DNA of 64,000 nucleotides from an uncultured Thermoplasmata archaeon (GTDB taxonomy: Archaea; Thermoplasmatota; Thermoplasmata; UBA10834): positions 29,612 through 93,611 of the forward strand of contig CAWBDD010000018.1 in the NCBI GenBank assembly GCA_963787465.1, given 5' to 3'. A program made the position numbers and the translations under genes. Position 1 is the stretch's first letter. The number at the start of each line of letters is the position of its first letter. The notes beneath the pieces are model-generated. The model worked only from the letters and a program-made list of their open reading frames with translations. It did not search any database and was not told where the DNA came from. This document shows, piece after piece, positions 1 through 64,000 of this stretch.

Positions 1-85
1 TTGAACCTTTCTGAATAGGCATCGCAGGTCAGGGACCGACGGCAAGAAACATGGCCGCCTGACCGCTGCGCAGAGGTTTGAGGGC

Positions 86-283
86 TCACTTCTTCTTGAA
101 CTCGGTGTAGCCGCACTTGCCGCAGGACGTCCTGTCGGCGTGCTGGGCCATGAAGACCCCTGCACCGCACTTCGGGCAATGGGCCTTGACCCTGGTGAGC
201 TTCCCGCCTTCGAGCTTGTAGGCATCCTTCTTGGCCTTCCTCGGCGTCTTCGCCTTCGGCACCTTCTTCTTCTCTTCAGCCAT
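86..283 (-). CDS. rps27ae: 30S ribosomal protein S27ae (eS31)
   Basis: 65-aa lysine-rich protein with a C-x2-C...C-x2-C zinc ribbon (CPKCGAG...CGKCGYT). Adjacent to S24e, as is typical in archaea. Confidence 0.85.
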
Positions 284-294
284 GTCCGCTCACC

Positions 295-639
295 TCACTT
301 CCTGGCGCCTTCCGCCTTCTTCGCGGGGGCGGCGGCTGCCTTCTTCTTGACCTTCTTCTCCTTGAGCTTGTTCCTGACCAGGACGTACGCGCGCTCGTAC
401 TTCATGACGGCTTCCTTGGTCTTGTAGACCTTGGCGTAGCCCATCGTCTCGGTCTTGCCGAACTCGGAGTCCATGGAGTCGACGACGACTCTCTCGGCAG
501 GGGCCTTCAGGAGCGCCGCGAGCTTCTGCCTCACGTCCTCCCTCTTAGGGGTCCCCTCCTTCGTGTGGACTGCCTTGAACCTGACCTCGACCCTGTCGAG
601 CACCTCGTTCTCCTTCTTCGTGACTACCTCAATTTCCAT
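295..639 (-). CDS. rps24e: 30S ribosomal protein S24e (eS24)
   Basis: 114 aa. The N-terminal region matches the S24e fold motif pattern (EIEV..KENEVLDRVEVRFKAVH). Lys/Ala-rich tail. Conserved cluster position. Confidence 0.85.
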   Translation of the reverse strand: MEIEVVTKKENEVLDRVEVRFKAVHTKEGTPKREDVRQKLAALLKAPAERVVVDSMDSEFGKTETMGYAKVYKTKEAVMKYERAYVLVRNKLKEKKVKKKAAAAPAKKAEGARK

Positions 640-643
640 CGTC

Positions 644-1192
644 TCACCTTGTCATGCGTCTGATCACTGCCGCGGCGAATGCCCTCGATTCCGGGCCAAC
701 GCGTACCAGGACCATCCCCTCGTTGGGGATGCCGTACAGCACGCCCGTGCCCTCGGGGCCGGTCGCGATCACGACCAGCGCGGCCAGGTCCTCCTCTCCG
801 GAGACCTCTATCTTGACCCTGTCTCTCGCGTTCACCGCGTCCCGGACCTCTCGCCACATGGCGCGGGTTATCCTCCCGGGCGGGTTCTCGACCTTCACGA
901 GACGCCCGGACATCTTCGCGATGCGCTCCTTCGCCCCGACGTCCTCGGACCGTTTCGTCCTGTAGTCGAACACGGCGACGTCGGGCTCCATGTTCATCTG
1001 AAGGAGCGTGACTGTGACGACGTCCCCGACGGACACGACCCTCGGGGCGTCCTTAAGGCGTTTCTTCAAGGACCATGCCTGGACGAACTCGCCCATCGGC
1101 TTGGCGAGAGCGTCCCTCAGGTCCTCAGGGAGTTCCAGATCCCTCTCCGGGAACGACTCAGCGTACCCTGAGGGCGTACTTCCCGTTGACAT
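644..1192 (-). CDS. DUF359/COG1909 protein (GTP-dependent dephospho-CoA kinase-like)
   Basis: 182 aa with VGDVVT...NPPGRIT...VSGEEDLAALV..GTGVLYGIPNEGMVLV, matching the DUF359 pattern. Conserved archaeal neighbourhood between spt4 and rps24e. Confidence 0.6.
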   Translation of the reverse strand: MSTGSTPSGYAESFPERDLELPEDLRDALAKPMGEFVQAWSLKKRLKDAPRVVSVGDVVTVTLLQMNMEPDVAVFDYRTKRSEDVGAKERIAKMSGRLVKVENPPGRITRAMWREVRDAVNARDRVKIEVSGEEDLAALVVIATGPEGTGVLYGIPNEGMVLVRVGPESRAFAAAVIRRMTR

Positions 1193-1343
1193 GTATGCCC
1201 ATCTTCCTGGCCATCTCGGACTTCGTGTGGTCTATGACCACGAGATAGCCCTGCCAGTCCTTTGAGGTGTCTGCGCCGCACTGAGGGCACTTGTCATCCT
1301 CGGTGACGAAGCAGCACTTCTTGCAGGCCCTTTCGATCTTCAT
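1158..1343 (-). CDS. spt4: transcription elongation factor Spt4 / RNAP subunit E''
   Basis: Internal start MKIERACKKCCFV..CPQCG gives a 61-aa zinc-ribbon protein ending YALRVR. Its ATG overlaps the rpoE stop codon by 4 nt (ATGA). Confidence 0.8.
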   Translation of the reverse strand: MKIERACKKCCFVTEDDKCPQCGADTSKDWQGYLVVIDHTKSEMARKMGIHVNGKYALRVR

Positions 1344-1903
1344 GCTTTGCCCTCCCGCTTCTTGCGGTCCTCCTCGATCCACTCGAGCTTGCCGAGGCCA
1401 GGCTGCCGCATCGTGAGCCCGATCTTGCTCTCCCTCGGGCTCCTCTCGTTGATGCTGAGAGAGACTATCCTCGTCCTCACGGCGTCGCCGACGCGCAGCT
1501 CGCGCTTCGTGTCCTTGCCGAGGAGCCTCCTGCCATCCACATCGACATCAATCCTGTCGTCCATGATCTGGCTGATGTGGAGCAGCCCGTCCAGCGGCCC
1601 GAACCTGACGAAGGCGCCGAACTTCAGCACCTCGCAGATGTGCCCCTCCACGACCTCGTGGACCATCGGTCTGAACATAAGGGCGTCGAACTTGACCTTC
1701 TGGTACACCGCGCCGTCGCCGTGGATGATCCTACCCTCGCCCAGGTGCTCGATGTTCCTTACGAGCACGGTGTAGCTGCCGTCCGCCTCCACCTTGTTCT
1801 GGAAGGACTCCTGGGTCAGCCTCTCCGACAGCTTGGTGAAGTCCTCTCCCAGCAGCTGTGGTGGGATTCTGACGACATCCTCCTTGGATGCTATGACGTA
1901 CAT
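1340..1903 (-). CDS. rpoE: DNA-directed RNA polymerase subunit E' (Rpo7, S1 domain)
   Basis: 187 aa. N-terminal Rpo7 domain followed by an S1-like domain (GHICEVLKFGAFVRFG...GLLHISQI). Confidence 0.85.
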   Translation of the reverse strand: MYVIASKEDVVRIPPQLLGEDFTKLSERLTQESFQNKVEADGSYTVLVRNIEHLGEGRIIHGDGAVYQKVKFDALMFRPMVHEVVEGHICEVLKFGAFVRFGPLDGLLHISQIMDDRIDVDVDGRRLLGKDTKRELRVGDAVRTRIVSLSINERSPRESKIGLTMRQPGLGKLEWIEEDRKKREGKA

Positions 1904-1986
1904 CTAGACAATCCTCTGAATGATGGCTCGCGGTCTTCTCGATTACGCTAGTGGTATAAATGGTTTGCCGATGGGGGGCGGCCCCA

Positions 1987-4182
1987 TCAGGTAAGGATGA
2001 ACAGTCCCACGAACACGAGCGTCACTGTCGAGAGCAGCTTGACGAGCACGTGTATCGAAGGTCCTGCCGTGTCCTTGAGCGGGTCGCCGACGGTGTCTCC
2101 GACGACCGCGGCCGCGTGCGCCGGGGTCTTCTTGCCGCCGAAGTGGCCGGTCTCTATGTACTTCTTGCCGTTGTCCCAGGCCCCTCCACCGTTGTTGAAC
2201 ATGTTCGCGACCATTATGCCGGTTATCGTGCCGACCATCAGCATCGCACCGACAGCCTGCGGGGCGTCGTAGCCCAGGTGCGCCATGGCCACTCCGAACA
2301 GGACTGGAACGAGCACAGGCAGGAGCGCCGGGACGACCATCGCCTTGAGGGCGCCCTTGGTCGCTATGTCCACGCACCTCGCGTAGTCAGGCTTCGAGGT
2401 GCGGTCCATGATGCCAGGGTTCTCCTTGAACTGGCGTCTGACCTCGTTTATCATCTGGTGGGCCGTCTTGCCGACCGCCCTTATCGCGAGCGAGGCGAAC
2501 AGGAACACGAGCATCGCTCCGAGGAGCCCACCGACGAACACGTCGGGCTGGGCTAGGTCGACATGGAACGCCTGCGAGAGGTCTCCGTCGAACTTCTTGA
2601 TCGCGACCCTCTCGAAGTACGCTCCGAACAGCAGGAACGCGGCTAGCGCGGCACTTGCCATGGCGTAGCCCTTCGTGAGGGCCTTCGTGGTGTTGCCGCA
2701 GGCGTCCAGCTTGTCGGTCCTGACCCTTATCTCTTCAGGCTGCTTCGACATCTCGATGATGCCGCCAGCGTTGTCCGTTATCGGGCCGAATGTGTCGGTC
2801 GCGAGGATGAACGCGCATGTCGCGAGCATGCCCATGGTCGCGACGGCCGTGCCGTAGAACCCGTAGATCAGCTCGTATGTGCTGAATCCCTCCACGGCCG
2901 AAGTGATAGCCGGGTCGTCGGGTGCAGCCATCTGGCCCAACGCGAACGAGCCCAGCAGCGACACGATTATGGCAATTACAGGGAGAGCGGTGCTCTCCAT
3001 CGCGATCGACAGACCGGTGATGATGTTCGTCGCCGGACCGGTCGTGGACGCTTCCGCGATCTCCTTGACGGGCCTCCAGGAGCCGGAGGTGTAGTACTGG
3101 GTGATATACACTATGACTATGCTCAGCGATATGCCAATCAGGCCAGCTCCGAAGAAGTACAGGTAATCGCTCCCGAGCTGGTCCTCGAACATGACCTTCG
3201 TCGCGATGTAGAAGAACCCCGCTGCGAGGGCGCATGTGACATAGTAACCCATGTTGATGCCTGACATCGGGTCCTTGTCCTCCCTCGAGAGCCTGACGGT
3301 CATGATTCCGACCAGGGACGCGAAGATACCGAAGGACCTTGCGACGAGCGGGAAGAATATCCAGGCGAGTGCGGCTGTCTCGTCCCACCTCATGCCCACA
3401 GGCAATATATCTGGAGATGTCCAGAATGTGAACAGGCTCAGACCGAGCACCATAGCACCGATGTTCTCCGCTGCAGTCGACTCGAAGAGATCCGCACCCC
3501 TGCCTGCGCAGTCGCCGACGTTGTCGCCGACGAGGTCAGCTATGACCGCGGGGTTCCTCGGGTCGTCCTCAGGGATGCCCGCCTCGATCTTGCCGACGAG
3601 GTCCGCGCCCACATCGGCGGCCTTCGTGTATATCCCGCCGCCGAGCTGGGCGAAGAGTGCCGCGAAGCTCGCACCGAAGGCGAACCCGATCGCGGCGTCG
3701 AGGGATTCAGAGGTCGTGAAGTCCATCACTGTGTGGAATGTGTAGAAGATGCCGGCGACGCCGAGCAAGCTGAGCGAGACGACGCCCATGCCGGACACCG
3801 CACCGCCCCTGAAGCTCGTCACGAGGGCCTCGTTGAGGCTCCTGCGCGCGGCCGACGCCGTCCTGATGTTGGACCTGACGCTGACGTACATGCCGATGTA
3901 GCCCGACACGGCCGACGCGAGCGCGCCGACGACGAACGCCAGGCCGACCCATACCTTCGGTTCAATCAGCGCCCCTATCAGGACGCTCAGCACCAGGCTG
4001 ATGACTATGATCGTCGTGTACTGTCTCTTCATGTAGGCCATGGCGCCCTGGCGGATAGCATCCCCGATCTCCTGCATCTCAGGTGTCCCGAGGTCCTTCC
4101 TGAAAACATACCAGGTCAGATAGCCAGCGAACGCCAGACCGACCAATCCCGCAATTGGGATAATGAGGGTTATGTCTACCAT
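1987..4182 (-). CDS. hppA: membrane-bound ion-translocating inorganic pyrophosphatase (V-PPase)
   Basis: 731 aa, about 16 TM helices. Hallmark motifs: GGG(I)YTKAADVGADLVGK, DNVGDN(V)GDCAGRGADLFES, CGNTTKA (A at the K+-dependence position). Confidence 0.95.
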   Translation of the reverse strand: MVDITLIIPIAGLVGLAFAGYLTWYVFRKDLGTPEMQEIGDAIRQGAMAYMKRQYTTIIVISLVLSVLIGALIEPKVWVGLAFVVGALASAVSGYIGMYVSVRSNIRTASAARRSLNEALVTSFRGGAVSGMGVVSLSLLGVAGIFYTFHTVMDFTTSESLDAAIGFAFGASFAALFAQLGGGIYTKAADVGADLVGKIEAGIPEDDPRNPAVIADLVGDNVGDCAGRGADLFESTAAENIGAMVLGLSLFTFWTSPDILPVGMRWDETAALAWIFFPLVARSFGIFASLVGIMTVRLSREDKDPMSGINMGYYVTCALAAGFFYIATKVMFEDQLGSDYLYFFGAGLIGISLSIVIVYITQYYTSGSWRPVKEIAEASTTGPATNIITGLSIAMESTALPVIAIIVSLLGSFALGQMAAPDDPAITSAVEGFSTYELIYGFYGTAVATMGMLATCAFILATDTFGPITDNAGGIIEMSKQPEEIRVRTDKLDACGNTTKALTKGYAMASAALAAFLLFGAYFERVAIKKFDGDLSQAFHVDLAQPDVFVGGLLGAMLVFLFASLAIRAVGKTAHQMINEVRRQFKENPGIMDRTSKPDYARCVDIATKGALKAMVVPALLPVLVPVLFGVAMAHLGYDAPQAVGAMLMVGTITGIMVANMFNNGGGAWDNGKKYIETGHFGGKKTPAHAAAVVGDTVGDPLKDTAGPSIHVLVKLLSTVTLVFVGLFILT

Positions 4183-4405
4183 CCTTGCTCTCTCCCGTTC
4201 CCGGTTGCCCGCGGGATTAGGGTGCCATTATTTAGGCTTAACCGAGCGCGTTCCCAGATTGTGCGCATGTGCGCACGTTCGAGCGCGCGCAGTCCGTAGC
4301 GCGACTTCGAGAATCGTAAAACATCGGGTCTGAACAGCGCATCCTCTTTCAGGAAAGCATCAAAAACAACGATATGGAAGGGGTTTGTCGACTGTTCCGA
4401 CGGGA

Positions 4406-4627
4406 CTACCTCTCAATGAGCGTCTCGACGTACCTGACGAAGCCGATCTTCTGAATCTTGTCAGCGATCTGGCTGACCTTGGACAGGTCAGACACCTCGA
4501 CGAACGCGATGTAATCGTAGTGCCCGAACACCAGGAACCCATCAGTGACCCCAGGTATCTTGGTGAGCTTGTTCGAGTCCTCGAATGTCTTCGGCTCGAG
4601 CATGACCAGTATGACCGCCTTGACCAT
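4406..4627 (-). CDS. stand-alone Lrp/AsnC C-terminal (RAM) domain protein
   Basis: Internal start MVKAVILVML... gives a 73-aa product with a beta-alpha-beta-beta-alpha-beta pattern typical of the AsnC ligand-binding domain. The upstream part of the long ORF is a GC-rich wrong-frame extension. Confidence 0.55.
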   Translation of the reverse strand: MVKAVILVMLEPKTFEDSNKLTKIPGVTDGFLVFGHYDYIAFVEVSDLSKVSQIADKIQKIGFVRYVETLIER

Positions 4628-4632
4628 CTGAA

Positions 4633-4866
4633 TCACTCCTCCGGGAATCCGATGAGGGTCTCGACAATCTCGACCCCTTCCGCCTTGTAGATGTTCATGC
4701 CGATCTTCGCGATCTCCCCGAGGGCTAGCTCCTCGGTCTCGACCGCGATGTCCCACCGGCCGTGGACCGGGAAGGCGTCCTTGACGCCCTCCTGCTTCTT
4801 GGCCAGTTCGACCACCTTCTTCGTCTTGAGCAGCTTGCAGCAAACCAGAAGACATGCTTTGACCAT
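4633..4866 (-). CDS. stand-alone Lrp/AsnC C-terminal (RAM) domain protein (tandem paralog)
   Basis: MVKACLLVCCKL...IGFPEE, 77 aa. Paralog of the preceding gene, separated by a 5-bp gap and in the same orientation. Confidence 0.55.
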   Translation of the reverse strand: MVKACLLVCCKLLKTKKVVELAKKQEGVKDAFPVHGRWDIAVETEELALGEIAKIGMNIYKAEGVEIVETLIGFPEE

Positions 4867-5175
4867 GCGTATCCCTTCGTTGTTTGGCGGAACGGAATGT
4901 CCATTTAAATACCTTCTCACGGCCAGGTCCGTCCCCGCAGGGACGTGGGACGGCGCGGTGTCCCGTGCGGAAGGCGGCCAGTGCATCCAGCACCCTTAAC
5001 CCTCTGATGGACGCGCTACTGGGTCCTTCGCCTGGCTCGGATGCAACACGAGTCCCATGACCAAACCATTATCATCCCAGAGCATGATTTGCTCCCACTC
5101 ATCTCTCAGGGTGATTAATCATGGGTTCTCAGGAGGAGGGGTTGAACAGGAAGAAGGACTTCCAGAAGAGGTCGG

Positions 5176-5817
5176 ATGACGATATCGATCTCTTCCTCGG
5201 AAGGCGGGAGTCCGCTCGTACAGTCGCCACGGATAAGGACCAGGGCGCGAAGCAGTCTCCGCCAGCAATCCAAGCCCGAACCCCCTGTGAAGAAGGAGAT
5301 CTCGGACGACGAGCATGACGATCAAATCAAGGCCGCGCGGGTCGGACGCGCCCAGGCGGAGGCTTACAGGGACGTCGCAATCCTGAGGAAGAAGGCCCAT
5401 GTCTTCAACCACAAGGCCGCGAAGGCATTCCACAAGTACAAGAAGAACGAGGCTGCGGCCCAGAAATGCTCCGCAAGGGCGGTCGCGTACAGGGAGAAGG
5501 CCGAAACGAGACGGGAGCGCGCCAACGAATATCGTCTCACGGAGAAGGAATTCGAGGCCGAGCTCAGGGGCGCGGCGACGGGAAAGTCCGACCTCAGCCC
5601 TGAGTCGCTGAGAACCAAGATCGCTCATATGGAGAGGAAGGCAGCCAAGCAGGACGAAGTCGCCCACAAGTACGAAGCCAAGGCTGCGAGCCAGACAGAG
5701 AGGGCGGCCAAGTTCAAGACAAGGGCTGCGAAGTTCCTCGAACAGAACAAATTGAACGAGAGCGAGGGCAGGATGTACGCGAAGCGCGCGGACAACCTGG
5801 AACGGGCAGGCCCCTGA
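5176..5817 (+). CDS. hypothetical Lys/Ala/Glu-rich coiled-coil protein
   Basis: 213-aa ORF with amphipathic K/A/E repeats. An alternative upstream frame (5121..5318) also looks protein-like, so the 5' end may carry a frameshift. Confidence 0.4.
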   Translation: MTISISSSEGGSPLVQSPRIRTRARSSLRQQSKPEPPVKKEISDDEHDDQIKAARVGRAQAEAYRDVAILRKKAHVFNHKAAKAFHKYKKNEAAAQKCSARAVAYREKAETRRERANEYRLTEKEFEAELRGAATGKSDLSPESLRTKIAHMERKAAKQDEVAHKYEAKAASQTERAAKFKTRAAKFLEQNKLNESEGRMYAKRADNLERAGP

Positions 5818-5822
5818 AGTCG

Positions 5823-6212
5823 TCAGGTCGGATTCTGCTTCGCGGGGACGGTCCAATGGAGCATCCCCGCCTCCTCTAGGTCGACCTCGTCGGAGCTCTC
5901 CGCGCCGTTTGCCTTTATGGATACCCTCAGACGGCCGTCATGGAGCATGACCTCGGCGCTCTCGACGCTGGACCTGTAGGTGGCGACCGACTTACCGCCT
6001 ATGGAGACCACCTTCGACTCCTCTCGGAGCATGCCCGCACTGCGCAGTAGCCTTATCCGCCTGTAGCATGCTGCCACGGGTATGCCGAGCACCTCGGCCA
6101 GCTCGATCGCGTTCATGGACCGGTCTACTGTCAGTGTGAGGATCCTGGACGCGTGCTCGTCCAGCATCAATTTGAACATATCGAAGGAATCCATATTGTC
6201 CATGGGTTTCAC
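5823..6212 (-). CDS. winged-helix (ArsR-like) transcriptional regulator
   Basis: 129 aa. HTH segment NAIELAEVLGIPVAACYRRIRLLRSAGML. Paralogous to 10548..10916, with a shared IAACYRRI recognition helix. Confidence 0.55.
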   Translation of the reverse strand: MKPMDNMDSFDMFKLMLDEHASRILTLTVDRSMNAIELAEVLGIPVAACYRRIRLLRSAGMLREESKVVSIGGKSVATYRSSVESAEVMLHDGRLRVSIKANGAESSDEVDLEEAGMLHWTVPAKQNPT

Positions 6213-6219
6213 GCTCCAC

Positions 6220-6480
6220 TCATATCCTCTGGAGGCCTTTCCAGTCCTGCTCGAAGCCTCCCTTCCCGATGCCCTCGAGCGCGACCGTCACGTGCTCGAG
6301 GCCGTACTTGCTCGCGAGCCTCTGCAGGTAGTTGAGCTCTCCGCTCTCGACGTCAAGATGTAGAAATACGACGTTATCGCCTTTGACGACGGGCAGGACC
6401 TTCTTTGAGGGGTCCTTCGGATCGATCGGACATGACCTGCCCCTTGCACTTCGTGCACATCCCACCCTGGAGCATGACAT
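6220..6480 (-). CDS. hypothetical small protein (start uncertain)
   Basis: The C-terminal about 60 aa (KKVLPVVKGDNVVFLHLDVESGELNYLQRLASKYGLEHVTVALEGIG...) look protein-like. The N-terminus overlaps the upstream gene, so the true start is probably internal. Confidence 0.25.
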   Translation of the reverse strand: MSCSRVGCARSARGRSCPIDPKDPSKKVLPVVKGDNVVFLHLDVESGELNYLQRLASKYGLEHVTVALEGIGKGGFEQDWKGLQRI

Positions 6481-7174
6481 GCTCCCCGCAGAGCGGGCAG
6501 TCCATCTCGTCCTCCGCGTCGGATGCGAAGTCGGAGTCGCAGAACAGGCTCACGAGCCCGGTGTCCCCGCTCTCCAGCCTCGTCCCGCAGATCGGGCACT
6601 TGTCCGTATCGAACGCGACGAGCGTGCCACAGTGCGAGCACTCGCAGACGAAGTCCGCCTCGCCCTTGCCGTCGCCCAGATAGCTGATGACGCCGGACTC
6701 GGCGTCGAAGTGCAGCACCGGGGAACCCTCTTTGTTAAGGAACTCCTCCAGGTCGGCAGCCAGCTCCTCCGCCGCTTCGTCGAACGCGTCGAAGTCCTCG
6801 TCGGAGATGTTGCCCAGGTACATGACGTTGCACTTGGGGCACCTGAGCGCCCCCTCCGGGACGAACGCCCCGCAGTCGTAGCAGTTGAACCCCTTCGGCC
6901 TCTTCTCTTGGCGCGGCGCCGCAGGGGCAGATGTGACATTCTCTAGGACAGCGGTGGTGATCTCGATGTCCTTGTCGGACATCTTCTTGGTCTCCAGCGT
7001 GTCAGCCATGTGCTTGACCGACATCGGCTTCGCCTTCACCACCCTGCGCAGCGACTTCTTCTCCTCCCTGACAGTGACCATCTTCGCCGTCTTCTGGTCC
7101 TCCTTCGGCCGGAGGAATCCGAAGAAGCTGCTCTGCTCAGCGTCCTGGTCCTTCTTGGGGGGTTTCTCGGTCAT
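6374..7174 (-). CDS. multi-zinc-ribbon protein
   Basis: Internal start MTEKPPKKDQ. At least 5 C-x2-C pairs forming several zinc ribbons, with acidic linkers. The 5' part of the long ORF is an Arg-rich wrong-frame extension. Confidence 0.5.
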   Translation of the reverse strand: MTEKPPKKDQDAEQSSFFGFLRPKEDQKTAKMVTVREEKKSLRRVVKAKPMSVKHMADTLETKKMSDKDIEITTAVLENVTSAPAAPRQEKRPKGFNCYDCGAFVPEGALRCPKCNVMYLGNISDEDFDAFDEAAEELAADLEEFLNKEGSPVLHFDAESGVISYLGDGKGEADFVCECSHCGTLVAFDTDKCPICGTRLESGDTGLVSLFCDSDFASDAEDEMDCPLCGEHVMLQGGMCTKCKGQVMSDRSEGPLKEGPARRQRR

Positions 7175-7446
7175 CTTGCTGCGCCTCTTTCCTCCACTCG
7201 CCCTGATGATGTTATCATGCTCCCGACGACTTATACGGGTATCGACCAGGTAATCAGCGATGATAACGTTTCTACGGAGAACGCCAGTGCGCGTACGTGC
7301 GGCGTGCCCGCCCGCGCGCACTAGACGCAAGACTGCTTCCACGACCACTCTGCGCGCAGAGCCCACAGAAAAGGATATAAAGAGGACCTATTATTGTCCT
7401 GAGCGCGTCCAGACATCTGTGTTCTGAAGGCGTTGGCTGGTGCTGA

Positions 7447-8309
7447 ATGACTGAGCTGATCGGAGACCTCGAGGAGAAGCGTTCGCGTCACAACTCCGAT
7501 GCCGAGAGGCACAAGAGGCTCAGGGACGAGCTCAACGACAAGACCAGGGAGTGGGCCGAGAAGAGGGACGAGCTCAACGCCCAGGTCAGGAAGCTCATAG
7601 ACGAGGCGAACCAGAGACGCGAGATGAGGGACAAGCTCAACTCCGAGGTCAGGACGGCGAAGGCCCAGAGGGACGAGTGGAACAGGAAGTTCAACGACCT
7701 CGCGACAAGGCGATCCAACTCAGGAGGGAGAAGATGCCCAAGAGCGGGCTGTCCATCCGGAAGTTCAAGGCGGAGCTCAGGGCCCTCGAGAAGAAGCACA
7801 TGACATCTGTGATGAGCGCCGAGAAGGAGAAGGCGCTCATGAAGGAGATGTCCCAGCTCGATGCCAAGATCAAGGGCATGGAGCAGGAGATGGAGCAGTT
7901 CTCCGAGGTGAAGGCAGCCGAAAAGGAGGCCAGGGACGCCAAGGACAAGGCCGAGAGCTTCCACAGGCAGGTCTCGGAGCTGGCGGAGAAGGCCCAGGCC
8001 GAGCACGACGGGATGCTCAAGCTCTACGACGAGGCGGACGACGTCAGGAAGCAGGCGGACGGCGCCCAGGAGAAGTTCATAGAGACGAAGCTCGCCGCCG
8101 ACGAGGAGCACAGGGAGCACATAGAGCACATCCGTCAGGTCCACGACTTCGACAAGATCATAAGCGGCATGCAGGACAAGGGGAAGCGCGTCAGGAGGGA
8201 CGACGAGTCAGACAAGAGAGAGGCCGAGCAGATCTTCGAGAAGTTCAGGGCCGGAGAGAAGCTCAGCACCGAGGACATCATGGTCCTCCAGAAGTCGGGG
8301 TACATGTAG
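7447..8309 (+). CDS. archaeal coiled-coil protein (COG1340-like), apparent -1 frameshift near 7715
   Basis: Two overlapping ORFs (7447..7803 and 7551..8309) join into one continuous heptad-repeat protein (..DELNAQVRKLIDEANQRREMRDKLNSEV../..KAIQLRREKMPKSGLSIRKFKAELRALEKK..) if one nt is restored near 7710-7716. Confidence 0.6.
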
Positions 8310-8469
8310 CTGCACAGGCAGCACTAGAAGCGCGGGTGCGCGCCAGTATCAAAAGCGACGTTCGCTCGGAGGCATGCTGGCTATGCCCGTCAGAGAGGCG
8401 CGCCCGGCAGAGGATTATAAGAACCTCGCCGCGACAAGTATAAATAGTGCCCCACCAATATAGAACCTG

Positions 8470-8545
8470 GGAAATTTTGGGCTAGTTGTTAGAGTGCATC
8501 CCATCCCTTCTGACAAGGCTAGCCCTTCCCTTCCCTTTTTTTGTT
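8470..8545 (+). ncRNA. candidate small RNA or terminator hairpin
   Basis: TATA-like GTATAAATAG at 8442-8452. About 25 nt downstream, a 7-bp stem GGGCTAG/CTAGCCC (8479-8525) is followed by a 7-T run (8536-8542). No coding potential. Confidence 0.25.
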
Positions 8546-8609
8546 CGTTCGGCAGCGAACGCGCAACCTATTTATCGCGCGTACGGGTTAGGCGCGAGAG
8601 TCGAGTCAC

Positions 8610-9952
8610 ATGGTATTGGAGAACCTTGGCCAGTCCCTTCGCGACGCTATCAAGAAGATCGCCAACGCGTCCCACGTGGACCAGAAGCTCGTGAAGGAGG
8701 TAGTGAAAGACGTCCAGCGGGCGCTCCTCCAGGCGGATGTGAACGTCAAACTCGTCCTCAGCATGACCAAGGAGCTCGAGAGCCGCGCTCTCACGGAGAA
8801 GCCGCCGCCGGGCATGAGCTCCAGGGAGCATGTGATAAGGATCGTCTACGAGGAGCTCGTCAAGATCCTCGGGAAACCCAAGGAGATACCCGCGAAGCCC
8901 CAGAGGATCCTCATGGTCGGCCTGTACGGCCAAGGGAAGACCACCACCACCGGCAAGATCGGTAAAGACCTTCAGAAGAGGGGGATGAAGGTCGGCCTCG
9001 TCGCGGCGGACGTGCACAGGCCGGCGGCCTACGACCAACTCACTCAGATAGGGAAGAAGCTCAACATCCCGGTCTTCGGGGACCCGAAGGAGAAGAACGC
9101 GGTCAAGATCGCGAAGCGCGCCCTGAAGGAGTTCGAGGGATTCGACGTCATCATATTCGACACATCCGGGAGGCACGCCCTCGAGGACGACCTCATCCGG
9201 GAGATCAAGGACGTCGCGAAGATCGTCGACGCCGAGCAGAAGATACTCATCCTCGACGCCCAGACGGGGCAGCAGGCCGGCCCCCAGGCAAAGGCGTTCC
9301 ACGACGCCGTCGGCCTGACAGGCGTGGTCATAACCAAGCTCGACGGGACGGCCAAGGGCGGCGGTGCACTCAGCGCCGTGGCCGAGACGGGCGCCCCCAT
9401 ATGCTACATCGGTGTCGGGGAGCACCTCGAGGACATCGAGAGGTTCGACCCCGACCGGTTCATAAGCAGGCTCCTGGGCATGGGAGACATCAAGTCCCTG
9501 CATCGAGGCCGCGAGCGAGGTCATGGACGAGGAGAAGGCCGAGGAGACCGCCCGGAAGATGATGTCCGGGAGGTTCACGCTCAAGGAGATGTACGACCAG
9601 ATGGAGATGCTCCAGGGCATGGGCCCGCTGAAGAAGATAGCCGCCATGATGCCAGGCCTGTCCGACAAGCTGAAGGACCAGGACATGGAGGCGACCCAGG
9701 AACGGCTCAGGAGGTTCAGGGTCATAATGGACTCCATGACCGAGCAGGAGCTCGAGGACCCGAAACTCCTCAAGTCATCCAGGGTCGTCAGGATCGCCAG
9801 GGGCAGCGGGACCGGATCCCAAGGATGTCAGGGAGCTCCTGAAGCAGTACAACATGTCCAAGAGGGCAATGAAGGGGTTCCTGGGGAACAGGAAGATGCG
9901 CAGACAGCTCATGAAGCAGTTCAAGGGCGCCGACCTGAATAAGGAGGGATGA
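8610..9952 (+). CDS. srp54: signal recognition particle protein SRP54 (two apparent frameshifts)
   Basis: N and G domains intact (GLYGQGKTTTTGK, DTSGRH, ITKLDGTAKGG). The M domain continues in another frame after about 9500 (GDIKSL|IEAASEVMDEEKAEE). The C-terminal tail continues in a third frame after about 9812 (RGSGT|DPKDVRELLKQYNMSKRAMKGF...). Both breaks are single-nt insertions at C/G runs. Confidence 0.9.
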
Positions 9953-9956
9953 TGCG

Positions 9957-10544
9957 ATGAGGCGCTTCGTTGTCCTCGGCCACAGGGCGATAACATCGGC
10001 CGACTTCAAGCTCGACGACCTGTGCGGGTCGACTGGAAGGCTGGACATACTCCTCAGGTGCGTCAACTCCGCGTTCTTCCTGTCCCACGGGATCAGGAAG
10101 GATGTCGAGATATCGATGATGCTCCTCGGCGAGCCGAACCCGCCGAAGACCATCAGGATCGACGGGGGTGAGGTCAAGTACCTCAACCCGGACGAGCGGA
10201 GCACAGCGGCGCTCATAAGGAACGCGCTGTTGCAGAAGGGCACTGGCGAGAGGAGGTGCTCCCCAGGGATATACGTCTCGGAGCGCAGCTACAGGGAGGT
10301 CCTGTCCAACATATCCAAGGAATCCAAGATGTTCTACCTCAAGGAGGACGGAGAGGACATCCGCAAGGCCGAGCTCGGACCCGACTGCACCTTCGTCCTC
10401 GGGGACGACCAGGACCTGACCCCTGAGGAGGAGGCGATACTCATGGAGCACGAGCCGAAGAAGGTCTCCCTGGGTCCGATAAGCTACCACGCGGACCACT
10501 GCGTGACGCTGGTCAACAACGAGCTGGACCGCCGGAAGGTCTGA
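9957..10544 (+). CDS. trmY: tRNA (pseudouridine54-N1)-methyltransferase TrmY (DUF358/COG1901)
   Basis: 195 aa SPOUT-like protein (MRRFVVLGHRAITSADFKLDDL..GRLDILLRCVNSAF). Size and motifs match archaeal TrmY. Confidence 0.75.
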   Translation: MRRFVVLGHRAITSADFKLDDLCGSTGRLDILLRCVNSAFFLSHGIRKDVEISMMLLGEPNPPKTIRIDGGEVKYLNPDERSTAALIRNALLQKGTGERRCSPGIYVSERSYREVLSNISKESKMFYLKEDGEDIRKAELGPDCTFVLGDDQDLTPEEEAILMEHEPKKVSLGPISYHADHCVTLVNNELDRRKV

Positions 10545-10547
10545 CCT

Positions 10548-10916
10548 TCAGCCGGCGGGGCTCTGTTCGGGTATGACGATGCCGGGTGGCACTTCATCGC
10601 CGTTGTCCTCTCCGGGCAGGGTGTCGTACCTCACGACGAACCTCCCGTTCATGAACCTGATAGATGCGGACCTCAGCCTGCACCTGTACAGCCTGACCTT
10701 GCGGCCCTTGTAGACCTCCTTCTCCTTGTCGACGCTCAGGAGCCCTACGGATTCGAGCTCGTGGATCCGCCTGTAACAGGCCGCTATGGGTATCTGGCAG
10801 ATCTTCGAGAGCCTCTGGGCGGACATCGGGGCGGAGTACGTGCTGACGAGTATCTTCTGCGAGTAGTCGTCGGCCAGCAGCTTCGAGACCTCTTTGGTCC
10901 TCTGCTCGGGGGTCAT
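10548..10916 (-). CDS. winged-helix (ArsR-like) transcriptional regulator
   Basis: 122 aa. HTH segment LSKICQIPIAACYRRIHELESVGLL. Paralog of 5823..6212. Confidence 0.55.
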   Translation of the reverse strand: MTPEQRTKEVSKLLADDYSQKILVSTYSAPMSAQRLSKICQIPIAACYRRIHELESVGLLSVDKEKEVYKGRKVRLYRCRLRSASIRFMNGRFVVRYDTLPGEDNGDEVPPGIVIPEQSPAG

Positions 10917-11001
10917 TCCGATCGATTTGATTGAGGGGGTTGACCGTTTAAGCAGGTTCGCGTCAGGTTATCAGCGTTGATAACTCCTGGCATCCCCGGC
11001 C

Positions 11002-11649
11002 TCACTGCCAGGCATCCGACGGGATCGAGATGTGGTTCTTGGGGTAGGCGAAGACCGAGAACGGGATCGTCACGGTGAAAAGAGTCAGTGGCCATATCGC
11101 GCCATAGGCGAGCGGCTCGAGGAACTCGATCCGGTCATAGGACGTCCAGCAGTAGATGTCGATGACCACGAGTAGTATGACCATCGTCAACTTCCAGTAT
11201 ATGGCGATCGCCCGAGGTTCCCTCGTCAGGAACGCCAAGAAGGTGACGCCCATCGCGATGGTCGCGGAGGCGAAATACCCCACGACCACGGGGAGCCCTT
11301 CGGTCCTGGAGCTGGTATCGACGCTCTCCATCTCGGAGGGGACGTAGACCAGCATAAGGGCAAGGACGATGACGCATGCAGAGAGGACAGCCGCCTTCTT
11401 CAGCACGCCGACCGCCCCCGGATATCTCATCACCACGATCGCGATGACCGCGGTCGAAACCAGGAGGACCAGGGAGGCCGCGGCTGGATAGAATGCCAGA
11501 GCGGCGACGTTCAGCACACCCACGAGCAGGACGAGCGCCCACCGGGCCTCACGGGAGGTGACCAGGACGGACGGTCTCCTGACCTTCCTCCGGATCGGGG
11601 TCGCCCGCATCCACTCAGGGATAGCACCCTGAGACGCATCACTGCTCAT
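11002..11649 (-). CDS. hypothetical polytopic membrane protein
   Basis: 215 aa with about 6 hydrophobic helices. No recognisable motif. Confidence 0.5.
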   Translation of the reverse strand: MSSDASQGAIPEWMRATPIRRKVRRPSVLVTSREARWALVLLVGVLNVAALAFYPAAASLVLLVSTAVIAIVVMRYPGAVGVLKKAAVLSACVIVLALMLVYVPSEMESVDTSSRTEGLPVVVGYFASATIAMGVTFLAFLTREPRAIAIYWKLTMVILLVVIDIYCWTSYDRIEFLEPLAYGAIWPLTLFTVTIPFSVFAYPKNHISIPSDAWQ

Positions 11650-11769
11650 CGCACCACGAGAGACAGAAGCGCTGGAGGCGTTATCTAACTTGTCCTGGCA
11701 TGCCCGTCACACCTGAACGCGAAAGGATTATCTCCCAAGGACCTATCTCCACCTGGGGAAGGGCATCCG

Positions 11770-13107
11770 ATGCCAGTCTGTCCTATAGATTTCAGGTACG
11801 GTCGCCCGGAGATGAAGGCGATATTCGACGAGGAGACGAGGCTCCAGAAGCTCCTCGATGTAGAGGCGGCTCTCGCCCAGGCACATGCCAAGGTCGGGAA
11901 CATCAAGCAGGACCACGCTGACATCATCAAGAAGACCGCCTCGACGCGCTATGTCAAGCCAGAGAGGGTCCAGGAGATCGAGAGCAAGATCAACCACGAC
12001 GTGACAGCAGTCGTACGCGCCTTCAGCGAGCAGTGCGGCGAGAGCGGGAAGTATGTCCACGTCGGTGCGACCTCCAACGACATAACCGATACCGCCCACG
12101 CGCTCCAGATGAAGGAGGCAGTCCGCATCATAGACGCCGACCTCGGCGCCTTCAAGAAGACCCTGGCCGCCCGGGCCGCGGAGCACAGGGACACGATCAT
12201 GGTCGGCAGGACGCACGGCCAGTACGCCCTGCCTATCACATTCGGGCTCAAGGTCGCGAACTACGCCCTGGAGATGCACAGGCACCAGCAGCGGCTGAGA
12301 GAGTGCGCCCCGAGGGTCCTCGTCGGGAAGATGAGCGGGGCCGTAGGTACGGGAGCCGGATTCGGGGCAAAGGCATCCGAGATCCAGGCGGCGACCATGG
12401 AAGTCCTGGGTCTAGGCATCGAGGAGGGGCCGACCCAGATCGTCGCCCGCGACAGGTACGTCGAGCTCATGTCGGTCCTCGCCAACATCGCGACCTCCCT
12501 CGAGAAGTTCGCGACGGAGGTCAGGAACCTGCAGAGGGGCGAGATCGGAGAGGTCTCCGAGCCGTTCGACGACGTGTCCCAGGTCGGGAGCTCGACTATG
12601 GCTCACAAGAGGAACCCCGTCACTGCCGAGAACGTCTGCGGACTGTCGAGGATCGTCCGCGGCTTCATGTCCCCGGCCTATGAGAGCGCCATCCTGTGGC
12701 ACGAGAGGGACCTGACCAACTCATCCGCCGAGCGGTTCTTCATCCCGCACTCGTTCATACTCGTCGACGACATGCTCGTGAAGATGGACGGCGTCTTCGC
12801 CGGACTGGTCGTCAACAAGGCCCGCATGGAGGAGAACCTCTCGCGCGCCGGGAGCGTCATCATGGCCGAGTCAGTGATGCTGACCCTCGTGAGCAAGGGC
12901 ATGGGCCGGCAAGATGCCCATGAGCTCATCCGGAAGACCAGCATGGAGGCGCAGAAGGCCGGAGCTGACTTCAAGCTACACCTGGCCGCGAACAAGGCGG
13001 TGGCCACCCTCATGTCCGAGAAGGAGATCGGGGCCGCGCTGGACCCGAGGTCCTATCTGGGCACATCCAAGGCCACCGTCGACCGCATCCTCAAGACGGT
13101 CGCATGA
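11770..13107 (+). CDS. purB: adenylosuccinate lyase
   Basis: 445 aa. Fumarate-lyase family signature region (GSSTMAHKRNP) and PurB-type N-terminus (FRYGRPEMKAIF). Confidence 0.95.
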   Translation: MPVCPIDFRYGRPEMKAIFDEETRLQKLLDVEAALAQAHAKVGNIKQDHADIIKKTASTRYVKPERVQEIESKINHDVTAVVRAFSEQCGESGKYVHVGATSNDITDTAHALQMKEAVRIIDADLGAFKKTLAARAAEHRDTIMVGRTHGQYALPITFGLKVANYALEMHRHQQRLRECAPRVLVGKMSGAVGTGAGFGAKASEIQAATMEVLGLGIEEGPTQIVARDRYVELMSVLANIATSLEKFATEVRNLQRGEIGEVSEPFDDVSQVGSSTMAHKRNPVTAENVCGLSRIVRGFMSPAYESAILWHERDLTNSSAERFFIPHSFILVDDMLVKMDGVFAGLVVNKARMEENLSRAGSVIMAESVMLTLVSKGMGRQDAHELIRKTSMEAQKAGADFKLHLAANKAVATLMSEKEIGAALDPRSYLGTSKATVDRILKTVA

Positions 13108-13195
13108 CGACGGACCCGTCGCCAGACAGGATCAGAGCGAGGAGAGTCCTGAGGAAAGATAGAAATACCATGGCCATTCTCACGAGGAACCACAC

Positions 13196-13267
13196 GGGCC
13201 GTTAGATCAGCGGAAGATCGCTTGCTTCGCAAGCAAGAGGCCGTGGGTTCAAATCCCACACGGTCCA
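13196..13267 (+). tRNA. tRNA-Ala (anticodon CGC)
   Basis: Hand-folded cloverleaf: acceptor GGGCCGT/ACGGTCC with the G3:U70 alanine identity pair and discriminator A. D arm GATC-AGCGGAA-GATC. Anticodon loop TTCGCAA. T arm GTGGG-TTCAAAT-CCCAC. CCA is not encoded. Confidence 0.85.
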
Positions 13268-13629
13268 CTCGCCACCTTTCTTCGTCGACCGCATCTCGTA
13301 CCACTGCCCCTCGCGCTTCCTGAGAAGACGACATCCTGCATGAAGAACCGCATATGGAATCGTCACGCCATCTCGAATGATATCCTGGCTATCCGTCCGA
13401 GGCATGACCCCAGGCGCGGCAAGCCTAGACAGATTCTTGTAGGGATGTGGACATTGACCGTGTCAGGAGTGGAAATGGCGTGATTAGAGAGGATACCAGG
13501 GACATACCGGCACTCTTCACGGCGTTGGCAATGGTCTTAGGGGAATCGTTCTGCGTGAACATGCACCCTTCCTGGACCATCCAGACAGGAGAATAGTGCA
13601 CGAGAACAGACCGAGATTGGAGGAATCAC

Positions 13630-14562
13630 ATGTCATCGGACGAAGGCCTTTCGAAGGGACAAGCACCGGGGAACCGGGTTGGTCCCGCCGTCAAGATGAT
13701 GGCGGTCGCAGTCGCAGCAGTCGTGATCTCAGCGGTCCTTTTCATCTACCTCAGCCCGGACTACTCCTGGGACTCGTCAGTCAGAGACACAGACGGAGAC
13801 GGGTATGCCGACGCAAATGATGCGTTCCCTGACGAACCGACAGAATGGTTCGACAGCGATGATGATGGGACCGGCGACAACTCGGACGAATTCCACGACG
13901 ATGCGTCAGAACAGACCGACACCGATGACGACGGAGTAGGCGACAACAGTGACGAATTCCCAGAGGATCCCGAGGAGTCCACTGACTCGGACGACGATGG
14001 GGTAGGGGACAACGAGGACGAGTTCCCAGACGACCCGGAGGAGACCGACGACACTGACAACGACGGGGTGGGAGACAACACCGACGAGTTCCCGGATGAC
14101 CCAGAGGAATGGGTCGACAGCGATGGAGACGGCGTCGGTGACAACTCCGATGACTACCCAGACGACCCGACGCAATGGGAGGCGGAGACTCCGACGGCAG
14201 CGATTGTGAGGACGACAATCGCCAACGGTGTCAGGATCACGATCGTGACGATAGAGCCGCAGGTCTCATGGACGCTGATCACCATTACCCTCACAGACGG
14301 CACTGATACTGCCACCTGGACGGAAATCGACGCGGGAGAGCTCGACGACGGAGTGGCCGCCATCTCAGACTGTGGGGCGCAGTCCCTGGGTTCGACCGAA
14401 GTGAATCTGACCGTATTCGATATAATGGGAGATGGCGAGATTGGCTATGCCGACTTCTTCAATCTTGTCGCCATCTCCTTCTTCGCCGGCACGACCTACA
14501 CGGTCCAGATAGTCTATGAACTCACGGGTGAACCGATAGCGACAGGGTACTTCACTGGATAG
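13630..14562 (+). CDS. membrane-anchored protein with thrombospondin type-3-like calcium-binding repeats
   Basis: N-terminal TM helix (probable start at MMAVAV, 13696). About 5 tandem D-x-D-x-DG-V-G-D-N-x-D-E-F-P-(E/D)DPEE repeats. C-terminal beta-rich domain. Confidence 0.6.
   Translation: MSSDEGLSKGQAPGNRVGPAVKMMAVAVAAVVISAVLFIYLSPDYSWDSSVRDTDGDGYADANDAFPDEPTEWFDSDDDGTGDNSDEFHDDASEQTDTDDDGVGDNSDEFPEDPEESTDSDDDGVGDNEDEFPDDPEETDDTDNDGVGDNTDEFPDDPEEWVDSDGDGVGDNSDDYPDDPTQWEAETPTAAIVRTTIANGVRITIVTIEPQVSWTLITITLTDGTDTATWTEIDAGELDDGVAAISDCGAQSLGSTEVNLTVFDIMGDGEIGYADFFNLVAISFFAGTTYTVQIVYELTGEPIATGYFTG
13845..14170. repeat. imperfect tandem repeat, about 63-66 bp unit x5 (encodes TSP3-like repeats)
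   Basis: The unit gacgacggagtaggcgacaacagtgacgaattcccagaggatcccgaggag recurs with variation about every 63-66 bp. Confidence 0.7.
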
Positions 14563-14619
14563 GGCACCGGCATCCCGCACTCGAAAATGACTTAACCGAC
14601 CTCGCGCAATCCCCGTGCG

Positions 14620-14907
14620 GTGAGTCTACTGGTCCGTTTCGACAATGGCCCCTTCGACGGCAAGCTCCGCAGGTTCGTGACGAGCTTGGTCCTCCCGGTC
14701 TCAAAGGACAGGACGGGCGAGTGCAGCCGATGTGGCGCATGCTGCAGGTTTCTGGTCGCCTGCCCCTTCCTCAAGACCATTGACAACCCGCCAGGGTTCC
14801 GCTGCACGGCGTACATCATACGACCCCCTCAATGTAGGAAGTACCCCCGGTCGAAGAAGGAGCAGGTCCACCAGCCTTGCGGCTACTCGTTCAAGGACCA
14901 CAGGTAG
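14620..14907 (+). CDS. YkgJ-family Fe-S/zinc cluster protein (CxxCxxCC)
   Basis: 95 aa with CSRCGACCRF...C cysteine cluster typical of COG0727/UPF0153. Confidence 0.45.
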   Translation: MSLLVRFDNGPFDGKLRRFVTSLVLPVSKDRTGECSRCGACCRFLVACPFLKTIDNPPGFRCTAYIIRPPQCRKYPRSKKEQVHQPCGYSFKDHR

Positions 14908-14930
14908 GTGACAGTCCCCAGGACCTGTGC

Positions 14931-15673
14931 CTACCTCATGACCCCGAACCTGTCCCGCGACGCGATGATCCCGTCTATGAGGTCAGCTGGTTCTATGACC
15001 AGTCCGTACCGTCCGTAGTACTTCTGCAGCGCCGACAGCCCCCTCTCGAGGTACATCCTGGCTTCCGTGAGATGCATCCACGGGTTGTCGCCTGTCCTAT
15101 CCACCCTCAGCCCCTGCGAGAGGTCGATGAACCATGGCTCCCCCCTGTGGATCAGTATGTTGTAGGCGCTGAGGTCGCTGTGGACGACTCCCGCTTCGGC
15201 AAGGGCGATGACCCCCGCGAGCACATCCTTGAGGGAGCCCTCGGGGTCCTCGAGCCTGACGTCGTTCAAGCCTAGGCGCGGGCCCGTCCTCGTCGCCGAT
15301 GAAGCGCATGCTGAACATGTTCTCCACCCTGCGCGCCGGGGCCGGGACTCTGGCACCCTCCCTTGAAGGCCTGGCGGGTGAGCTCGTACTCCCTAGCCGC
15401 CAGCCATCCCATGGAGTCGGCCTTGACCGGGCCTCCCCCCTTGTGGGAGGTCCTGAACATGCGGTACACCTTGACGGCGATCGGGGCGCCATTGTACAGG
15501 CCGAGGTAGACATCCGCTTCCTTGCCTGCGCTGATCAGGCTCACTATGTCTGTCGCGAGACCCGACGATAGTATGGCTTCGGTCGTCGACCGATAGCCGC
15601 GCTCGCTTGTCTCGAGCATCCCGTGCTTGATCTTCCACGCGACGCTCGAGTCCAGATATGGATCGTTCGGCAT
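14931..15673 (-). CDS. RIO-type serine/threonine protein kinase (two apparent frameshifts)
   Basis: Three ORF fragments in different frames carry consecutive RIO motifs: ISAGKEADVY...APIAVKVYR; GARVPAPARRVENMFSMRFIGDEDGPAPRL; VHSDLSAYNILIHRGEPWFIDLSQ. Confidence 0.7.
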
Positions 15674-15885
15674 TCCAGTGCTCTTGTGTGTGATTGGGCG
15701 TTCAGAAAGCTGGCACACTGGCACGCGGGAACCGGCGGAATCCTCACAAGGCTCCCGGTGCGTCGACTAGAACCATCTCGGACATCATAACCGGGAACCT
15801 CCTGGTCTCAAGACCAAATCCTGCAACGGCCGGACGATACATTAAGCTTGCGCTCTGGCCGACCTTCGTCCGAAGGTCGGACCGG

Positions 15886-17820
15886 TCACTTGAACCTCAG
15901 ACCCTTCGAACGGCTCTTGAGCAGGACGACCGCGACTGCGACCCCCGCTGCTGCAATCCCTCCGACCGCGATGTACACGATCGGATCCATGCCGCCGGAG
16001 ACTGGCTCCAGGTCGAACCAGAGCGGGTTGGCACTCCAGAAGTTGTCTATGCTCCTTCCTGGCTCCGCCGCCCAGTCGCCCCAGCCCGTGAACATATCGG
16101 TGCGCCAGACGTAGGTCTGGTACGGATATGCGAGTATGATGTACGCCGCGTCCTTGTAGTGGATCCTCTGGCACTCATCCACGTACGCCTCGCGGGCCGA
16201 GGGGTCCATCGAAGCCACAGAGGACGAATAGTTCGAATCGTACGACTCGTTGGAGTACTTGTTGTCAGACCACCCGTTCCACGCCTTGCTCGACTGGCAG
16301 AACAGCATGTAGTTCGGGTCGACATCCGCGCTCCAGTACCAGATCATCAGGTCGTAGGCGTACCCGTAGACCACCACCCCGAGGTCCGCCTCGTCGAGGA
16401 CCCTGTAGTCGATCGACACGCCTATCTCTCGCCACTGGATCTGCAGGTACATCGCGATCTCCCTCTCCTCAGGGGAGCTCGACCTCACGAGCATCTCGAA
16501 GTCCAGGGGTGTCCCCTCCGATACCCAGCCCGCCTCGACGGCGAGGCTCTCGTTCGTCGCGACGCGGACGAGCGGGCTGTCGTTCGTGTACCTGTATCCT
16601 GCCTCTTCAAGGATGTCCGCGGCGATCGTGAGGCTGAACGGGTACTTCTCCGCGCCTGTGGGTTCGTAGTGCCAATCCTCGTTCACGGGCGAGATGAGGG
16701 TGGTCCCCTCCTCCGCGTATCCCCCGTAGAACAGTTCCACGATCGATGACTTGTCCGTGGCCGTGGCGAGGGCGCGCCGGACCGCCGGGTCCAAGCGTGA
16801 AGGGTTCGGCCCTCCAGAGCCCATGTTTATCCCGACCTCGGTGAAGTACTGTGTGCATCTCAATCCGTCGAACGCGACGGCGTCGGGTATATCCCCGGAC
16901 TGTATGTCCGCCAAGAGGGAGTCATACTCCTCGGAGGGGAGCTGCGCCACATCCAATTCCCCGTGTTCGATTGCGCTGGACATCGTGTCCGAATCGGAGA
17001 AGAAATGCAGCTCGATCCTGTCGAACTTCACCTCCTTGCCGTGGTCCGCGAGCCAGTGATAGTCGGGGTTCCTCAGGAGCGTGATCGTCCCACCGCTCTC
17101 CCACTGCTGGTATATGTCGGCGGTCGCCATGAACGGGCCCGTCCCGACGATCGGCCGCTCGGCATCCTCGAACACGCCGTTCCACACGAAGGCGAGCTCG
17201 GACACCCCCATGTCCTCGATCCAGTGCCGCGGCAGCATGGGGATCCCGAGCATCCCGCCATAGGCAGCTGGCTGGGGCTCTCCCGTGACCCTGTCGAAGT
17301 AATGGACGCGCGCGGTGAAGTCGTCGACTCTCTCCGCATAGGACATGTAATAGGAGTACGGCTGGTTCGCCCACATCGAATCGTAGTTCTCGGCGTTGAG
17401 GTTCATGTAGAACACGAAATCGTCGACCGTGAACGGCTCTCCGTCGTGCCATTTCGCGTTCGGGGTGATCTCGTATTCCCAGACGGACCCGAACGGCTCC
17501 CCGGAGAGGACCAGCTGCGGGTCCGTCCCTGGGACCGCATCCGCCTCCTGGACGAGATTACCTACCGTGTTGAAGTTGCCGTCGATGCATTGGGGGTTAT
17601 CGTAAACGAGGCCGTAGAAGACCCAGGAGGCGTCAGAGACCCCTATCAGAGGGTTGAGGCTGTCGATCCCCTGCAGGAACCCTATCCTCAGCACAGACCC
17701 CCCGTCGTCCTCCGCGCCTGCCGAAGTGAAGGAGGCCGCCATCGGAGCGAACACGACCGCCAGCAGTCCCAGCACCACCCCCAACGGCCTGCCCGCGAGC
17801 TTAAGTCCGGATCCGCCCAA
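15886..17820 (-). CDS. ABC transporter substrate-binding protein, family 5 (oligo/dipeptide), C-terminal TM anchor
   Basis: 644 aa. Signal peptide, SBP_bac_5-like domain. C-terminal hydrophobic anchor plus KSRSKGLRFK, as in archaeal lipobox-less SBPs. Confidence 0.85.
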   Translation of the reverse strand: MGGSGLKLAGRPLGVVLGLLAVVFAPMAASFTSAGAEDDGGSVLRIGFLQGIDSLNPLIGVSDASWVFYGLVYDNPQCIDGNFNTVGNLVQEADAVPGTDPQLVLSGEPFGSVWEYEITPNAKWHDGEPFTVDDFVFYMNLNAENYDSMWANQPYSYYMSYAERVDDFTARVHYFDRVTGEPQPAAYGGMLGIPMLPRHWIEDMGVSELAFVWNGVFEDAERPIVGTGPFMATADIYQQWESGGTITLLRNPDYHWLADHGKEVKFDRIELHFFSDSDTMSSAIEHGELDVAQLPSEEYDSLLADIQSGDIPDAVAFDGLRCTQYFTEVGINMGSGGPNPSRLDPAVRRALATATDKSSIVELFYGGYAEEGTTLISPVNEDWHYEPTGAEKYPFSLTIAADILEEAGYRYTNDSPLVRVATNESLAVEAGWVSEGTPLDFEMLVRSSSPEEREIAMYLQIQWREIGVSIDYRVLDEADLGVVVYGYAYDLMIWYWSADVDPNYMLFCQSSKAWNGWSDNKYSNESYDSNYSSSVASMDPSAREAYVDECQRIHYKDAAYIILAYPYQTYVWRTDMFTGWGDWAAEPGRSIDNFWSANPLWFDLEPVSGGMDPIVYIAVGGIAAAGVAVAVVLLKSRSKGLRFK

Positions 17821-17952
17821 TCGAATGCACCTCCTCGCCTGCCCGAGGTCGATGCCCTTGACCCGGGAGGGCGACGCGCTCCGCTACTGGCATCGTACCC
17901 TCCGTATTTTATGATTCCCGGTCTGAGACCCCTCGGATGACGGCGACCCGCG

Positions 17953-18960
17953 TCAGCGCCTCCGAAGCTTCGGGTTGAAGATCTCGTCAAGCGCGTACCC
18001 GACGAATGTGAACCCGAGCACCACGAACACGATGCATAGGCCTGGAACCAGTATCCACAGGTAGAGCTCGTTGATTATCGCATATCCGTCCACGGCGTCC
18101 TGCAGCATATTCCCCCAGGTCACCACCTGGCTCGGGTCCGGTCCCAGCTTGATGAAGCTCAGGGTGCTCTCGGACAGGATCGACAGCGCGACGGTCAGGA
18201 TGCTGTTCGCGAAGACCAGAGGGAACACGTTCGGAAAGACGTGCTTCCTCACGATGTAGTAGTCCCCTGCGCCGATCGCGCGCGCGCGCTCTATGAACGC
18301 GCGCTCCTTGATCGACAGGACCTGTGCCCGGACGATCCTCGCCGTGCTCGACCATCCTGTGATGCCTATGACCACCACGACCTTGGTCACGCTCGGACCG
18401 CCTGGCAGGACCGTGGCGAATACGATCATGAGGACGAGCCACGGGATGACCAGGAACACATCCGTCACCCTCATCAGGACCTCGTCCTTCCATCCGCCCC
18501 AGAAGCCGCTGAGGAGGCCCACCACGGACCCGAGGCCCATCGAGACGACCGTGGCGACCAGCCCGACCTCGAGCGAGACGCGCGTTCCGTATATCGTCCT
18601 TGCGAGTATGTCGTATCCCCTTAAGTCGGTGCCCAGCCAGTGCTCGGACGATGGCGCTATGCCCGCCCCGACCGGCGCCACCTCGTCGAAGGGCCCGTAC
18701 GCGTCCTCCCACCCCCCTATGAGTGAGAAGATGAACATGAGCTGCCCCGCGAAGACAGCCATCACGACGAAGACCATCAGAATCACGAGCCCGAGCATCC
18801 CAACCCAGTTCCCGCGGAATATCTTCCAGGTCTGCCCGGTCTTCCTCCTGAAGAGCATGACCTTCTCGATCGAGGGGTCCGATACGCGAACCGCCTTGAG
18901 GACGGCTGCAAGCTTGCTTGCGCGCTCCGGCAGCGTGTCATTCTTGTCCATCTGTATCAC
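17953..18960 (-). CDS. ABC transporter permease (OppC/DppC-like)
   Basis: 335 aa, 6 TM. BPD-transporter signature region (..ERARAIGAGDYYIVRKHVFPNV..). Confidence 0.9.
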   Translation of the reverse strand: MIQMDKNDTLPERASKLAAVLKAVRVSDPSIEKVMLFRRKTGQTWKIFRGNWVGMLGLVILMVFVVMAVFAGQLMFIFSLIGGWEDAYGPFDEVAPVGAGIAPSSEHWLGTDLRGYDILARTIYGTRVSLEVGLVATVVSMGLGSVVGLLSGFWGGWKDEVLMRVTDVFLVIPWLVLMIVFATVLPGGPSVTKVVVVIGITGWSSTARIVRAQVLSIKERAFIERARAIGAGDYYIVRKHVFPNVFPLVFANSILTVALSILSESTLSFIKLGPDPSQVVTWGNMLQDAVDGYAIINELYLWILVPGLCIVFVVLGFTFVGYALDEIFNPKLRRR

Positions 18961-19940
18961 CCCAGCTTGACCCTGGGGTCAAGGTATACCATCAGCACGT
19001 CCGCTGCAAGATTGGCGAATATCACCACAATCGCGATCAGGAAGAACGCGGCCTGCAGGACCGGGAAGTCGAGCTGGTAGGTAGCCTCGACGGTGGCCCA
19101 GCCGATGCCCGGATAGTTGAACACGACCTCCGTCTGGAAGGCCCCTCCGACCACGAACGCCATGTCTATCGCGATCAGCGCCACCATCGGGAGCATGGCA
19201 TTCGGCACCGCATGGTGTCGGAGCACCTGCGTCTCGGTCAGGCCCTTCGCCCGAGCGGTGGTTATGTACTCCTCGGTCATGACGTCGATGAGCGAGCCGC
19301 GCATGATGATCGAGAACGCGGCGATGCTCCCCACAGTCAGGCTGATCATCGGCAGGAAGAGGTGCTTCAGCATGTCCACGATGGAGTCGACTGTGTAGGA
19401 GAAGTCGGTCCCAATCGTCAGGGCGCCCCCTGACGGGAACCACGGGAGCTCTATAGCGAACATCACTATCAGCATCATCCCGAACCAGAATGTCGGCATC
19501 GCATAGAAGAACAGGGAGAAGGCGAGCGAGCTCGTGTCGAACCAGCTCCCTCTCTTCCATGCGGATATCACCCCGATGGACATGCCGATCAGGACCATGA
19601 GGACGGATGAGGTCCCGGTGAGCAGCAGCGTCCACCTGAGATTCTCCAATATGAGGTCGGTGGCCGCAGTGTTCCGATAGATGAACGAATCACCGAAGTC
19701 CAGCGTGAAGACGCTCTTGAGATACTTCACGAACTGCTCTGGCAGCGGGTCCAGCAGCCCGTACTTCTCGATGAGCTGCTCCTTGTACTCCTGGGGTATC
19801 TTCGGGTCGTTCGGGACCATCGTATTGATCGGGTTCCCGGGCATCATCCTGAAGAGAACGAAGTTCAGCATGACGACGAGCATCAGGGTGACGAGCGAGT
19901 TGAGGACCTTTCGCGCGATCAGTTTCGTAGACCGTTTCAT
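18957..19940 (-). CDS. ABC transporter permease (OppB/DppB-like)
   Basis: 327 aa, 6 TM. Signature region TARAKGLTETQVLRHHAVPNAMLPMV. 4-nt overlap with the downstream permease. Confidence 0.9.
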   Translation of the reverse strand: MKRSTKLIARKVLNSLVTLMLVVMLNFVLFRMMPGNPINTMVPNDPKIPQEYKEQLIEKYGLLDPLPEQFVKYLKSVFTLDFGDSFIYRNTAATDLILENLRWTLLLTGTSSVLMVLIGMSIGVISAWKRGSWFDTSSLAFSLFFYAMPTFWFGMMLIVMFAIELPWFPSGGALTIGTDFSYTVDSIVDMLKHLFLPMISLTVGSIAAFSIIMRGSLIDVMTEEYITTARAKGLTETQVLRHHAVPNAMLPMVALIAIDMAFVVGGAFQTEVVFNYPGIGWATVEATYQLDFPVLQAAFFLIAIVVIFANLAADVLMVYLDPRVKLG

Positions 19941-20046
19941 GGTGGTTCACGTCCCTGCGGCCACTGGCATCTCAGCTAGCAGCGTTCCCGCAGACGATGG
20001 ATACAAATGGGAAGGGGTTTGGGTTCTGTCCCGCGTCGTATCCGCC

Positions 20047-22698
20047 TCACGGGGTTGGCGGCGGCGGCACTTCGCCCTTCTTCTTCCTCTTGATGAGGAT
20101 GAGGGTTGCTCCTGCCACTGCGAGAGCCGTCACGATGCCGATCACGGCAAGCGCAGCGGTGCTTATTCCGTCTCCGTCGTCGTCGCTGGTTGCTTCCACT
20201 GTCTCGATGAGGTTCATCTCGATGTCAAGCGACTCTCCAGCGACAACCGTCACGACGGTCTCGTTCGAGTCGTACCCGTCAGCCGATACCTTGAGGGTGA
20301 ACTCACCAGCAGGTAGGTACAGGAACTCGAACATTCCGTCAGTGCTCGTCATCACGGACTTGTTCTCGGTCGGGAGCATGACCACGACCGACGCATACGC
20401 GATCGGGTCGCCCGTGGCGTTGTCGTAGACATGCCCGGTCAACGTACCCGTCGTCGGCTCGAGGGTGAAGTTGAGCCAAGAGACGACACCCACCTCCAGG
20501 GTCACGTCACCTTCAGACCCTGTGAAACCAGGGGCCGTGACAGAGACATCGTATGTGCCTGGGACATCCGTCACATTGTACATACCGTCCGTGTCCGTCT
20601 TCCTGGACGATTCGCCTACGAGGACGGTAGCACCGGCAATCGGCGCTTCATCCAGGTCCTTGACGTAGCCCATTGCCCACCCGACATCGTCGCGCGCAGC
20701 GACGACCGTCACGACCAGCGTGTCTGTGTCGTTCAGTCCGCCAGGATCCGTCGCCGTCAGGGTGACTATGACATTGCCCACATTCACGAACGTGTAGCTT
20801 ACAGTGATGCCGTCGAGGGTCACCACTTCGGATGTAGGCTCCTCGAAGGTCCAGGTCCATTCCAGCGTGGTAACCGGGTCCGTCGCATCGGACGCGTTCC
20901 CCGTGAAGGACAGAGTCTCCCCGACGTAGATTGTCACGTCGTCGCCAGCGTCAGCGTCAGTCGGCGGTGCGTTCGTGCCTATCGGCGACACGTCGAAGTA
21001 GAACCACATCGTCCCCGGAGTGATGCCGGGCTGGGATTCCATGTCCGGGAAGTTGTAGAACCTGTCCGTCCTGTAGGCGTAGAGACCGAACGGGTACCAG
21101 AGCACGATGTACGGGCAGTCATTATACAGGATCTGCTGCATCTCGTTGATGATCGTCTGCCTCTCGGCCATGTCCGGGGTGTTCTGCTGCTCCACGAACA
21201 ACTCATCGTACTCAGGGTTGGTGTAGAAGGCATCCGACCATGCCGTGTAATCGTTCTGGTCTTCCGGGATCTCGTCCGTGGTCAGGACCGACAGTGCGAA
21301 GGACGGGTCGACATCGAAGTCCCACGCCCATATGTATAGGTCATACTTGCACTGGTACCAGATCGTGTACAGGTTCATCTCCGTGACACCGATTGTCGTG
21401 ATCTCCATGCCGATGGAATCGAGCCACCCCTTGATCTTGCCTGCCGCAAGCTGGTCGTCGACCTTCTCCTGCCTGTAGTAGAGAGTGAAGCTGAGCTCGG
21501 CATCTTCGTTTGTCGAGTTCTCACGGATGCCATCATCGTCGACGTCGATGTATCCAGCGGCATCGAGTGTGTCATTGGCCTTGTCTAGGTCGAACTCGAA
21601 CTCCTCGTCCTCGGTCACGTTGTAGTGCCAGAACGATGTCGCTGGCGGGATGAGCGTGCTCCCCTCCTCGGCGAGCCCCCTCAGGATCTCGTCGACGATC
21701 TGGGACTTGTCCACCGCATAGGCGATTGCCTGCCTGACCGAGAGATTCGTCGTCTCCAGGTTGTCACTCGCCGAGGGGAAGTCGTCCGACGACCTCATCC
21801 ACTCTGGGGCGCAGTTGATGCCGAGCTCGAAGATCGACATAGACTTGACCTTCTGCCCGTCGACCGACTCGGTTTCGAGAGTCTTGTCCCACGCCTTTGC
21901 GGGTACGCCTGCTGCGACGTCGATGTCGCCCGCGTAGAGCGCGGTCGTCATGGCATCGTCGGTCTTGAAGATCTGGAATATCACCTCGTCAACCTTGACG
22001 GTGTCGATGTAGTAGTCGTCGAACTTGCTGAACGTGACCACGCCGCGCACGGCGTCGTACGATTCGAGCATCAGGGGCCCTGACCCGATCGGTCCGGTAG
22101 GGAAGTACTCATCATCGAACGGATCGTGGGTAGTGAGCTCTTCGACCGGTATCAGGCTCCAGATGTGTTGCGGAAGGATCGGGACCATGATCGAAAGCAT
22201 CGTCGCCTTCGGGACCGACGTCGTGATCTGCACCGTATATCCGTCCGGGCCATCTGGGCATGAGACGTCGGTGAAGTCCTTGACATATCCGCCCCACAGG
22301 GCGCACTCCTCATCGTTGTACATGACAAGCTCGAGGGAGAACTCGACATCCTCCGCAGTGACTGCCTGACCGTCGTGCCAGGTCGCATCCTCGACAAGAT
22401 GGAATGTCCACACCGTGCCGTCGGTGTTGTGCTCCCACGACTGTGCGAGCTGCGGCCCGGGTGACAGGTCCGGCTCGACAGAGTTGAGCGTGTCATACAC
22501 CAGGAAATTGATTGTGTACGATATGCTCAGGGTCATGGCGAAGATGTTCAACGTGTCGGGGGTCTGAACATAGCCGACATACATCGTGACCGGGTCCGCG
22601 GCCACTGCCGCCTCTGCAGTCCTGATTGCTGGGGCCGCGAAGAACGCGACCGTCAGAAACGAAACACACAACGCTATCGCTACGCATCTGGACATCAT
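20047..22698 (-). CDS. large ABC substrate-binding protein (family 5) fused to PKD and carboxypeptidase-regulatory-like domains, C-terminal anchor
   Basis: Probable start at MMSRCVAIAL (signal peptide); the long ORF reaches 22803. SBP domain of about 590 aa, then Ig-like/PKD (TLTATDPGGLNDTDTLVVTV), then two CarboxypepD_reg-like beta-sandwiches, then TM helix plus KRKKKGEVPPPPTP. Confidence 0.8.
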   Translation of the reverse strand: MMSRCVAIALCVSFLTVAFFAAPAIRTAEAAVAADPVTMYVGYVQTPDTLNIFAMTLSISYTINFLVYDTLNSVEPDLSPGPQLAQSWEHNTDGTVWTFHLVEDATWHDGQAVTAEDVEFSLELVMYNDEECALWGGYVKDFTDVSCPDGPDGYTVQITTSVPKATMLSIMVPILPQHIWSLIPVEELTTHDPFDDEYFPTGPIGSGPLMLESYDAVRGVVTFSKFDDYYIDTVKVDEVIFQIFKTDDAMTTALYAGDIDVAAGVPAKAWDKTLETESVDGQKVKSMSIFELGINCAPEWMRSSDDFPSASDNLETTNLSVRQAIAYAVDKSQIVDEILRGLAEEGSTLIPPATSFWHYNVTEDEEFEFDLDKANDTLDAAGYIDVDDDGIRENSTNEDAELSFTLYYRQEKVDDQLAAGKIKGWLDSIGMEITTIGVTEMNLYTIWYQCKYDLYIWAWDFDVDPSFALSVLTTDEIPEDQNDYTAWSDAFYTNPEYDELFVEQQNTPDMAERQTIINEMQQILYNDCPYIVLWYPFGLYAYRTDRFYNFPDMESQPGITPGTMWFYFDVSPIGTNAPPTDADAGDDVTIYVGETLSFTGNASDATDPVTTLEWTWTFEEPTSEVVTLDGITVSYTFVNVGNVIVTLTATDPGGLNDTDTLVVTVVAARDDVGWAMGYVKDLDEAPIAGATVLVGESSRKTDTDGMYNVTDVPGTYDVSVTAPGFTGSEGDVTLEVGVVSWLNFTLEPTTGTLTGHVYDNATGDPIAYASVVVMLPTENKSVMTSTDGMFEFLYLPAGEFTLKVSADGYDSNETVVTVVAGESLDIEMNLIETVEATSDDDGDGISTAALAVIGIVTALAVAGATLILIKRKKKGEVPPPPTP

Positions 22699-23309
22699 GG
22701 ATGACCAATTTGCCAATGTACCGCTCTCCCCTCTCAACTTGCCGCAGGGCAGCAGGTCAAAGACCTTCCGCCCCCGCAAGCGCTTCTCTCCGCGAAACCT
22801 CACGACACTATATTAACATGCGCTCGTGCGACAAGAGTCTGGCCGTCGAAATCGAATTAGACTGTCGATTATTGTCACGGAACATCGTCGCACGGTGATT
22901 CTTCGAGATGCGTTCAGGCTCGACGGACTCACCGCAAACCTCTTTTATAGTGGGGTCCGTATTGGACGCTCGCTAGGCTCGACCGGGACGTTCGGCGTGT
23001 CCTTGTACACCGAAATCGTCGATAGCGGGGGTGACAGCTGGGGACGTCGTAACCGAACCGGCGCCGGTCCAGTTACCGACTGTGAGGCCCTGTCCGATGG
23101 GGTTGAAGGTGGCTCTGCGTGCCTGCCGGAGGGTAGGCATCTCTGCCTTCGCTGCGGAGATCGGGTCAGGCCCTGACGGGAACAGCCTTACCGTGGACTC
23201 GCAACGCTCATCGGGAAGCGGGGCCGAGGAGGTTTCTGGGTAGCCGACGCAGGGGAGGCCGGCAACTCCAGTGGCCTAGCACTTCTTTTCCACTCACATC
23301 GGTCGATCG

Positions 23310-24569
23310 TCACGTCCAGTAGGACTCGAGGAACTCCAGCCATCCGGTCTCGGAGAACGCGTACGCCTCATAGAGGTCCGTCGACACGAATGATTCCTGA
23401 GGCACCCATATCCCGAGGCCGTTCTGGAAATCGTCCGACACGTGCGAGTCCGCGATCCCCACCACGACTTCCGACAGGCTCCGCAGCACTCCGCTGCACG
23501 CATCTCGGACCTGCGAAGATGCGATGCGCTCTGCTATCGTCTCGACGAAGACCTGGATGTCCACGAAACCAGTGGACTTCTCGCCCCAGAGTATGTTGGC
23601 CTGGCACGCGGCGTAGTGCACCACGGAATCCGGGGCGTCCTTGAGCGCCTGCGCGAGCGAGGACAGCGAATCCTTCAGGCCGTCGAGTTTGGCCATGTCA
23701 ACCGCCGTGTGAGACGTCACGAGTTCTGACATGAACGGCGGGTCGAGGAAGTACTCGTAGGTCGTCGCGACTATGATCTCGGACAGCTCCCGAGGCGTGA
23801 CCCCGGGGGTGCTGAGTCCTTCGAGGATCTCGTCGTACAGGAAGCCCCTCCAGCCCGTGTAGCATTCGGCGAGCACGGCATAGCTGAGCTGCGGCAGGCC
23901 CACGTGGTACTCCCAGGCCACCTCCATCTGACCGGTCATGCACTCATCCGTCGCGATGAGATCGACGGGATGATCCTTCAGCGCCGACACGACCTCCCAG
24001 TGCGTCAGCCAGTTCGGCTCGGCGTCCGATCCGGTGTTATCGTCCCATGCGACACCCTCCGGCGAACCGTGGTCCCAGAAGATGATACAGGTCTTGGTCG
24101 CCTCAGACAAGCCCTCCGTGAACGTCACGAACCGCTCCAGCACCTCCGGCGACCCCATGTCGACCTCCACCCCGCTCAGACCTTCGCAGGTCAGTGGGTC
24201 CATCGACCCGGGATACACCTTCCAAACGGAGGCCGTGTCCTCGTACCGGTCCATAAGGACGAAGGCATCGACATAGTCGCCTGAGCCTACGCTCATGAGC
24301 TCGTCCAAGTCGATCTGCACGATGTCCTCATGATAGATGCCGGCCTCGATGTCGAGGCTGTTGTCCGCGTCCAGGTATATCAGCACCTTCCACTCGACCG
24401 CGGAGGTCTCCTCCGCTGCGACCGAGCTCAAGCACACAAGCGATGCAATCAGTCCGACCAATAGTGCGACCGGTTTCCTAGCCCTAATGCTCGCTCCCCC
24501 CCGATGTCGTCGGTCCCCAGGCCGACTGACGACGGTATCTCTCCGCGCGTATATGTCACTTGCTCGCAC
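23310..24569 (-). CDS. secreted clostripain-like cysteine peptidase (family C11)
   Basis: Signal peptide. VLIYLDADNSLD and His motif IIFWDHGSP. Catalytic Cys motif DLIATDECMTG. True start probably lies downstream of the first ATG. Confidence 0.7.
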   Translation of the reverse strand: MRASDIYARRDTVVSRPGDRRHRGGASIRARKPVALLVGLIASLVCLSSVAAEETSAVEWKVLIYLDADNSLDIEAGIYHEDIVQIDLDELMSVGSGDYVDAFVLMDRYEDTASVWKVYPGSMDPLTCEGLSGVEVDMGSPEVLERFVTFTEGLSEATKTCIIFWDHGSPEGVAWDDNTGSDAEPNWLTHWEVVSALKDHPVDLIATDECMTGQMEVAWEYHVGLPQLSYAVLAECYTGWRGFLYDEILEGLSTPGVTPRELSEIIVATTYEYFLDPPFMSELVTSHTAVDMAKLDGLKDSLSSLAQALKDAPDSVVHYAACQANILWGEKSTGFVDIQVFVETIAERIASSQVRDACSGVLRSLSEVVVGIADSHVSDDFQNGLGIWVPQESFVSTDLYEAYAFSETGWLEFLESYWT

Positions 24570-24809
24570 GCCACAGGCAGTGCCGCATGTCGATCAGAAT
24601 GATGAGATGAAGAGAGAGTCGAGCACGGCGGGGACCGCAGCGTGACAGTCCCCTTTTACTAGCTGAACCTACCCGAGCGTTTAGGCGCCCTCTCGGATTG
24701 GTTGCTAACCGCTGAGTTGCCGTGTTTCTCGCTCTCTAACATCACATAACGCTGTCGCAGGTATATGTTTTGCGGGGCACGCCGCACCGCACGCGCCCCC
24801 CAGGTCTGG

Positions 24810-25796
24810 CTACAACTTCCTGCCCCGGACACGTTCGTTGGACGACCGGCAGCCAAAGGTGTCCTCCGTCAGGTCGAACAAGGTCCTCCGGGCGCGGCCC
24901 ATCTGCAATTCGAGCCGACTTCCGGACATGATCCGCCCGCAGACTTCCGCGCCGAACCCGGCCGCCCTGAAGGAGCGCACCACGGACCTGGATCTCGCAG
25001 GCGCTGTCGTCACAACGAACCCGCAGCCCTGATACGCGGTCAGCCACTGCAGCAAGCTGACGCCCTTCGGCCGCGGGAGCATCGCGATTCGAACCTCCGC
25101 CCCGACCCCGCTCGACTCGATGAGCATGCCCAGGGTCCCCAGCGCGCCCGGGTTGCTGATGTCCTTCCCCGCCGTCAGCGATGGCGCCAGCCGGTGCATC
25201 GTCCTCACGCGGGACCGCACCTCGCGCGCGGTCTTGTGAGTGGTCGTGTCCCACGAGTAGGGCAGTCCCTTCGTGAACCGTCCATCAAGGTCAATGGCGT
25301 AGACGATGTCGTCCCCGGGCGAGGCGCCACTGCTGAGCAGGAGATGTTTCTTGTCGGTCCTCCCGAGGACCGCGACGTCCACCGCAGAGTAGGCCGTGTC
25401 CGGGTGCAGGTGCCCCCCGACCACGGGGACCCCGAACTTCTCGCTGGCGTCGGCCATCCCCGATACGATCTTCCTCCTTGCGCCCTCATCACCGCACGAG
25501 ATTATGTCGACTAGCGCGACCGGGATGCCGCCCATCGCCGCTATGTCGTTGACGTTCACAAGCACGGAGCAGTAGCCCGCCCAGTAAGGATTCTTCTCGA
25601 CCAGGTCCTGCATGATCCCGTCTGCCGCCAGCAGGAGCACCTCGTCCCCCACTTCGATTGCCGCCGCATCCTCCCCGCAAGATGCGAGGACGCCTTGCGC
25701 CGGATGTATGAGGGCCGCCGCGACCGAGGCTACGGGCCCCTTCCTCGTCACGCCTCTGTATGACCGGACATGCTCCACGATCGCATCGAGTTCCAC
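24810..25796 (-). CDS. AIR synthase-related protein (PurM/ThiL/HypE-like fold)
   Basis: GEDAAAIEVGDEVLLLAADGI and a PurM-like C-terminal domain. The Ser/Arg-rich 5' extension of the ORF overlaps the upstream gene, so a GTG start near 25796 is likely. Confidence 0.55.
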   Translation of the reverse strand: MELDAIVEHVRSYRGVTRKGPVASVAAALIHPAQGVLASCGEDAAAIEVGDEVLLLAADGIMQDLVEKNPYWAGYCSVLVNVNDIAAMGGIPVALVDIISCGDEGARRKIVSGMADASEKFGVPVVGGHLHPDTAYSAVDVAVLGRTDKKHLLLSSGASPGDDIVYAIDLDGRFTKGLPYSWDTTTHKTAREVRSRVRTMHRLAPSLTAGKDISNPGALGTLGMLIESSGVGAEVRIAMLPRPKGVSLLQWLTAYQGCGFVVTTAPARSRSVVRSFRAAGFGAEVCGRIMSGSRLELQMGRARRTLFDLTEDTFGCRSSNERVRGRKL

Positions 25797-25833
25797 GCGC
25801 CGAGAATGCCACCGTGAGGGATAAAAGGGTTCC

Positions 25834-26409
25834 TCAGAGCTTGGTCTGCGTCGTCTCCTTGAGGAACTGGCGCGCGTTGAACCGCTCGACGACGACATCT
25901 GCAAGGACACGCAGGTACTGCTCGTCCAGGTCCTTCTCGACGATCGTGGGGATGTCACTGTTGGGGACCTTGTACCCCAGCCTCGTCAGGACCACCTTCG
26001 CCTCCGTCCTCTCCTCGACCGTCGCCTTCCTCCCGTCCACGGCCCCGTCCAGCCCGCAGCGCTTTACCTCCATGTCGAAGACCGAGCGCTTGAAGAGCTT
26101 CTGAAGGCAGTAGGCGGCGAGGGTTGCACGCTCGTCGGCGGTCATTGCGACCGCACAGCTCGCTTCGCCCACCATCTCGTACATGTTCTTCTCACGTGTG
26201 GCCGACACCGAAAAGACCTTCGCGGGCTTGATGTCCTTCGCCCTGAGGATGTTCATGTCTGCCAGCGCTTTCAGGTAGCCTGTGAGCTCCAGCCTGTGGA
26301 GCTTGACCCCGCGGCTGTTCAGCTCCCTGCAGACCCCGCTGATGGACGCCGGGTCCCTCTTCAGTATCTCCAGGACCAGCTCCCTCAGGTCCTTCTCAGG
26401 TGAGAACAT
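25834..26409 (-). CDS. hypothetical protein (N-terminal winged-helix-like)
   Basis: 191 aa, protein-like composition. No recognisable motif. Confidence 0.4.
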   Translation of the reverse strand: MFSPEKDLRELVLEILKRDPASISGVCRELNSRGVKLHRLELTGYLKALADMNILRAKDIKPAKVFSVSATREKNMYEMVGEASCAVAMTADERATLAAYCLQKLFKRSVFDMEVKRCGLDGAVDGRKATVEERTEAKVVLTRLGYKVPNSDIPTIVEKDLDEQYLRVLADVVVERFNARQFLKETTQTKL

Positions 26410-26454
26410 GGGAACGAACCTGGTAACAGATTGGGTAATAAAACCCTTTTGGGC

Positions 26455-28053
26455 CTAGAACCTCGGACCGACCAACTGCCAGACTATCAAGGTCAGCACG
26501 AACAGCGACAGCACGAGTATCAGGTTCCCGACGGCCTTCTCCCTCTGTTCCTTCGTGCTCTTGGGAAGCAGCCGCGAGAACAGATAGTCCGCGCCGTCTC
26601 TGAAGATGTATCCGCCGTCCAACGGCACTGCCGGGAGGACGTTGGTGAGTCCGACCATCAGGTTCAGCCAGAATATCCAGTACATGGAGTTGGCCACAAT
26701 CCAGAACGCTGACTCTGGCATCCATTCCAGGGCCCCACCCGTTGTGTACATGTCCGTGATCGGGGCGCGGACGGGTGCGAGGTCCAGGAACGGAAGGGCG
26801 ATCAGTCTCAACCATGAGTGGGAGAAGTCTGTCAGATCCGAATCGCCGGCGAACGGGTGCGCCAAGACATTGGAGTAGTAGTCCGAATCGTACGCGTAGA
26901 GGCCGAGTGACAGGAAGCCAGCGCCTATCGAACCCCGGCCCATGTGCCAGTCCTCGTTGTCATCAGGATAGTACTCGCCGTAGAACTCATACCGGTCCGA
27001 GAGGACGATGTGTGTGATGTCGGGGTCGACGACGAACGACTCGTTCACCTCGTCGTAGCTCATGACGGATATGCTGACGTTCTGATCAGCGCTCGTTGAG
27101 TTCAGCGCCAATGTCAGATCGTCGATCGAACCGATCTCGGTCCCGTTGAGGGCTATCAGGACCATGCCAGGCTCCAGACCGCACGCGTCGCCCGCATAGC
27201 CGTCCGTGACGAACGCCACGACGACTCCGTCGACGACCCCATCCGTGGTTCGCAGCTCGCCTCCGTAATAGTACTGCACGGAGACGATGGCACCTGGTTC
27301 CGGGGCGTCCCTGTCGCTCACGTCATCGGCAGAAGTTATCGCGTCTCCGCCGACTGAGACTATAACACTCGACGGCTCGATCCCCGCCAGATTGGCCGGG
27401 GACTCCTCGACGACGCCTACCGCCAGCGCTCCGTCGTGCACCGGTTCGAGCGTCGAGAGCATGCCAGTGAAGAGGGCGAGGACGACCATTGCGGTTATGA
27501 TGTTGCTCGCGGGGCCGGCGGCGTAGAGCTTGGCCCGCTTGGATCGCGAGGTCCTCTTCGCCTCTTCTTCGTCGGGCTCGACGAACGCGCCCATCGGAAA
27601 GACCAGGAAGAGTAGACCCAGCGAGTTGACCTTGATGGACGCCATCCGGCTCATCACGCCGTGCGCGAGCTCGTGCACGATTATCGCGACAGCGAGACCA
27701 AGGATGCCGTACCAGAGAGGGATGACCGGGTTCAGGCCCGGGATCCCGAGGATCAGCTCCGGCGAGGGCGCCACGTCGATCTGGGATACGATGGTGGCCT
27801 CCCAGACAAGGAGCAGCATTATGAGGAACATCGCACCCGCACATATCCATAGCGACAGCTTTCCGTAGATGTTCCAGATGCGCTTCTTGGATGCGACCTT
27901 CTCTATGAAGTCCCGGCCGCGCTTGGTCTTCCACATGAGGAAAGGCCCGTACATGCTCATGCCGTGCCTTTCGAGCCGCTTCGTCCTGTGCAGTAGGTAA
28001 AGCCCGACAATCCACGAAACGAACACGACCAGCGCGATGAGATAACCGTTCAT
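26455..28053 (-). CDS. site-2 protease family membrane metalloprotease (M50) with PDZ domain(s)
   Basis: IVHELAHGVMSR (HExxH) within TM helices. Central PDZ-like region. C-terminal TM core LPAVPLDGG. Confidence 0.85.
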   Translation of the reverse strand: MNGYLIALVVFVSWIVGLYLLHRTKRLERHGMSMYGPFLMWKTKRGRDFIEKVASKKRIWNIYGKLSLWICAGAMFLIMLLLVWEATIVSQIDVAPSPELILGIPGLNPVIPLWYGILGLAVAIIVHELAHGVMSRMASIKVNSLGLLFLVFPMGAFVEPDEEEAKRTSRSKRAKLYAAGPASNIITAMVVLALFTGMLSTLEPVHDGALAVGVVEESPANLAGIEPSSVIVSVGGDAITSADDVSDRDAPEPGAIVSVQYYYGGELRTTDGVVDGVVVAFVTDGYAGDACGLEPGMVLIALNGTEIGSIDDLTLALNSTSADQNVSISVMSYDEVNESFVVDPDITHIVLSDRYEFYGEYYPDDNEDWHMGRGSIGAGFLSLGLYAYDSDYYSNVLAHPFAGDSDLTDFSHSWLRLIALPFLDLAPVRAPITDMYTTGGALEWMPESAFWIVANSMYWIFWLNLMVGLTNVLPAVPLDGGYIFRDGADYLFSRLLPKSTKEQREKAVGNLILVLSLFVLTLIVWQLVGPRF

Positions 28054-28089
28054 CTGACGAACCGCTTCCAGGCGATGCGGGTACGTCTA

Positions 28090-28521
28090 TTAATTGGTTT
28101 CATCGTGCTTCTGCGAGCCGCCCTGGCCGTCCATGGGCTCCGACCTGTGCCGGGCCCATTCCTCGTCGGAGAGCTGAGAGTATACGTCCAGCGGCGCATG
28201 GTCGGCCTTCGGGGCCTCCTCCTCGGCACTGGCCAGCCTGACGATCTGATCCTTCTTGAGGATCCAGAAGTGGATGCGCCAGAGCTTGCCCTTCTTCAGG
28301 AGAACCTCCTCCTGTGTGCTGGTCAGCAGACCTGCCTCCTCCAGCATGTAGAACACGTCGCGGTCCTCTGAGGTGAGCCTGTTGTCTATGACCTCTTCTG
28401 TGTATCCGAAGAAGCTCATGAGGTACTCCGCGAGGCGCTTGATCTCGTCGTCGGACATGCCCTTCTTCCCGACGGTCCTCTTGAGTGCCTTCTCTACCTG
28501 TTGCATAGTGACAACAGTCAT
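28090..28521 (-). CDS. hypothetical conserved protein
   Basis: 143 aa, helical and acidic. No known motif recognised. Confidence 0.4.
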   Translation of the reverse strand: MTVVTMQQVEKALKRTVGKKGMSDDEIKRLAEYLMSFFGYTEEVIDNRLTSEDRDVFYMLEEAGLLTSTQEEVLLKKGKLWRIHFWILKKDQIVRLASAEEEAPKADHAPLDVYSQLSDEEWARHRSEPMDGQGGSQKHDETN

Positions 28522-28574
28522 CCCTATCCCAGCATGGCAACTGAGTTCGTGGCTAAAAACGTGTCGTACCGGTA

Positions 28575-29258
28575 TCAGCCGAATATATCGTCGCAGCCGC
28601 TAACCTTGGCCACGCGCACGCCATCTATCGCCAACTTGTCGAGGACGACCTTCGCCCATTTGAGCTTCCTGCGCTTGAGCTCGCCGTCCTTCCCTGGTTT
28701 CTTCGACGGTTCCTCGAAATCGAACCCAGCCAGGAGGACCCTGCGCGCCCCCAACGCCGCACATATGCACGCGGCGCGGTCGCCGTCCGTGAAACCCCCG
28801 AAGTTGAACAGGCCCTCGACCGGCGGGCACTGGCACGTGCCCACGATTGGGTCGACGAACCTCGGGACATACCTCTTCACCGCGTCCATGTTGTCCCCGT
28901 GTGCGTGCACGAACATCGCGCTCCCCCTGGAGTTCGCTTCAATCTGTTCCTCGACGATGCCGTCGAGGTCAGTGACGATCATGTTCGGCAAGATGCCTGC
29001 CTCTAGCAAGGTGCTAGTCGCCGAGTCCGCGGCGACGATGTATCCCTCGAACTTCATGGAAGAGACCTCGTCGGCGAGGCACTTTGCGGCACCGCAGACG
29101 GTCACGGTCTGGGGGAAGAGCGGGTGGACCTTCTCGATCGATTGTCGGCCCCTGTCCCCGATGAGAGATGCCAGGAGCTGGGCGCTCTCAATATCCTTCT
29201 CCTCGCTGTAGCCGAAGTCCTTGCATATGGTGCGATAGATTGGGAGCCAGATAGACAT
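28575..29258 (-). CDS. DUF115-type protein, possible 6-hydroxymethyl-7,8-dihydropterin pyrophosphokinase (MptE-like)
   Basis: Internal start MSIWLPIY. Pattern ..IVAADSAT..LLEAGILPNMIVTDLDG...HAHGDN... resembles archaeal MptE. From memory only. Confidence 0.45.
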   Translation of the reverse strand: MSIWLPIYRTICKDFGYSEEKDIESAQLLASLIGDRGRQSIEKVHPLFPQTVTVCGAAKCLADEVSSMKFEGYIVAADSATSTLLEAGILPNMIVTDLDGIVEEQIEANSRGSAMFVHAHGDNMDAVKRYVPRFVDPIVGTCQCPPVEGLFNFGGFTDGDRAACICAALGARRVLLAGFDFEEPSKKPGKDGELKRRKLKWAKVVLDKLAIDGVRVAKVSGCDDIFG

Positions 29259-29268
29259 CCTCAGAGTG

Positions 29269-30423
29269 TCACGCCCCAGGAACCGCACCCTTGCTCTTGG
29301 CCTTCGCCTCGCTTCTGAGTGAGGCGTTGAGGACTGAGCTGAAGATTGCAATCAATATGCCCGTCACCATTTCGGCTATTACGATAACGAGGTCGTATTT
29401 GCTGTCGCCAACGAAGAGCTCCAAGGCGTCGGTCGCCCCCTGGACTATGAATCCGGTTGCGAGAACGGAGACCATCATCACGATGAACGACCACCGTATC
29501 TTCCCCGTCTGGAGGAACGCGTTCACCGCCTTCCCGGATTCGTACGCGAAGACGCCGAACACGAAGAACCAGACCGCTCCCGAGACGAAGATTATGATCG
29601 ATATCGCGAGGCTCCTGTCATGCGCCAGGAGCGACTCCTGGTAGGCGAGCGCCAGGTCGTATCCTATGAGTATCCCCACCACTGCGAGGACGAATCCGAG
29701 GATCGCGAACGGTATGACCAGGCTACCCTGCTTCGCAGAGCGCTTGACGTACTCCAACGACGCACGTGTCCAGTCCGCCCAGTGGTAGGCCCAGCCCACG
29801 AGGTAGAACCCCAGGACGACCCCTATGACGCCGAAGGCCATCTGGGAGACGAGCCCGATGTCGTCGTACCCTCCCTCCGTGAACTGGATGAGCTTGGTGA
29901 CGAGCGAGAGCATCCCCCAGATGATCAGGACGAGCGACAATGGGACGATCCACTTGCGCCTCATCTTCTCGTCCTGGAGGGTCTTCATGACCAGGTAGTA
30001 GGTTCCCTCGATGCTCTTACTCTGCTTGACATAGACCCGCCTGACGGAGTCGATCTTGATCCTCGACGAGATCACAGGGTAGATCGACTCGTCCTCCGCA
30101 CCGTCGCTCACGAGTATCGCCCTGTCGGGCTTCACGACCTCGAGGACGTTCTCCAGTTGCGTGGTCAGTATGAGGTCTGACTGGAAGCCGACGTGAGAAT
30201 CGCCTGACACGGTCGCAATCTCCGCATCCATGCCACGCTTGACGAGGTCGTCGTAGAGCTGCAGCCCGGATAGGATTGCGTTGGTGTCGACCTCCTCCGG
30301 ATCAGCCAGACCGAGGGACACCATGGCGTCGAGGTTCTCCTGGCGGCCGATGACGGGCCCACTGACACCGGCCTTTGTGCCGAGGTCGTCGTCCCTGTCT
30401 ACGCAAAGAACTAGGATCTTCAT
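29269..30423 (-). CDS. DUF373 family membrane protein
   Basis: N-terminal cytosolic domain MKILVLCVDRDDDLG..PEEVDTNAI followed by about 7 TM helices. Typical of archaeal DUF373/COG2237. Confidence 0.65.
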   Translation of the reverse strand: MKILVLCVDRDDDLGTKAGVSGPVIGRQENLDAMVSLGLADPEEVDTNAILSGLQLYDDLVKRGMDAEIATVSGDSHVGFQSDLILTTQLENVLEVVKPDRAILVSDGAEDESIYPVISSRIKIDSVRRVYVKQSKSIEGTYYLVMKTLQDEKMRRKWIVPLSLVLIIWGMLSLVTKLIQFTEGGYDDIGLVSQMAFGVIGVVLGFYLVGWAYHWADWTRASLEYVKRSAKQGSLVIPFAILGFVLAVVGILIGYDLALAYQESLLAHDRSLAISIIIFVSGAVWFFVFGVFAYESGKAVNAFLQTGKIRWSFIVMMVSVLATGFIVQGATDALELFVGDSKYDLVIVIAEMVTGILIAIFSSVLNASLRSEAKAKSKGAVPGA

Positions 30424-30532
30424 GTCAGGGCCAAGGTAATGCCTCCTGGGGGTATTTTACCATCGCTCCGGCATACTGACCAGTTTGTTCACGCGTGACT
30501 AGATACGCTTATATAATAACCTAAGAATTATC

Positions 30533-31150
30533 ATGCCGATGGGCAAGAAAATGGAGGATGTCGAGCCCAAGAAAGAATGTCCCAGTTGCGGCCTTGGTGT
30601 CGCCCTCGAAGCCACTGTCTGCGAGTTCTGTGGATGGGACTTCGAAGAGGAGGACGAGTGGATACTCCAGATAGAGAAGCTCGAACGGGAACTCATGCTG
30701 GAGAAGCAGAAGTTCGAGCCCGGCACCGTCAACCACATGATTGAATCCACGCTCAGGAACCCTGTCCTCGAGAAGATCGACCAACCGTTCGCGCCTCACC
30801 CTCACGAGCATGAGCCCGTGCCTCCTCCGCCGAGAGAGGAGTATGACGAGTTCGAGGAGCTCGCGAGACCAGCCCCTGCCAAGACGAGGAAGCAGGCCCC
30901 AGTCAAGGAGACGAGGCCGGCACCTCCCGTGCGCGAGGCGAGGACACGCGCCCTGAAGGCGCCCCCGCCGGCACCGAGGGTCGATGAGCACGTCGCGCCC
31001 AGGACCAGGACCGTCAGGGCGCTCAAGCCAGAGCAGAAACCCTCGCCTGCACCCGCAATCAAGCCCGCTGCGCAGCCAGCCCCGAGACCGGTCCCTGAGG
31101 ACCAGGGCGCGAAGCGCACCAGGACCGTGCGCAAGGTCAAGGGGACCTGA
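30533..31150 (+). CDS. zinc-ribbon protein with Pro/Ala-rich low-complexity tail
   Basis: CPSCG..CEFCG ribbon, coiled-coil segment, then a P/A/R/K-rich tail. Confidence 0.5.
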   Translation: MPMGKKMEDVEPKKECPSCGLGVALEATVCEFCGWDFEEEDEWILQIEKLERELMLEKQKFEPGTVNHMIESTLRNPVLEKIDQPFAPHPHEHEPVPPPPREEYDEFEELARPAPAKTRKQAPVKETRPAPPVREARTRALKAPPPAPRVDEHVAPRTRTVRALKPEQKPSPAPAIKPAAQPAPRPVPEDQGAKRTRTVRKVKGT

Positions 31151-31222
31151 AGGGTCCCCACGCACCGTCTGTGTTAAGTAGACATTGAAGGATTACTTCA
31201 CATCCTCAAGGGGGATCTGCAG

Positions 31223-31864
31223 CTGCGCATACGATGGCATGGCCACGCCTGTTTTGAGGTAGAGGGCAGTGTGAGGGTCGTGACCGATCCACACGACGGT
31301 AGGTCGATAGGGATCGCACCTCCGAAGGTCAAGGGCGACTTGGTGCTCATTTCCCACGATCACTACGACCACAACTGCTCCAGACTCGTGTCCGGTCCCG
31401 AATCCGCGGTCATATCCAAGCCCATCATGACGGTGGAGCGTGGGGTCCGGGTCGAGGGGATCGAATCGTTCCACGACGAGGCCAGCGGTACGAAGAGGGG
31501 CCCGAACATCATGTTCCGGTTCGAGATGGATGGGACCACATTCTGCCACATGGGGGACCTCGGTCACCCGCTGGGCGAGACCCAGCTGGACCGCATATCG
31601 GGCGTCGATTTCCTGTTCATACCAGTCGGGGATGTCTTCACGATCGGCCCGGAGACAGCGAAGACCATCCTGGACCAGGTAAGACCGCGCGTCGCCGTTC
31701 CCATGCATTACAGGACGGGCGGGCTGTCTCTGTCGGTGAAACCGCTCGAGAACTTCCTCGACATCTGCCCGAAGGACTCCGTGGTCAAGGTCGGGAACGA
31801 GGTCGATTTCTCGGACGAGGACCTCCCCCGTCCGGGTACCGAGATCTGGGTCTTCTCGCCGTGA
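31223..31864 (+). CDS. metallo-beta-lactamase-fold metal-dependent hydrolase (UPF0173-like)
   Basis: Frame extends upstream of the listed GTG to ..IRWHGHACFEVEGSVRVVTDP (only a CTG is available at 31223, so the start is uncertain). HxHxDH motif ISHDHYDH. Downstream His/Asp ligands. Confidence 0.7.
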   Translation: MRIRWHGHACFEVEGSVRVVTDPHDGRSIGIAPPKVKGDLVLISHDHYDHNCSRLVSGPESAVISKPIMTVERGVRVEGIESFHDEASGTKRGPNIMFRFEMDGTTFCHMGDLGHPLGETQLDRISGVDFLFIPVGDVFTIGPETAKTILDQVRPRVAVPMHYRTGGLSLSVKPLENFLDICPKDSVVKVGNEVDFSDEDLPRPGTEIWVFSP

Positions 31865-31866
31865 GG

Positions 31867-32529
31867 TCAGTACAGGCCGAGCCCGTCCTCGAGACGGCCG
31901 AGCTCTATAGGCGTTGACCGGGACCCGATGAACGCGCCCTTGCTGTTCGCGACTGCGCACGCCCCCAGGAACGGCGTCCCGTAGTTCAGGGTCGCGACCG
32001 CTGCGGGCACTTTGAAGAACTCGGATATCTCCTTCAGCTCCGAATCGGTGGTCCTTGGGTGGCAGACCACGCCCTTGGACGTGGCTATGCATGCCGACCC
32101 CACGGTCTGCACGCCAGCGACGGGCCGTCTGATCACCTCGACATCCAGGACGTCCTCGACCAGCTTGAGGGCGTACTTGGAGGCCGCGGGATTCACGTAC
32201 GCCCCGTGGTCGTTAGCCAGTATGTTGTTCCCCGCGGCGTTGAGCTTCTCCTCCATGATCCCGACCCTGGTCCCCAGGGGGAACCTGGCGAGCTCGTGCT
32301 TCTCCGCGAAGTTGGTGACGATGACCCCGTTCGAGTTCGCGACGACGAGCGATCCCACGACTATCGAGCCGGCTATGGTCGTCTTCAGGACCGGGACGCC
32401 CAGAGTCTCTCCGATCTCATTCGCGTCACGGTCGTCGATCGTGTCGGGGACTATCGCAAGCTTCTCGCTAGCAGAACAGTAGACCCCGATGTACGGGCTC
32501 CCGAAGACGTCCCCGAGTCTCAGCATCAA
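31867..32529 (-). CDS. eif6: translation initiation factor 6 (aIF6)
   Basis: 220 aa with the five-fold repeated aIF6 pattern (GSPYIGVY, AIVP, TTIAGS..VGS). Confidence 0.9.
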   Translation of the reverse strand: MMLRLGDVFGSPYIGVYCSASEKLAIVPDTIDDRDANEIGETLGVPVLKTTIAGSIVVGSLVVANSNGVIVTNFAEKHELARFPLGTRVGIMEEKLNAAGNNILANDHGAYVNPAASKYALKLVEDVLDVEVIRRPVAGVQTVGSACIATSKGVVCHPRTTDSELKEISEFFKVPAAVATLNYGTPFLGACAVANSKGAFIGSRSTPIELGRLEDGLGLY

Positions 32530-32544
32530 CTAACCCCGGAGATA

Positions 32545-32835
32545 TCACTCCTCTGGGAGTGATACCTCGATCAGGCCGTCCTCGAACCGTATGGCCTTGA
32601 CCCGCACCCTGGTGGGGGGGTTCTCGATGCCCTCGGACCAGATCCGCTCGTTGACCTTGTTGTCGATCCAGACCTCGCGCTTCTTCTCATCGCCGTCCGG
32701 CGAGGACCTGCCCGCCATGTGCTGGATGACATAGTCCTTGATCTCCTTGATCGCCCTCGGCGCCCGCTTGGTCTTCGGAACCTGCTTCGTGACTGTCAGC
32801 GGGATAGTGAATACCCTCTCAATCTCTTCTACCAT
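32545..32835 (-). CDS. rpl31e: 50S ribosomal protein L31e
   Basis: 96 aa (ERVFTIPL..RAPRAIKEIKDYV..). Confidence 0.9.
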   Translation of the reverse strand: MVEEIERVFTIPLTVTKQVPKTKRAPRAIKEIKDYVIQHMAGRSSPDGDEKKREVWIDNKVNERIWSEGIENPPTRVRVKAIRFEDGLIEVSLPEE

Positions 32836-32844
32836 GTTAAGACC

Positions 32845-33000
32845 TCACACCTTCAACTTCGTCCTTCTCCAGTGGCGCCTCTTGGGGTGCCTCAGGAAGG
32901 CCCTGTTCGTCCTCATCATGACCCAGGCTGGGACCCTTCGGTTGCCCTTGATGGCCTTCATCAGCCTGAGTTTGCGTGCGTGCGGCTTGTGCTTGGACAT
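32845..33000 (-). CDS. rpl39e: 50S ribosomal protein L39e
   Basis: 51 aa basic protein [51 protein letters not shown]. Not in the ORF track (under 60 aa); found by reading the minus strand. Confidence 0.8.
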
Positions 33001-33004
33001 GGCG

Positions 33005-33337
33005 TCATCTCCTCTCAATCTTGATCTCTCTCTTCGACGGCATGATCCTCCTGAGGATCTGCCTGAGCGTGTAGTCGTCGATCTGCTGGCTTATCCTTCC
33101 GGACTGCACCAGCATTATCAGCTGGTTCTCGACCGTCTCTACGACGTCCGGCCGGGTCATCCTCAGGTTCGCGAGACGTTCCCTGGCCTCCGGCGTGAGG
33201 AGCTGACGCATGACCATCGCGCGCTGCGAGTCCATCTGCTTCTGCTGCTCCTGCACGAGCACGTCTTGCTGCGCCCTTGCCTGCAGCTCCTGCAGTTTCC
33301 TCTGCCTGAGAGCCTCCAGCTCCGCCTCGTCTGCCAT
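33005..33337 (-). CDS. PDCD5-like DNA-binding protein (COG2118)
   Basis: 110 aa helical protein. Conserved position between rps19e and rpl39e. Confidence 0.75.
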
Positions 33338-33347
33338 CCGCCTCAGC

Positions 33348-33803
33348 TCATACGTATTTCGTGAGTTCAGGGTTCTGCGCGGCCATCTCCTTGAGGACCA
33401 CGGTCGACACCTGGTCGACCATCTTCCGGCCCTTCGCGGAGACGACCCTGCCGCCGTCCCTGTCCTTCTGGATCAGCTGGGACTTCTCCAGCTGCTGGAC
33501 CACGTGCCTGGAGATGGACCTTGAGCCGCGAACGGCCTTGTTCGGCTTCGAGCCGCGGTCGGCCTTGCCGCCGTACTCCGCCGCGAGCCTTGTCGAGCCC
33601 ATCGGCCCGTCGATATAGAGCTTCCTCAGAACGGCAGCGCATCTGACGTGCCACCATATGTCGGAGACCGGGCTCTTCTCTCGGTGCCTTCCGGTCTTGG
33701 TGTAGGCTGCCCAGTCGGGGGCCTTTATCGTCTCAATCTTCTTCAGCTCATCGGCTATCCTGGGTATGAGCCGGTTCGCGGGTACGTCGAACGCTGTCGC
33801 CAT
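33348..33803 (-). CDS. rps19e: 30S ribosomal protein S19e
   Basis: 151 aa ([24 protein letters not shown]..). Confidence 0.9.
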
Positions 33804-34011
33804 TGCATTACCTCAAGCAAATGCGAGACAATCCAAACACGCTGGATTGGTTGCCACCTGAGTGGCAAATCGCGGATAAGATGGTACCCATATTTAAATG
33901 CTTCCAGCTTATCGGATACCCCTGGCGACTCCCTGGCAGCATCATCGGCGTGCACAGCATGCTCCGTCCGGGCCAAAACCCTTTTGTCGCGGGGATGGCC
34001 TTGCCGGGCCC

Positions 34012-34605
34012 GTGAAGACGGTTGTAGGCATCACGGGAGCGTCGGGCTCTATCTACGGTGTCAGGCTTCTGGAGACGCTCCCCGGACAGAAGATCGTGGT
34101 CGTCTCCGCCGACGGTGTGATGATTGCGAAGGAGGAGACGGGCATGGATGCGGCCGCCATAGGAGCGCTGGCGGACGAGCAGTATGGCAACGACGACCTG
34201 GAATCGCCCATAGCGTCCGGCTCGGCGCGCTTCGATGCGATGGTCATCGCCCCCTGCAGCGCGTCGACGATGTCCAAGATCGCGTGCGGGATAGCTGACA
34301 ACCTGATCACGCGAGCGGCCTCGGTGGCGCTCAAGGAGAGGAGGACACTCGTCCTCCTCGTGCGCGAGACACCGCTCTCCACGATACACCTGCAGAACAT
34401 GGAGCGGCTCTCGGTCGCCGGGGCCGTCGTGATGCCCGCGTGTCCGGCGTTCTACCCGAGGCCGGGGAGCGTCGACGACATGGTCGATTTCGTCGTCGGC
34501 AGGGTGCTCGACCAGCTGGGTGTCGAAAACTCGATGTACGCGAGGTGGGAGGGCGCGACTAGAGGTAGTCGTGGGTCTCGTCGAACTCGTCGACGACCTT
34601 CTTGA
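34012..34605 (+). CDS. ubiX: flavin prenyltransferase UbiX
   Basis: GTG start giving VKTVVGITGASGSIYG... flavoprotein fold. ...APCSASTMSKIACGIADNLI. Confidence 0.8.
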   Translation: MKTVVGITGASGSIYGVRLLETLPGQKIVVVSADGVMIAKEETGMDAAAIGALADEQYGNDDLESPIASGSARFDAMVIAPCSASTMSKIACGIADNLITRAASVALKERRTLVLLVRETPLSTIHLQNMERLSVAGAVVMPACPAFYPRPGSVDDMVDFVVGRVLDQLGVENSMYARWEGATRGSRGSRRTRRRPS

Positions 34606-36382
34606 ACTCGTCCTCGGGCAGTGACGCCTTGTCGGCCCAGAGTATGACCGTCGCGTTGTGTATCGCTGCGAGGTCGTTCAGCCGTCTGATGAATGCGAGG
34701 ACCGCCTCGAAGCCGTTCTCCTTCACCAGGAAGTCGACGCCATCGACCAGCAGCCCCGAGCTCTTCGTGGTCATCAGGAAAGTCGACGCGATCTCCATCG
34801 CATCGCCATCCAAGTCCCTCGGGTTCACGTTGTCTATGTCGGTCGTGCTGTCGGAGAAGCGCTTCACCTCGACGCCGTCGCCGAGATCGTGCTCCCCGCG
34901 GATCTTACCGGGAAAGTCCGATGTGAGGACCATCGCTGGCCGGTCCGAGAGGGCCATGGAGCGGATCATCTGGTAGGCGTTCTCCGGCTCCGAATCGACG
35001 ACCATGTAGTTCTTCCCGGGCTTGATCTCCTCCTGGAAGGCACCGCACTTCGTGCACTGTATGGCGAACGGTCCCTCCGTCCCGGAGTAGAGGAAGGTGT
35101 CGCCGCAGGACCTGCACTCGATGGAGCGTGTCTGCTGGGGGAATAGAAGCGCCTGGCACGACGGGCAGCTCTGCGCGCGCTCGGCGCACGCCTGGTGCAT
35201 CGCGGCGCCGCACTCGCACTGCTTGAGCCCCACGCCGAGGTCCACCGGCTTGAAGCATATCTCGCAGAGCATGTCAGGGGCCTCGTCCTCGATCCTGGCC
35301 TGCTTCACCTCTATGACGGTGTCCTCGGGTATCTCGAGGGTCGCCTTCGCATACATGACCTTCGCGACATACCACCCGGTCATGACGATTGCGGGGATTA
35401 TGAAGAAGAGGTACGAGGAGTAGAGGATCGACTCGTTCGAGGAGACAGCGAACAGGTACGGGAGCAGATAGAGCAGAACGATGAAGGCGACGAGAGCATA
35501 GGCGGTGAACCTCACGGAGTCAAGGGGTTTCGCGAACTTCCTGTACTTCCTCGGGTGCAGGAGCCTGAACTTGTCGAATCTCTTACCAGGCTGCCGCAGC
35601 ACGAGCGCAGCGCCCACCAGGACGAGCACGAGAGCGATCTGCTGGTTCTCGAACACCGAGAAATGCTCGAAGGTCAAGGTCTCTTCGTCCTCGAGGATGT
35701 TCGCATCTATCACGCCGTCGAACGAGTACCAGACGATATCGCCCACAGGCGTTCTAATCTCGCTGATGCGCCCGCCCGTGAGGTCCGGAGTCGTGAAGCT
35801 CCCTATCCCGAGTGCGAATGTGCGATGATGAAAGGACACGGCGCCTGAGAACTCGTACCCCGTGGTCGCGTTGATGGCATGGAGGAAAGTGTCGACAGGG
35901 CCCTGCGAGAGCTGGATGAGCTTCGACGAGCCATCGGCTGACGAACCGAAGCTGAGCCCGAACCGGGCATCTACCTCGGCGTCTGGGTCTGTGAACATGA
36001 GCCCGTAGGTCAGGGCCCCGATGTCGGCGTTCGTAGCCTCCGTGAAGTTCGTGGTGGAATCGATGTTGAGCCCCCAGTAGGGCCGCCCCACCAATGATGC
36101 CCCCATGTCGTCCCCGAAGTCACGGAGCTCATCGAACGAGATCATGCCGTCCGAGTCCAAATCGTAGGTCCCCACGAGGGCTTGTCTCAGTCCGATCGCC
36201 GCCTCACCCTTGAACACGAGGGAGACCGAGCCCGAGCCTGCGAGCCGGTCCAGTCCGTTGATGGTGAGCTTCGACTCGATGGAGAGTTCGGGCGGGCCGG
36301 GATCCGCGGATGAGCTACCAATGCTGACGGTCAAAAGCGCGAGGGCCACGACCGCCGCTAGAAGGACAGACGACACTCGCAT
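34559..36382 (-). CDS. multi-domain transmembrane signalling protein: extracellular domain, TM segments, cytoplasmic zinc ribbons, C-terminal DUF835
   Basis: Start at MRVSSVLLAAVV (signal peptide). About 250-aa beta-rich ectodomain, 3 TM, RING-like C-x2-C clusters (CEICF..CECG..CPSCQ; CRSCG..CTKCG). C-terminal DUF835-like domain homologous to 53512..54072. Confidence 0.6.
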   Translation of the reverse strand: MRVSSVLLAAVVALALLTVSIGSSSADPGPPELSIESKLTINGLDRLAGSGSVSLVFKGEAAIGLRQALVGTYDLDSDGMISFDELRDFGDDMGASLVGRPYWGLNIDSTTNFTEATNADIGALTYGLMFTDPDAEVDARFGLSFGSSADGSSKLIQLSQGPVDTFLHAINATTGYEFSGAVSFHHRTFALGIGSFTTPDLTGGRISEIRTPVGDIVWYSFDGVIDANILEDEETLTFEHFSVFENQQIALVLVLVGAALVLRQPGKRFDKFRLLHPRKYRKFAKPLDSVRFTAYALVAFIVLLYLLPYLFAVSSNESILYSSYLFFIIPAIVMTGWYVAKVMYAKATLEIPEDTVIEVKQARIEDEAPDMLCEICFKPVDLGVGLKQCECGAAMHQACAERAQSCPSCQALLFPQQTRSIECRSCGDTFLYSGTEGPFAIQCTKCGAFQEEIKPGKNYMVVDSEPENAYQMIRSMALSDRPAMVLTSDFPGKIRGEHDLGDGVEVKRFSDSTTDIDNVNPRDLDGDAMEIASTFLMTTKSSGLLVDGVDFLVKENGFEAVLAFIRRLNDLAAIHNATVILWADKASLPEDEFKKVVDEFDETHDYL

Positions 36383-36630
36383 AGTTGACCGACCACTGGA
36401 TTGGTATTCTGCGCTGGGCGACTTAATGCTTTCGCGTCCTGTTATCACGGCCTACACGGTGGAGCCTTCCCGGGTCGCACCAGTCCCACTTCTTCAGCAT
36501 GAGCACTGCCGTCTGCTTCAGGCATCCCATGGACGTCATGCCGTTCGATCAGTCCGCACGTGATGGATGGCGGGAGTGGTGCGGATGACCATGTGGACCA
36601 GACCCTTCGGAAGCGCGAGCCCGTCGATGT

Positions 36631-39510
36631 TCACTCCAAGTATATCGCTGGTCTGCCTGGCTTGGCGAACCTCGCCTTCCCCTTGGGGTCGTGCCTGGCG
36701 GGGTCGTCCGCGATGTAAGCCGACACTTCGCATCCGAACTGGCCGGAGATGAACCCGATGGCGGACCTGACCGTCTCGAGCTCATCGAACGGCACCGTCG
36801 CGGCGCGCCTGTCGTACTCCGACATGCGAGGGGCCTCGGTCGCGAGCTCCTTCGCGTATGCAGGGACCTCTTTCTTCGCCTGCGCGGGCGCGACCGACAT
36901 CGCCGCCTTGATGAGCCTCGACATATCTGGCTTCCCACCTTCGGCGGACAGGGCGTCGACGAGCATGGACCTCTTCCACGCGGGGGAGGTCATCACAACG
37001 ATCCTTGTCGGTCTCATCCCGGTGACCTTGACGATCTCCCCGACGTCGGCGAGGAGCTTCTCAAGCATCCGCTCCTTCGCCTCCTCGGAGAGGACTTGCT
37101 CGTCGACCTTGGCCGGCGGTATCTCATGGGTCGACACGAAGGGCGGCTTGCCAAGCCTCTCCCAGAGCTCCTCGGCGACATGAGGGGTGATCGGGGCCAT
37201 GAGTGGCACCCATGCCTCTAGCGCACGCCTCACCGCTGAGGCGTTCCTGCCGCCCCTCCTCAGATACCATCTGAAGTCCTGGGGCATCTCGAAGTAGACC
37301 TCGTTGGCATAGGACCGCACGTCGTAGTCGTCCATGTGCCTTGTGACCGAAGCGATCCTGCTCTGGGTCCTGGCATCGAGCCACGAATCGATCCCGGAGG
37401 GTGTCTGGTCCGCGATAGCCATCAGGTCCTCCACCTGGGCCGTGACCTTCTCGATACGGTCCCTGTAGGACTCGACCTTCTCCTCCTCCCAGGCAACGTC
37501 GACGAACATGGACGCCACATGGGCGTAGAACAGGCGCATCGAGTCCACGCCGAACCGCTCCGCCGCGTCGGGTATGGGCTCGGCCCCGCCCTTGGACTTC
37601 GATATCTTCCCGCCAGTCGATGTGATGTACCAGTTGACCATGATGCCGCGCGGCCAGTGCTGCGGTCTGAGGATCGCGACGTGGTTCATGAGGAACACGG
37701 GGAAGTGCACGGTCATGTGCTCCTTGCCGCCTAGATTGACGTCGAGTGGATACCAGTACTCGAACTCCGACCGTATGTCATCGAGGACCTTGGACGGCAC
37801 ACCCGTCGCCTTCTCGACGGATGGCGCATCGCCCTTGCCGAGTATGACGTAGTCGAAGAACGCCTCGTTCATCTGGGAGGCCTTGACGCGCCCGTCGTTG
37901 ACGTACATCGATACGACGTAGTAGACGGGGTAGAGCGTGCTGTCGGCTATAGCCTCGATTATCCACCTCTGGTCGAACGGGAATCTCGTCCCCAGCCAGT
38001 TACCCATCCTGACGCAGGCGCGCTCCCGGTACCACTCCAGGACACCCTGGATGTTGTCGTGATACTCCCTCGGAAGGATCTTCATGGTGAGGGCGTGCGC
38101 CTTGGACCTCTCGGTCAGGCCCGGGTTGGCGTAGTCGATGAACCACTGGTCCGGGATACGCTTGACAAGAACCTTCTCCCCGCACCTGCAGAGGACCTCC
38201 TCGGACAGGTCGTAGAACAGGGTGGCGAGTCCGTCCGTCAGCATGCGCGCCCTCATGGCGTCCTTCGCCTGCTCGACCGGTTTGCCGGCGTACTCGCCGC
38301 ACGCCTCGTTCATCACGCCCCTGTGGAAGCCGGTCTTGTAGACCTCCTTCGTGGCCTCCTCGAGCTTGGGGTCCGCTAGGGACGTGATGCCCATCTTCTC
38401 CGCGACCTCCACCGCCGGGAGCGGTCCGTAGCCAGGCGTGACTATGATGGGTATCGGCTTGGCTGAGTCGACCATCTCGTCCGTGATCCCGTATCGCTCC
38501 CTGAGCGGCTTGTCGCGCCTCAGCTCGACGAGAGCGACCCAATCGAACGGAGCATCGGACGGGACGCTCATCACAAGTCCCGTGCCGACGTTCGGGTCGC
38601 ACAGGCTCGACGGGAACACGGGGATCGCCTTGCCGGTGAACGGCGCCTTGCACAACCGGCCCATCAACGACGAGCCGTCGGCGGATCCCTTGACGATGAC
38701 TCCGTCCATCTGGAGTCCGAGCTTCTCGGCAGCCTGTCTCGACACGACCCATGTCTCGCCGCCCACTTCGACATCCACGTACTCAACGTCTGGGTTGACC
38801 CAGAAGTTGGTCAGCCCGAAAACGGTCTCCGGCCGCAGCGTCGCGGCCACCAGCTTCCTCCCGTCATCGAGCTGGAACTTGAGGATGGTGTACTCGAGCA
38901 CCTCTGCCCCCCCACCCTTGGAGATGTCAGTCTCGGACGCGTCTATGGCGACCGGCCCGTGCTCGAGGCACGCGGGGGCGAAGTACGGTTTCTGTATCAG
39001 GAGTCCGAGCTCCTTGAGCTTCCGCATCTGCCACTCGATGAACCTCGAATAGTCCGGCCACACGGTGCACGTGAATCTGCGCCAGTCGGACATGAACCCG
39101 AACCGCTTCCAGTAATCGTTCACGTACACCTCGTTGAAGAACTCGACCACCTTCAGAGGGTCCTTAAGCGAGGCGACTGTCTCGTCGGAACAGCCATTGG
39201 CCTTGAGCGCGTTCACAGTCGCAGGGTCGCCGCGCTCGACCTTGCGCGCGAACCCTATCGCGCCGTTGCCGGTCGCGTGGGTCCCGACGGGGAACAGCAC
39301 GGAGTGGCCGGTCATCTTCTTGTACCGCACGATGGCGTCCGAGACGGTGTAGCCCCTCATGTGGCCGACATGCATGTACCCGGTGACACCTGGGTACGCG
39401 AATATCATGAAGAACTTCTTGCCCCCTGGCTTGGGGACGGCCTCATTCACTCGAGCGCGGTACCACGCCTCGCGCCACTTCGCCTCCAAGGCAGAGAATT
39501 CCAGGGTCAT
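36631..39510 (-). CDS. leuS: leucyl-tRNA synthetase
   Basis: 959 aa, single intact ORF. HMGH (HVGHMRGY) and KMSKS-like (KISKSKGG) class-I motifs. Archaeal-type editing domain. Confidence 0.95.
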   Translation of the reverse strand: MTLEFSALEAKWREAWYRARVNEAVPKPGGKKFFMIFAYPGVTGYMHVGHMRGYTVSDAIVRYKKMTGHSVLFPVGTHATGNGAIGFARKVERGDPATVNALKANGCSDETVASLKDPLKVVEFFNEVYVNDYWKRFGFMSDWRRFTCTVWPDYSRFIEWQMRKLKELGLLIQKPYFAPACLEHGPVAIDASETDISKGGGAEVLEYTILKFQLDDGRKLVAATLRPETVFGLTNFWVNPDVEYVDVEVGGETWVVSRQAAEKLGLQMDGVIVKGSADGSSLMGRLCKAPFTGKAIPVFPSSLCDPNVGTGLVMSVPSDAPFDWVALVELRRDKPLRERYGITDEMVDSAKPIPIIVTPGYGPLPAVEVAEKMGITSLADPKLEEATKEVYKTGFHRGVMNEACGEYAGKPVEQAKDAMRARMLTDGLATLFYDLSEEVLCRCGEKVLVKRIPDQWFIDYANPGLTERSKAHALTMKILPREYHDNIQGVLEWYRERACVRMGNWLGTRFPFDQRWIIEAIADSTLYPVYYVVSMYVNDGRVKASQMNEAFFDYVILGKGDAPSVEKATGVPSKVLDDIRSEFEYWYPLDVNLGGKEHMTVHFPVFLMNHVAILRPQHWPRGIMVNWYITSTGGKISKSKGGAEPIPDAAERFGVDSMRLFYAHVASMFVDVAWEEEKVESYRDRIEKVTAQVEDLMAIADQTPSGIDSWLDARTQSRIASVTRHMDDYDVRSYANEVYFEMPQDFRWYLRRGGRNASAVRRALEAWVPLMAPITPHVAEELWERLGKPPFVSTHEIPPAKVDEQVLSEEAKERMLEKLLADVGEIVKVTGMRPTRIVVMTSPAWKRSMLVDALSAEGGKPDMSRLIKAAMSVAPAQAKKEVPAYAKELATEAPRMSEYDRRAATVPFDELETVRSAIGFISGQFGCEVSAYIADDPARHDPKGKARFAKPGRPAIYLE

Positions 39511-39565
39511 CTAATCGGCCAGCGGTAGCACAGAATGCCAGGGACGAATAAAAGGTTTCTTGAGC

Positions 39566-39838
39566 TCACACGCTACGCTTCTTGTGGATGAAGAACGCTG
39601 CGGGCCCAGCGGTCGCGGACACAACGCCCGCGAGGCTCAACGAGAGGCCGATCAGAAGGAATGCGTCGGGTGTCGATGTCGACGAGTTGCTCGACAGGTT
39701 GCCGTCATCCGTGCTCTCGGCGGCGTCGCCAAGGCACGAGACGGTGACCATGAAACCTGCGACGAATAGGAATATGCCGATGCCAACCATAGCGACGATG
39801 GGGCGTCTCCCCTTCGTGACTGTCCCCACGGATCTCAT
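39566..39838 (-). CDS. hypothetical small membrane protein
   Basis: Two hydrophobic helices flanking an S/T/D-rich linker. Basic C-terminus. Confidence 0.35.
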   Translation of the reverse strand: MRSVGTVTKGRRPIVAMVGIGIFLFVAGFMVTVSCLGDAAESTDDGNLSSNSSTSTPDAFLLIGLSLSLAGVVSATAGPAAFFIHKKRSV

Positions 39839-40008
39839 CGTTTTCAGCTCAAACTACTGCGATGCCTCGCTGCGGTCTGGGGCGCACCAATACGGCGATT
39901 GCTGATAAACCTTGCCTTCCGTTGCTTCCACTGCAGGGGCAGTATGACACTGAGGCTCCCAGGAAGGCGAATATCGGCTGATTTCCGGATAGGCCAGTGT
40001 GCCCCGTA

Positions 40009-40037
40009 TGACATTTTCGGACGAATTGTGACATTTT
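40009..40037 (+). promoter_or_regulatory. direct repeats TGACATTTT x2 (20-bp spacing) immediately upstream of a TATA box (CCTATATATACC, 40043-40054)
   Basis: Seen directly in the sequence. The repeats abut the BRE/TATA of the RHH-FtsZ-like operon. The TATA centre is about 58 nt upstream of the ATG at 40108. Confidence 0.5.
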
Positions 40038-40107
40038 GGCAACCTATATATACCAATGTCCTACATATGTCCCTCTTGCGTCAGAAGAATCGGGATGGGA
40101 TGCACCT

Positions 40108-40491
40108 ATGTCCGACCCGCTGGAAAATGAGAGAATAACGATCCGCCTCGACCCGGAGGACCTAAAACTCCTGGACGAGTTCATAGCGGAAAGCAGGGAG
40201 TTCTCCAACAGGTCGCAACTAGCCCGAGTCGCTATCCGCGCGTACGTGGAGGCGAAGTCGGCAGGTGCAGAGGGGATGACTGGAAGGAAGCCGAACGAGG
40301 TGGTGGTCATGCTACCGCCCCTCGTCTTGGACATGATAGCTCATCTGGTGACCGAGGGTGTCTACAGCACGATATCCGAGGCAGTGGCCGATTGCGCCCG
40401 GGACAAGTTCCTCCACGCGGAGCACGTGGAGTCACTCAAGAAGGACGCGATGAGCCAGAGGAGCACCCTGAAAGTCGTACCGGATGCGTAG
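40108..40491 (+). CDS. tandem ribbon-helix-helix (CopG/ParR-like) DNA-binding protein
   Basis: Start MSDPLENE (the TTG at 40036 lies upstream of the TATA box). Two RHH units: ERITIRLDPEDLKLLDEFIAES..SQLARVAIRAYVE and EVVVMLPPLVLDMIAHLV..STISEAVADCARDKF. Confidence 0.55.
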   Translation: MSDPLENERITIRLDPEDLKLLDEFIAESREFSNRSQLARVAIRAYVEAKSAGAEGMTGRKPNEVVVMLPPLVLDMIAHLVTEGVYSTISEAVADCARDKFLHAEHVESLKKDAMSQRSTLKVVPDA

Positions 40492-40587
40492 GAGAGCTGA
40501 CGACGCCTTGGTCGGCGATAAGCTGGAGGGCACTCTCTCCGTGTGCCCCTGACTGCGTCGACCATACAGGATGGAGGCCAAGAGAGA

Positions 40588-41391
40588 ATGACGGCGGATG
40601 GGAGCAGGACAGGGGACATAATCAACACATTCGGGACGAGCCTGGGAGAGCCCGCAATCGCGGTAGTGGGTTGTGGCGGGGCCGGGTCGAACATCGTGCA
40701 CGGGATATACTGGAACTCGAGCAGGATCGACACGGTAGCCGTGAACACCGACGAGGAGCACCTAAGGAAGGTGGACGCCCACAAGAAGGTCCTGATAGGG
40801 AAGGACGTGACCTTCGGCAAGGATGCAAGCGGGTTCCCAGAGATAGGTGAGCACTGCGCTGACAAGGCAAGAGAGGTCATCAGAGAGGCCCTGAAAGGCT
40901 ACGACATCGTCTTCGTCGTGGCAGGGATGGGCGGCGGCACCGGTACAGGCGTCGCACCCGTGGTGGCCGCGGCCGCGAAGGATGTCAACGCCGTAGCATT
41001 CGCGATACCGATCATGCCCTTCGAGGTCGAAGGGGCCAACAGGCTTCAGAGGGCGAACGAGGGCCTGGCCAAGCTCAGGGAGGTCGCACACCACACGGTG
41101 CCCCTGGACAACAACAGGCTCATGCAGGTCGCTTCGGAGCTCTCGATGTCGGATGCGATGAAGGTCATCGACAGGAGCGTCGCCAAGCTGGTCGAGTCCG
41201 TTTCCGCGCACACGAGCTCGTATGTCAGCAGTCTCATGGCAGACATCACTGGCTACATAGAGACGGCCGAAGAGGAACCGGCGCCCATGCCTCCTACGGA
41301 GGCGCCGAGCCAGCTTGTCCATGCAGGCCTCGGGACGAACTTCGAGGAGTTCGAACCAGACCTGTACGGTCCTTCCGGCGGGTTCTTCTGA
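40588..41391 (+). CDS. short FtsZ/tubulin-like GTPase (GTPase domain only)
   Basis: Start at MTADG, with GGAGG 9 nt upstream. Tubulin-family motifs AVVGCGGAGSNIV and AGMGGGTGTG. An FtsZ-like H7 region (VPLDNNRL...MKVIDRSV). Ends about 60 aa later in an acidic, Pro-rich tail with no C-terminal domain. No continuation found in any frame downstream. Confidence 0.75.
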   Translation: MTADGSRTGDIINTFGTSLGEPAIAVVGCGGAGSNIVHGIYWNSSRIDTVAVNTDEEHLRKVDAHKKVLIGKDVTFGKDASGFPEIGEHCADKAREVIREALKGYDIVFVVAGMGGGTGTGVAPVVAAAAKDVNAVAFAIPIMPFEVEGANRLQRANEGLAKLREVAHHTVPLDNNRLMQVASELSMSDAMKVIDRSVAKLVESVSAHTSSYVSSLMADITGYIETAEEEPAPMPPTEAPSQLVHAGLGTNFEEFEPDLYGPSGGFF

Positions 41392-41572
41392 ACCAGGTCG
41401 CCCCGCGGGCACGGAAATGACGGCGCAGGCACCGCCGCCCACGCCGACTGGCCTCCTCCGCGGGGAGCAAAACGCCTTGACCCAAACTCCTTAACGATTC
41501 TCATTCGCCTGTCCAGAGGACAGATATGTTCTGACAGCAACCAAAATCAATGGCTAAGCGGTTCCAGTCCTC

Positions 41573-42673
41573 GTGAGGATAGGCTTCGTGGTCAACCCAA
41601 TCGCGGGCATGGGCGGCCCGGTCGGCCTCAAGGGCACCGATGGCGCGCGGACACTCGACCTCGCGCTGCAGCGCGGCGCACGCAAGTCCGCACCCGCAAG
41701 GGCGACCGCAGCCGCGATCGCGCTCAGGGCGCGCGGCATAGAGGCGGAGTTCCTGACATCCCCCGGAGAGATGGGGGCCGATGAGCTCAGCACCGCAGGG
41801 ATCGCGCACAAGGTCGTCACCGCGTCGACCGACCACTCCACGGCCGAGGACACCAGGGCAGCCGTCAGGGCGTTCGTCGAACGGGGTGTGGACATTGTCG
41901 TCTTCGCCGGAGGCGACGGCACGGCCAGGGACGTGCTGGAGGCATCCGGTGACAAGGTCCCCATCGTCGGCATCCCTTGCGGCGTGAAGATGCACTCCGC
42001 GGTCTTCGTGAACACCCCCTCCGAGCTGGCGGACCTCGTCCATGCGTTCGCCGCAGGCGGGGCTACCAGACAGGCTGAGGTCATGGACGTGGACGAGGAA
42101 GGCTTCAGACAGGGGATCCTCCGGGCGAGGCTGCACGGCTACGCCAAGGTCCCGGACGACCCGGCCCACGTCCAGTGTGGCAAGGAGGCGTACCGGACCT
42201 CTGGAGCGGAGGAGGAGGCGGCCGAGATAGGGCAGTACATCTCGGACGAGATGCGTCCGGGCGTCCTGTACATCTTAGGCCCCGGGAGCACGACCGCGCA
42301 CATCGCGAAGGCAATCGCGCAGGAGAAGACCCTGCTCGGTGTAGACGTATACATGGACAGGCGGCTCCTCAGGGCCGACGCGTCCGAGAAGGAGCTGCTC
42401 GACGCGCTCAAGGAGCGACGGGATGCCGTGCTAGTCGTGACCCCCATCGGCGCCCAGGGGTTCTTCTTGGGCAGGGGGAACCAGCAGGTGTCGCCCGCGG
42501 TCGTCAGAGCCGTGGGGACGGACAACATGGTCGTGGTGGCGACCCCGACGAAGCTCGCGGGGACTCCCGCGCTCAGGGTGGACAGTGGTGACCCTGCACT
42601 CGATGCGGAGCTGAAAGGCGACAGGAAGGTCGTCACCGGCTACAGACGCCGGAGGCTCGTGCGCGTCCTGTGA
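41573..42673 (+). CDS. ATP-NAD kinase-like protein (COG3199)
   Basis: 366 aa with GGDGT motif (VVFAGGDGTARDV) and MRIGFVVNPIAGMGG N-terminus. Confidence 0.65.
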   Translation: MRIGFVVNPIAGMGGPVGLKGTDGARTLDLALQRGARKSAPARATAAAIALRARGIEAEFLTSPGEMGADELSTAGIAHKVVTASTDHSTAEDTRAAVRAFVERGVDIVVFAGGDGTARDVLEASGDKVPIVGIPCGVKMHSAVFVNTPSELADLVHAFAAGGATRQAEVMDVDEEGFRQGILRARLHGYAKVPDDPAHVQCGKEAYRTSGAEEEAAEIGQYISDEMRPGVLYILGPGSTTAHIAKAIAQEKTLLGVDVYMDRRLLRADASEKELLDALKERRDAVLVVTPIGAQGFFLGRGNQQVSPAVVRAVGTDNMVVVATPTKLAGTPALRVDSGDPALDAELKGDRKVVTGYRRRRLVRVL

Positions 42674-42676
42674 CGC

Positions 42677-43572
42677 TCATACACCTGCGGTCTCGCGCTC
42701 GAGCAGGTACCGCCAGTTCTGGTCTACGGTCCTCTGGATCGCCTCGACCTCGACATCGGTCAGGTGCGAGAACCTCCCTTGGAGTTTGAGGTACTCGGAC
42801 ACTGGCAGCCCCTTGCCCTTCCTCGTGATTATGACCTTCCCGTCCTCGATCTCGTATAGCGGGAACATGTGGGTGTCCACGGCCAGCCTCGCCACCTCGA
42901 TCGAATGGGCGGGGTTCGTCTTCCAGCCTGGCGGGCATGGAGACATCGCGTGGAAGAACCTGAAGCCCTTCATGGCCTTCGCCTTATGGACCTTCTTGAC
43001 GAAGTCCTCGGGGTGAGCGACCGAAACGGTGGCTGCGTACGGGATCCTGTGGGCCTGCATGATAGCCATGATGTCCTTCTTGGGCTCGTGCTTGAAGTCG
43101 TGAGTGCTCCCCACAGGGGTCGTCGTGGTCCACGCCCCCCACGGGGTGGAGCCGCTCCTCTGTATGCCCGTGTTCATGTACGCCTCGTTGTCATACATCA
43201 CGTATATGGCGTCGGTCTTGCGCTCCGCTGCCCCCGACATGGCCTGTATGCCGATGTCGACGGTGCCGCCGTCCCCGGCGAAGCCGACGACGGTCACGTC
43301 CTTCTGACCCTTGACGTCCAGCGCGGCCCTCAGCCCGGAGATGGCCGCCCCGGTCGCCTCGAAGGCGCTGTACACAAGCGGGACCTTGAGGCAGTTGCTC
43401 GGCCAGTAGCCGGGCATGACCGCCCAGCAGCACGCGGGGATCGAAAGCACGGTCCTGTCTCCCAGGCCCTTGAGCAGATAGCGCATGACGAGGTTCGCTC
43501 CGCAGCCAGGACATCCGGTGTTCCCCGGATAGGTGAGTTCCTCCTCTGGTATGGTGGTCTTCCCCATCATCT
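42677..43572 (-). CDS. porB: pyruvate:ferredoxin oxidoreductase beta subunit
   Basis: Start MMGKTTIPEEELTYPG. TPP-binding GDGG motif (GFAGDGGTVDIG). The long ORF's 5' part is a wrong-frame extension. Confidence 0.9.
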
Positions 43573-44754
43573 CCACCTCTTTGGAAGTCCGGCGACGTCG
43601 ACCCACTCCACCTCGTTCCCCTCCGGCCTCTTCGTGACCAACATGAGGTCTTCGAAGATGCGTTCGAGTATCTTCGGGGTGATGTCCCTGCCGCCGAGCC
43701 CAGCGATGTAGTTCTTCATGACCGGCCTCTTCGGGCTCGAGTACACCGAGGCCTTGACCTCCGTGTACATCGCCCCTGCCGCCCCGAAGGTGTAGCTCCT
43801 GTCCAGCACGCCCAGCCCAGCGACCTTCGCTCCGAGGGCCTTGAACTCCTCGTGCGGGAACGGCCTGAAGGCCCTGATCCTTGCGAGCCCCACGGGGAAA
43901 CCTTTGGCCCTGAGCGAGTCGACGGCGTCCCTCGCCGTCGAAGCCACGGAGCCTGCCGCAACGAGGACGACCTCGGCATCGTCGCACCTGTAGCGCTCGA
44001 GTAGGCCCCCGTGCTCCCGCCCGAAGACCTGCTTGAACTCCTGCTCGACCCTGAGGAACCTGTCATGGGCGTCCTTCATCCCGAGCATCGCCTTGTACCT
44101 GAATTCCATGTACTGGTCTGGCCGGACCAGCGACCCGAATCCCATCGGCTTGCCCACCTCGAGCTTCAGCTCAGGCGAGTAGCTCGGGAGGAAGTCGTCC
44201 ACGATGGCCGCATCCGGGATGTCCACCGGTTCCGATGTGTGTGAGAGTATGAACGCGTCCTCGATGACCATCGCCGGGAGCATGACCCCTTTGCTCTCGC
44301 AGACCTTGTACGCCATCAGGATGGTGTCGAGGACCTCCTGGTTGCTCTGGCAGAAGAACTCCATCCAGCCGGTGTCCCTCTGGGCGACCGAGTCCATGTG
44401 GTCCACCCAGACACTCCACGGCGGTGCCATCGCCCTGCTGACATTCGTCATGACGATGGGAAGCCTCGCCCCGGACGCCCACATCAGCACCTCGTGCATG
44501 AGTGTGAGCCCGTGCGAGCTGGTCGCCGTGTATGTCCGCGCCCCGGCGATCTCCGCCGCGATGCACGCGGCCATGGCGCTGTGCTCACTCTCAACAGGCA
44601 CGAACTTCGCATTCATCTCGCCCGTCGAGACCCAGTCAGCCAGCTTCTCCACGATAGATGTCTGAGGCGTGATGGGGTAGGCGGCTATGACCTCGGCTCG
44701 CGCGAGCCTCGCGCCCCACGCTGAGGCGTAGTTGCCCGTCATGACCTTCCTCAT
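43567..44754 (-). CDS. porA: pyruvate:ferredoxin oxidoreductase alpha subunit
   Basis: Start MRKVMTGNYASAWGARLA... 395 aa. 4-nt overlap with porB. Confidence 0.9.
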   Translation of the reverse strand: MRKVMTGNYASAWGARLARAEVIAAYPITPQTSIVEKLADWVSTGEMNAKFVPVESEHSAMAACIAAEIAGARTYTATSSHGLTLMHEVLMWASGARLPIVMTNVSRAMAPPWSVWVDHMDSVAQRDTGWMEFFCQSNQEVLDTILMAYKVCESKGVMLPAMVIEDAFILSHTSEPVDIPDAAIVDDFLPSYSPELKLEVGKPMGFGSLVRPDQYMEFRYKAMLGMKDAHDRFLRVEQEFKQVFGREHGGLLERYRCDDAEVVLVAAGSVASTARDAVDSLRAKGFPVGLARIRAFRPFPHEEFKALGAKVAGLGVLDRSYTFGAAGAMYTEVKASVYSSPKRPVMKNYIAGLGGRDITPKILERIFEDLMLVTKRPEGNEVEWVDVAGLPKRWR

Positions 44755-45023
44755 TCCGTCCCCTCCTTGACCATCACTATGCACTTGGCAGGGCACTCGA
44801 ACGCGCAGATGCCGCAGCCCTTGCAGAACCTGAGGTCCACATCCGGCACGCCATCGACGAGTATTATTGCCCCGTCGGGGCAGAACTTCCAGCAGATCGT
44901 GCACTTCTTGCACTTCTCCTTGTCGACGACCGGTCTGATGACCCGCCAGTTGCCTGTGAGGTTGACCGTGCTCGGGGTGTCCGAGACCGGGGTGATCGGG
45001 AGCTCCTCGTACCCCTTCGTCAT
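44751..45023 (-). CDS. porD: pyruvate:ferredoxin oxidoreductase delta subunit (2x[4Fe-4S] ferredoxin)
   Basis: CKKCTICWKFCP and CKGCGICAFECP motifs. Confidence 0.9.
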   Translation of the reverse strand: MTKGYEELPITPVSDTPSTVNLTGNWRVIRPVVDKEKCKKCTICWKFCPDGAIILVDGVPDVDLRFCKGCGICAFECPAKCIVMVKEGTE

Positions 45024-45586
45024 GCCTTGACCTCCTTCGTGCGCTCATACGCTTCGCGCGCGGCCGCGACGTTCTCATCCTGTTTCACGGGCGCGTGCTC
45101 GCGTATGCTCGCCTGCACGGCATCCAATGAGACCGCGTCACACATCTTCGCGAAACCGCCCATGATCGCGGTGTTCACAATCGGCGTCGTGCGCGAGCCG
45201 ATCCCGTGCTTCACTGCGATCCCCGTCGCGTCTATGACGAAGTACCTGTACCTGTCCGGAAGGCCCACGAGGGGCTTGTCCTCCGGGTAGTTGATCAGCA
45301 CCGTTCCTTCTGGCTTGAGGCCCTCCAGTACGTCGACGCCCTTCAGCAAGGAGTTGTCGAGGACGACGATGTAATCGGGCTCGTAGATGCTCGACTTGTT
45401 GCGTATCGGCTTCGCATCGAACCGCGCGAACGCAGTCACTGGGGCCCCCCTCCGCTCCACGCCGAAGAACGGGAAGGACGCGACCTCGAAGCCCATCCTG
45501 AAGGCTGCCTCGGCCAAAACCTCGGAAGCGATGACCACGCCCTGGCCACCTCTCCCGTGAAACCTGACTTCAATCACCAGGCACAC
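45020..45586 (-). CDS. porG: pyruvate:ferredoxin oxidoreductase gamma subunit
   Basis: RFHGRGGQGVV motif. Operon order G-D-A-B. Confidence 0.85.
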   Translation of the reverse strand: MCLVIEVRFHGRGGQGVVIASEVLAEAAFRMGFEVASFPFFGVERRGAPVTAFARFDAKPIRNKSSIYEPDYIVVLDNSLLKGVDVLEGLKPEGTVLINYPEDKPLVGLPDRYRYFVIDATGIAVKHGIGSRTTPIVNTAIMGGFAKMCDAVSLDAVQASIREHAPVKQDENVAAAREAYERTKEVKA

Positions 45587-45729
45587 CTGTGTGCGACTAC
45601 CGTCTTATACGTATTAAGTACTCACCCACCTACAAGGTCGAGGGGACGTCCGCGTCGGCGCTGGCGCGACGCCGACCAAGGGCATGGTCGCGGAACGGTT
45701 TTACATATCACGTCCGCGATAGGTCGTCC

Positions 45730-46185
45730 GTGAAACGACCGTTCATCTCCGTGCATGTCAGGGCATTCTGTCACGAGACGGAGGACCTCGCCAAGGTGGA
45801 AGGAGCCGTCCGCAGCGTCTCTGGCGACGTCGAGCTCAGGTCCAAAAGGACTGAGGGGCACCACGGCAACCACCTGACCGTCATCGAAGGAGACTTCACT
45901 GACTCAGCCGTCGCCGAGGCGGTCCTGCGGAGGCTGAGCGACGACGACCTGAGGACCTTGGTCGACACGGCGGGGCGGCGCACGGACGAATCGTGCAACT
46001 TCTTCCTCAGACTCGACAAACAGAGGGCCTGTGGAGGCGAGGCCGTGCTCACCCATTCCGACGATGCGGTCTCGGTAAGGATCAAGGTCAGCGCGTTCCC
46101 GGCGAAGTCTGAGACCGCGGTGGCAACGGTGAGAGCGTTCATCGCCGAGGTCATGAGCACCCGGGCCGGGACTGCGGCCGGGTGA
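45730..46185 (+). CDS. UPF0201/COG1325-like small RNA-binding protein (tentative)
   Basis: GTG start VKRPFISVHVRAF..ETED. About 150 aa. The pattern resembles UPF0201. From memory only. Confidence 0.35.
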   Translation: MKRPFISVHVRAFCHETEDLAKVEGAVRSVSGDVELRSKRTEGHHGNHLTVIEGDFTDSAVAEAVLRRLSDDDLRTLVDTAGRRTDESCNFFLRLDKQRACGGEAVLTHSDDAVSVRIKVSAFPAKSETAVATVRAFIAEVMSTRAGTAAG

Positions 46186-46246
46186 GGGCCGAGCGGGTGT
46201 TCGATTCATTCTTATATCCGCCAGGCATCTCACGCATGGCAAGCAT

Positions 46247-46334
46247 GCAGGGGTAGCCAAGACCGGCCAACGGCGCAAGGCTTAGGACCTTGTCCAGCAG
46301 TGGTTCCGCGGTTCGAATCCGCGCCCCTGCACCA
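46247..46334 (+). tRNA. tRNA-Leu (anticodon TAG), CCA encoded
   Basis: Acceptor GCAGGGG/CCCCTGC. Long D loop. Anticodon arm CAAGG-CTTAGGA-CCTTG. Long variable arm (CCAGCAGTGG). T arm CGCGG-TTCGAAT-CCGCG. Discriminator A, then CCA. Confidence 0.85.
46278..46332 (+). repeat. direct repeat copy 1 (inside tRNA-Leu, anticodon arm to acceptor 3' strand)
   Basis: 55 nt identical to 46810..46864. Confidence 0.9.
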
Positions 46335-46401
46335 CTGACCACACTGAGAGGGATTTAGATGCGAAAAAACCGCGACTGCCGTGCTGTCCCCAATAGGGAT
46401 T

Positions 46402-46668
46402 CTATCTTGGGGTTCTCTTTGTCCAGATAACCAGGGACACGATGAATGCGACCGGCGCAATCAAGAGAATCGTACCAAGTATCTCTTCATTCTTGTGAAT
46501 CAGAGTAATTCCAGAGATGACGCCGAGAAACAGTGCCGTGAACGCGAGTGCGCCGATGGCGGGTGGCACGGAACCCACTTTCCTTCGCCTAATCTCGGAG
46601 GATTCGCATACCTGCAAAAACCTTCCCGTTGATGGTCCGAAACCCCCGAAGATAGACATGAATGTCAC
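46402..46668 (-). CDS. hypothetical small membrane protein (within the low-GC inter-repeat segment)
   Basis: 88 aa, two TM helices. Local GC is visibly lower than the flanks. Confidence 0.35.
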   Translation of the reverse strand: MTFMSIFGGFGPSTGRFLQVCESSEIRRRKVGSVPPAIGALAFTALFLGVISGITLIHKNEEILGTILLIAPVAFIVSLVIWTKRTPR

Positions 46669-46809
46669 AGTGATACGATTGATACGCGAGTGAATATAGG
46701 TTATCGTGGACGCCCAACTATCAGGACATGCTTTTGTTACTCAGGCGAACCTACTGTGAAGTCCACGCCGTCGGAAACGTTATCAATCGCAACCACCCTA
46801 CCAAGGGGC

Positions 46810-46864
46810 AGGCTTAGGACCTTGTCCAGCAGTGGTTCCGCGGTTCGAATCCGCGCCCCTGCAC
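46810..46864 (+). repeat. direct repeat copy 2: orphan 3' half of tRNA-Leu (att-like)
   Basis: 55/55 identity with 46278..46332. Lacks the 5' half of the tRNA, so it is not a gene. Confidence 0.9.
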
Positions 46865-46978
46865 ACCTACGATTCTCCCGACGGCCGTCAATGCTCCAGA
46901 ATGCAAGGCCAGATATCGGGAATCCCGAGAAGCATTTATAGCCGATGCCGCCGGTGCATTCTCAGCGTAGGGTGGCTC

Positions 46979-47602
46979 ATGCAGTCAGACGAGATGCCCG
47001 TGTGGATGACAAGCAGGCCCCACAGGGAGATTCCGGAGAACAGAGAACCATCGAAGGTTCCGGCAATCGCCCTGCTGTTGTTGCTCGGAGTCCTGATCGC
47101 ACTCGGCGTGTATGTGGCCTTCGAACACTCGTCAGCGTTCCACATCCTCGTGATGGCAGCGGGCGCCACACTGCTCGCGTCGGTTTACCTGAGCCGTATC
47201 CAGTGTTCATGGAAGACGGTGGGAGTGTTCATCCCTGTGGCTATTGCGGTCAACTGCGTGATGGCCTACACAGTGACTGTCATCGAGAACACCGCATCCG
47301 GGGGAGTCGCATATATCGCAGGAGTCATCTTCACCGGACTCATCGGACTCCTCCTCCTAACGAGAACGAGGGCCGTACTCTCCACACGAACCAAGGCAGC
47401 TGTGATCGGAGCGGTGGCCGTTATGTGCGCTCCCGGTCCCCTGCTGTACATGTTCGTGCCGACGGAGGGGACGCTCGGGACCGTGCCAGGATGGCTCATC
47501 CTGACGAGCGTCCCGATGATGGTCGTGCTGATGGCGGCCGCGTTCGTCCTGAGTGCTCGCCATCGGTCCGAGGTCACCATGCCTCACGACAGATGGCTCT
47601 GA
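46979..47602 (+). CDS. hypothetical polytopic membrane protein
   Basis: Start at MQSDEMPVWM (the listed ORF start at 46832 lies in the repeat). About 6 TM helices. Confidence 0.5.
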   Translation: MQSDEMPVWMTSRPHREIPENREPSKVPAIALLLLLGVLIALGVYVAFEHSSAFHILVMAAGATLLASVYLSRIQCSWKTVGVFIPVAIAVNCVMAYTVTVIENTASGGVAYIAGVIFTGLIGLLLLTRTRAVLSTRTKAAVIGAVAVMCAPGPLLYMFVPTEGTLGTVPGWLILTSVPMMVVLMAAAFVLSARHRSEVTMPHDRWL

Positions 47603-47694
47603 TTTCAGCGACGCTGATCCGTCGAGCGCACCTCTGAGACGCGATGACGTGCGGGAGGCCCCGTCGAAGCGACGGGCGTGTCACTTGCTGCTCT

Positions 47695-47952
47695 TCATGG
47701 CCCTTTCGTCGAGCTCTTCGCGTCTCCCCTGCGGACGAACTCGAGGCAGCCTGCCTCGTACTCCTGGGCCGACAGGAACTTCCTGTACGTCCCCTGAGGG
47801 AAGCAGCCCCTCTGGTTCCCCCTGACCGACAGCCAGGCGCAGTGTCGGCAGGTCCGTCCGTCCCGTTTCCTGACCTCCGAGAGGAAGGCCAACTCGTCCT
47901 TGGTGTATCCCTCATCATCCTGCGGGGCCATGGAGGGTAATACGTTGCGCAC
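47695..47952 (-). CDS. hypothetical Cys-containing small protein
   Basis: 85 aa. CRHC..C..C cysteines. Confidence 0.35.
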   Translation of the reverse strand: MRNVLPSMAPQDDEGYTKDELAFLSEVRKRDGRTCRHCAWLSVRGNQRGCFPQGTYRKFLSAQEYEAGCLEFVRRGDAKSSTKGP

Positions 47953-48015
47953 GCACTCAAGCTTTCCGCTGGGGCCAGCCCTCAGATTATATAGCCGCCG
48001 CGCAATCAGCCCAAT

Positions 48016-48381
48016 GTGAAGTTCACTTACTGTCCCAGGTGCAAAGAGCTCAGGACCAAGCCCTGGTACGCACTCAAGGACAGGTGCGCCAGGTGCGCGG
48101 GCGACGTCGTCCTCATCCCCATACCGCCTGCGGCGATGACATACGCCGTCTACGCCCTCGTCGGGATATGCTTCGTGCTGGTCTACTACGGATCAAAGGC
48201 AGACGACAAGCTCATGGTCTATGCAGCGCTCGCAGGAGTTGTGGCCGCGATGGTCCTCCAGTTCCTCGAACTCTCGAGAGGAGAGAAGTACGCAAGGACG
48301 AGGATCAAGCCGACCAAGTCAGACGCCGCCGCCCTGAAGAAGAAGGGATGGGTCAAGGACGAGCACGGCAAGGTAGCCTGA
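48016..48381 (+). CDS. zinc-ribbon membrane protein
   Basis: CPRC...CARC ribbon followed by two TM helices. Confidence 0.45.
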   Translation: MKFTYCPRCKELRTKPWYALKDRCARCAGDVVLIPIPPAAMTYAVYALVGICFVLVYYGSKADDKLMVYAALAGVVAAMVLQFLELSRGEKYARTRIKPTKSDAAALKKKGWVKDEHGKVA

Positions 48382-48870
48382 CCCTCCGACACCCGGGAAC
48401 TCCTGAGTCGCCGACACCCTGACATCGCTGGCCGCGGGCGACCGTTCGATTCTGAGGACCGTCTGTCCACCATCCACCGTGTCGATCACCTGCAGATGCG
48501 GGGACAGCCCGGGGGCGACTATCTTCTCAAGCATGGCCAACAGCACGATGTCCAGCTCCTCGAACGAGGAGGGGGCAGCGCCCTGGCTTATCCAGCACGC
48601 TTCGGCCATCAGGCAATCCGCGACCGGCTCGCATCCGGCGATCGTCAGCCCGTCCCAGAGCTCGATCTCGGCCCCGACCGACGCTCTCAGGAAGACCCTC
48701 AGGACCTCTGCGGGGTCGCCGGCGCCATCCGCATCCCCCAGTGGGTCAAGAGGCTGGCTCCTTGAGTACGAGAGCAGCACGGACGAGGCTAGCATCGCGA
48801 CGGCGAAGAACACCATCGCATCCATCAGGGCCAGCTGCCCGCCTCTGCCGAACCTGCGCCTACCAGACAA
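48319..48870 (-). CDS. putative class III signal peptide (prepilin-like) protein
   Basis: N-terminus MSGRRRFGRGGQLALMDAMVFFAVAMLASSVLL resembles a TadE/archaeal prepilin signal (basic residues, G-Q, then a hydrophobic helix). Confidence 0.4.
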   Translation of the reverse strand: MSGRRRFGRGGQLALMDAMVFFAVAMLASSVLLSYSRSQPLDPLGDADGAGDPAEVLRVFLRASVGAEIELWDGLTIAGCEPVADCLMAEACWISQGAAPSSFEELDIVLLAMLEKIVAPGLSPHLQVIDTVDGGQTVLRIERSPAASDVRVSATQEFPGVGGSGYLAVLVLDPSLLLQGGGV

Positions 48871-49399
48871 TCACAGTCACCTCCACGACGACCACCGTCC
48901 CGTCGTCGTCCAGAGCGTCCGCGAGGCGCGAGCAGCAGCCGGCAGCATCCGGGCGCTCCGTCGGGAGGGACCCCCATGAGAGGAGCGTGTCCGCCGTCGG
49001 ATAGACGGACCGCACCGTCACGAACGAGCTAGTGCAATCACCGGCGAGGGGCTGCAGGCAGTCCGATATGTTGAGCGACCTCAGCCCCGAGACGGTCGGG
49101 ATGTCCGCCACGCATGCCACGTCGAGGATCCCTTCGGCGAACAGCTCGGCCCGGTGCTCGAGTTCCGGTCCGGGCACGCCCTGGGCATCCTGGGTCGCGT
49201 TCACCGCAGACACCACCAGCATGCAGACCCCGGCCAGAACGAACATCAACACCGGCAGGTCCTCCGCGAATCCACCGACAGCGGCCTCGTCGCTCCTCAC
49301 GGTACAGAGACAGGCTGCGCGTCGGCCTACTAGTCGACCGCTACATGTAGCATTCAACCGCCCCCACGATACAAGAACCCTCGAACACGATTGAGCCAA
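48860..49399 (-). CDS. putative prepilin-like/pilus accessory protein
   Basis: Hydrophobic N-terminal helix after GGFAEDLPVLMFVLAGV. Start uncertain. Confidence 0.3.
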   Translation of the reverse strand: MAQSCSRVLVSWGRLNATCSGRLVGRRAACLCTVRSDEAAVGGFAEDLPVLMFVLAGVCMLVVSAVNATQDAQGVPGPELEHRAELFAEGILDVACVADIPTVSGLRSLNISDCLQPLAGDCTSSFVTVRSVYPTADTLLSWGSLPTERPDAAGCCSRLADALDDDGTVVVVEVTVIVW

Positions 49400-49401
49400 A
49401 C

Positions 49402-49953
49402 ATGCGACACCACATCAGGGGACCGAGCAAGAAGCTAGCCCCGACGATTGACTCAGAGACATCGTGCCCCCACACTTTCAACGACGAGGACGGGTTCGAG
49501 CTGGAGGTCGACTGCCAGGCCTGCCCCGGCGCCAGCGACCTCGGGAACAGGAGATGCGCCTCCGGCGTCACGAACATACTCGTCACGGGCGCCCTCCCTG
49601 AGGCAATCGTGCTCAAGAGGTACATCCACAAGAGGTTCAGAGGGGGGCAGGTCGACGCCTTGCGGGCCGCCGCCGAAGAACTCTGCGCCCTCAACCGCGC
49701 GATCTCTGCCGCCACCCCCCCGTCGGACAAGGAGTGTCGGACGTGTCCAGCCAGTACCAGGCGCGCGGTCGCGTCCCTCAGGGGACACCTGCTCGACGAC
49801 CCGGTTGGCTATGCCACAGGCTACGCCCGATTCTCCGACGAGCTCAGGTCCAAGGCGTCCGCCACGACATGCGCGAGGGCGCGCGCGTGCATCGACGACA
49901 CGCTCTCGGTTAGCACCCTGGAGAAGCGCAAGGGGTGTGAACGCCGTGGCTAG
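49402..49953 (+). CDS. hypothetical Cys-rich protein (possibly the N-terminal part of the downstream ATPase)
   Basis: Protein-like composition with several C-x2-C pairs. Ends 90 nt before the ATPase reading frame picks up. Confidence 0.35.
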   Translation: MRHHIRGPSKKLAPTIDSETSCPHTFNDEDGFELEVDCQACPGASDLGNRRCASGVTNILVTGALPEAIVLKRYIHKRFRGGQVDALRAAAEELCALNRAISAATPPSDKECRTCPASTRRAVASLRGHLLDDPVGYATGYARFSDELRSKASATTCARARACIDDTLSVSTLEKRKGCERRG

Positions 49954-50041
49954 GTCTGCGCCGCCGAGGATACTCGGGACCGCGGTCCCCGCGCCAACGC
50001 CGCCAAGGAACGGACGCCCCCACCGGCCGGTCGCGGTCACC

Positions 50042-51736
50042 TCAACGCCCGCCGAGGGCCGTTACGACACCCGTCCCTGCTTCTCGCACTCGTGGGTCGA
50101 GCAGGATGCGTGCAAGCCGGGCAAGGAGGTCGCGAAGTACATCGTGGACGGGGTGCCAGTGAGGATAGTCAACAGGGAGGCCAGGAGCCACGGCGAGTAC
50201 ATCTTCGACCCTCCCGAGTACAGGCTCCCTCCCCGCCATCTCCAGACCCTCGGCGAGGCTTCGCGGGAGATCTCCGACGCCGTCCCCGCCGATGTCGAGC
50301 TCAACTCCCTTTGGATGCTCAGACCGTACATCAAGTCGAGGGCGAAGGACCTCATCTACCGGAAACTGGTCATGTCGGCCGACGAAGGGAGTGATGCGAA
50401 GGATGTCGACAGGGAGAGCGACTTCCTCGCGGACCTCCTGTGCAGGTACACGGCCGGATACGGCGCCCTCGAGATACTCCTCAAGGACCCGAACGTCCAG
50501 GACATCTACGTGGACGCACCCTCCAGCCAGACGCCTGTCGAGGTCGTGCTCAGGTCGGAGGTCGGCGGGGCGGTCCGACAGAAGTGTCGGACGAACCTGT
50601 ACGTGGGCGCGCGTGACCTGGCATCGCTCGTCTCGCGCGTGAAGTTCGAGACAGGGCAGGCCGTTCTCCGAGGCGCGACCCGTGCTGGAGGCGGACATGA
50701 CCCGGCTCGGGGCGAGGATCACTATAGTGGGCCCCCCATTGAGCGACAAGGGGCATCTCCGTCGCGATAAGGAAGCATTCGCCCGCCGCGTGGACGATGC
50801 CCGCCCTTGTGGCGAACGGCTCGTTGTCGCCGCTCCTGTCGAGCTTCCTGTGGGCGTGTGTCGTGGGCAGGAGGACCGCGCTGATCGCCGGGAGCAGGGG
50901 CGCGGGGAAGACCACGCTCCTCGGGGCCATGATGATGGAGTTCCCGCTCTCCCAGAGGATCGTGGTGATAGAAGACACCCCGGAGATACCGCTCAGGAGG
51001 CTCCAGGAGATCGGCTACGACCTCTCGTCGCTGAGGTTCACCTCGGACGGGCAGGACGACAAGGGCTCGGCCAGGGAGGCCCTCAGGGTGAGCCTTAGGA
51101 TGGGGGAGAGCGCCATCGTCATAGGCGAGGTGAGGGGCGAAGAGGCGAAGGTCCTGTACGAGAGCATGAGGGCCGGGAGCGCCGGGTCATCCGTGCTCGG
51201 GACCATCCACGGGAACTCCGCGAAGGGCGTCCTGGACAGGGCGGTCGAGGACCTCGGGGGTCTCCGAGAGGGCCTTCTCGTCCACGGACATCATCGTCGT
51301 GATCGGGCTCATGCGGTCGCCGGACGGCGCGACCTTCACCAGGAGGGTGACCCAGGTCACCGAGGTCAGGGAGGTCGATGGGAAGGTCGTTCTAGTCGAC
51401 CTCTTCGCCACCGACCCCGGATGCTCCTGCGCGAAGCCCACGGCGGAGTTCTCGCCGAGGTGCAAGACGATGATTGGCATCGCGGACGCCCTGGGCATCC
51501 ATCCCGAGTCAGCGATGGACATCGTGAAGACGCGCGCGCACGCCGACCAGATCATGTCGGAGGTCAGGCGGCGCCACCACATGCTCCGACTCCGTGCGGG
51601 TCGACTCCAACGAGTTCCTCGCCCAGGCGCTCTTCCTGCCGGAGGGGCCGGAGGCCGGGCTCGAGAGGTGGAGGGGATGGTATGCCGGGAACGGGTCGAG
51701 GTGAGGCAGTGCAAAGGCAGGGCTCCAGGTATGTGA
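50042..51736 (+). CDS. type II/IV secretion (FlaI/PilB/TadA-like) ATPase, at least 2 apparent frameshifts
   Basis: N-domain (LLKDPNVQDIYVD), ...ITIVGPPLSDKG..., Walker A (IAGSRGAGKTTLL), EDTPE, GEVRGEEA, GTIHGNSA. C-terminal region has a CxC...C cluster. The three frames join via single extra C/G bases near 50662 and 50752. Start not resolved. Confidence 0.8.
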
Positions 51737-51756
51737 GTGCATGCGCAACCCTTGCC

Positions 51757-53508
51757 ATGATGGCCGACTGGCTCGGCGCCGGCCCTGCCGAGCCCCAGGG
51801 GAGCAGGAGGGGCGAGCCGCCAGAACCCCAGCGCATGGCGACTCTGAGGAAGGACCTGGAGCTCTCGATGCTCGGGGTCGGGGCGGGGACGGTGGCACGT
51901 GCCGCGAAGACCGCGGCGGTCCTGTCCGCCGCCGCGCTCGCATCCGCGACCGCCCTCGCGCTCCTCTTCCTGGGCACGACGCACGCGCTGGCACTGGCAT
52001 TCCTCACGATGGTAGTCCCGCTCCTCGCGGCCGAGGCCGTCAAGAGCTACCCTTCCGCGGTGGCTGCAAGGCGCGCCGCGGCGGTCCTCAAGGACTCGAC
52101 GGGGGCGGCCAACCTGATGATCATGAGCCTCAGGCACCAACCGTCGATACCGAAAGCGATCAGGTTCGCGACCAGCCGCAAGGACGAGTTCTCCAAGGAG
52201 CTGAGGAGGTGCACCTGGAACGTGGTCATGGGTCGACACCAGAGCTTCGAGGACGCCCTGCAGTCGCTCGGAGACAGGTGGGCGCAGCACAGCACTGAGC
52301 TGAAGGCCGCCCTCAACTCGATGGTCACCGCATCGTGCGAGGCGACCGAGGAGGGGAAGAGGAGGGCGCTGGACCGCGCGAACAGATCCATGGTGGCAGG
52401 GGCGAGGCGCAGGATAGAGGACTACGCGCTCTCGCTCTCGACCCCGAGCATGGTGATGTTCGGGATGGGCATCCTGCTTCCGATCATGGTCGGTTCCTTC
52501 CTGCCTATGATGTCGTGGGACCTGTGGTCCCCCGCGTCCGGCGGCCCGCCGTCGGAAGGGTCCTCCTCGAGCATCATCATCCAGACCGCGTTCATCATGA
52601 ATCTCGTGTTCCCGCTCGTTGCGTTCGTGGTGGCGAACGACGCCGCATCGAAGCACCCGCTCGAGAGGGCGGCCTCCGGTACACGGTACGGCGCCGCCGT
52701 CGGTATGACGGTCCCTGCGATCGCGGCGGCATCCTCCGCTGCGATGCTGCTCACCTCCCTGCTCCTCCTTGATGGGATGTGGATGGCCGCCTGCGTGCTC
52801 ATGTCCGTCATCCTGCCGCTCGCGGCCGTGCTGATGGCCATCGGACGCGGCGACCCTCGGTCGCCCAGCGGGAGCACGAGGACGGGGCTGGAGGACGGGC
52901 TGTTCCGGACCGGTGCCAGGATGCTCGAGGGCGAGAACTTCGAGACCGCCCTCAGGAGGTCGGCAGAGGACGTCGGGAGGGAGGACGGCATGTCGATGCG
53001 GCGGCTCGCGGTCGGGTCGTGCGTCCTCGGCCTGGACCTGGGCCAGGCGCTCTCGGAGGACAGGTCCCTGGCGGGGTCGAACGCCGCCGAGGCGTTCATG
53101 GTTGTCCGCGAGGCGGCCAGGAAGGACGAGCGCTCCGCGGGGCTGCTGGCGATGGACATCGCGGCCTATCTGCGGGACCTCAGGGAGCTCGAGTCGTCGT
53201 TGAAGAGCAGGCTCCGGCCGACCGTGTCGATGATGCGCATGACGGCGCACGTGCTCGGGCCGGTGGTGCTCGGCGTCACCTACTCGATATACCTGACCCT
53301 GTCGGGTATGCTGGACGGCCAGGGGATGGATCCCAGCTGGCTCTTCCTGATCCTCGGGGCCTTCCTCGCGGAGACCAACCTGGCGGTGACCTACTTCGTG
53401 TGGGGGATCCAAGGCAGGCCCGGGAAGAAGGCGCTGGCACGTTCGGCGGGGGCATGCCTGCTCGTGTCAGAACTCGTGTACACGGCCACGGCGGTGTTGG
53501 CCAGCTGA
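51757..53508 (+). CDS. FlaJ/TadC-like (T2SS F-domain) polytopic membrane protein
   Basis: 584 aa from MMADWLG. Two repeats of the GspF-like helical/TM architecture. Located immediately after the secretion ATPase. Confidence 0.7.
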   Translation: MMADWLGAGPAEPQGSRRGEPPEPQRMATLRKDLELSMLGVGAGTVARAAKTAAVLSAAALASATALALLFLGTTHALALAFLTMVVPLLAAEAVKSYPSAVAARRAAAVLKDSTGAANLMIMSLRHQPSIPKAIRFATSRKDEFSKELRRCTWNVVMGRHQSFEDALQSLGDRWAQHSTELKAALNSMVTASCEATEEGKRRALDRANRSMVAGARRRIEDYALSLSTPSMVMFGMGILLPIMVGSFLPMMSWDLWSPASGGPPSEGSSSSIIIQTAFIMNLVFPLVAFVVANDAASKHPLERAASGTRYGAAVGMTVPAIAAASSAAMLLTSLLLLDGMWMAACVLMSVILPLAAVLMAIGRGDPRSPSGSTRTGLEDGLFRTGARMLEGENFETALRRSAEDVGREDGMSMRRLAVGSCVLGLDLGQALSEDRSLAGSNAAEAFMVVREAARKDERSAGLLAMDIAAYLRDLRELESSLKSRLRPTVSMMRMTAHVLGPVVLGVTYSIYLTLSGMLDGQGMDPSWLFLILGAFLAETNLAVTYFVWGIQGRPGKKALARSAGACLLVSELVYTATAVLAS

Positions 53509-53511
53509 GGA

Positions 53512-54072
53512 TCACACGTCGCCGATGCCCGGAATCCGCTCCATGTTCCTCTCGAGGAGGGCGACCTCCTTCGTCTCGAAGGCCCTCGGGTCGACGGGGA
53601 GGATCATCAGTGTTGAGCTCTGCGAGATGTGGTCGTTGACCTGGTCGATCATCCTGAGGACCTTCGCGAAGTCGTTGTTCGAGACCAGGTACTCTATACC
53701 GTCGAGGAGGATGACACCGTTCTCGTGCTCCTCGACGAAATTGATGAGCGTGTGGGTCAGGATGCCGAGGTTGGTCGGGGCGATCACATCAGGACCGGTC
53801 TTGGTGGCCAGCCAGTAGATGGGTGTCCTCTCCAGACCGTACTTCTGCCTGACGAGGTCCGGGTGCTGGCGCGTGACCGCAAGTCCGACGGGCTTCTTCC
53901 CCTCCTCGTGCGTGTTGATGAGGTTGGCGAAGGCGTCGAAGCTCATGTCGGGCGGGGACTCCTCCACGACGTACGCCCGCCCCTGCTGGAGCTTGTACTT
54001 CCTCGATATGCCGAGGCTGCTCTCCTTGTCGGCCTTCTTGTCCTTGGACTTCTTGAATAGGAAGAGGCTCAT
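53512..54072 (-). CDS. DUF835 domain protein
   Basis: 186 aa, homologous to the C-terminal domain of 34559..36382 (..ILLDGIEYLVSNNDFAKVLRMIDQVND..). Confidence 0.6.
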   Translation of the reverse strand: MSLFLFKKSKDKKADKESSLGISRKYKLQQGRAYVVEESPPDMSFDAFANLINTHEEGKKPVGLAVTRQHPDLVRQKYGLERTPIYWLATKTGPDVIAPTNLGILTHTLINFVEEHENGVILLDGIEYLVSNNDFAKVLRMIDQVNDHISQSSTLMILPVDPRAFETKEVALLERNMERIPGIGDV

Positions 54073-54076
54073 CTGC

Positions 54077-54442
54077 TCAGTCGCTCCACATCGCGAGGAC
54101 CGAGCTCAGGGCGATCGCGTTCGTGGGCTTCAGGAGGAAGTCCTTCGCGCCCGCGTCCAGGCTCTGGCGGATCATCGTCTTGTTTATGATGGAACTCATG
54201 GCGATGACCGTCGCGGACGGGTCGGCCGCGATGATCTCCTTGGTGACCTCGACCCCGGACTTGCCAGGGAGGATCATGTCCACGAAAGTGAACTTGGGCC
54301 GCTCGCGCTTGAACACCTCGACGGCCTGCTCGAAGTCCTCCGCCTCGAGTATGTCATGGAATCCCGCGCGCACAAGAAGCTCCATCATGACCTTCCTGAA
54401 GGCCTCCGAGTCGTCCACGACGAGGATTTTCAGATGAATCAC
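54077..54442 (-). CDS. CheY-like response regulator receiver domain
   Basis: LVVDDS...D(54)-MILPGKSG...KP receiver motifs. TATA (CTATAATATC on the minus strand) about 30 nt upstream. Confidence 0.85.
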   Translation of the reverse strand: MIHLKILVVDDSEAFRKVMMELLVRAGFHDILEAEDFEQAVEVFKRERPKFTFVDMILPGKSGVEVTKEIIAADPSATVIAMSSIINKTMIRQSLDAGAKDFLLKPTNAIALSSVLAMWSD

Positions 54443-54768
54443 CTAGACATGTCCGAATCGCCGTCAGCGATATTATAGCTTGTCAGGGGAAGGGTGAGAT
54501 GGGCAGGCAATTGATTTCCTGACGCCAGGCCCTTCCTCCATAATGTTTTGGAGCACGGTTCCTCAAAGGTAGCGTGCGACAAGGGAAGGGACTTACAGGC
54601 TACCCATCTCGGGTATGTCTTGTCCCCGCGAGGCCTTAAATCTTGCCCCTCGCCAGCTCCGTCGAGCCTGCGTGAAGGGGAGGCAAGGAACAAATAATAT
54701 ATACGAGCACGGGCATTCTTCACAAAACCACTTCTGATACCATCAGTTTTCATCGACGGTGTTATTTC

Positions 54769-55407
54769 ATGAACGATGATGGAATGGTCAAGAAAGGCAC
54801 GACCACGATAGGGCTAGTCTGCAAGGAAGGAGTAGTCTTGGCCACGGAGATGAGGGCCACGATGGGCACGCTCATCGCCCACAAGACGACCCAGAAGCTG
54901 TTCAAGATCGACGACAACCTCGGCCTCACAGTCGCCGGGACGGTCGGCGACGCCCAGACCCTCGCGAGGTACATAACCGCAGAGGTTGAGCTCTACAAGC
55001 TCAAGAGGGGACAGCCGATGTCCGTCAGGTCCGCGGCGACACTCACCTCGAACATACTCGCCGGGAGCAGATACTACCCGTACTGGGTCGGCCTGATCAT
55101 AGGCGGGGTCGACCGCGACGGGAGCCACGTCTACTCGCTCGACATGGTCGGCGGGGCGATCCCCGACGAGTTCGTCACGACCGGCTCCGGTTCGCCGTAC
55201 GTGTACGGTGTCCTGGAGGACCACTTCCAGAAGGGGATGACGATGAGCGACACGGTCGACTTGGCCGTCAGGAGCCTGCACGCCGCGATGAAGCGCGATT
55301 CTGCGTCCGGTGACGGCATGTCAATCGTATCCATAACGCCGGAGGCCTTCACGCCGCTGGACGAGAAGGACATCCAGAAGCGCGTGGCGAGGATGAAGCT
55401 CACCTAG
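54769..55407 (+). CDS. psmB: proteasome beta subunit
   Basis: Propeptide then GTTTIGL (Thr1). Ntn-hydrolase fold. Confidence 0.9.
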   Translation: MNDDGMVKKGTTTIGLVCKEGVVLATEMRATMGTLIAHKTTQKLFKIDDNLGLTVAGTVGDAQTLARYITAEVELYKLKRGQPMSVRSAATLTSNILAGSRYYPYWVGLIIGGVDRDGSHVYSLDMVGGAIPDEFVTTGSGSPYVYGVLEDHFQKGMTMSDTVDLAVRSLHAAMKRDSASGDGMSIVSITPEAFTPLDEKDIQKRVARMKLT

Positions 55408-55475
55408 ATGGCATCCAAGGCATCACGGGCGGCTTCCGTGCCGCACCACGACCGACAAGAATCACATTCAGCTGA

Positions 55476-57398
55476 GTGAATCCAATGGGCATAGAGAAGG
55501 TTCTAGAAGAAGCCAGGGAGGCAGTGAGGAAGACCATCCCCTCCCACATCGAGGTCACCGACGTGGACTTCGAGGGGCCGGTGATAGTCATTTACACCCG
55601 CAACCTCGAGGAGTTCGCGCACAACAACGACCTCGTCCGTCAGCTGGCGCAGTCCCTCAGGAGGAGGGTAGCGATAAGACCAGACCCCAAGATGCTGGCG
55701 GAGACCGAGAGCGCCGAGGAGCGCATCAGGAAGATCATTCCGGACGAGGCGAAGATAACCAACATCTACTTCGAGGACGACACTGGCGAGGTGACCATCG
55801 AGGCGCTCTCGCCCGGTCTCGTGATCGGCAAGCACGGGGCGGTCCTCAACGAGATCAAGAAGGAGATAGGCTGGGCGCCGAAGGTCGTCAGGGCGCCCCC
55901 GATACCCTCCAAGACCGTGAGCGACATCCGCACCTACCTCAGGAAGGTCCAGGACGAGAGGAAGGACTTCCTCCGGAAGGTGGGGAAGAAGCTGATGCGC
56001 CAGAAGGCCTCCGATGACACCATCCTGAGGATCACCGCGCTCGGCGGCTTCCGCGAGGTCGGAAGGAGCGCCGCCCTGCTGATGACCAGGGAGAGCAAGG
56101 TGCTCATAGACTGCGGCGTCGCGGTATCCGCGGACGAGAACGGCTCCACGCCCTACCTGAACGCCCCCGAGCTCCAGCCACTTGACTCAATTGATGGCGT
56201 CGTCGTGACGCACGCACACCTCGACCACTCCGGACTCGTCCCCGCCCTGTTCAAGTACGGCTACGAGGGCCCGATATACTGCACGCCTCCGACCAGGGAC
56301 CTGATGTCCCTGCTCCAGGTCGATTTCATCAAGGTCGCGGTCGGCGAGGCGAAGAAGGCGCCCTACGAATCTTCGCACGTGCGCGAGACGGTCATGCACT
56401 GCATCCCCCTCAAGTACGGCGAGACCACAGACATCTCACCAGACATCAGGCTCACGTTCCAGAACGCCGGGCACATCCTCGGCTCCGCGATCGCCCACTT
56501 CCACGTCGGCGACGGACTCTACAACATCGCATTCTCTGGCGACATCAAGTTCGAGAAGTCCTGGCTCTTCAACGCCACGGTGAACAAGTTCCCAAGGCTG
56601 GAGACCCTGGTCATAGAATCGACCTACGGCGGGTACCACGACATGCAGCCCAGCCGGCAGGAGGCGGCCAACCAGATGAAGGAGATCGTCAGGACCGCCC
56701 TCGCGAGGGGCGGCAAGGTCCTCATCCCCGTCTTCGCAGTCGGGAGGTCCCAGGAGGTCATGCTCGTCCTCGAGGAAGGGATGAGGAACCACCAGATCCA
56801 GAGGGCCCCCATCTACCTCGACGGGATGATATGGGAGGCCACGGCCATCCACACGGCGTACCCCGAGTACCTGAACAGCCAGCTCAGGACCCAGATCTTC
56901 CAGATGGGTGAGAACCCGTTCCTGTCCGACATCTTCAAGCGTGTCGACAGCTCCGAGATGAGGGAGCGCATCGCCCACGACCCCGAGCCATGCATCGTGC
57001 TCGCGACGAGCGGCATGATGAACGGAGGGCCGGTCATGGAGTACTTCAAGTCATGGTGCGACAACCAGCAGAACACCCTCGTCTTCGTCGGGTTCCAGGG
57101 CGAGGGGACCATGGGTCGCAAGATCCAGAAGGGCTGGAACGACATCACTCTCAACGACCGCGGGAAGCAGCTCACCCTACACATGAGGATGGACGTCGAG
57201 ACGGTGGACGGGTTCTCCGGCCACTCGGACAGGCGCCAGCTGGTCAACTACATAAGCACCCTGGAGCCGAGGCCAGAGCGCATCATCATCGGCCACGGCG
57301 AGGACTTCAAGTGCTCCGACCTCGCGAGCACCATCTACAAGAAGTTCGGGATCGAGACGCGCGCGCCGATGAACCTCGAGACCATCAGGCTGAAGTGA
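55476..57398 (+). CDS. aCPSF1/FttA-type KH + beta-CASP metallo-beta-lactamase ribonuclease
   Basis: Two N-terminal KH domains. HAHLDHSG motif. Beta-CASP and C-terminal motifs. Confidence 0.9.
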   Translation: MNPMGIEKVLEEAREAVRKTIPSHIEVTDVDFEGPVIVIYTRNLEEFAHNNDLVRQLAQSLRRRVAIRPDPKMLAETESAEERIRKIIPDEAKITNIYFEDDTGEVTIEALSPGLVIGKHGAVLNEIKKEIGWAPKVVRAPPIPSKTVSDIRTYLRKVQDERKDFLRKVGKKLMRQKASDDTILRITALGGFREVGRSAALLMTRESKVLIDCGVAVSADENGSTPYLNAPELQPLDSIDGVVVTHAHLDHSGLVPALFKYGYEGPIYCTPPTRDLMSLLQVDFIKVAVGEAKKAPYESSHVRETVMHCIPLKYGETTDISPDIRLTFQNAGHILGSAIAHFHVGDGLYNIAFSGDIKFEKSWLFNATVNKFPRLETLVIESTYGGYHDMQPSRQEAANQMKEIVRTALARGGKVLIPVFAVGRSQEVMLVLEEGMRNHQIQRAPIYLDGMIWEATAIHTAYPEYLNSQLRTQIFQMGENPFLSDIFKRVDSSEMRERIAHDPEPCIVLATSGMMNGGPVMEYFKSWCDNQQNTLVFVGFQGEGTMGRKIQKGWNDITLNDRGKQLTLHMRMDVETVDGFSGHSDRRQLVNYISTLEPRPERIIIGHGEDFKCSDLASTIYKKFGIETRAPMNLETIRLK

Positions 57399-57402
57399 GC
57401 GC

Positions 57403-58329
57403 TCACCGGACGGACAGCCTCTCGCCCTTTCTGCCGACCAGGACGACCCTGCTGTCCTCCCTCTCCGCGAGCAGGTCCATGGAGAGACGGGAGGCCAGTC
57501 TCCCCGAGAACTCCCTCACCGAGGAGTGGGATGGCATGTTGTCGATCGTCATCCTCGTCCGCGAGTCGCCGACGAACACATAGCCCTTGGGTTCGATGAA
57601 GGTCGGGTCCGCGCGCTCGTCCAGCTTCGCGTACTCGTCCTCCCAGCCCAGGTTCCACCCCTTCACGAGGGTGTGCCGCACCACCGTGCGCGTGGACAGC
57701 GACGGCAGGAGGTCCAGGGTCGCCATCAGGTTCTCCCAGGCCCGCGGGAACTGCGGCACGCAGAGCCTCTCGAAGATGTCCTCGTTCGGTGCGGCGACCG
57801 TTACGTACAGCTGCGTGGGAAGGGTGGACAGGTTGGCCAGCGCCTCTGGGACAGAGCCGTTCGTGACGAGGAAAGTGGTCATCCCCCTCCGCTTGCACAG
57901 CGCGATGAACTCGCCCAGATCGGGGTACAAGGTCGGCTCACCAGAGAGTGATATGGCCACCTGGTTCGGCGTCCTAGCCTCCTCCCAGAGCTTGGGGTCG
58001 CAACGCTCGTCTCCCTTGAACCCTGACACGAGGAGCCTCTGCTCCTCCATGCACCTGTCCAGGAGGCGCTCTGGCTCCGGGTATCCGCCCTCCCCGAAGC
58101 CCGTCATGCCGTGGTACCTCCAACAGAACAGGCATCTCAGGTTGCAGACGTTGACGGCAGGGGTCATCTGCAGGCATCTGTGGCATTCGATGCCGTAGAA
58201 CTCCTCCTTGTAACACGAGCGGCCGTGTATCAGCTTCTGTCGCATCCAGTGGCACAGCTTCACCGCTCCGGCACCGTCGATGACGCGGTACTGCTGCCTC
58301 TCCAGGTGCTCCCTTGTCCTTTCGTCCAA
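57403..58329 (-). CDS. taw1: tRNA 4-demethylwyosine synthase (radical SAM, Taw1/TYW1)
   Basis: CNLRCLFCW radical-SAM cluster. C-terminal wyosine-base synthesis domain. Confidence 0.8.
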   Translation of the reverse strand: MDERTREHLERQQYRVIDGAGAVKLCHWMRQKLIHGRSCYKEEFYGIECHRCLQMTPAVNVCNLRCLFCWRYHGMTGFGEGGYPEPERLLDRCMEEQRLLVSGFKGDERCDPKLWEEARTPNQVAISLSGEPTLYPDLGEFIALCKRRGMTTFLVTNGSVPEALANLSTLPTQLYVTVAAPNEDIFERLCVPQFPRAWENLMATLDLLPSLSTRTVVRHTLVKGWNLGWEDEYAKLDERADPTFIEPKGYVFVGDSRTRMTIDNMPSHSSVREFSGRLASRLSMDLLAEREDSRVVLVGRKGERLSVR

Positions 58330-58338
58330 CGAGACCCC

Positions 58339-59655
58339 TCAGAAGTCCGTCAGGCTCCTCTTCCCCCTTCCGCCGGGCTTCGAGCCCGTCCTGCCAGCGC
58401 GGTCAGAGGGCCAGCTGCCCTTCACTGCCCTCACCTTCGCGACGATCTCGGAGACCTCCTTCGAATCCGGTTCGGTCCCGAGCAGATAGGCAATGTCACC
58501 CTCATCCAGCCCCGCACCGGTCGCCAGCCTCACCACGAAGTCCTTGTCCCTCCTCGCGAGCTCGGACAGGTACGGGAGGGTGGATTCCGCCACCCGTCTC
58601 GGCGATGCGTGGAGCACGGCTCCCAGCTTCCTGCACACGGATTCCCGGATCGTCCTCTGCCCCTTTGCGCGGGAGAGGACCATGAACTGCTGGGGGAAAC
58701 CGTAGTCTTCCACATGTGGCCGCGGGCTCGCGCCCCTCGACAGAGCCACACCACCCGTCATCAAGTCCTTCGCATGGGCCCAGAACCTGTAGTGTTGGAG
58801 CTTCCGCGTCCTCCCCAGATATACATCCGAACGAGAAAGCGCATCGAAGGCCGCGGCGACCTCCTCCGGCGTCCTGAACTCCCGGGTGATGCCCTCCTCG
58901 ATCCACTTCTCGAGCTCGTCCGGCGTCACGTCCAGGTCCATGGTCGCGTCCCTCGCGGCCTTCAACGTCCTTGCGCCAAAGACGCTCCTAAGCGCCACTG
59001 CCAGCTCCTTCTCCTGGTTCCTCTTACCCAGGGCGCCGGTGTCGCTCGACGAGACCGTCGACCTTCCCTCGACGAGCATCTGCAGGTCGTTGACCGCGGC
59101 CCGTAGGTCCCCCCCCAGCGTTGCCAGCTATGCTCTCCAGAGGCCCTTGCTCGACCGAGATGCCTCGACGCGGGCAACTCCTCGTCAGGACGTCGACGAC
59201 CACGCGTTTATCAGCGCCCATAGTCGTCTACGATGAGAATGATGGGCTGGCTCGATGACTTGATGACGTCCACTATCGCTTTCGCGCCGCCGTAGTCCCC
59301 TCCGTGGCGCGCCTTGTCCAGGACTATTAGCTTCATCCTGCCCTGGGCCGTTGACTTGAACTCCCCGTCGAGGGTCAACTGTCTGGGCATACCGCACCCT
59401 GGCGATGCGTTCAATTCGACTCGGCGTTCCTGTGGTCAGACGCGTTCATCGACCATGTCCCAGCCATAGTCGTTGCGCCAACGCCGAGCTGAGTCTTGCC
59501 TATTCCGGGGCTCCCCCATCAACACGAGCGCCTTCTTCTGAGGGATGCCTCTGACGATGCATCAGCCCACCGCTTCATGTGCGAACGGCTTTCAGACCTC
59601 GGCAAGAGTCTTGGGCTCTTGGTCCACTTTCGCATCTCGACCGCGCGATAGGGCA
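58339..59655 (-). pseudogene. rfcL: replication factor C large subunit, left (inverted) copy, broken into at least 3 frames
   Basis: C-terminal 246 aa intact (..TPDELEKWIEEGI..). The middle ([20 protein letters not shown]) and N-terminus ([11 protein letters not shown]) lie in other frames. Mirror image of 63465..64000. Confidence 0.6.
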
Positions 59656-61527
59656 TCAAGGACTTAATCCCGCGGGGTCTCGTGGCGCGCTTCTATTGGC
59701 AGGGGTGCGGCAGCCCCTGTTCAGACCGACATTTAACCAAATATATGTGTAAAATGTTTATATGGAAATAGTTTAGCATGATGCTACAGTCGCAGAGCAG
59801 CCAAGGAGCTCGAGTGGTTCGGACTGGCGGAAACCCCCTCCTCGTCCCGAGCCGTCCCAGCCTCCCCTGATTCATCAGACCGTGATGCCCGGGAGGAGAC
59901 GTCTGGACAGGTGCCCTTGCGGTCGTCCATCGTGAGGTATGCGCGACCTCGATGTGGGAGTGCCCCAAGGGCGGAGAACCTGAGGTCTATGCTAATAGTC
60001 AGTGCCTGGACGGCGTGAGTGTGTCTTAGGAACTGCTGCGGGTGGCGCTTATCTGGCTCGATGCCGACCTTCTCGGCGTAGTTGGAGACCAGCCGCTCCA
60101 CCTGCCGCCTGGACAGCGGGCCACGCTTGTTCGAGACGAAGAGCGGATCTTCCGGTTCTTCCTCGTGCCGATATAGTCGTGGAGCATCGTCTTGGTCCAA
60201 CTGTTATTTTTGGAACCTCGCGGCTCCTGAGCCTCTTCGCCCTCTGAATCGTTACCTCGCTCGATGCTCACCGATTGTCAAGGACGAATGGCTCGCCGAC
60301 CCTCATCCCCGTTTCGTACATGAGTCGCAATTGCAATTACAATTGGATCGTGCATCGTCTAGGAGCTTCGAGCAACGCCTTTAGCTCGTCCTCCTTGAGA
60401 TACTTTCTCATGGTAGAATCCATTGTTGGACCATTGTCGGACAAAGCATCGGTTTATGTCTATATAAAAATGACGCATTTTGGGTCTAAAATACGCTGCA
60501 GCCCCCTCTACCCCCTCCCCACCCCAAGTTACGACAACTTATACCCGTTTGTTGCCGTCTCGTCCGTGGCTCATGTCCAGAAGCCCCAACTCATGAGGAA
60601 TTCGTGCTACTCCGTATCACGGTTCTGGAAAAAGGGGCTAAAACCCCCCTAGGAGACACCGAAAAAAGGGGATCAAGCCCGGAGATTACCCTTTGCCCCC
60701 TACGGGGGCAGGCACGGCCCTGAATACATCATATCGATTGATTTTCATAGTATGTACCGCAAGGACCGCAGTTTGTATACCTCATACCTAAACGGCCGTC
60801 CGACGACGGCGGACGGCGTGCTATGTCACTGCACGACACGGACGACTTACTCAGCGTGAGCCACGCTAACACGTCGCTATATCTCGCGGTGAGGACGCAT
60901 ACGATTGGTGATGAGAGGCTAGACCCCAATTTGTTGACGGCCGGGCCCAAACTTAGGACCCCGGTGGGTAACCCCCAGACAGCCAGCACCCTGCCAGAGC
61001 GCATATTCCCTCGAGAATGCGAACCCATAGAGCCACCGTGCCTAACATCACAGCGCATGCACTGAGGCGACAATATGGTACACATAGCATTTGTAAATGT
61101 AGTTGTGCATCTCCAAATTCTTGTATATGTACTGCATATAATGCACCTTGTCGGGGTCTGCCTATCAAATACAAGAATCTCGAATAACGGAGCGAAGGCT
61201 CTAATACGAAATCACGCTCGAACAGGCGAGGGAATTACGCCGAGCAAAAGATCATCGCACTCTCCACTTCTTCAGAGGACCATCTGGGTGTCATCTGAGT
61301 TTCTCTCGTGGACATTCTCCAGGAACAGTACAATTAAATCTGGGAGGTCCGCGTGGCCAGCACCCGAAGAGACTGCGCAAGCCGAGGCACAGGATTCGGA
61401 GGACGGATTTGTCGAGGCACAGCGCATTTCGACCCCTCTAATAACACGGGCGCCTTGGCAGGGGAAGCGACAGAAGAGTGCGGCGGTCGTTCCGCGCTTC
61501 ATGATGGCCGGAAGTGAGTCCATGGTC
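59130..61527. repeat. left arm of giant palindrome (inverted repeat)
   Basis: Reverse complement matches 61543..64000 at roughly 95% with scattered indels and substitutions. The arm probably extends left to 58339. Confidence 0.9.
59784..60411 (-). pseudogene. degenerate inverted copy of the small tyrosine recombinase
   Basis: Segments NSWTKTMLHDYIGTRKNRK and DPLFVSNKRGPLSRRQVERLVSNYAEKVGIEPDKRHP are identical to the right-hand recombinase but interrupted by several indels. Confidence 0.55.
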
Positions 61528-62613
61528 AGACTCGGCAGCCTGGACCATGGACTCACTTCCGGCATCATGAAGCGCGGAACGACCGCCGCACTCTTCTGTC
61601 GCTTCCCCTCAAGGCGCCCGTGCTATTTAGAGGGGTCGAAATGCGCTGTGCCTCGACAAATCCGTCCTCCGAATCCTGTGCCCTCACTGCGCATCTCTTC
61701 GGGTGCTGGCCACGCGGACCTCCCAGATTTAATTGTACTGTTCCCTGGAGAATGTCCACGAGAGAGAAACCAGATGACACCCAGATGGTCCATCTGGAGG
61801 ATCGAGGAGTGTATGCGATGGTCGGTTTTCCTCGCGTAATTCCCTCGCCTGTTCGAGCGTGATTTCGTATTAGAGCCTTCGCTCCGTTACTCGAGATTCT
61901 TGTATTGATAGGCGGCCCGACAAGGTGCATTATATGCAGTACATATACAAGAATTTGGAGATGCGCAACTACATTTACAAATGCTATGTGTACCATATTG
62001 TCGCCTCGGTGCATACGCTGTGATGTTAGGCACGGTGGCTCTCTGCGGAATGGGTTCGCATTCTCGAGGGAATATGCGCTCTGGCAGGGTGCTGGCTGGA
62101 TGTCTGGCTGCCCACGGGTGTGACCGTTGGGCCGGCGGATCAATTGGGGTCTAGCCTCTCATCACCAATCGTATGCGTCCTGAATCTCGCGGAGTGTCGC
62201 GACGTGTTAGCGTGGCTCACGCTGAGTAAGTCGTCCGTGTCGTGCGGTGACATAGCACGCCGTCCGCCGTCGTCGGACGGCATTTTAGGTATGAGGTATA
62301 CAAACTGCGGTGCTTGCGGTACATACTATGAAAATCAATCGATATGATGTATTCAGGGCCCTGCCTTGCCCCCGTAGGGGGCAAAGGGTGATCCGAGGGC
62401 TTAGAATCCCCTTTTTTCGGTGTCTCCTAGGGGGGTTTTAGCCCCTTTTTTCAGAACCGTGATACGGAGTAGCACGAATTCCTCATGAGTTGGGGTCTGG
62501 ACATAGCGCCCCACGGACGAGACGGCAACAAATAGGGTATAAGTTGTCGTTTTCACTAGGGGTGGGGAGGGGGTAGAGGGGGCTCAGGGCGTTTTAGACC
62601 CAAAATGCGTCAT

Positions 62614-62624
62614 TTTTATATAGA
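62614..62624 (+). promoter_or_regulatory. TATA box (TTTTTATATAG) upstream of recombinase
   Basis: About 57 nt upstream of the ATG at 62681. Confidence 0.4.
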
Positions 62625-62680
62625 CATAAACCGATGCTTTGTCGGACAATCGTCCAACAGGTAAGGGATGGGAACCTACC

Positions 62681-63334
62681 ATGAGAAAGTATCTCAAGGA
62701 GGACGAGCTAAAGGCGTTGCTCGAAGCTCCTAGACGGATGCGCGATCGTCTGATCATCAAACTCATGTACGAAACGGGGATGAGGGTCGGCGAGCTAGCG
62801 TCCTTGACAATCGGTGACGTGGACCTCGAGTCGAGCGAGGTAACGATTCAGAGGGCGAAGAGGCATGAGGAGGGCCGCAAGGTCCCGATCATCAACAGTT
62901 GGACCAAGACGATGCTCCACGACTATATCGGCACGAGGAAGAACCGGAAGGATCCGCTCTTCGTCTCGAACAAGCGTGGCCCGCTGTCCAGGCGGCAGGT
63001 GGAGCGGCTGGTCTCCAACTACGCCGAGAAGGTCGGCATCGAGCCAGATAAGCGCCACCCGCACGTCCTAAGACACACTCACGCCGTCCAGGCACTCAAG
63101 TCTGGCATAGACCTCAGGACTCTGCAGCAGAACCTGGGGCACTCCAGCATCGAGGTCACGGCCATATACCTCACGATGGACATCGACGACCGCAAGGAGC
63201 AGTACTCCAAGCATCCTCTCCCGGGCATGGCGGATTCTGATGAATCAGGGGAGGCTGGGACGGCTCGGGACGAGGAGGGGGTTTCCGTCCACTCGAACCA
63301 CTCGAGCTCCTTCGTGCTCTCAAGTGATGTATAG
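62681..63334 (+). CDS. small tyrosine recombinase, catalytic domain only (no N-terminal core-binding domain)
   Basis: 217 aa from MRKYLKEDELKALLEAP. Tyrosine-recombinase catalytic boxes: R (MRDRLIIKLMYETGMRVGEL), HVLRHTHA, RTLQQNLGHSSIEVTAIYL (Tyr). Acidic C-terminal tail. Confidence 0.8.
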   Translation: MRKYLKEDELKALLEAPRRMRDRLIIKLMYETGMRVGELASLTIGDVDLESSEVTIQRAKRHEEGRKVPIINSWTKTMLHDYIGTRKNRKDPLFVSNKRGPLSRRQVERLVSNYAEKVGIEPDKRHPHVLRHTHAVQALKSGIDLRTLQQNLGHSSIEVTAIYLTMDIDDRKEQYSKHPLPGMADSDESGEAGTARDEEGVSVHSNHSSSFVLSSDV

Positions 63335-63464
63335 CATCGTGCTAAACTATTTCCATATAAACATTTTACACATATATTTGTAAATGTCAGTGCTGAACAG
63401 GGGCTGCCGCACCCCTGCCGATGAACATTTTCGCAGACCCCGCGGGATTAATTCATATTCCTTG

Positions 63465-64000
63465 ATGCCCTATCGCGCGGTCGAGATGCCGGAAGAGTGG
63501 ACCGAGAAGTACAGACCCAAGACTCTTGCCGAGGTCATGGGCAACGCTGAAGCCGTTCGCAGCATGAAGCGGTGGGCTGATGCATGGTCCAGAGGCATCC
63601 CTCAGAAGAAGGCGCTCGTGTTGATGGGGGAGCCCGGAATAGGCAAGACCAGCTCGGCGTTGGCGCTGGCCAACGACTATGGCTGGGACATGGTCGAGAT
63701 GAACGCGTCCGACCACAGGAACGCCGAGTCGATCAAACGCGTCGCAGGCCAGGGTGCGGTATCCCAGACGTTGACCCTCGACGGGGAGTTCAAGTCAACG
63801 GCCCAGGGCAGGATGAAGCTAATAGTCCTGGACGAGGCGGACAACCTGTTCGGCCGCGAGGACTACGGCGGCGCGAAAGCGATAGTGGACGTCATCAAGT
63901 CATCGAGCCAGCCCATCATTCTCATCGTCAACGACTACTACGAGCTGACCAGGAAGGCGTCCGCGCTGAAGTCGCTCTCGGAATCCGTGGTGTTCAGGCG
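63465..64000 (+). CDS. rfcL: replication factor C large subunit (5' part; runs off window end)
   Basis: [21 protein letters not shown]...[19 protein letters not shown]...NASD...[10 protein letters not shown], in one frame. Confidence 0.8.

Follow-up and report, generated by a model that had tools for sequence, protein, structure and literature searches.

A 477-bp integrase-less cassette between tRNA-Leu(TAG) and a second copy of its 3' part in an uncultured Thermoplasmata archaeon: probable site-specific integration into the tRNA gene

Results

An exact repeat of the tRNA-Leu(TAG) 3' part encloses a low-GC segment

The window analysed in this study is a 64,000-nucleotide stretch of DNA from an uncultured Thermoplasmata archaeon. 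An intact tRNA-Leu(TAG) gene with an encoded CCA was identified by ARAGORN on the plus strand (46247..46334) and was also recognised by the Rfam tRNA model RF00005 (50.2 bits at 46247-46331). A repeat search of the window revealed an exact direct repeat of 55 nt at 46278-46332 and 46810-46864, both copies lying on the plus strand and identical at 55/55 positions. Copy 1 is part of the functional tRNA gene; its first base lies 3 nt into the 5' strand of the anticodon stem, and its last base is the one after the discriminator. The exact duplication from the anticodon arm to the acceptor 3' strand, described in a first-pass annotation made from the sequence, was thus borne out. A 22-mer of the repeat occurred twice in the window as compared with 0.00 times expected from 100 shuffles, and no third copy was detected in the window by a search allowing up to 3 mismatches.

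The intact tRNA is found at one side only of the repeat pair. Copy 2 is missing the 5' half and was not called as a tRNA by either ARAGORN or Rfam; it corresponds to a displaced tRNA 3' part and is referred to here as the putative attR, the functional gene being on the putative attL side. The last 51 nt of tRNA-Leu(TAG) were 100% identical across 70 related loci, and the exact tRNA 3' half was restricted to MAGs labelled Thermoplasmata or Thermoplasmatota.

The DNA between the two copies (46333..46809, hereafter cassette X) is 477 bp long, one base pair more than the 476 bp initially reported. Its GC content was indeed low, 0.509 vs 0.636 in the surrounding 15.5 kb, and 51% vs 63% for the genome. 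Cassette X was delimited as a cargo on the basis of this composition, its absence from most relatives and the existence of homologous cassettes elsewhere.

orf88 is the only conserved gene of cassette X

ORF and profile searches of cassette X detected neither an integrase nor an integrase fragment, and no ORF enters either att copy of the window as an integrase fragment. As first noted from the sequence, the segment encodes a small membrane protein and nothing else that is conserved: the sole gene, orf88 (46402..46668, minus strand), specifies 85 aa from an ATG at 46659 or 88 aa from a GTG at 46668. The predicted protein displays an N-terminal motif, GFGPSTGR..VCESSE, followed by two hydrophobic helices. 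The gene is kept in 8 loci, in which the indels are in-frame; its dN/dS is about 0.3-0.4 and it is subject to purifying selection. Homologues were found in only 4 clusters among 5.8 billion proteins, and no Pfam, PHROGs or NCBIfam match was obtained for orf88 or for the neighbouring orf207. The base composition check proposed in the first-pass annotation also set orf88 apart, its GC3 being 0.59 vs 0.75-0.84 in the neighbouring host genes of the window.

A putative archaeal TATA-like box (CCTATATT on the minus strand, 46692..46699) lies approximately 33 nt upstream of the orf88 ATG. The TATAGGTTATC block of this box is invariant in the window, L006 and L010, and the promoter segment of orf88 showed 90.9% identity between the window and L016. 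This element is predicted to act as the orf88 promoter, from which orf88 would be expressed.

Genes flanking the repeat pair

The gene preceding the tRNA encodes a PF01877 RNA-binding protein (45730-46185). It is one of a set of archaeal neighbours that also includes 2-oxoacid:ferredoxin oxidoreductase subunits, a proteasome subunit, FttA and a wyosine enzyme. The first gene past copy 2 is orf207 (46979..47602, plus strand), which encodes a multi-pass membrane protein and represents a variable host-side gene outside the att-bounded cassette; it directly follows the tRNA in L002 and L007, both of which are devoid of X. The possibility that orf207 is itself an older cassette was rejected because no third att copy, even degenerate, exceeded shuffled controls after this gene in the window, L002, L007, L010 or L014. 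A marginal degenerate att candidate was detected in L060, where 24 of 500 shuffles reached its score.

Further downstream, orf85 (47695..47952, minus strand) encodes a conserved small CxxC protein and serves as the far-side anchor of the variable site; it was found by tblastn in essentially all relatives and, in those with an empty site, its stop codon is located 10-40 nt past the tRNA. It is followed by orf121 (48016..48381, plus strand), encoding a zinc ribbon plus a membrane helix, which opens a conserved locus with a secretion/pilus-type ATPase. The synteny orf121, T2SSE ATPase, DUF835 is kept in relatives. This pilus-type locus, found beside the tRNA in all relatives, is part of the core genome and lies outside the insertion. 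Its proximity to copy 2 had been recognised correctly in the first-pass annotation, although it does not start just beyond the repeat, orf207, orf85 and orf121 being located between copy 2 and the ATPase locus.

Only one integrase gene is present in the window (62639-63334). Its product is just 30% identical to the integrase type described below for L074 and has no N-terminal domain, and it was rejected as a partner of the cassette for these two reasons.

The site is empty in most relatives and occupied by several cargo types in others

The locus was compared with 14 loci from species-representative genomes, 56 from metagenomes and several more retrieved via protein look-ups; all relatives are metagenome assemblies, and many of the contigs are short. 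Unoccupied tRNA-Leu sites, the first thing to look for in related genomes, were found in 50 of the 72 related loci (some redundant), in which the orf85 stop codon lies no more than 60 nt past the tRNA with nothing between. In a second group, the gap contained unrelated genes and no second repeat: orf207 in L002 and L007, a squalene-cyclase-like gene in L003, and others in L013, L014, L039 and L054. A second tRNA 3' copy associated with an orf88 cassette was present in the window, L010, L006/L060, L017 and L036.

Homologues of cassette X with the same two ends were identified in L010, L006/L060 and L017. In L010, L060 and L017 the homology runs from the first base past the tRNA through the last base before copy 2; the L016 cassette has the same left end as X and its contig ends before the right end. 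The gene downstream of X varies: both the window and L010 have orf207 there, whereas L060 has a zinc-ribbon gene and L017 a squalene-cyclase-like gene. Other orf88 copies were encountered in different settings: in L018 the gene follows orf207 and a second repeat copy was not detectable, in L019/L020 there is no tRNA nearby, and in L049 an att' was not detectable.

At least five cargo types besides X use the same att block, as anticipated by the suggestion that the site is repeatedly targeted. They include cargos of 651 bp in L026 and 836 bp in L071 (the latter also in L032), which specify zinc-ribbon membrane proteins of 153 and 198 aa, respectively, a 528-bp cargo (L051/L053) and a 3092-bp element that carries a tyrosine integrase together with the same 55-bp block (L074). 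Across six cargo types of relatives, the point in the tRNA at which the identity block begins varies by no more than 1 nt: in cassette X, L026, L036, L051, L071 and L074, identity starts at A/GGGCTTAGG. A search of IMG/VR viral contigs gave 0 matches to the att 55-mer and to a 30-mer. Nothing in a phage collection matched cassette X, and no free circular or viral/plasmid form with the att 55-mer was found in IMG/VR or in this phage collection.

Several pairs of occupied and unoccupied loci could be aligned. L010 corresponds to L002 plus a 486-bp insertion; the flanks of the two loci are 86-87% identical, and each of the two junctions can be aligned with 39 bp from the tRNA end of L002. L074 and L072 have flanks with 98.7-99.3% identity and differ by the presence or absence of the 3.1-kb element plus one repeat, the att aligning to both ends. 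Likewise, the 836-bp cassette is present in L071 and absent from L075, with flanks 94-97% identical. Two other comparisons located the point of divergence: L060/L006 share 97% identity with L002 as far as the last base of the tRNA, followed by differing DNA up to orf85, and L032 matches L003 at 97.5% identity over the 6.8 kb that lead to the tRNA and diverges from it beyond. Because close genome pairs differ by their cargo at the tRNA end, these alignments indicated that gain and loss are site-specific, occur at one defined point and are still operating among very close genomes.

No empty site was found in the window's own species, as every contig retrieved for it by exact-sequence look-ups breaks in or before the repeat. 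For the window, the predicted empty-site junction consists of the full tRNA followed by ACCTACGATTCTCCC. Breaks inside the repeat in short-read contigs of this species, such as L081 which begins at window position 46835, would be consistent with an assembly artefact, and an isolated tRNA half could in principle be a functional split tRNA half. We consider the chance of either to be close to negligible. The same architecture was assembled independently in several studies and species, and the full tRNA is intact; copy 2 has neither a 5' half nor a complementary leader, and it is decayed in relatives. A split or permuted archaeal tRNA gene was rejected on the same grounds, a complete tRNA gene being present and the extra half being decayed in relatives.

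Cassette X was probably acquired recently and horizontally

The sequence of orf88 is far more similar between the window and L016 than that of the host DNA next to it. Nucleotide identity reached 90.7% for orf88, against 79.7% for PORg, 58% for the PF01877 gene and 68% for intergenic DNA; at the protein level, orf88 was 85% identical and PF01877 46%. The dS values between the same two loci were 0.19 for orf88, 1.35 for PF01877 and 1.18 for PORg, and orf88 dS was reduced 3-7-fold relative to the flanking host genes. Part of this reduction may stem from constraint on silent sites, because orf88 dS is below that of the flanks in every pair, close ones included. Host markers (one or two marker genes) grouped L016 with its sister L003, which is without the cassette, and not with the window. 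At the age of the window-L016 cassette split, approximately 5 substitutions would be expected under neutrality in 55 sites; copy 2 of the window has none. Collectively, the low dS, the foreign GC3, the disagreement with the host tree and the perfect copy 2 indicated that cassette X was acquired horizontally and that its insertion in the window lineage is recent.

These data also bear on the proposal that the duplication is an ancient, vertically inherited feature, kept for a structural or regulatory role at the tRNA locus. The first-pass annotation had named relatives sharing the duplication and a conserved spacer as the observation that would speak for such a feature. Relatives of this kind do exist (L010, L006/L060, L017 and L036): the duplication is found with homologous intervening sequence in several species, and orf88 is under purifying selection. 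The conclusion that was to follow from them is contradicted by the patchy distribution (sister genomes of 94-99% identity differ in occupancy), the conflict between the cassette tree and the host markers, the reduced dS, the foreign composition and the free decay of copy 2 in loci whose cassette is old. The equivalents of copy 2 have decayed to about 76-91% in L010, L060 and L036, without compensatory changes in the T-stem, and are 54/55 identical in L017 and perfect in the window. An ancient feature therefore appears very improbable, and recent site-specific integration is retained as the explanation.

A tRNA-Leu-associated integrase family uses the same att block

The L074 element is about 3.1 kb long and bounded by perfect 55-bp repeats at the same tRNA. 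Its tyrosine integrase (283-309 aa, PF00589 with an E value of 4.8e-35, HxxR...Y) is encoded 23 nt after the tRNA; the gene is intact next to attL, and no ORF spans the right-hand att. Besides the integrase, the element codes for two small membrane proteins, a zinc-ribbon and acidic protein and two further products that gave no match; genes for conjugation or replication were not found in it. The integrase scored under the cutoff for both XerA and integron-integrase models. About a dozen proteins are closely related to it (70-88% identity), and a second tier of homologues lies near 50%; outside its own family, searches of phage and plasmid collections returned only generic XerC/D-like matches with no more than 30% identity.

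In L078, which represents a more distant host, an 80%-identical integrase gene is located right after a tRNA-Leu(TAG) with a different sequence, in the same PF01877/oxidoreductase context. A second-tier, 52%-identical integrase gene adjoins tRNA-Leu(CAG) beside a D5N/DUF5906 primase in L079, and a remnant of an integrase N-terminus lies beside the tRNA in L035. The L074-type family looks tRNA-Leu-specific because its homologues sit beside tRNA-Leu genes in other hosts. A further close homologue opens contig L077, which also bears an MmeI-like restriction-modification gene.

Remnants of the larger element were recognised in two of the smaller cargos. In the L026 cargo, a C-terminal remnant of the L074 201-aa ORF forms the left end, and L036 combines this remnant with an orf88 module and an L026-like right end. 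Because both retain part of this ORF, at least some mini-cassettes appear to be deletion derivatives of integrase-bearing elements from which the integrase-proximal part has gone. A small membrane-protein gene holds the att-distal slot in mini-cassettes.

Discussion

Site-specific integration as the probable origin of cassette X

We consider it probable that a site-specific integration into tRNA-Leu(TAG) gave rise to the two 55-bp copies as its attL and attR sites. The first-pass annotation had read the locus as an integrase-mediated tRNA insertion reduced to a remnant, and the empty sites, the exact occupied/empty pairs and the L074 integrase with its identical block all uphold this reading. 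Counted against it were the missing integrase in cassette X, the orf88 copies outside att-bounded units, the possible constraint on orf88 silent sites, and the failure to find either a free form of the element or an empty site in the window's own species. The integrating molecule would have been a circular DNA bearing an attP copy of the tRNA from the anticodon stem to the 3' end, which a tyrosine integrase would recombine with the chromosomal tRNA gene. The functional tRNA (46247-46334) would thereby be rebuilt with the 3' copy of the element, and the original tRNA 3' part would be shifted to the far end (46810-46864). What remains would be an integrase-less 477-bp cassette with one expressed-looking gene under its own promoter.

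According to this model, cassette X would belong to an element family specific to tRNA-Leu(TAG) in this uncultured Thermoplasmata clade, with an autonomous form of about 3.1 kb in which a XerA/XerCD-like (HxxR) tyrosine integrase is encoded beside attL, and, in other genomes, single-gene derivatives of 0.5-0.9 kb that occupy the same tRNA and lack an integrase. The reaction would be catalysed by the L074 integrase family, and strand exchange would run in the direction outlined above. Further movement would require either an integrase acting in trans or homologous recombination across the repeats. The mini-cassette may be mobile as a unit, and the predicted junction of its circular form would read ...CCCTACCAAGGGGC + 55-mer + CACTGACCACACTGAG.

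How the 477-bp form arose and spread

A full-length, integrase-bearing element could have been whittled down to 477 bp in place, within the window lineage, in which case the size of the cassette would be uninformative about its mobility. Larger-element gene remnants in the cassettes of L026, L036 and L035 are consistent with such decay, and att-flanked remnants of decaying integrated elements are well documented (PMC5704250, PMC9897764). Against it, no integrase remnant is found in cassette X, and perfect repeats together with an unameliorated composition would leave little time for stepwise loss. Moreover, the same unit exists with both ends in L010, L060 and L017, and with its left end in L016, in differing downstream contexts. 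Independent decay would not yield identical ends, and in-place decay is unlikely to account for cassette X. The identity of the ends across lineages argues instead for a single origin of the 477-bp form followed by its spread in that form, a spread that could have relied on an integrase in trans or on homologous recombination across the tRNA-derived repeats.

The cassette might also travel entirely without an integrase, by homologous patching via the tRNA and 55-bp arms or by re-entry of a circle through a single crossover in the tRNA. Cassette X has no integrase of its own, and the 100% identity of the tRNA 3' half in 70 loci would provide homology arms in every potential recipient. The tract transferred between the window and L016 is also confined to the cassette, the adjacent genes being 58-80% identical. 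However, the arms are very short (approximately 31 nt of the tRNA 5' part and 55 nt), and a dedicated tRNA-Leu integrase family exists in the clade. The start of the block is the same in all cargo types, including the integrase-bearing one, which fits a defined attP and not random crossovers, and variable boundaries were not seen. We regard integrase-free movement of the cassette between genomes as distinctly unlikely, and integration by a tyrosine integrase is preferred.

Relation to described systems

Cassette X is best filed as an integrase-less, att-flanked remnant comparable to a CIME, the mechanism being already familiar. CIMEs were defined for bacterial integrative elements as sequences that keep att sites and have lost the integration and transfer genes (PMC5704250). 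Similarly, cassette X keeps attL and attR in a tRNA 3' end without an integrase and has integrase-bearing kin at the same site. It differs from CIMEs in three respects: these belong to bacterial ICE/IME systems that move by conjugation, whereas the host of cassette X is an archaeon; the parent element in L074 (about 3.1 kb) has no conjugation or replication genes; and the cassettes described here are far smaller, with 0.5-0.9 kb and one gene. An origin from an ICE or IME and cis-mobilisation by accretion, which are part of the CIME concept, do not apply to an element family whose L074 member has no conjugation genes. Cassette X works like a CIME, outside the strict bacterial class.

In archaea, partial tRNAs and captured genes in chromosomes were the subject of She et al. 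2001 ('Gene capture in archaeal chromosomes'; cited in PMC8371274), and tRNA fragments derived from integrated elements occur in Thermococcaceae (PMC9897764). The locus studied here resembles such gene capture in that a partial tRNA copy marks the far end and the captured gene stays in the chromosome. Archaeal integrases have been distinguished by their motifs, KxxR for the SSV1 type and YxxR for the pNOB8 type (PMC8371274). Unlike the SSV integrase gene, which is split into int(N) and int(C), the L074 integrase gene is intact and has HxxR. A 'suicidal' element of the SSV type was rejected, as no int(N)/int(C) fragments were present and the L074 integrase gene, besides being unsplit, encodes HxxR in place of KxxR.

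The tycheposons of Prochlorococcus (bioRxiv 10.1101/2020.12.28.424599) offer another parallel: they share with our system tyrosine recombinases at tRNA genes, partial tRNAs, stacking at the same site, degenerate remnants reduced to cargo and an occupancy that differs in close genomes. They belong to another domain of life, and the site described here holds 0-2 tiny cassettes in place of a large island.

Integron cassettes are similar in size and layout, with units of 0.5-0.9 kb made of one gene and one recombination site, a recombinase located elsewhere and the possibility of tandem stacking. By contrast, the site is a tRNA fragment here and not a folded attC, the gene has its own promoter, and some cassettes are visibly deletion derivatives. 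No integron platform (intI-attI-Pc) was seen. Assignment to integron cassettes was rejected because the repeats are tRNA fragments, there is no platform and the L074 integrase is under the integron-integrase cutoff. Cassette X thus falls outside the CIME, SSV-type and integron classes when these are defined strictly.

A bolder proposal would have tRNA-Leu(TAG) serve as an integron-like landing pad, at which recombinase-less single-gene cassettes of less than 1 kb, each bearing a promoter and encoding small membrane or zinc-ribbon proteins, are inserted, excised, exchanged and stacked as circles of about 0.5-0.9 kb by a tRNA-Leu-specific tyrosine integrase in trans; the 477-bp unit would then be an active cassette and no dead scar. 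We regard this as speculative and unlikely, and integration followed by retention of an integrase-less cassette remains our preferred reading. Should autonomous movement of the mini-cassettes be established, this tRNA gene would amount to a simple, natural system for cassette exchange in archaea.

Cassette X provides a clean, well-controlled example of single-gene capture at archaeal tRNA genes. The literature that we searched contained no description of a tRNA-Leu-specific integrase family in uncultured Thermoplasmata, of an autonomous element as small as about 3.1 kb, or of integrase-less cassettes of less than 1 kb that turn over between genomes 94-99% identical. This picture of the family is of more interest than the single scar, as an extension of a familiar mechanism.

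Two points concern the annotation of such loci. The tRNA fragment at 46810-46864 should carry no tRNA annotation. Gene callers stretch orf207 into att' (GTG at 46832), as they do in L081; contrary to these automatic calls, the start of orf207 should not be placed inside the tRNA fragment. In L060, the arrangement is suggestive of a possible accretion-type tandem with a second cassette.

Gene turnover between tRNA-Leu and orf85

Besides att-bounded cassettes, in which an insert is flanked by tRNA-Leu and a second copy of its 3' part, the short gap between tRNA-Leu and orf85, encoding a conserved small CxxC protein, carried unrelated gene content that differed between relatives (window positions 46186-47700; related loci L002, L003, L007, L013, L014, L039 and L054). 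Examples of these non-cassette genes were orf207, encoding a multi-pass membrane protein, and the genes for a squalene-cyclase-like protein (about 350 aa), a DUF438/PAS-like protein (150 aa) and an SRPBCC-like protein (140 aa); the gap of L039, the closest relative of the window, held the gene for a 388-aa secreted protein. A second tRNA copy was not detectable beside such genes in the relatives' loci. Comparison of L060 with L002, which are 97% identical, showed that the gap content had been exchanged entirely.

The open frame of orf207 (46832-47602) reaches upstream into the second tRNA copy, with a GTG at 46832. Automatic gene calling on L081, a contig of the same species, took this extended start and gave a protein of 255 aa; homologues indicate that the true start is the ATG at 46979.

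In L019 (ENA contig k141_2903559, positions 200-1400), a homologue of orf88, the small two-helix membrane protein encoded in the window's cassette, sits in a series of small genes for membrane and zinc-ribbon proteins; no tRNA lies in the vicinity. A motif roughly 22 nt long (TTCCTTCCCTATGGTCTTTTCC and variants) occurred four times between the genes of this series.

The whole-window Rfam scan at the gathering threshold reported tRNA-Ala and SRP RNA (22971-23281) and missed tRNA-Leu (46247-46331), which scored 50.2 bits (gathering threshold 29) when a 5-kb stretch was scanned. Its absence is a speed-filter miss, and caution is needed when depending on whole-window scans of this kind.

Other features of the window

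Compared with L081, which comes from another sample and is 99.1% identical, the window contained four single-base insertions (50657, 50750, 51255 and 51565), all of them within the gene for a T2SSE-type secretion/pilus ATPase (within 49946-51700). In L081 the corresponding ORF is intact and 584 aa long. Because of the insertions, the window gene is split into two odd ORFs: one covers 49448-50770, and the other, at 50797-53508, is fused to the next gene downstream. Either the gene has been pseudogenised or the window contains local assembly errors.

A large imperfect palindrome spans 59221-63937, with two arms of about 2.3 kb each, a centre near 61535 and innermost arms 56 nt apart. GC was low across this region (about 50-57%). 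One arm contains an intact XerA-like tyrosine recombinase gene (231 aa; 62639-63334); in the other arm, a degraded mirror image of this gene lies on the minus strand at 59784-60200. Arm complementarity was patchy (83-100%), and this uneven divergence disfavours a simple fold-back assembly artefact; an inverted duplication is one possible explanation of the palindrome, and a segment able to invert or move is another.

At 13785-14169, a 66-nt unit is repeated in tandem in five to six copies, 62-75% identical; the array is internal to ORF 13630-14562 and encodes an acidic repeat of the D-G-V-G-D-N type.

Follow-up and report, generated by a model that had tools for sequence, protein, structure and literature searches.

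Results

Genes and features at the locus

The DNA analysed here is a stretch of 64,000 nucleotides (the window) from an uncultured Thermoplasmata archaeon, and it closes on an inverted repeat, each arm of which encodes a small tyrosine recombinase and the beginning of rfcL, a clamp-loader gene. The features at and next to the repeat are as follows, in window coordinates.

55476-57398, plus strand: aCPSF1/FttA gene (Pfam Beta-Casp, KH_TffA and RMMBL), clean unique flank
57403-58329, minus strand: taw1, wyosine radical-SAM gene (Pfam Wyosine_form and Radical_SAM), clean unique flank
58339-59212, minus strand: 3′ part of rfcL, from about codon 175 to the stop codon, unique flank and genuine single-copy gene
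59213-61527, minus strand: left, noisy arm, with rfcL codons 1-152, the rfcL promoter, the recombinase gene and the 1.13-kb intergenic region, all at raw-read quality
61528-61542, minus strand: 15-nt turn, best fit to M20-peptidase codons 3-7 (Q A A E S)
61543-61548, minus strand: start codon and codon 2 of the M20 peptidase, with the ATG at 61548-61546 (alignment A2)
61549-62680, no strand: M20/recombinase intergenic region of 1.13 kb, right-arm copy (conservation profile, alignment A1)
62681-63334, plus strand: intact XerA-like tyrosine recombinase of 217 aa (Pfam Phage_integrase, 5e-41)
63335-63485, plus strand: recombinase-rfcL intergenic region with the rfcL promoter, 78-80% identical to the same region in the related loci L001 and L003
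63486-64000, plus strand: intact rfcL codons 1-171, running off the window end (Pfam AAA and Rad17)

The flank to the left of the repeat is of good quality. The aCPSF1 gene reads in one frame with 85-91% identity to relatives across 637 aa, taw1 is likewise in one frame against relatives, and the original prediction was right that the left arm is joined to high-quality sequence. A tblastn search with the rfcL protein of L003 placed residues 185-461 in one frame at 59178-58339. This 3′ part of rfcL is clean save for one to three small frameshifts in its final ~100 nt (59111-59212), which reach about 100 nt beyond the mirrored zone and count against an artefactual origin of the palindrome. Indels also occur elsewhere in the window, as predicted: a T2SSE ATPase gene carries four +1 frameshifts, errors of the type made by long reads. 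Two sit in homopolymers (C6 and G5), and the patch in which they fall has 67-70% GC.

Geometry of the palindrome

Comparison of the 64-kb window with itself returned a single inverted match (59221-63937, 87.2% identity) and no further inverted repeats. The arms extend over about 59220-61527 and 61543-64000 and enclose a centre of 15 nt that is not self-complementary. Aligned with each other, they are identical in 86.7% of the columns. The differences amount to 101 substitutions and to 107 indel events, and 93 indels have a length not divisible by three; relative to the right arm, the left arm carries 64 deletions and 43 insertions. At its outer end the right arm has 63 nt (63938-64000) that lack a left counterpart, and the mirror stops short of the window end because the left copy is deleted there by about 22 codons. 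When this junction deletion at the outer end of the left arm (63 nt) and the net deletions (89 nt) are added to the 2308 nt of the left arm, a length of 2460 nt is obtained; the right arm measures 2458 nt. With the window end taken as the end of the molecule, this makes the arms symmetric about the end of the sequence; we infer that the contig ends at 64000.

The original prediction had described a near-perfect palindrome that is its own reverse complement up to the window end, with arms about 5% different and an extent of probably about 3.2 kb. Its position for the centre was accurate, as was its description of recombinase and rfcL copies (of rfcL, the 5′ part) in each arm, intact on the right and fragmented on the left, where they carry multiple frameshifts. 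The match does not reach the window end, 13% of the alignment columns differ, and the larger extent is not supported: apart from the small frameshifts noted above, the left rfcL becomes one open frame of 280 codons within a few nucleotides of the mirror of the window end.

Differences between the arms are almost all private to the left arm

Polarised with three outgroups (L001, L002 and L003), the differences proved to be one-sided, nearly all of them private to the left arm. All gap columns of the left arm (107/107) are left-specific deletions and another 31 gap columns are accounted for by left-specific insertions, while a single right-specific indel was seen, upstream of the coding sequence. 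Likewise, the right arm agrees with the outgroups at 125 and the left arm at six of the 131 polarisable substitutions. The spectrum is error-like, dominated by indels and with more deletions than insertions: 107 indels stand against 101 substitutions between the arms, as compared with 8-25 indels per 154-246 substitutions when the same genes are aligned with relatives. A spectrum of evolutionary divergence, as expected between the diverged copies of a real inverted duplication (mostly substitutions, spread over both lineages and constrained by selection in the functional copy), was not found, about 95% of the polarisable changes being on one arm.

The changes in the left arm are blind to reading frame and to conservation. 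Both of its genes, recombinase and rfcL, are frameshifted, and non-coding positions conserved in at least 90% of 39 genomes were changed at a rate of 11.2%, compared with 7.4% for unconserved ones. The differences are bursty along the left arm, with exact-match runs of up to 113 nt, so that the noise is patchier than in a simple raw read, and this counts against an artefact.

Within the left rfcL, about one indel per 22 nt is found in the first 152 codons, and the last 280 codons form one open frame. Decay of this copy to a pseudogene was considered and rejected on account of this difference between the noisy 5′ and the open 3′ part, since the genome would otherwise have no intact rfcL, or decay would have halted just where only a technical cause fits.

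The recombinase and rfcL copies of the right arm

The recombinase consists of the catalytic domain only, PF00589 being the sole Pfam match. It has 279 homologues, mostly of 215-223 aa among the matches listed, the closest of which all begin with MRKYL; the best match is 93% identical. By sequence reading, it appears to keep the catalytic residues R, K, H-x-x-R, H and Y. The NCBIfam model of archaeal XerA (NF040815) matched with 181 bits (3e-53) over positions 94-263 of 263, below its cutoff of 220, so that the protein falls outside this equivalog of full-length enzymes with an N-terminal SAM-like core-binding domain. The best match in the PDB is Thermoplasma acidophilum XerA, residues 137-313. 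Weak matches to NCBIfam tyrosine-type DNA invertases were also obtained (about 1e-18).

Among characterised systems, the protein is most similar to the archaeal dimer resolvase XerA of Pyrococcus abyssi and T. acidophilum (PDB 5hxy, 4a8e), and like XerA it is chromosomal rather than borne by a mobile element. Canonical XerA carries both domains (PMC8371274). In contrast, the protein described here has no N-terminal domain and scores below the family cutoff, and no dif site was identified.

The rfcL copy of the right arm is 85-89% identical to relatives over residues 1-171. Its upstream region contains a promoter-like AT-rich box, and the conserved 90-bp AT-rich end block of the original prediction is this recombinase-rfcL intergenic (promoter) region, conserved in L001 and L003.

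The turn lies in the start of an M20-peptidase gene

The sequence next to the turn could be placed by comparison with relatives, in which the M20 gene was identified by Pfam Peptidase_M20 and ORF maps. Positions 61540-61634 match positions 8845-8942 of L083 (blastn, 73% over 100 nt, E 6e-8), and a Shine-Dalgarno-like GGAAGTGA immediately precedes the M20 ATG on the minus strand. Read on the minus strand and aligned with the M20 start regions of L083, L081 and L003 (alignment A2), the 15-nt loop fits best if it carries on from the right arm, an orientation set by one conserved CAG codon and one further nucleotide. The break point lies seven codons into the neighbouring M20-peptidase gene and not at a dedicated site. 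Local alignments of the centre with ONT, PacBio, Nextera and TruSeq adapters scored no higher than the 95th percentile of the null distribution.

Between the M20 start and the recombinase lies the 1.13-kb region that the original prediction had taken for the non-coding, hairpin-rich core of an element. Its non-coding character and approximate length were confirmed. It is not notably rich in hairpins: two terminator-like sites were counted (1.6 expected), and no more than three inverted repeats, all short and imperfect. It is no element core either but the M20/recombinase intergenic region, which has the same length in the closest relatives (1.09-1.15 kb in L081, L083, L003 and L007). No family in Pfam or Rfam matched it. 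A conservation profile over 93 loci and alignment A1 of 40 genomes show rapid evolution of the inner part (about 61640-62236) and conservation of the outer part (62237-62680). The latter is a regulatory region; it contains a conserved hairpin (62366-62384), a TATA box (62611-62622) and a palindrome of the type TCGGAC-N4-GTCCGA (62642-62657), the right half of which reads GTCCAA in the window.

The arms contain a conserved single-copy neighbourhood

In more than 100 Thermoplasmata loci, including 80 metagenome loci that were retrieved by the recombinase itself, the content of the arms is a conserved single-copy chromosomal neighbourhood with the order M20-peptidase start, 1.13-kb intergenic region, 217-aa recombinase, rfcL promoter and rfcL. 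The order recombinase-rfcL-taw1-aCPSF1, with the recombinase adjoining rfcL, was seen in at least 25 species-representative loci, and in four relatives the M20 gene lies 1.09-1.15 kb upstream. None of 160 related loci contains an inverted self-repeat of at least 200 nt. Upstream of the recombinase, every genome in the alignment (40/40) is colinear, so that there is no inversion polymorphism. Relatives carry the locus at internal positions, both in long contigs and in 'chromosome' records of 1.4-2.0 Mb (CP070736.1, CP070732.1, OY970070.1). No independent assembly of the same species was found in the genome and metagenome collections searched.

This conserved synteny does not support the reading of the repeat as a recombinase-borne, hairpin-type or integrated element, which had been put forward first in the original prediction together with a comparison of the rfcL neighbourhood; that comparison revealed a fixed association of recombinase and rfcL. 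Neither tRNA genes (in 58000-64000) nor att-type direct repeats (at the arm ends) were detected, the recombinase locus had no match in viral contigs, and its distribution is not patchy as that of an integrated element would be. The recombinase plays no part in making the palindrome.

Discussion

We consider it highly probable that the palindrome is a fold-back (template-complement) artefact of long-read sequencing at a contig end, derived from one read of which only the better arm was polished. A fold-back chimera with an unpolished arm was the second reading of the original prediction, and it is favoured by one-sided, indel-dominated, selection-blind noise that stops at the mirror image of the sequence end, and by the frameshifts elsewhere in the window. 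Among ONT reads from genomic DNA, about 0.55-0.6% are fold-backs and fewer than half of these have more than 11 bp between the two alignments; the Breakinator software calls them from breakpoints within 200 bp and treats a fold within 10% of the read midpoint as an artefact (PMC12870357). Whole-genome amplification, too, makes artificial palindromes that harm long-read assembly (PMC6218980). As in the artefact reads described by Heinz, Meyerson & Li 2026 and Warris et al. 2018 in these two reports, the halves map to one locus on opposite strands with close breakpoints, here 15 nt apart, no adapter is present at the turn, the fold is at the midpoint if the window end is the molecule end, one half is at read-level error and the palindrome is located where the available sequence ends. 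In contrast to those reads, the sequence analysed here is an assembled and partly polished contig; its clean arm must owe its quality to polishing, and it is the noisy arm that adjoins the flank.

The errors themselves resemble the degraded base-calling of nanopore reads across inverted duplicates, for which a high error rate close to the junction, with missed bases, was reported (Spealman, Burrell & Gresham 2020, PMC7229812). In both cases they are asymmetric, bursty and biased towards deletions, and they are confined to the arm after the junction when the sequence is read from its right end. The duplications in that study, from yeast and human DNA, were real, and the effect as such is silent on whether a junction is real or chimeric.

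A fold-back artefact could have arisen in the following way. The true chromosome would carry a single array of M20 peptidase (divergent), 1.13-kb intergenic region, XerA-like mini-recombinase, rfcL, taw1 and aCPSF1. One long read, most likely from a nanopore, would have run from a break in rfcL (codon ~171) to codon 7 of the M20 gene, turned onto the complementary strand and returned to the same fragment end. The assembler would then have placed the whole read at the contig end, with the returning, poorly called arm linked to the flank (59213-61527) and the first arm left as a dangling mirror tip (61543-64000). Polishing reads from the real locus would have aligned to the better arm and cleaned it, while the other arm stayed raw. 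Platform, single-read origin and polishing dynamics are all inferred. It is unusual for an artefact of this kind that the noisy arm is the one joined to the well-polished flank, and an assumption on read recruitment or layout is needed to accommodate it.

A real and recent inverted duplication, carried by this strain or by some of the population, is an unlikely alternative, and the noise of the left arm would be technical in this case as well. Such a duplication would truncate the M20 gene at codon 7 and leave two copies each of intergenic region, recombinase gene and 5′ rfcL sequence. The noise could come from a failure of nanopore base-calling past the inverted junction, for which there is precedent (PMC7229812), or from mis-polishing with reads that map to both arms, and a real but mis-polished palindrome would leave a final sequence similar to that of a chimeric read. 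Moreover, in a graph-based assembly the repeat unit between hairpin turn and repeat boundary would produce breaks at the same two points. Real fold-back inversions and palindromic duplications share with the window the long arms, the intragenic breakpoint and the short non-palindromic spacer, an asymmetric spacer of 15 nt being typical of them too. They differ from it in that the arm differences in the window are not dominated by substitutions, that none of the 160 related loci has such a repeat and that the sequence seems to stop at the mirror of the point where the noise begins, with no new sequence beyond. An inverted repeat of this shape, with arms of 2.4 kb around a 15-nt spacer, is expected to be highly unstable in a prokaryotic chromosome, where processing of the Mre11-Rad50/SbcCD type operates. 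Furthermore, with many reads in both directions across a real palindrome, either arm would be read second half of the time and the two should arrive at a similar consensus quality; the arms observed are one clean and one raw.

A mis-scaffold in a hybrid assembly is considerably less likely again, and it too would make the palindrome an artefact. An accurate short-read contig (the right arm) would have been attached the wrong way round, and raw long-read sequence from the same region (the left arm) used to close what looked like a gap. Three tiers of quality are in line with this, namely the clean flank and right arm, the patch with four frameshifts, two of them in homopolymers, and the left arm at raw quality; in addition, the clean flank (inner end) and the right arm (outer end) are adjacent to within a few nucleotides in genome coordinates, like neighbouring contigs. 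Against it, the short-read contig would have to end at the turn by coincidence, or a fold-back long read would be needed anyway, and the break of the short-read assembly in the middle of rfcL is left unexplained. In the final sequence, a mis-scaffold and a fold-back read look alike.

A biological hairpin end (the covalently closed telomere of a linear replicon), or an element carried by the tyrosine recombinase, whether integrated or invertible, has next to no probability. In its favour, long reads rounding a hairpin telomere would yield a terminal palindrome, each arm holds a tyrosine recombinase, and this enzyme lacks the core-binding domain, as do FimB/FimE-type invertases, and weakly matches tyrosine-type DNA invertases. 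Against it, the gene is chromosomal, XerA-like and conserved, its synteny with rfcL is fixed in more than 100 loci, and the protein is far closer to XerA than to the invertases (3e-53 vs ~1e-18). It is the sole recombinase at a locus that is internal in relatives and colinear upstream, no telomere resolvase accompanies it and the turn lies inside the M20 coding sequence. By their established mechanism, tyrosine recombinases invert or excise DNA and do not duplicate it.

In summary, the mirrored sequence is most likely ordinary, conserved, single-copy Thermoplasmata chromosome and neither a mobile element nor a biological hairpin. It is improbable that the fold-back exists in at least some cells, either as a fresh palindromic duplication or as a DNA end of the snap-back or hairpin kind, created where the M20 gene begins. 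If so, the noise of the left arm would be the known nanopore failure on inverted duplicates, and a conserved XerA-like mini-recombinase together with the start of rfcL would be duplicated in an uncultured Thermoplasmata archaeon.

Results

A single inverted repeat with one-sided differences

Self-comparison of the 64 kb yielded one inverted match, 59221-63937 (about 4.9 kb, 87.2% identity), and no second inverted repeat in the window. Gapped alignment of the left arm (59213-61527) with the reverse complement of the right arm (61543-64000) placed the centre at 15 nt, 61528-61542, which are not self-complementary. The palindrome of the original prediction is present in the sequence at this centre, and it is very probably an assembly artefact. 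Several details of the prediction did not hold. The arms, described as near-perfect, match in 86.7% of columns and differ by 101 substitutions and by 107 indel events, 93 with a length not divisible by three, and the mirror does not run to the window end, as the 63 nt farthest out in the right arm (63938-64000) are unmatched in the left. Intact genes on the right and fragmented copies on the left were confirmed: the right arm carries the complete tyrosine recombinase gene and rfcL codons 1-171, and both genes are broken into several frames in the left arm.

The differences were polarised with three related loci (L001, L002 and L003) as outgroups across the recombinase and the rfcL N-terminus. 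Every one of the 107 left-arm gap columns was a left-specific deletion, a further 31 gap columns were left-specific insertions, and the only right-specific indel, which lies upstream of the coding sequence, shortened AAA to AA at 62672. At substituted positions the outgroups sided with the right arm 125 times and with the left arm 6 times. Indel events and substitutions stood at 107:101 between the arms, compared with 8-25 indel events per 154-246 substitutions for four relatives over the same stretch. Deletion events in the left arm (64) outnumbered insertion events (43), and differences came in bursts: through most of the arm a 50-nt stretch had anything from 0 to 18 of them, and as many as 113 nt in a row matched exactly. 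Among non-coding positions, those with conservation of 90% or more across 39 other genomes were altered in the left arm at a rate of 11.2%, compared with 7.4% for unconserved positions. Because of these rates and the frame-breaking indels, we read the left arm as the right arm plus noise that is blind to reading frame and conservation.

The noise ends at the point that mirrors the window end. The right arm measures 2458 nt and the noisy left arm 2308 nt; with its 89 net missing bases restored and the junction deletion of 63 nt added, the latter comes to 2460 nt, so that the clean flank resumes no more than a few nt from that point. The next 100 nt or so past the mirrored zone (59111-59212) contain only 1-3 small frameshifts. 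At the boundary about 22 codons of the left rfcL are missing before it continues with DKRVVVDVLTR..., the missing codons being those of the right arm's last 63 nt. Such symmetry is the pattern expected of one DNA fragment read along one strand and back along the other, and we predict a contig end at 64000 or very close to it.

An ordinary locus beneath the palindrome

The nearest genomes are metagenome-assembled, with rfcL N-termini 85-89% identical to that of the window. The order recombinase, rfcL, taw1, aCPSF1 and proteasome subunit is found again in 25 or more species-representative loci of Thermoplasmata, with the recombinase directly upstream of rfcL; the recombinase itself was the query that retrieved the 80 metagenome loci. 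None of the 160 related loci contained an inverted repeat of at least 200 nt. The supposed AT-rich end block proved to be the recombinase-rfcL intergenic region, 78-80% identical in L001 and L003, and the supposed non-coding core likewise is intergenic, lying between the recombinase and an M20-peptidase gene that is transcribed divergently. In the related loci L081, L083, L003 and L007 the peptidase gene lies 1.09-1.15 kb upstream of the recombinase; in the window, 1146 nt separate the recombinase ATG from the centre.

Just right of the centre, 61540-61634 resembles the M20 start region of L083 (73%, E 6e-8). In an alignment of M20-peptidase start regions, the minus strand of the window reads GGAAGTGAGTCC ATG GTC CAG GCT GCC GAG TCT, followed by the mirror image, and L083 reads GGAGTGAGTCC ATG GCC CAG ACG TTC AAG GCA. 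This alignment places the M20 start codon at 61548-61546. The 15-nt "loop" fits best as M20 codons 3-7 continuing the right arm, an orientation suggested by about 4 conserved nt, and the sequence turns back seven codons into a conserved gene. What lies beneath the palindrome is an ordinary, conserved, single-copy locus.

The closest homologues of the recombinase begin with MRKYL, which sets the true start at the ATG at 62681. The family comprises 279 detected homologues, those listed being mostly 215-223 aa long. Of NCBIfam model NF040815 the protein matches positions 94-263 only, at 181 bits where the cutoff is 220; in the PDB its best hit is Thermoplasma acidophilum XerA, residues 137-313. 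An N-terminal SAM-like domain is part of canonical XerA (PMC8371274); the window recombinase matches the catalytic half only and lacks that domain. On our inspection, its sequence keeps the R, K, HxxR, H and Y residues. Given the recurring gene order and the match to the catalytic half of archaeal XerA, the recombinase is a resident chromosomal gene rather than the integrase of an element.

The outer 450 nt of the core (62237-62680) are strongly conserved and colinear in all 40 genomes of an alignment of the recombinase upstream region (A1), and may have a regulatory role or encode a small RNA.

Recombinase gene and conserved features upstream of it
62681-63334: XerA-like tyrosine recombinase, 217 aa, catalytic domain only
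62611-62622: near-invariant TATA box (A1, 40 genomes)
Between TATA box and ATG: operator-like palindrome of the TCGGAC-N4-GTCCGA type, its right half GTCCAA in the window
62259-62281: GTCCG-N7-CGGAC hairpin (A1)
Within 62237-62680: TTGCCCC-loop-GGGGCAA hairpin with variable loop (A1)
Within 62237-62680: repeated GTGCTA-N5-TAGCAC-like motifs (A1)
Within 62237-62680: 33-nt block AACGGCGACAAATAGGGTATAAGTTGACG (A1)

Hairpin content of the core, which had been called hairpin-rich, is not unusual. No Rfam family was found for it or for the loci of relatives. A match to the plant microRNA precursor family MIR856 at 61412-61656 on both strands (117 bits, gathering score 297) is spurious and reflects the long perfect hairpin in the middle of the palindrome. 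Two ORFs crossing the core (254 and 192 aa) were rejected as genes, being low-complexity peptides without a Pfam family, and at 62181-62477 a small divergent gene hinted at by tblastn is better explained as conserved non-coding DNA matching in several frames.

Independent copies and other features of the window

Exact look-ups of the recombinase (as a 231-aa ORF) and aCPSF1 in an assembly index gave no match, and a 28-mer beside the centre had no match in metagenome contigs or in viral contigs. Across species-representative genomes, metagenome contigs and a collection of 5.8 billion proteins, the closest relatives reached 93% for the recombinase and 89% for rfcL; none of the collections examined contained the source species itself. 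At the turn, no adapter remnant was detected, and inspection of the junction by eye gave no convincing inverted microhomology.

Errors of the long-read type also occur elsewhere in the assembly. Compared with three relatives, the gene for a T2SSE-family (type IV pilus/archaellum-type) ATPase at 49961-51692 has four +1 frameshifts, at about 50655, 50745, 51257 and 51565, two of them in C6 and G5 runs, in a patch of 67-70% GC. They are probably residual consensus errors rather than marks of a pseudogene, and through them ORF 50797-53508 fuses two genes. The aCPSF1, taw1 and proteasome subunit genes each run in one frame. GC3-based frame calling across the whole window was too noisy for frameshift counts.

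A tRNA-Leu (anticodon TAG) at 46247-46334 was found by ARAGORN and missed by an Rfam scan at the gathering threshold. Its 3' 55 nt recur exactly 532 nt downstream (46810-46864), an att-site-like signature around a remnant of about 0.5 kb without an integrase, which is probably a relic of an integrated element. Within a 310-aa ORF (13630-14562), 13825-14179 holds internal direct repeats (66-nt offset, about 70% identity), which, if in frame, suggest a protein with tandem repeats of about 22 residues. Ordinary housekeeping RNA genes include archaeal SRP RNA (22971-23281, 152 bits) and tRNA-Ala (CGC, 13196-13268).

Discussion

One-sided, frame-blind noise and symmetry about the window end favour a fold-back chimera, one of two readings put forward in the original prediction. 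A fold-back long read would have been tiled onto the contig end. Its first arm and the 15 nt would form the right arm with the loop, colinear with the genome, and its returning arm, with heavy, deletion-biased and bursty errors, would be the left arm. During polishing, reads from the true locus would align to the better arm, leaving the right arm clean and the left raw. In the unfolded genome, the intergenic region and ...GGAAGTGAGTCCATGGTCCAGGCTGCCGAGTCT would run on into a full M20-peptidase gene, homologous to L083 7471-8853. The error pattern of the left arm resembles the heavy, deletion-biased, bursty errors of nanopore reads around inverted junctions (PMC7229812). Of all ONT genomic reads, about 0.55-0.6% are fold-backs, and more than 11 bp separate the two alignments in fewer than half of these (PMC12870357). 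Whole-genome amplification likewise creates artificial palindromes that damage long-read assemblies (PMC6218980). Hybrid mis-scaffolding, a variant route, would leave the same pattern.

A genuine palindrome of recent origin, mis-polished, is unlikely. It would account for the inverted match, but related loci have no such repeat, reads in both directions should make the arms similar in consensus quality, which here is one-sided, and the sequence stops at the mirror point. Moreover, a long palindrome around a short spacer should be unstable.

We also rejected decay of the left copies into pseudogenes, since it would need to leave the final 280 codons of one and the same rfcL untouched. The first 152 codons carry about one indel per 22 nt, whereas the last 280 (59178-58339) form a single open frame aligning end to end with relatives. 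Onset of noise in this 3' half was set by protein-level frames; identity to L001 and L003 is only about 52% at the protein level, so that DNA alignment is uninformative as a ruler. Had a real duplication reached further out, the 3' half should be equally decayed, which it is not; had it stopped at the boundary, the genome would be left without an intact rfcL, a clamp-loader subunit taken as essential. Under either extent the damage is technical. Readings as a recombinase-borne or integrated element, a telomere or an invertible switch fail on conserved synteny, the turn inside M20 coding sequence, colinearity in 40 genomes and the lack of a tRNA or att repeats at the locus.

Annotated at face value, the contig would gain a second recombinase, a second rfcL, two pseudogenes and a "hairpin element", all of them false, and the real neighbour, the M20-peptidase gene, would be hidden. 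The importance of the probable fold-back artefact is mainly one of quality control, calling for a trim of the contig at about 61527 and re-polishing of 59105-61527. It also shows how artefacts of this kind can be spotted in the bare sequence: outgroups assign the arm differences to one side or the other, the balance of indels and substitutions is set against true divergence in the same genes, and the end of the noisy zone is checked against the mirror of the contig end. The underlying biology is ordinary but tidy, and the catalytic-only XerA-like gene with its strongly conserved upstream region beside rfcL across Thermoplasmata may deserve a look of its own.
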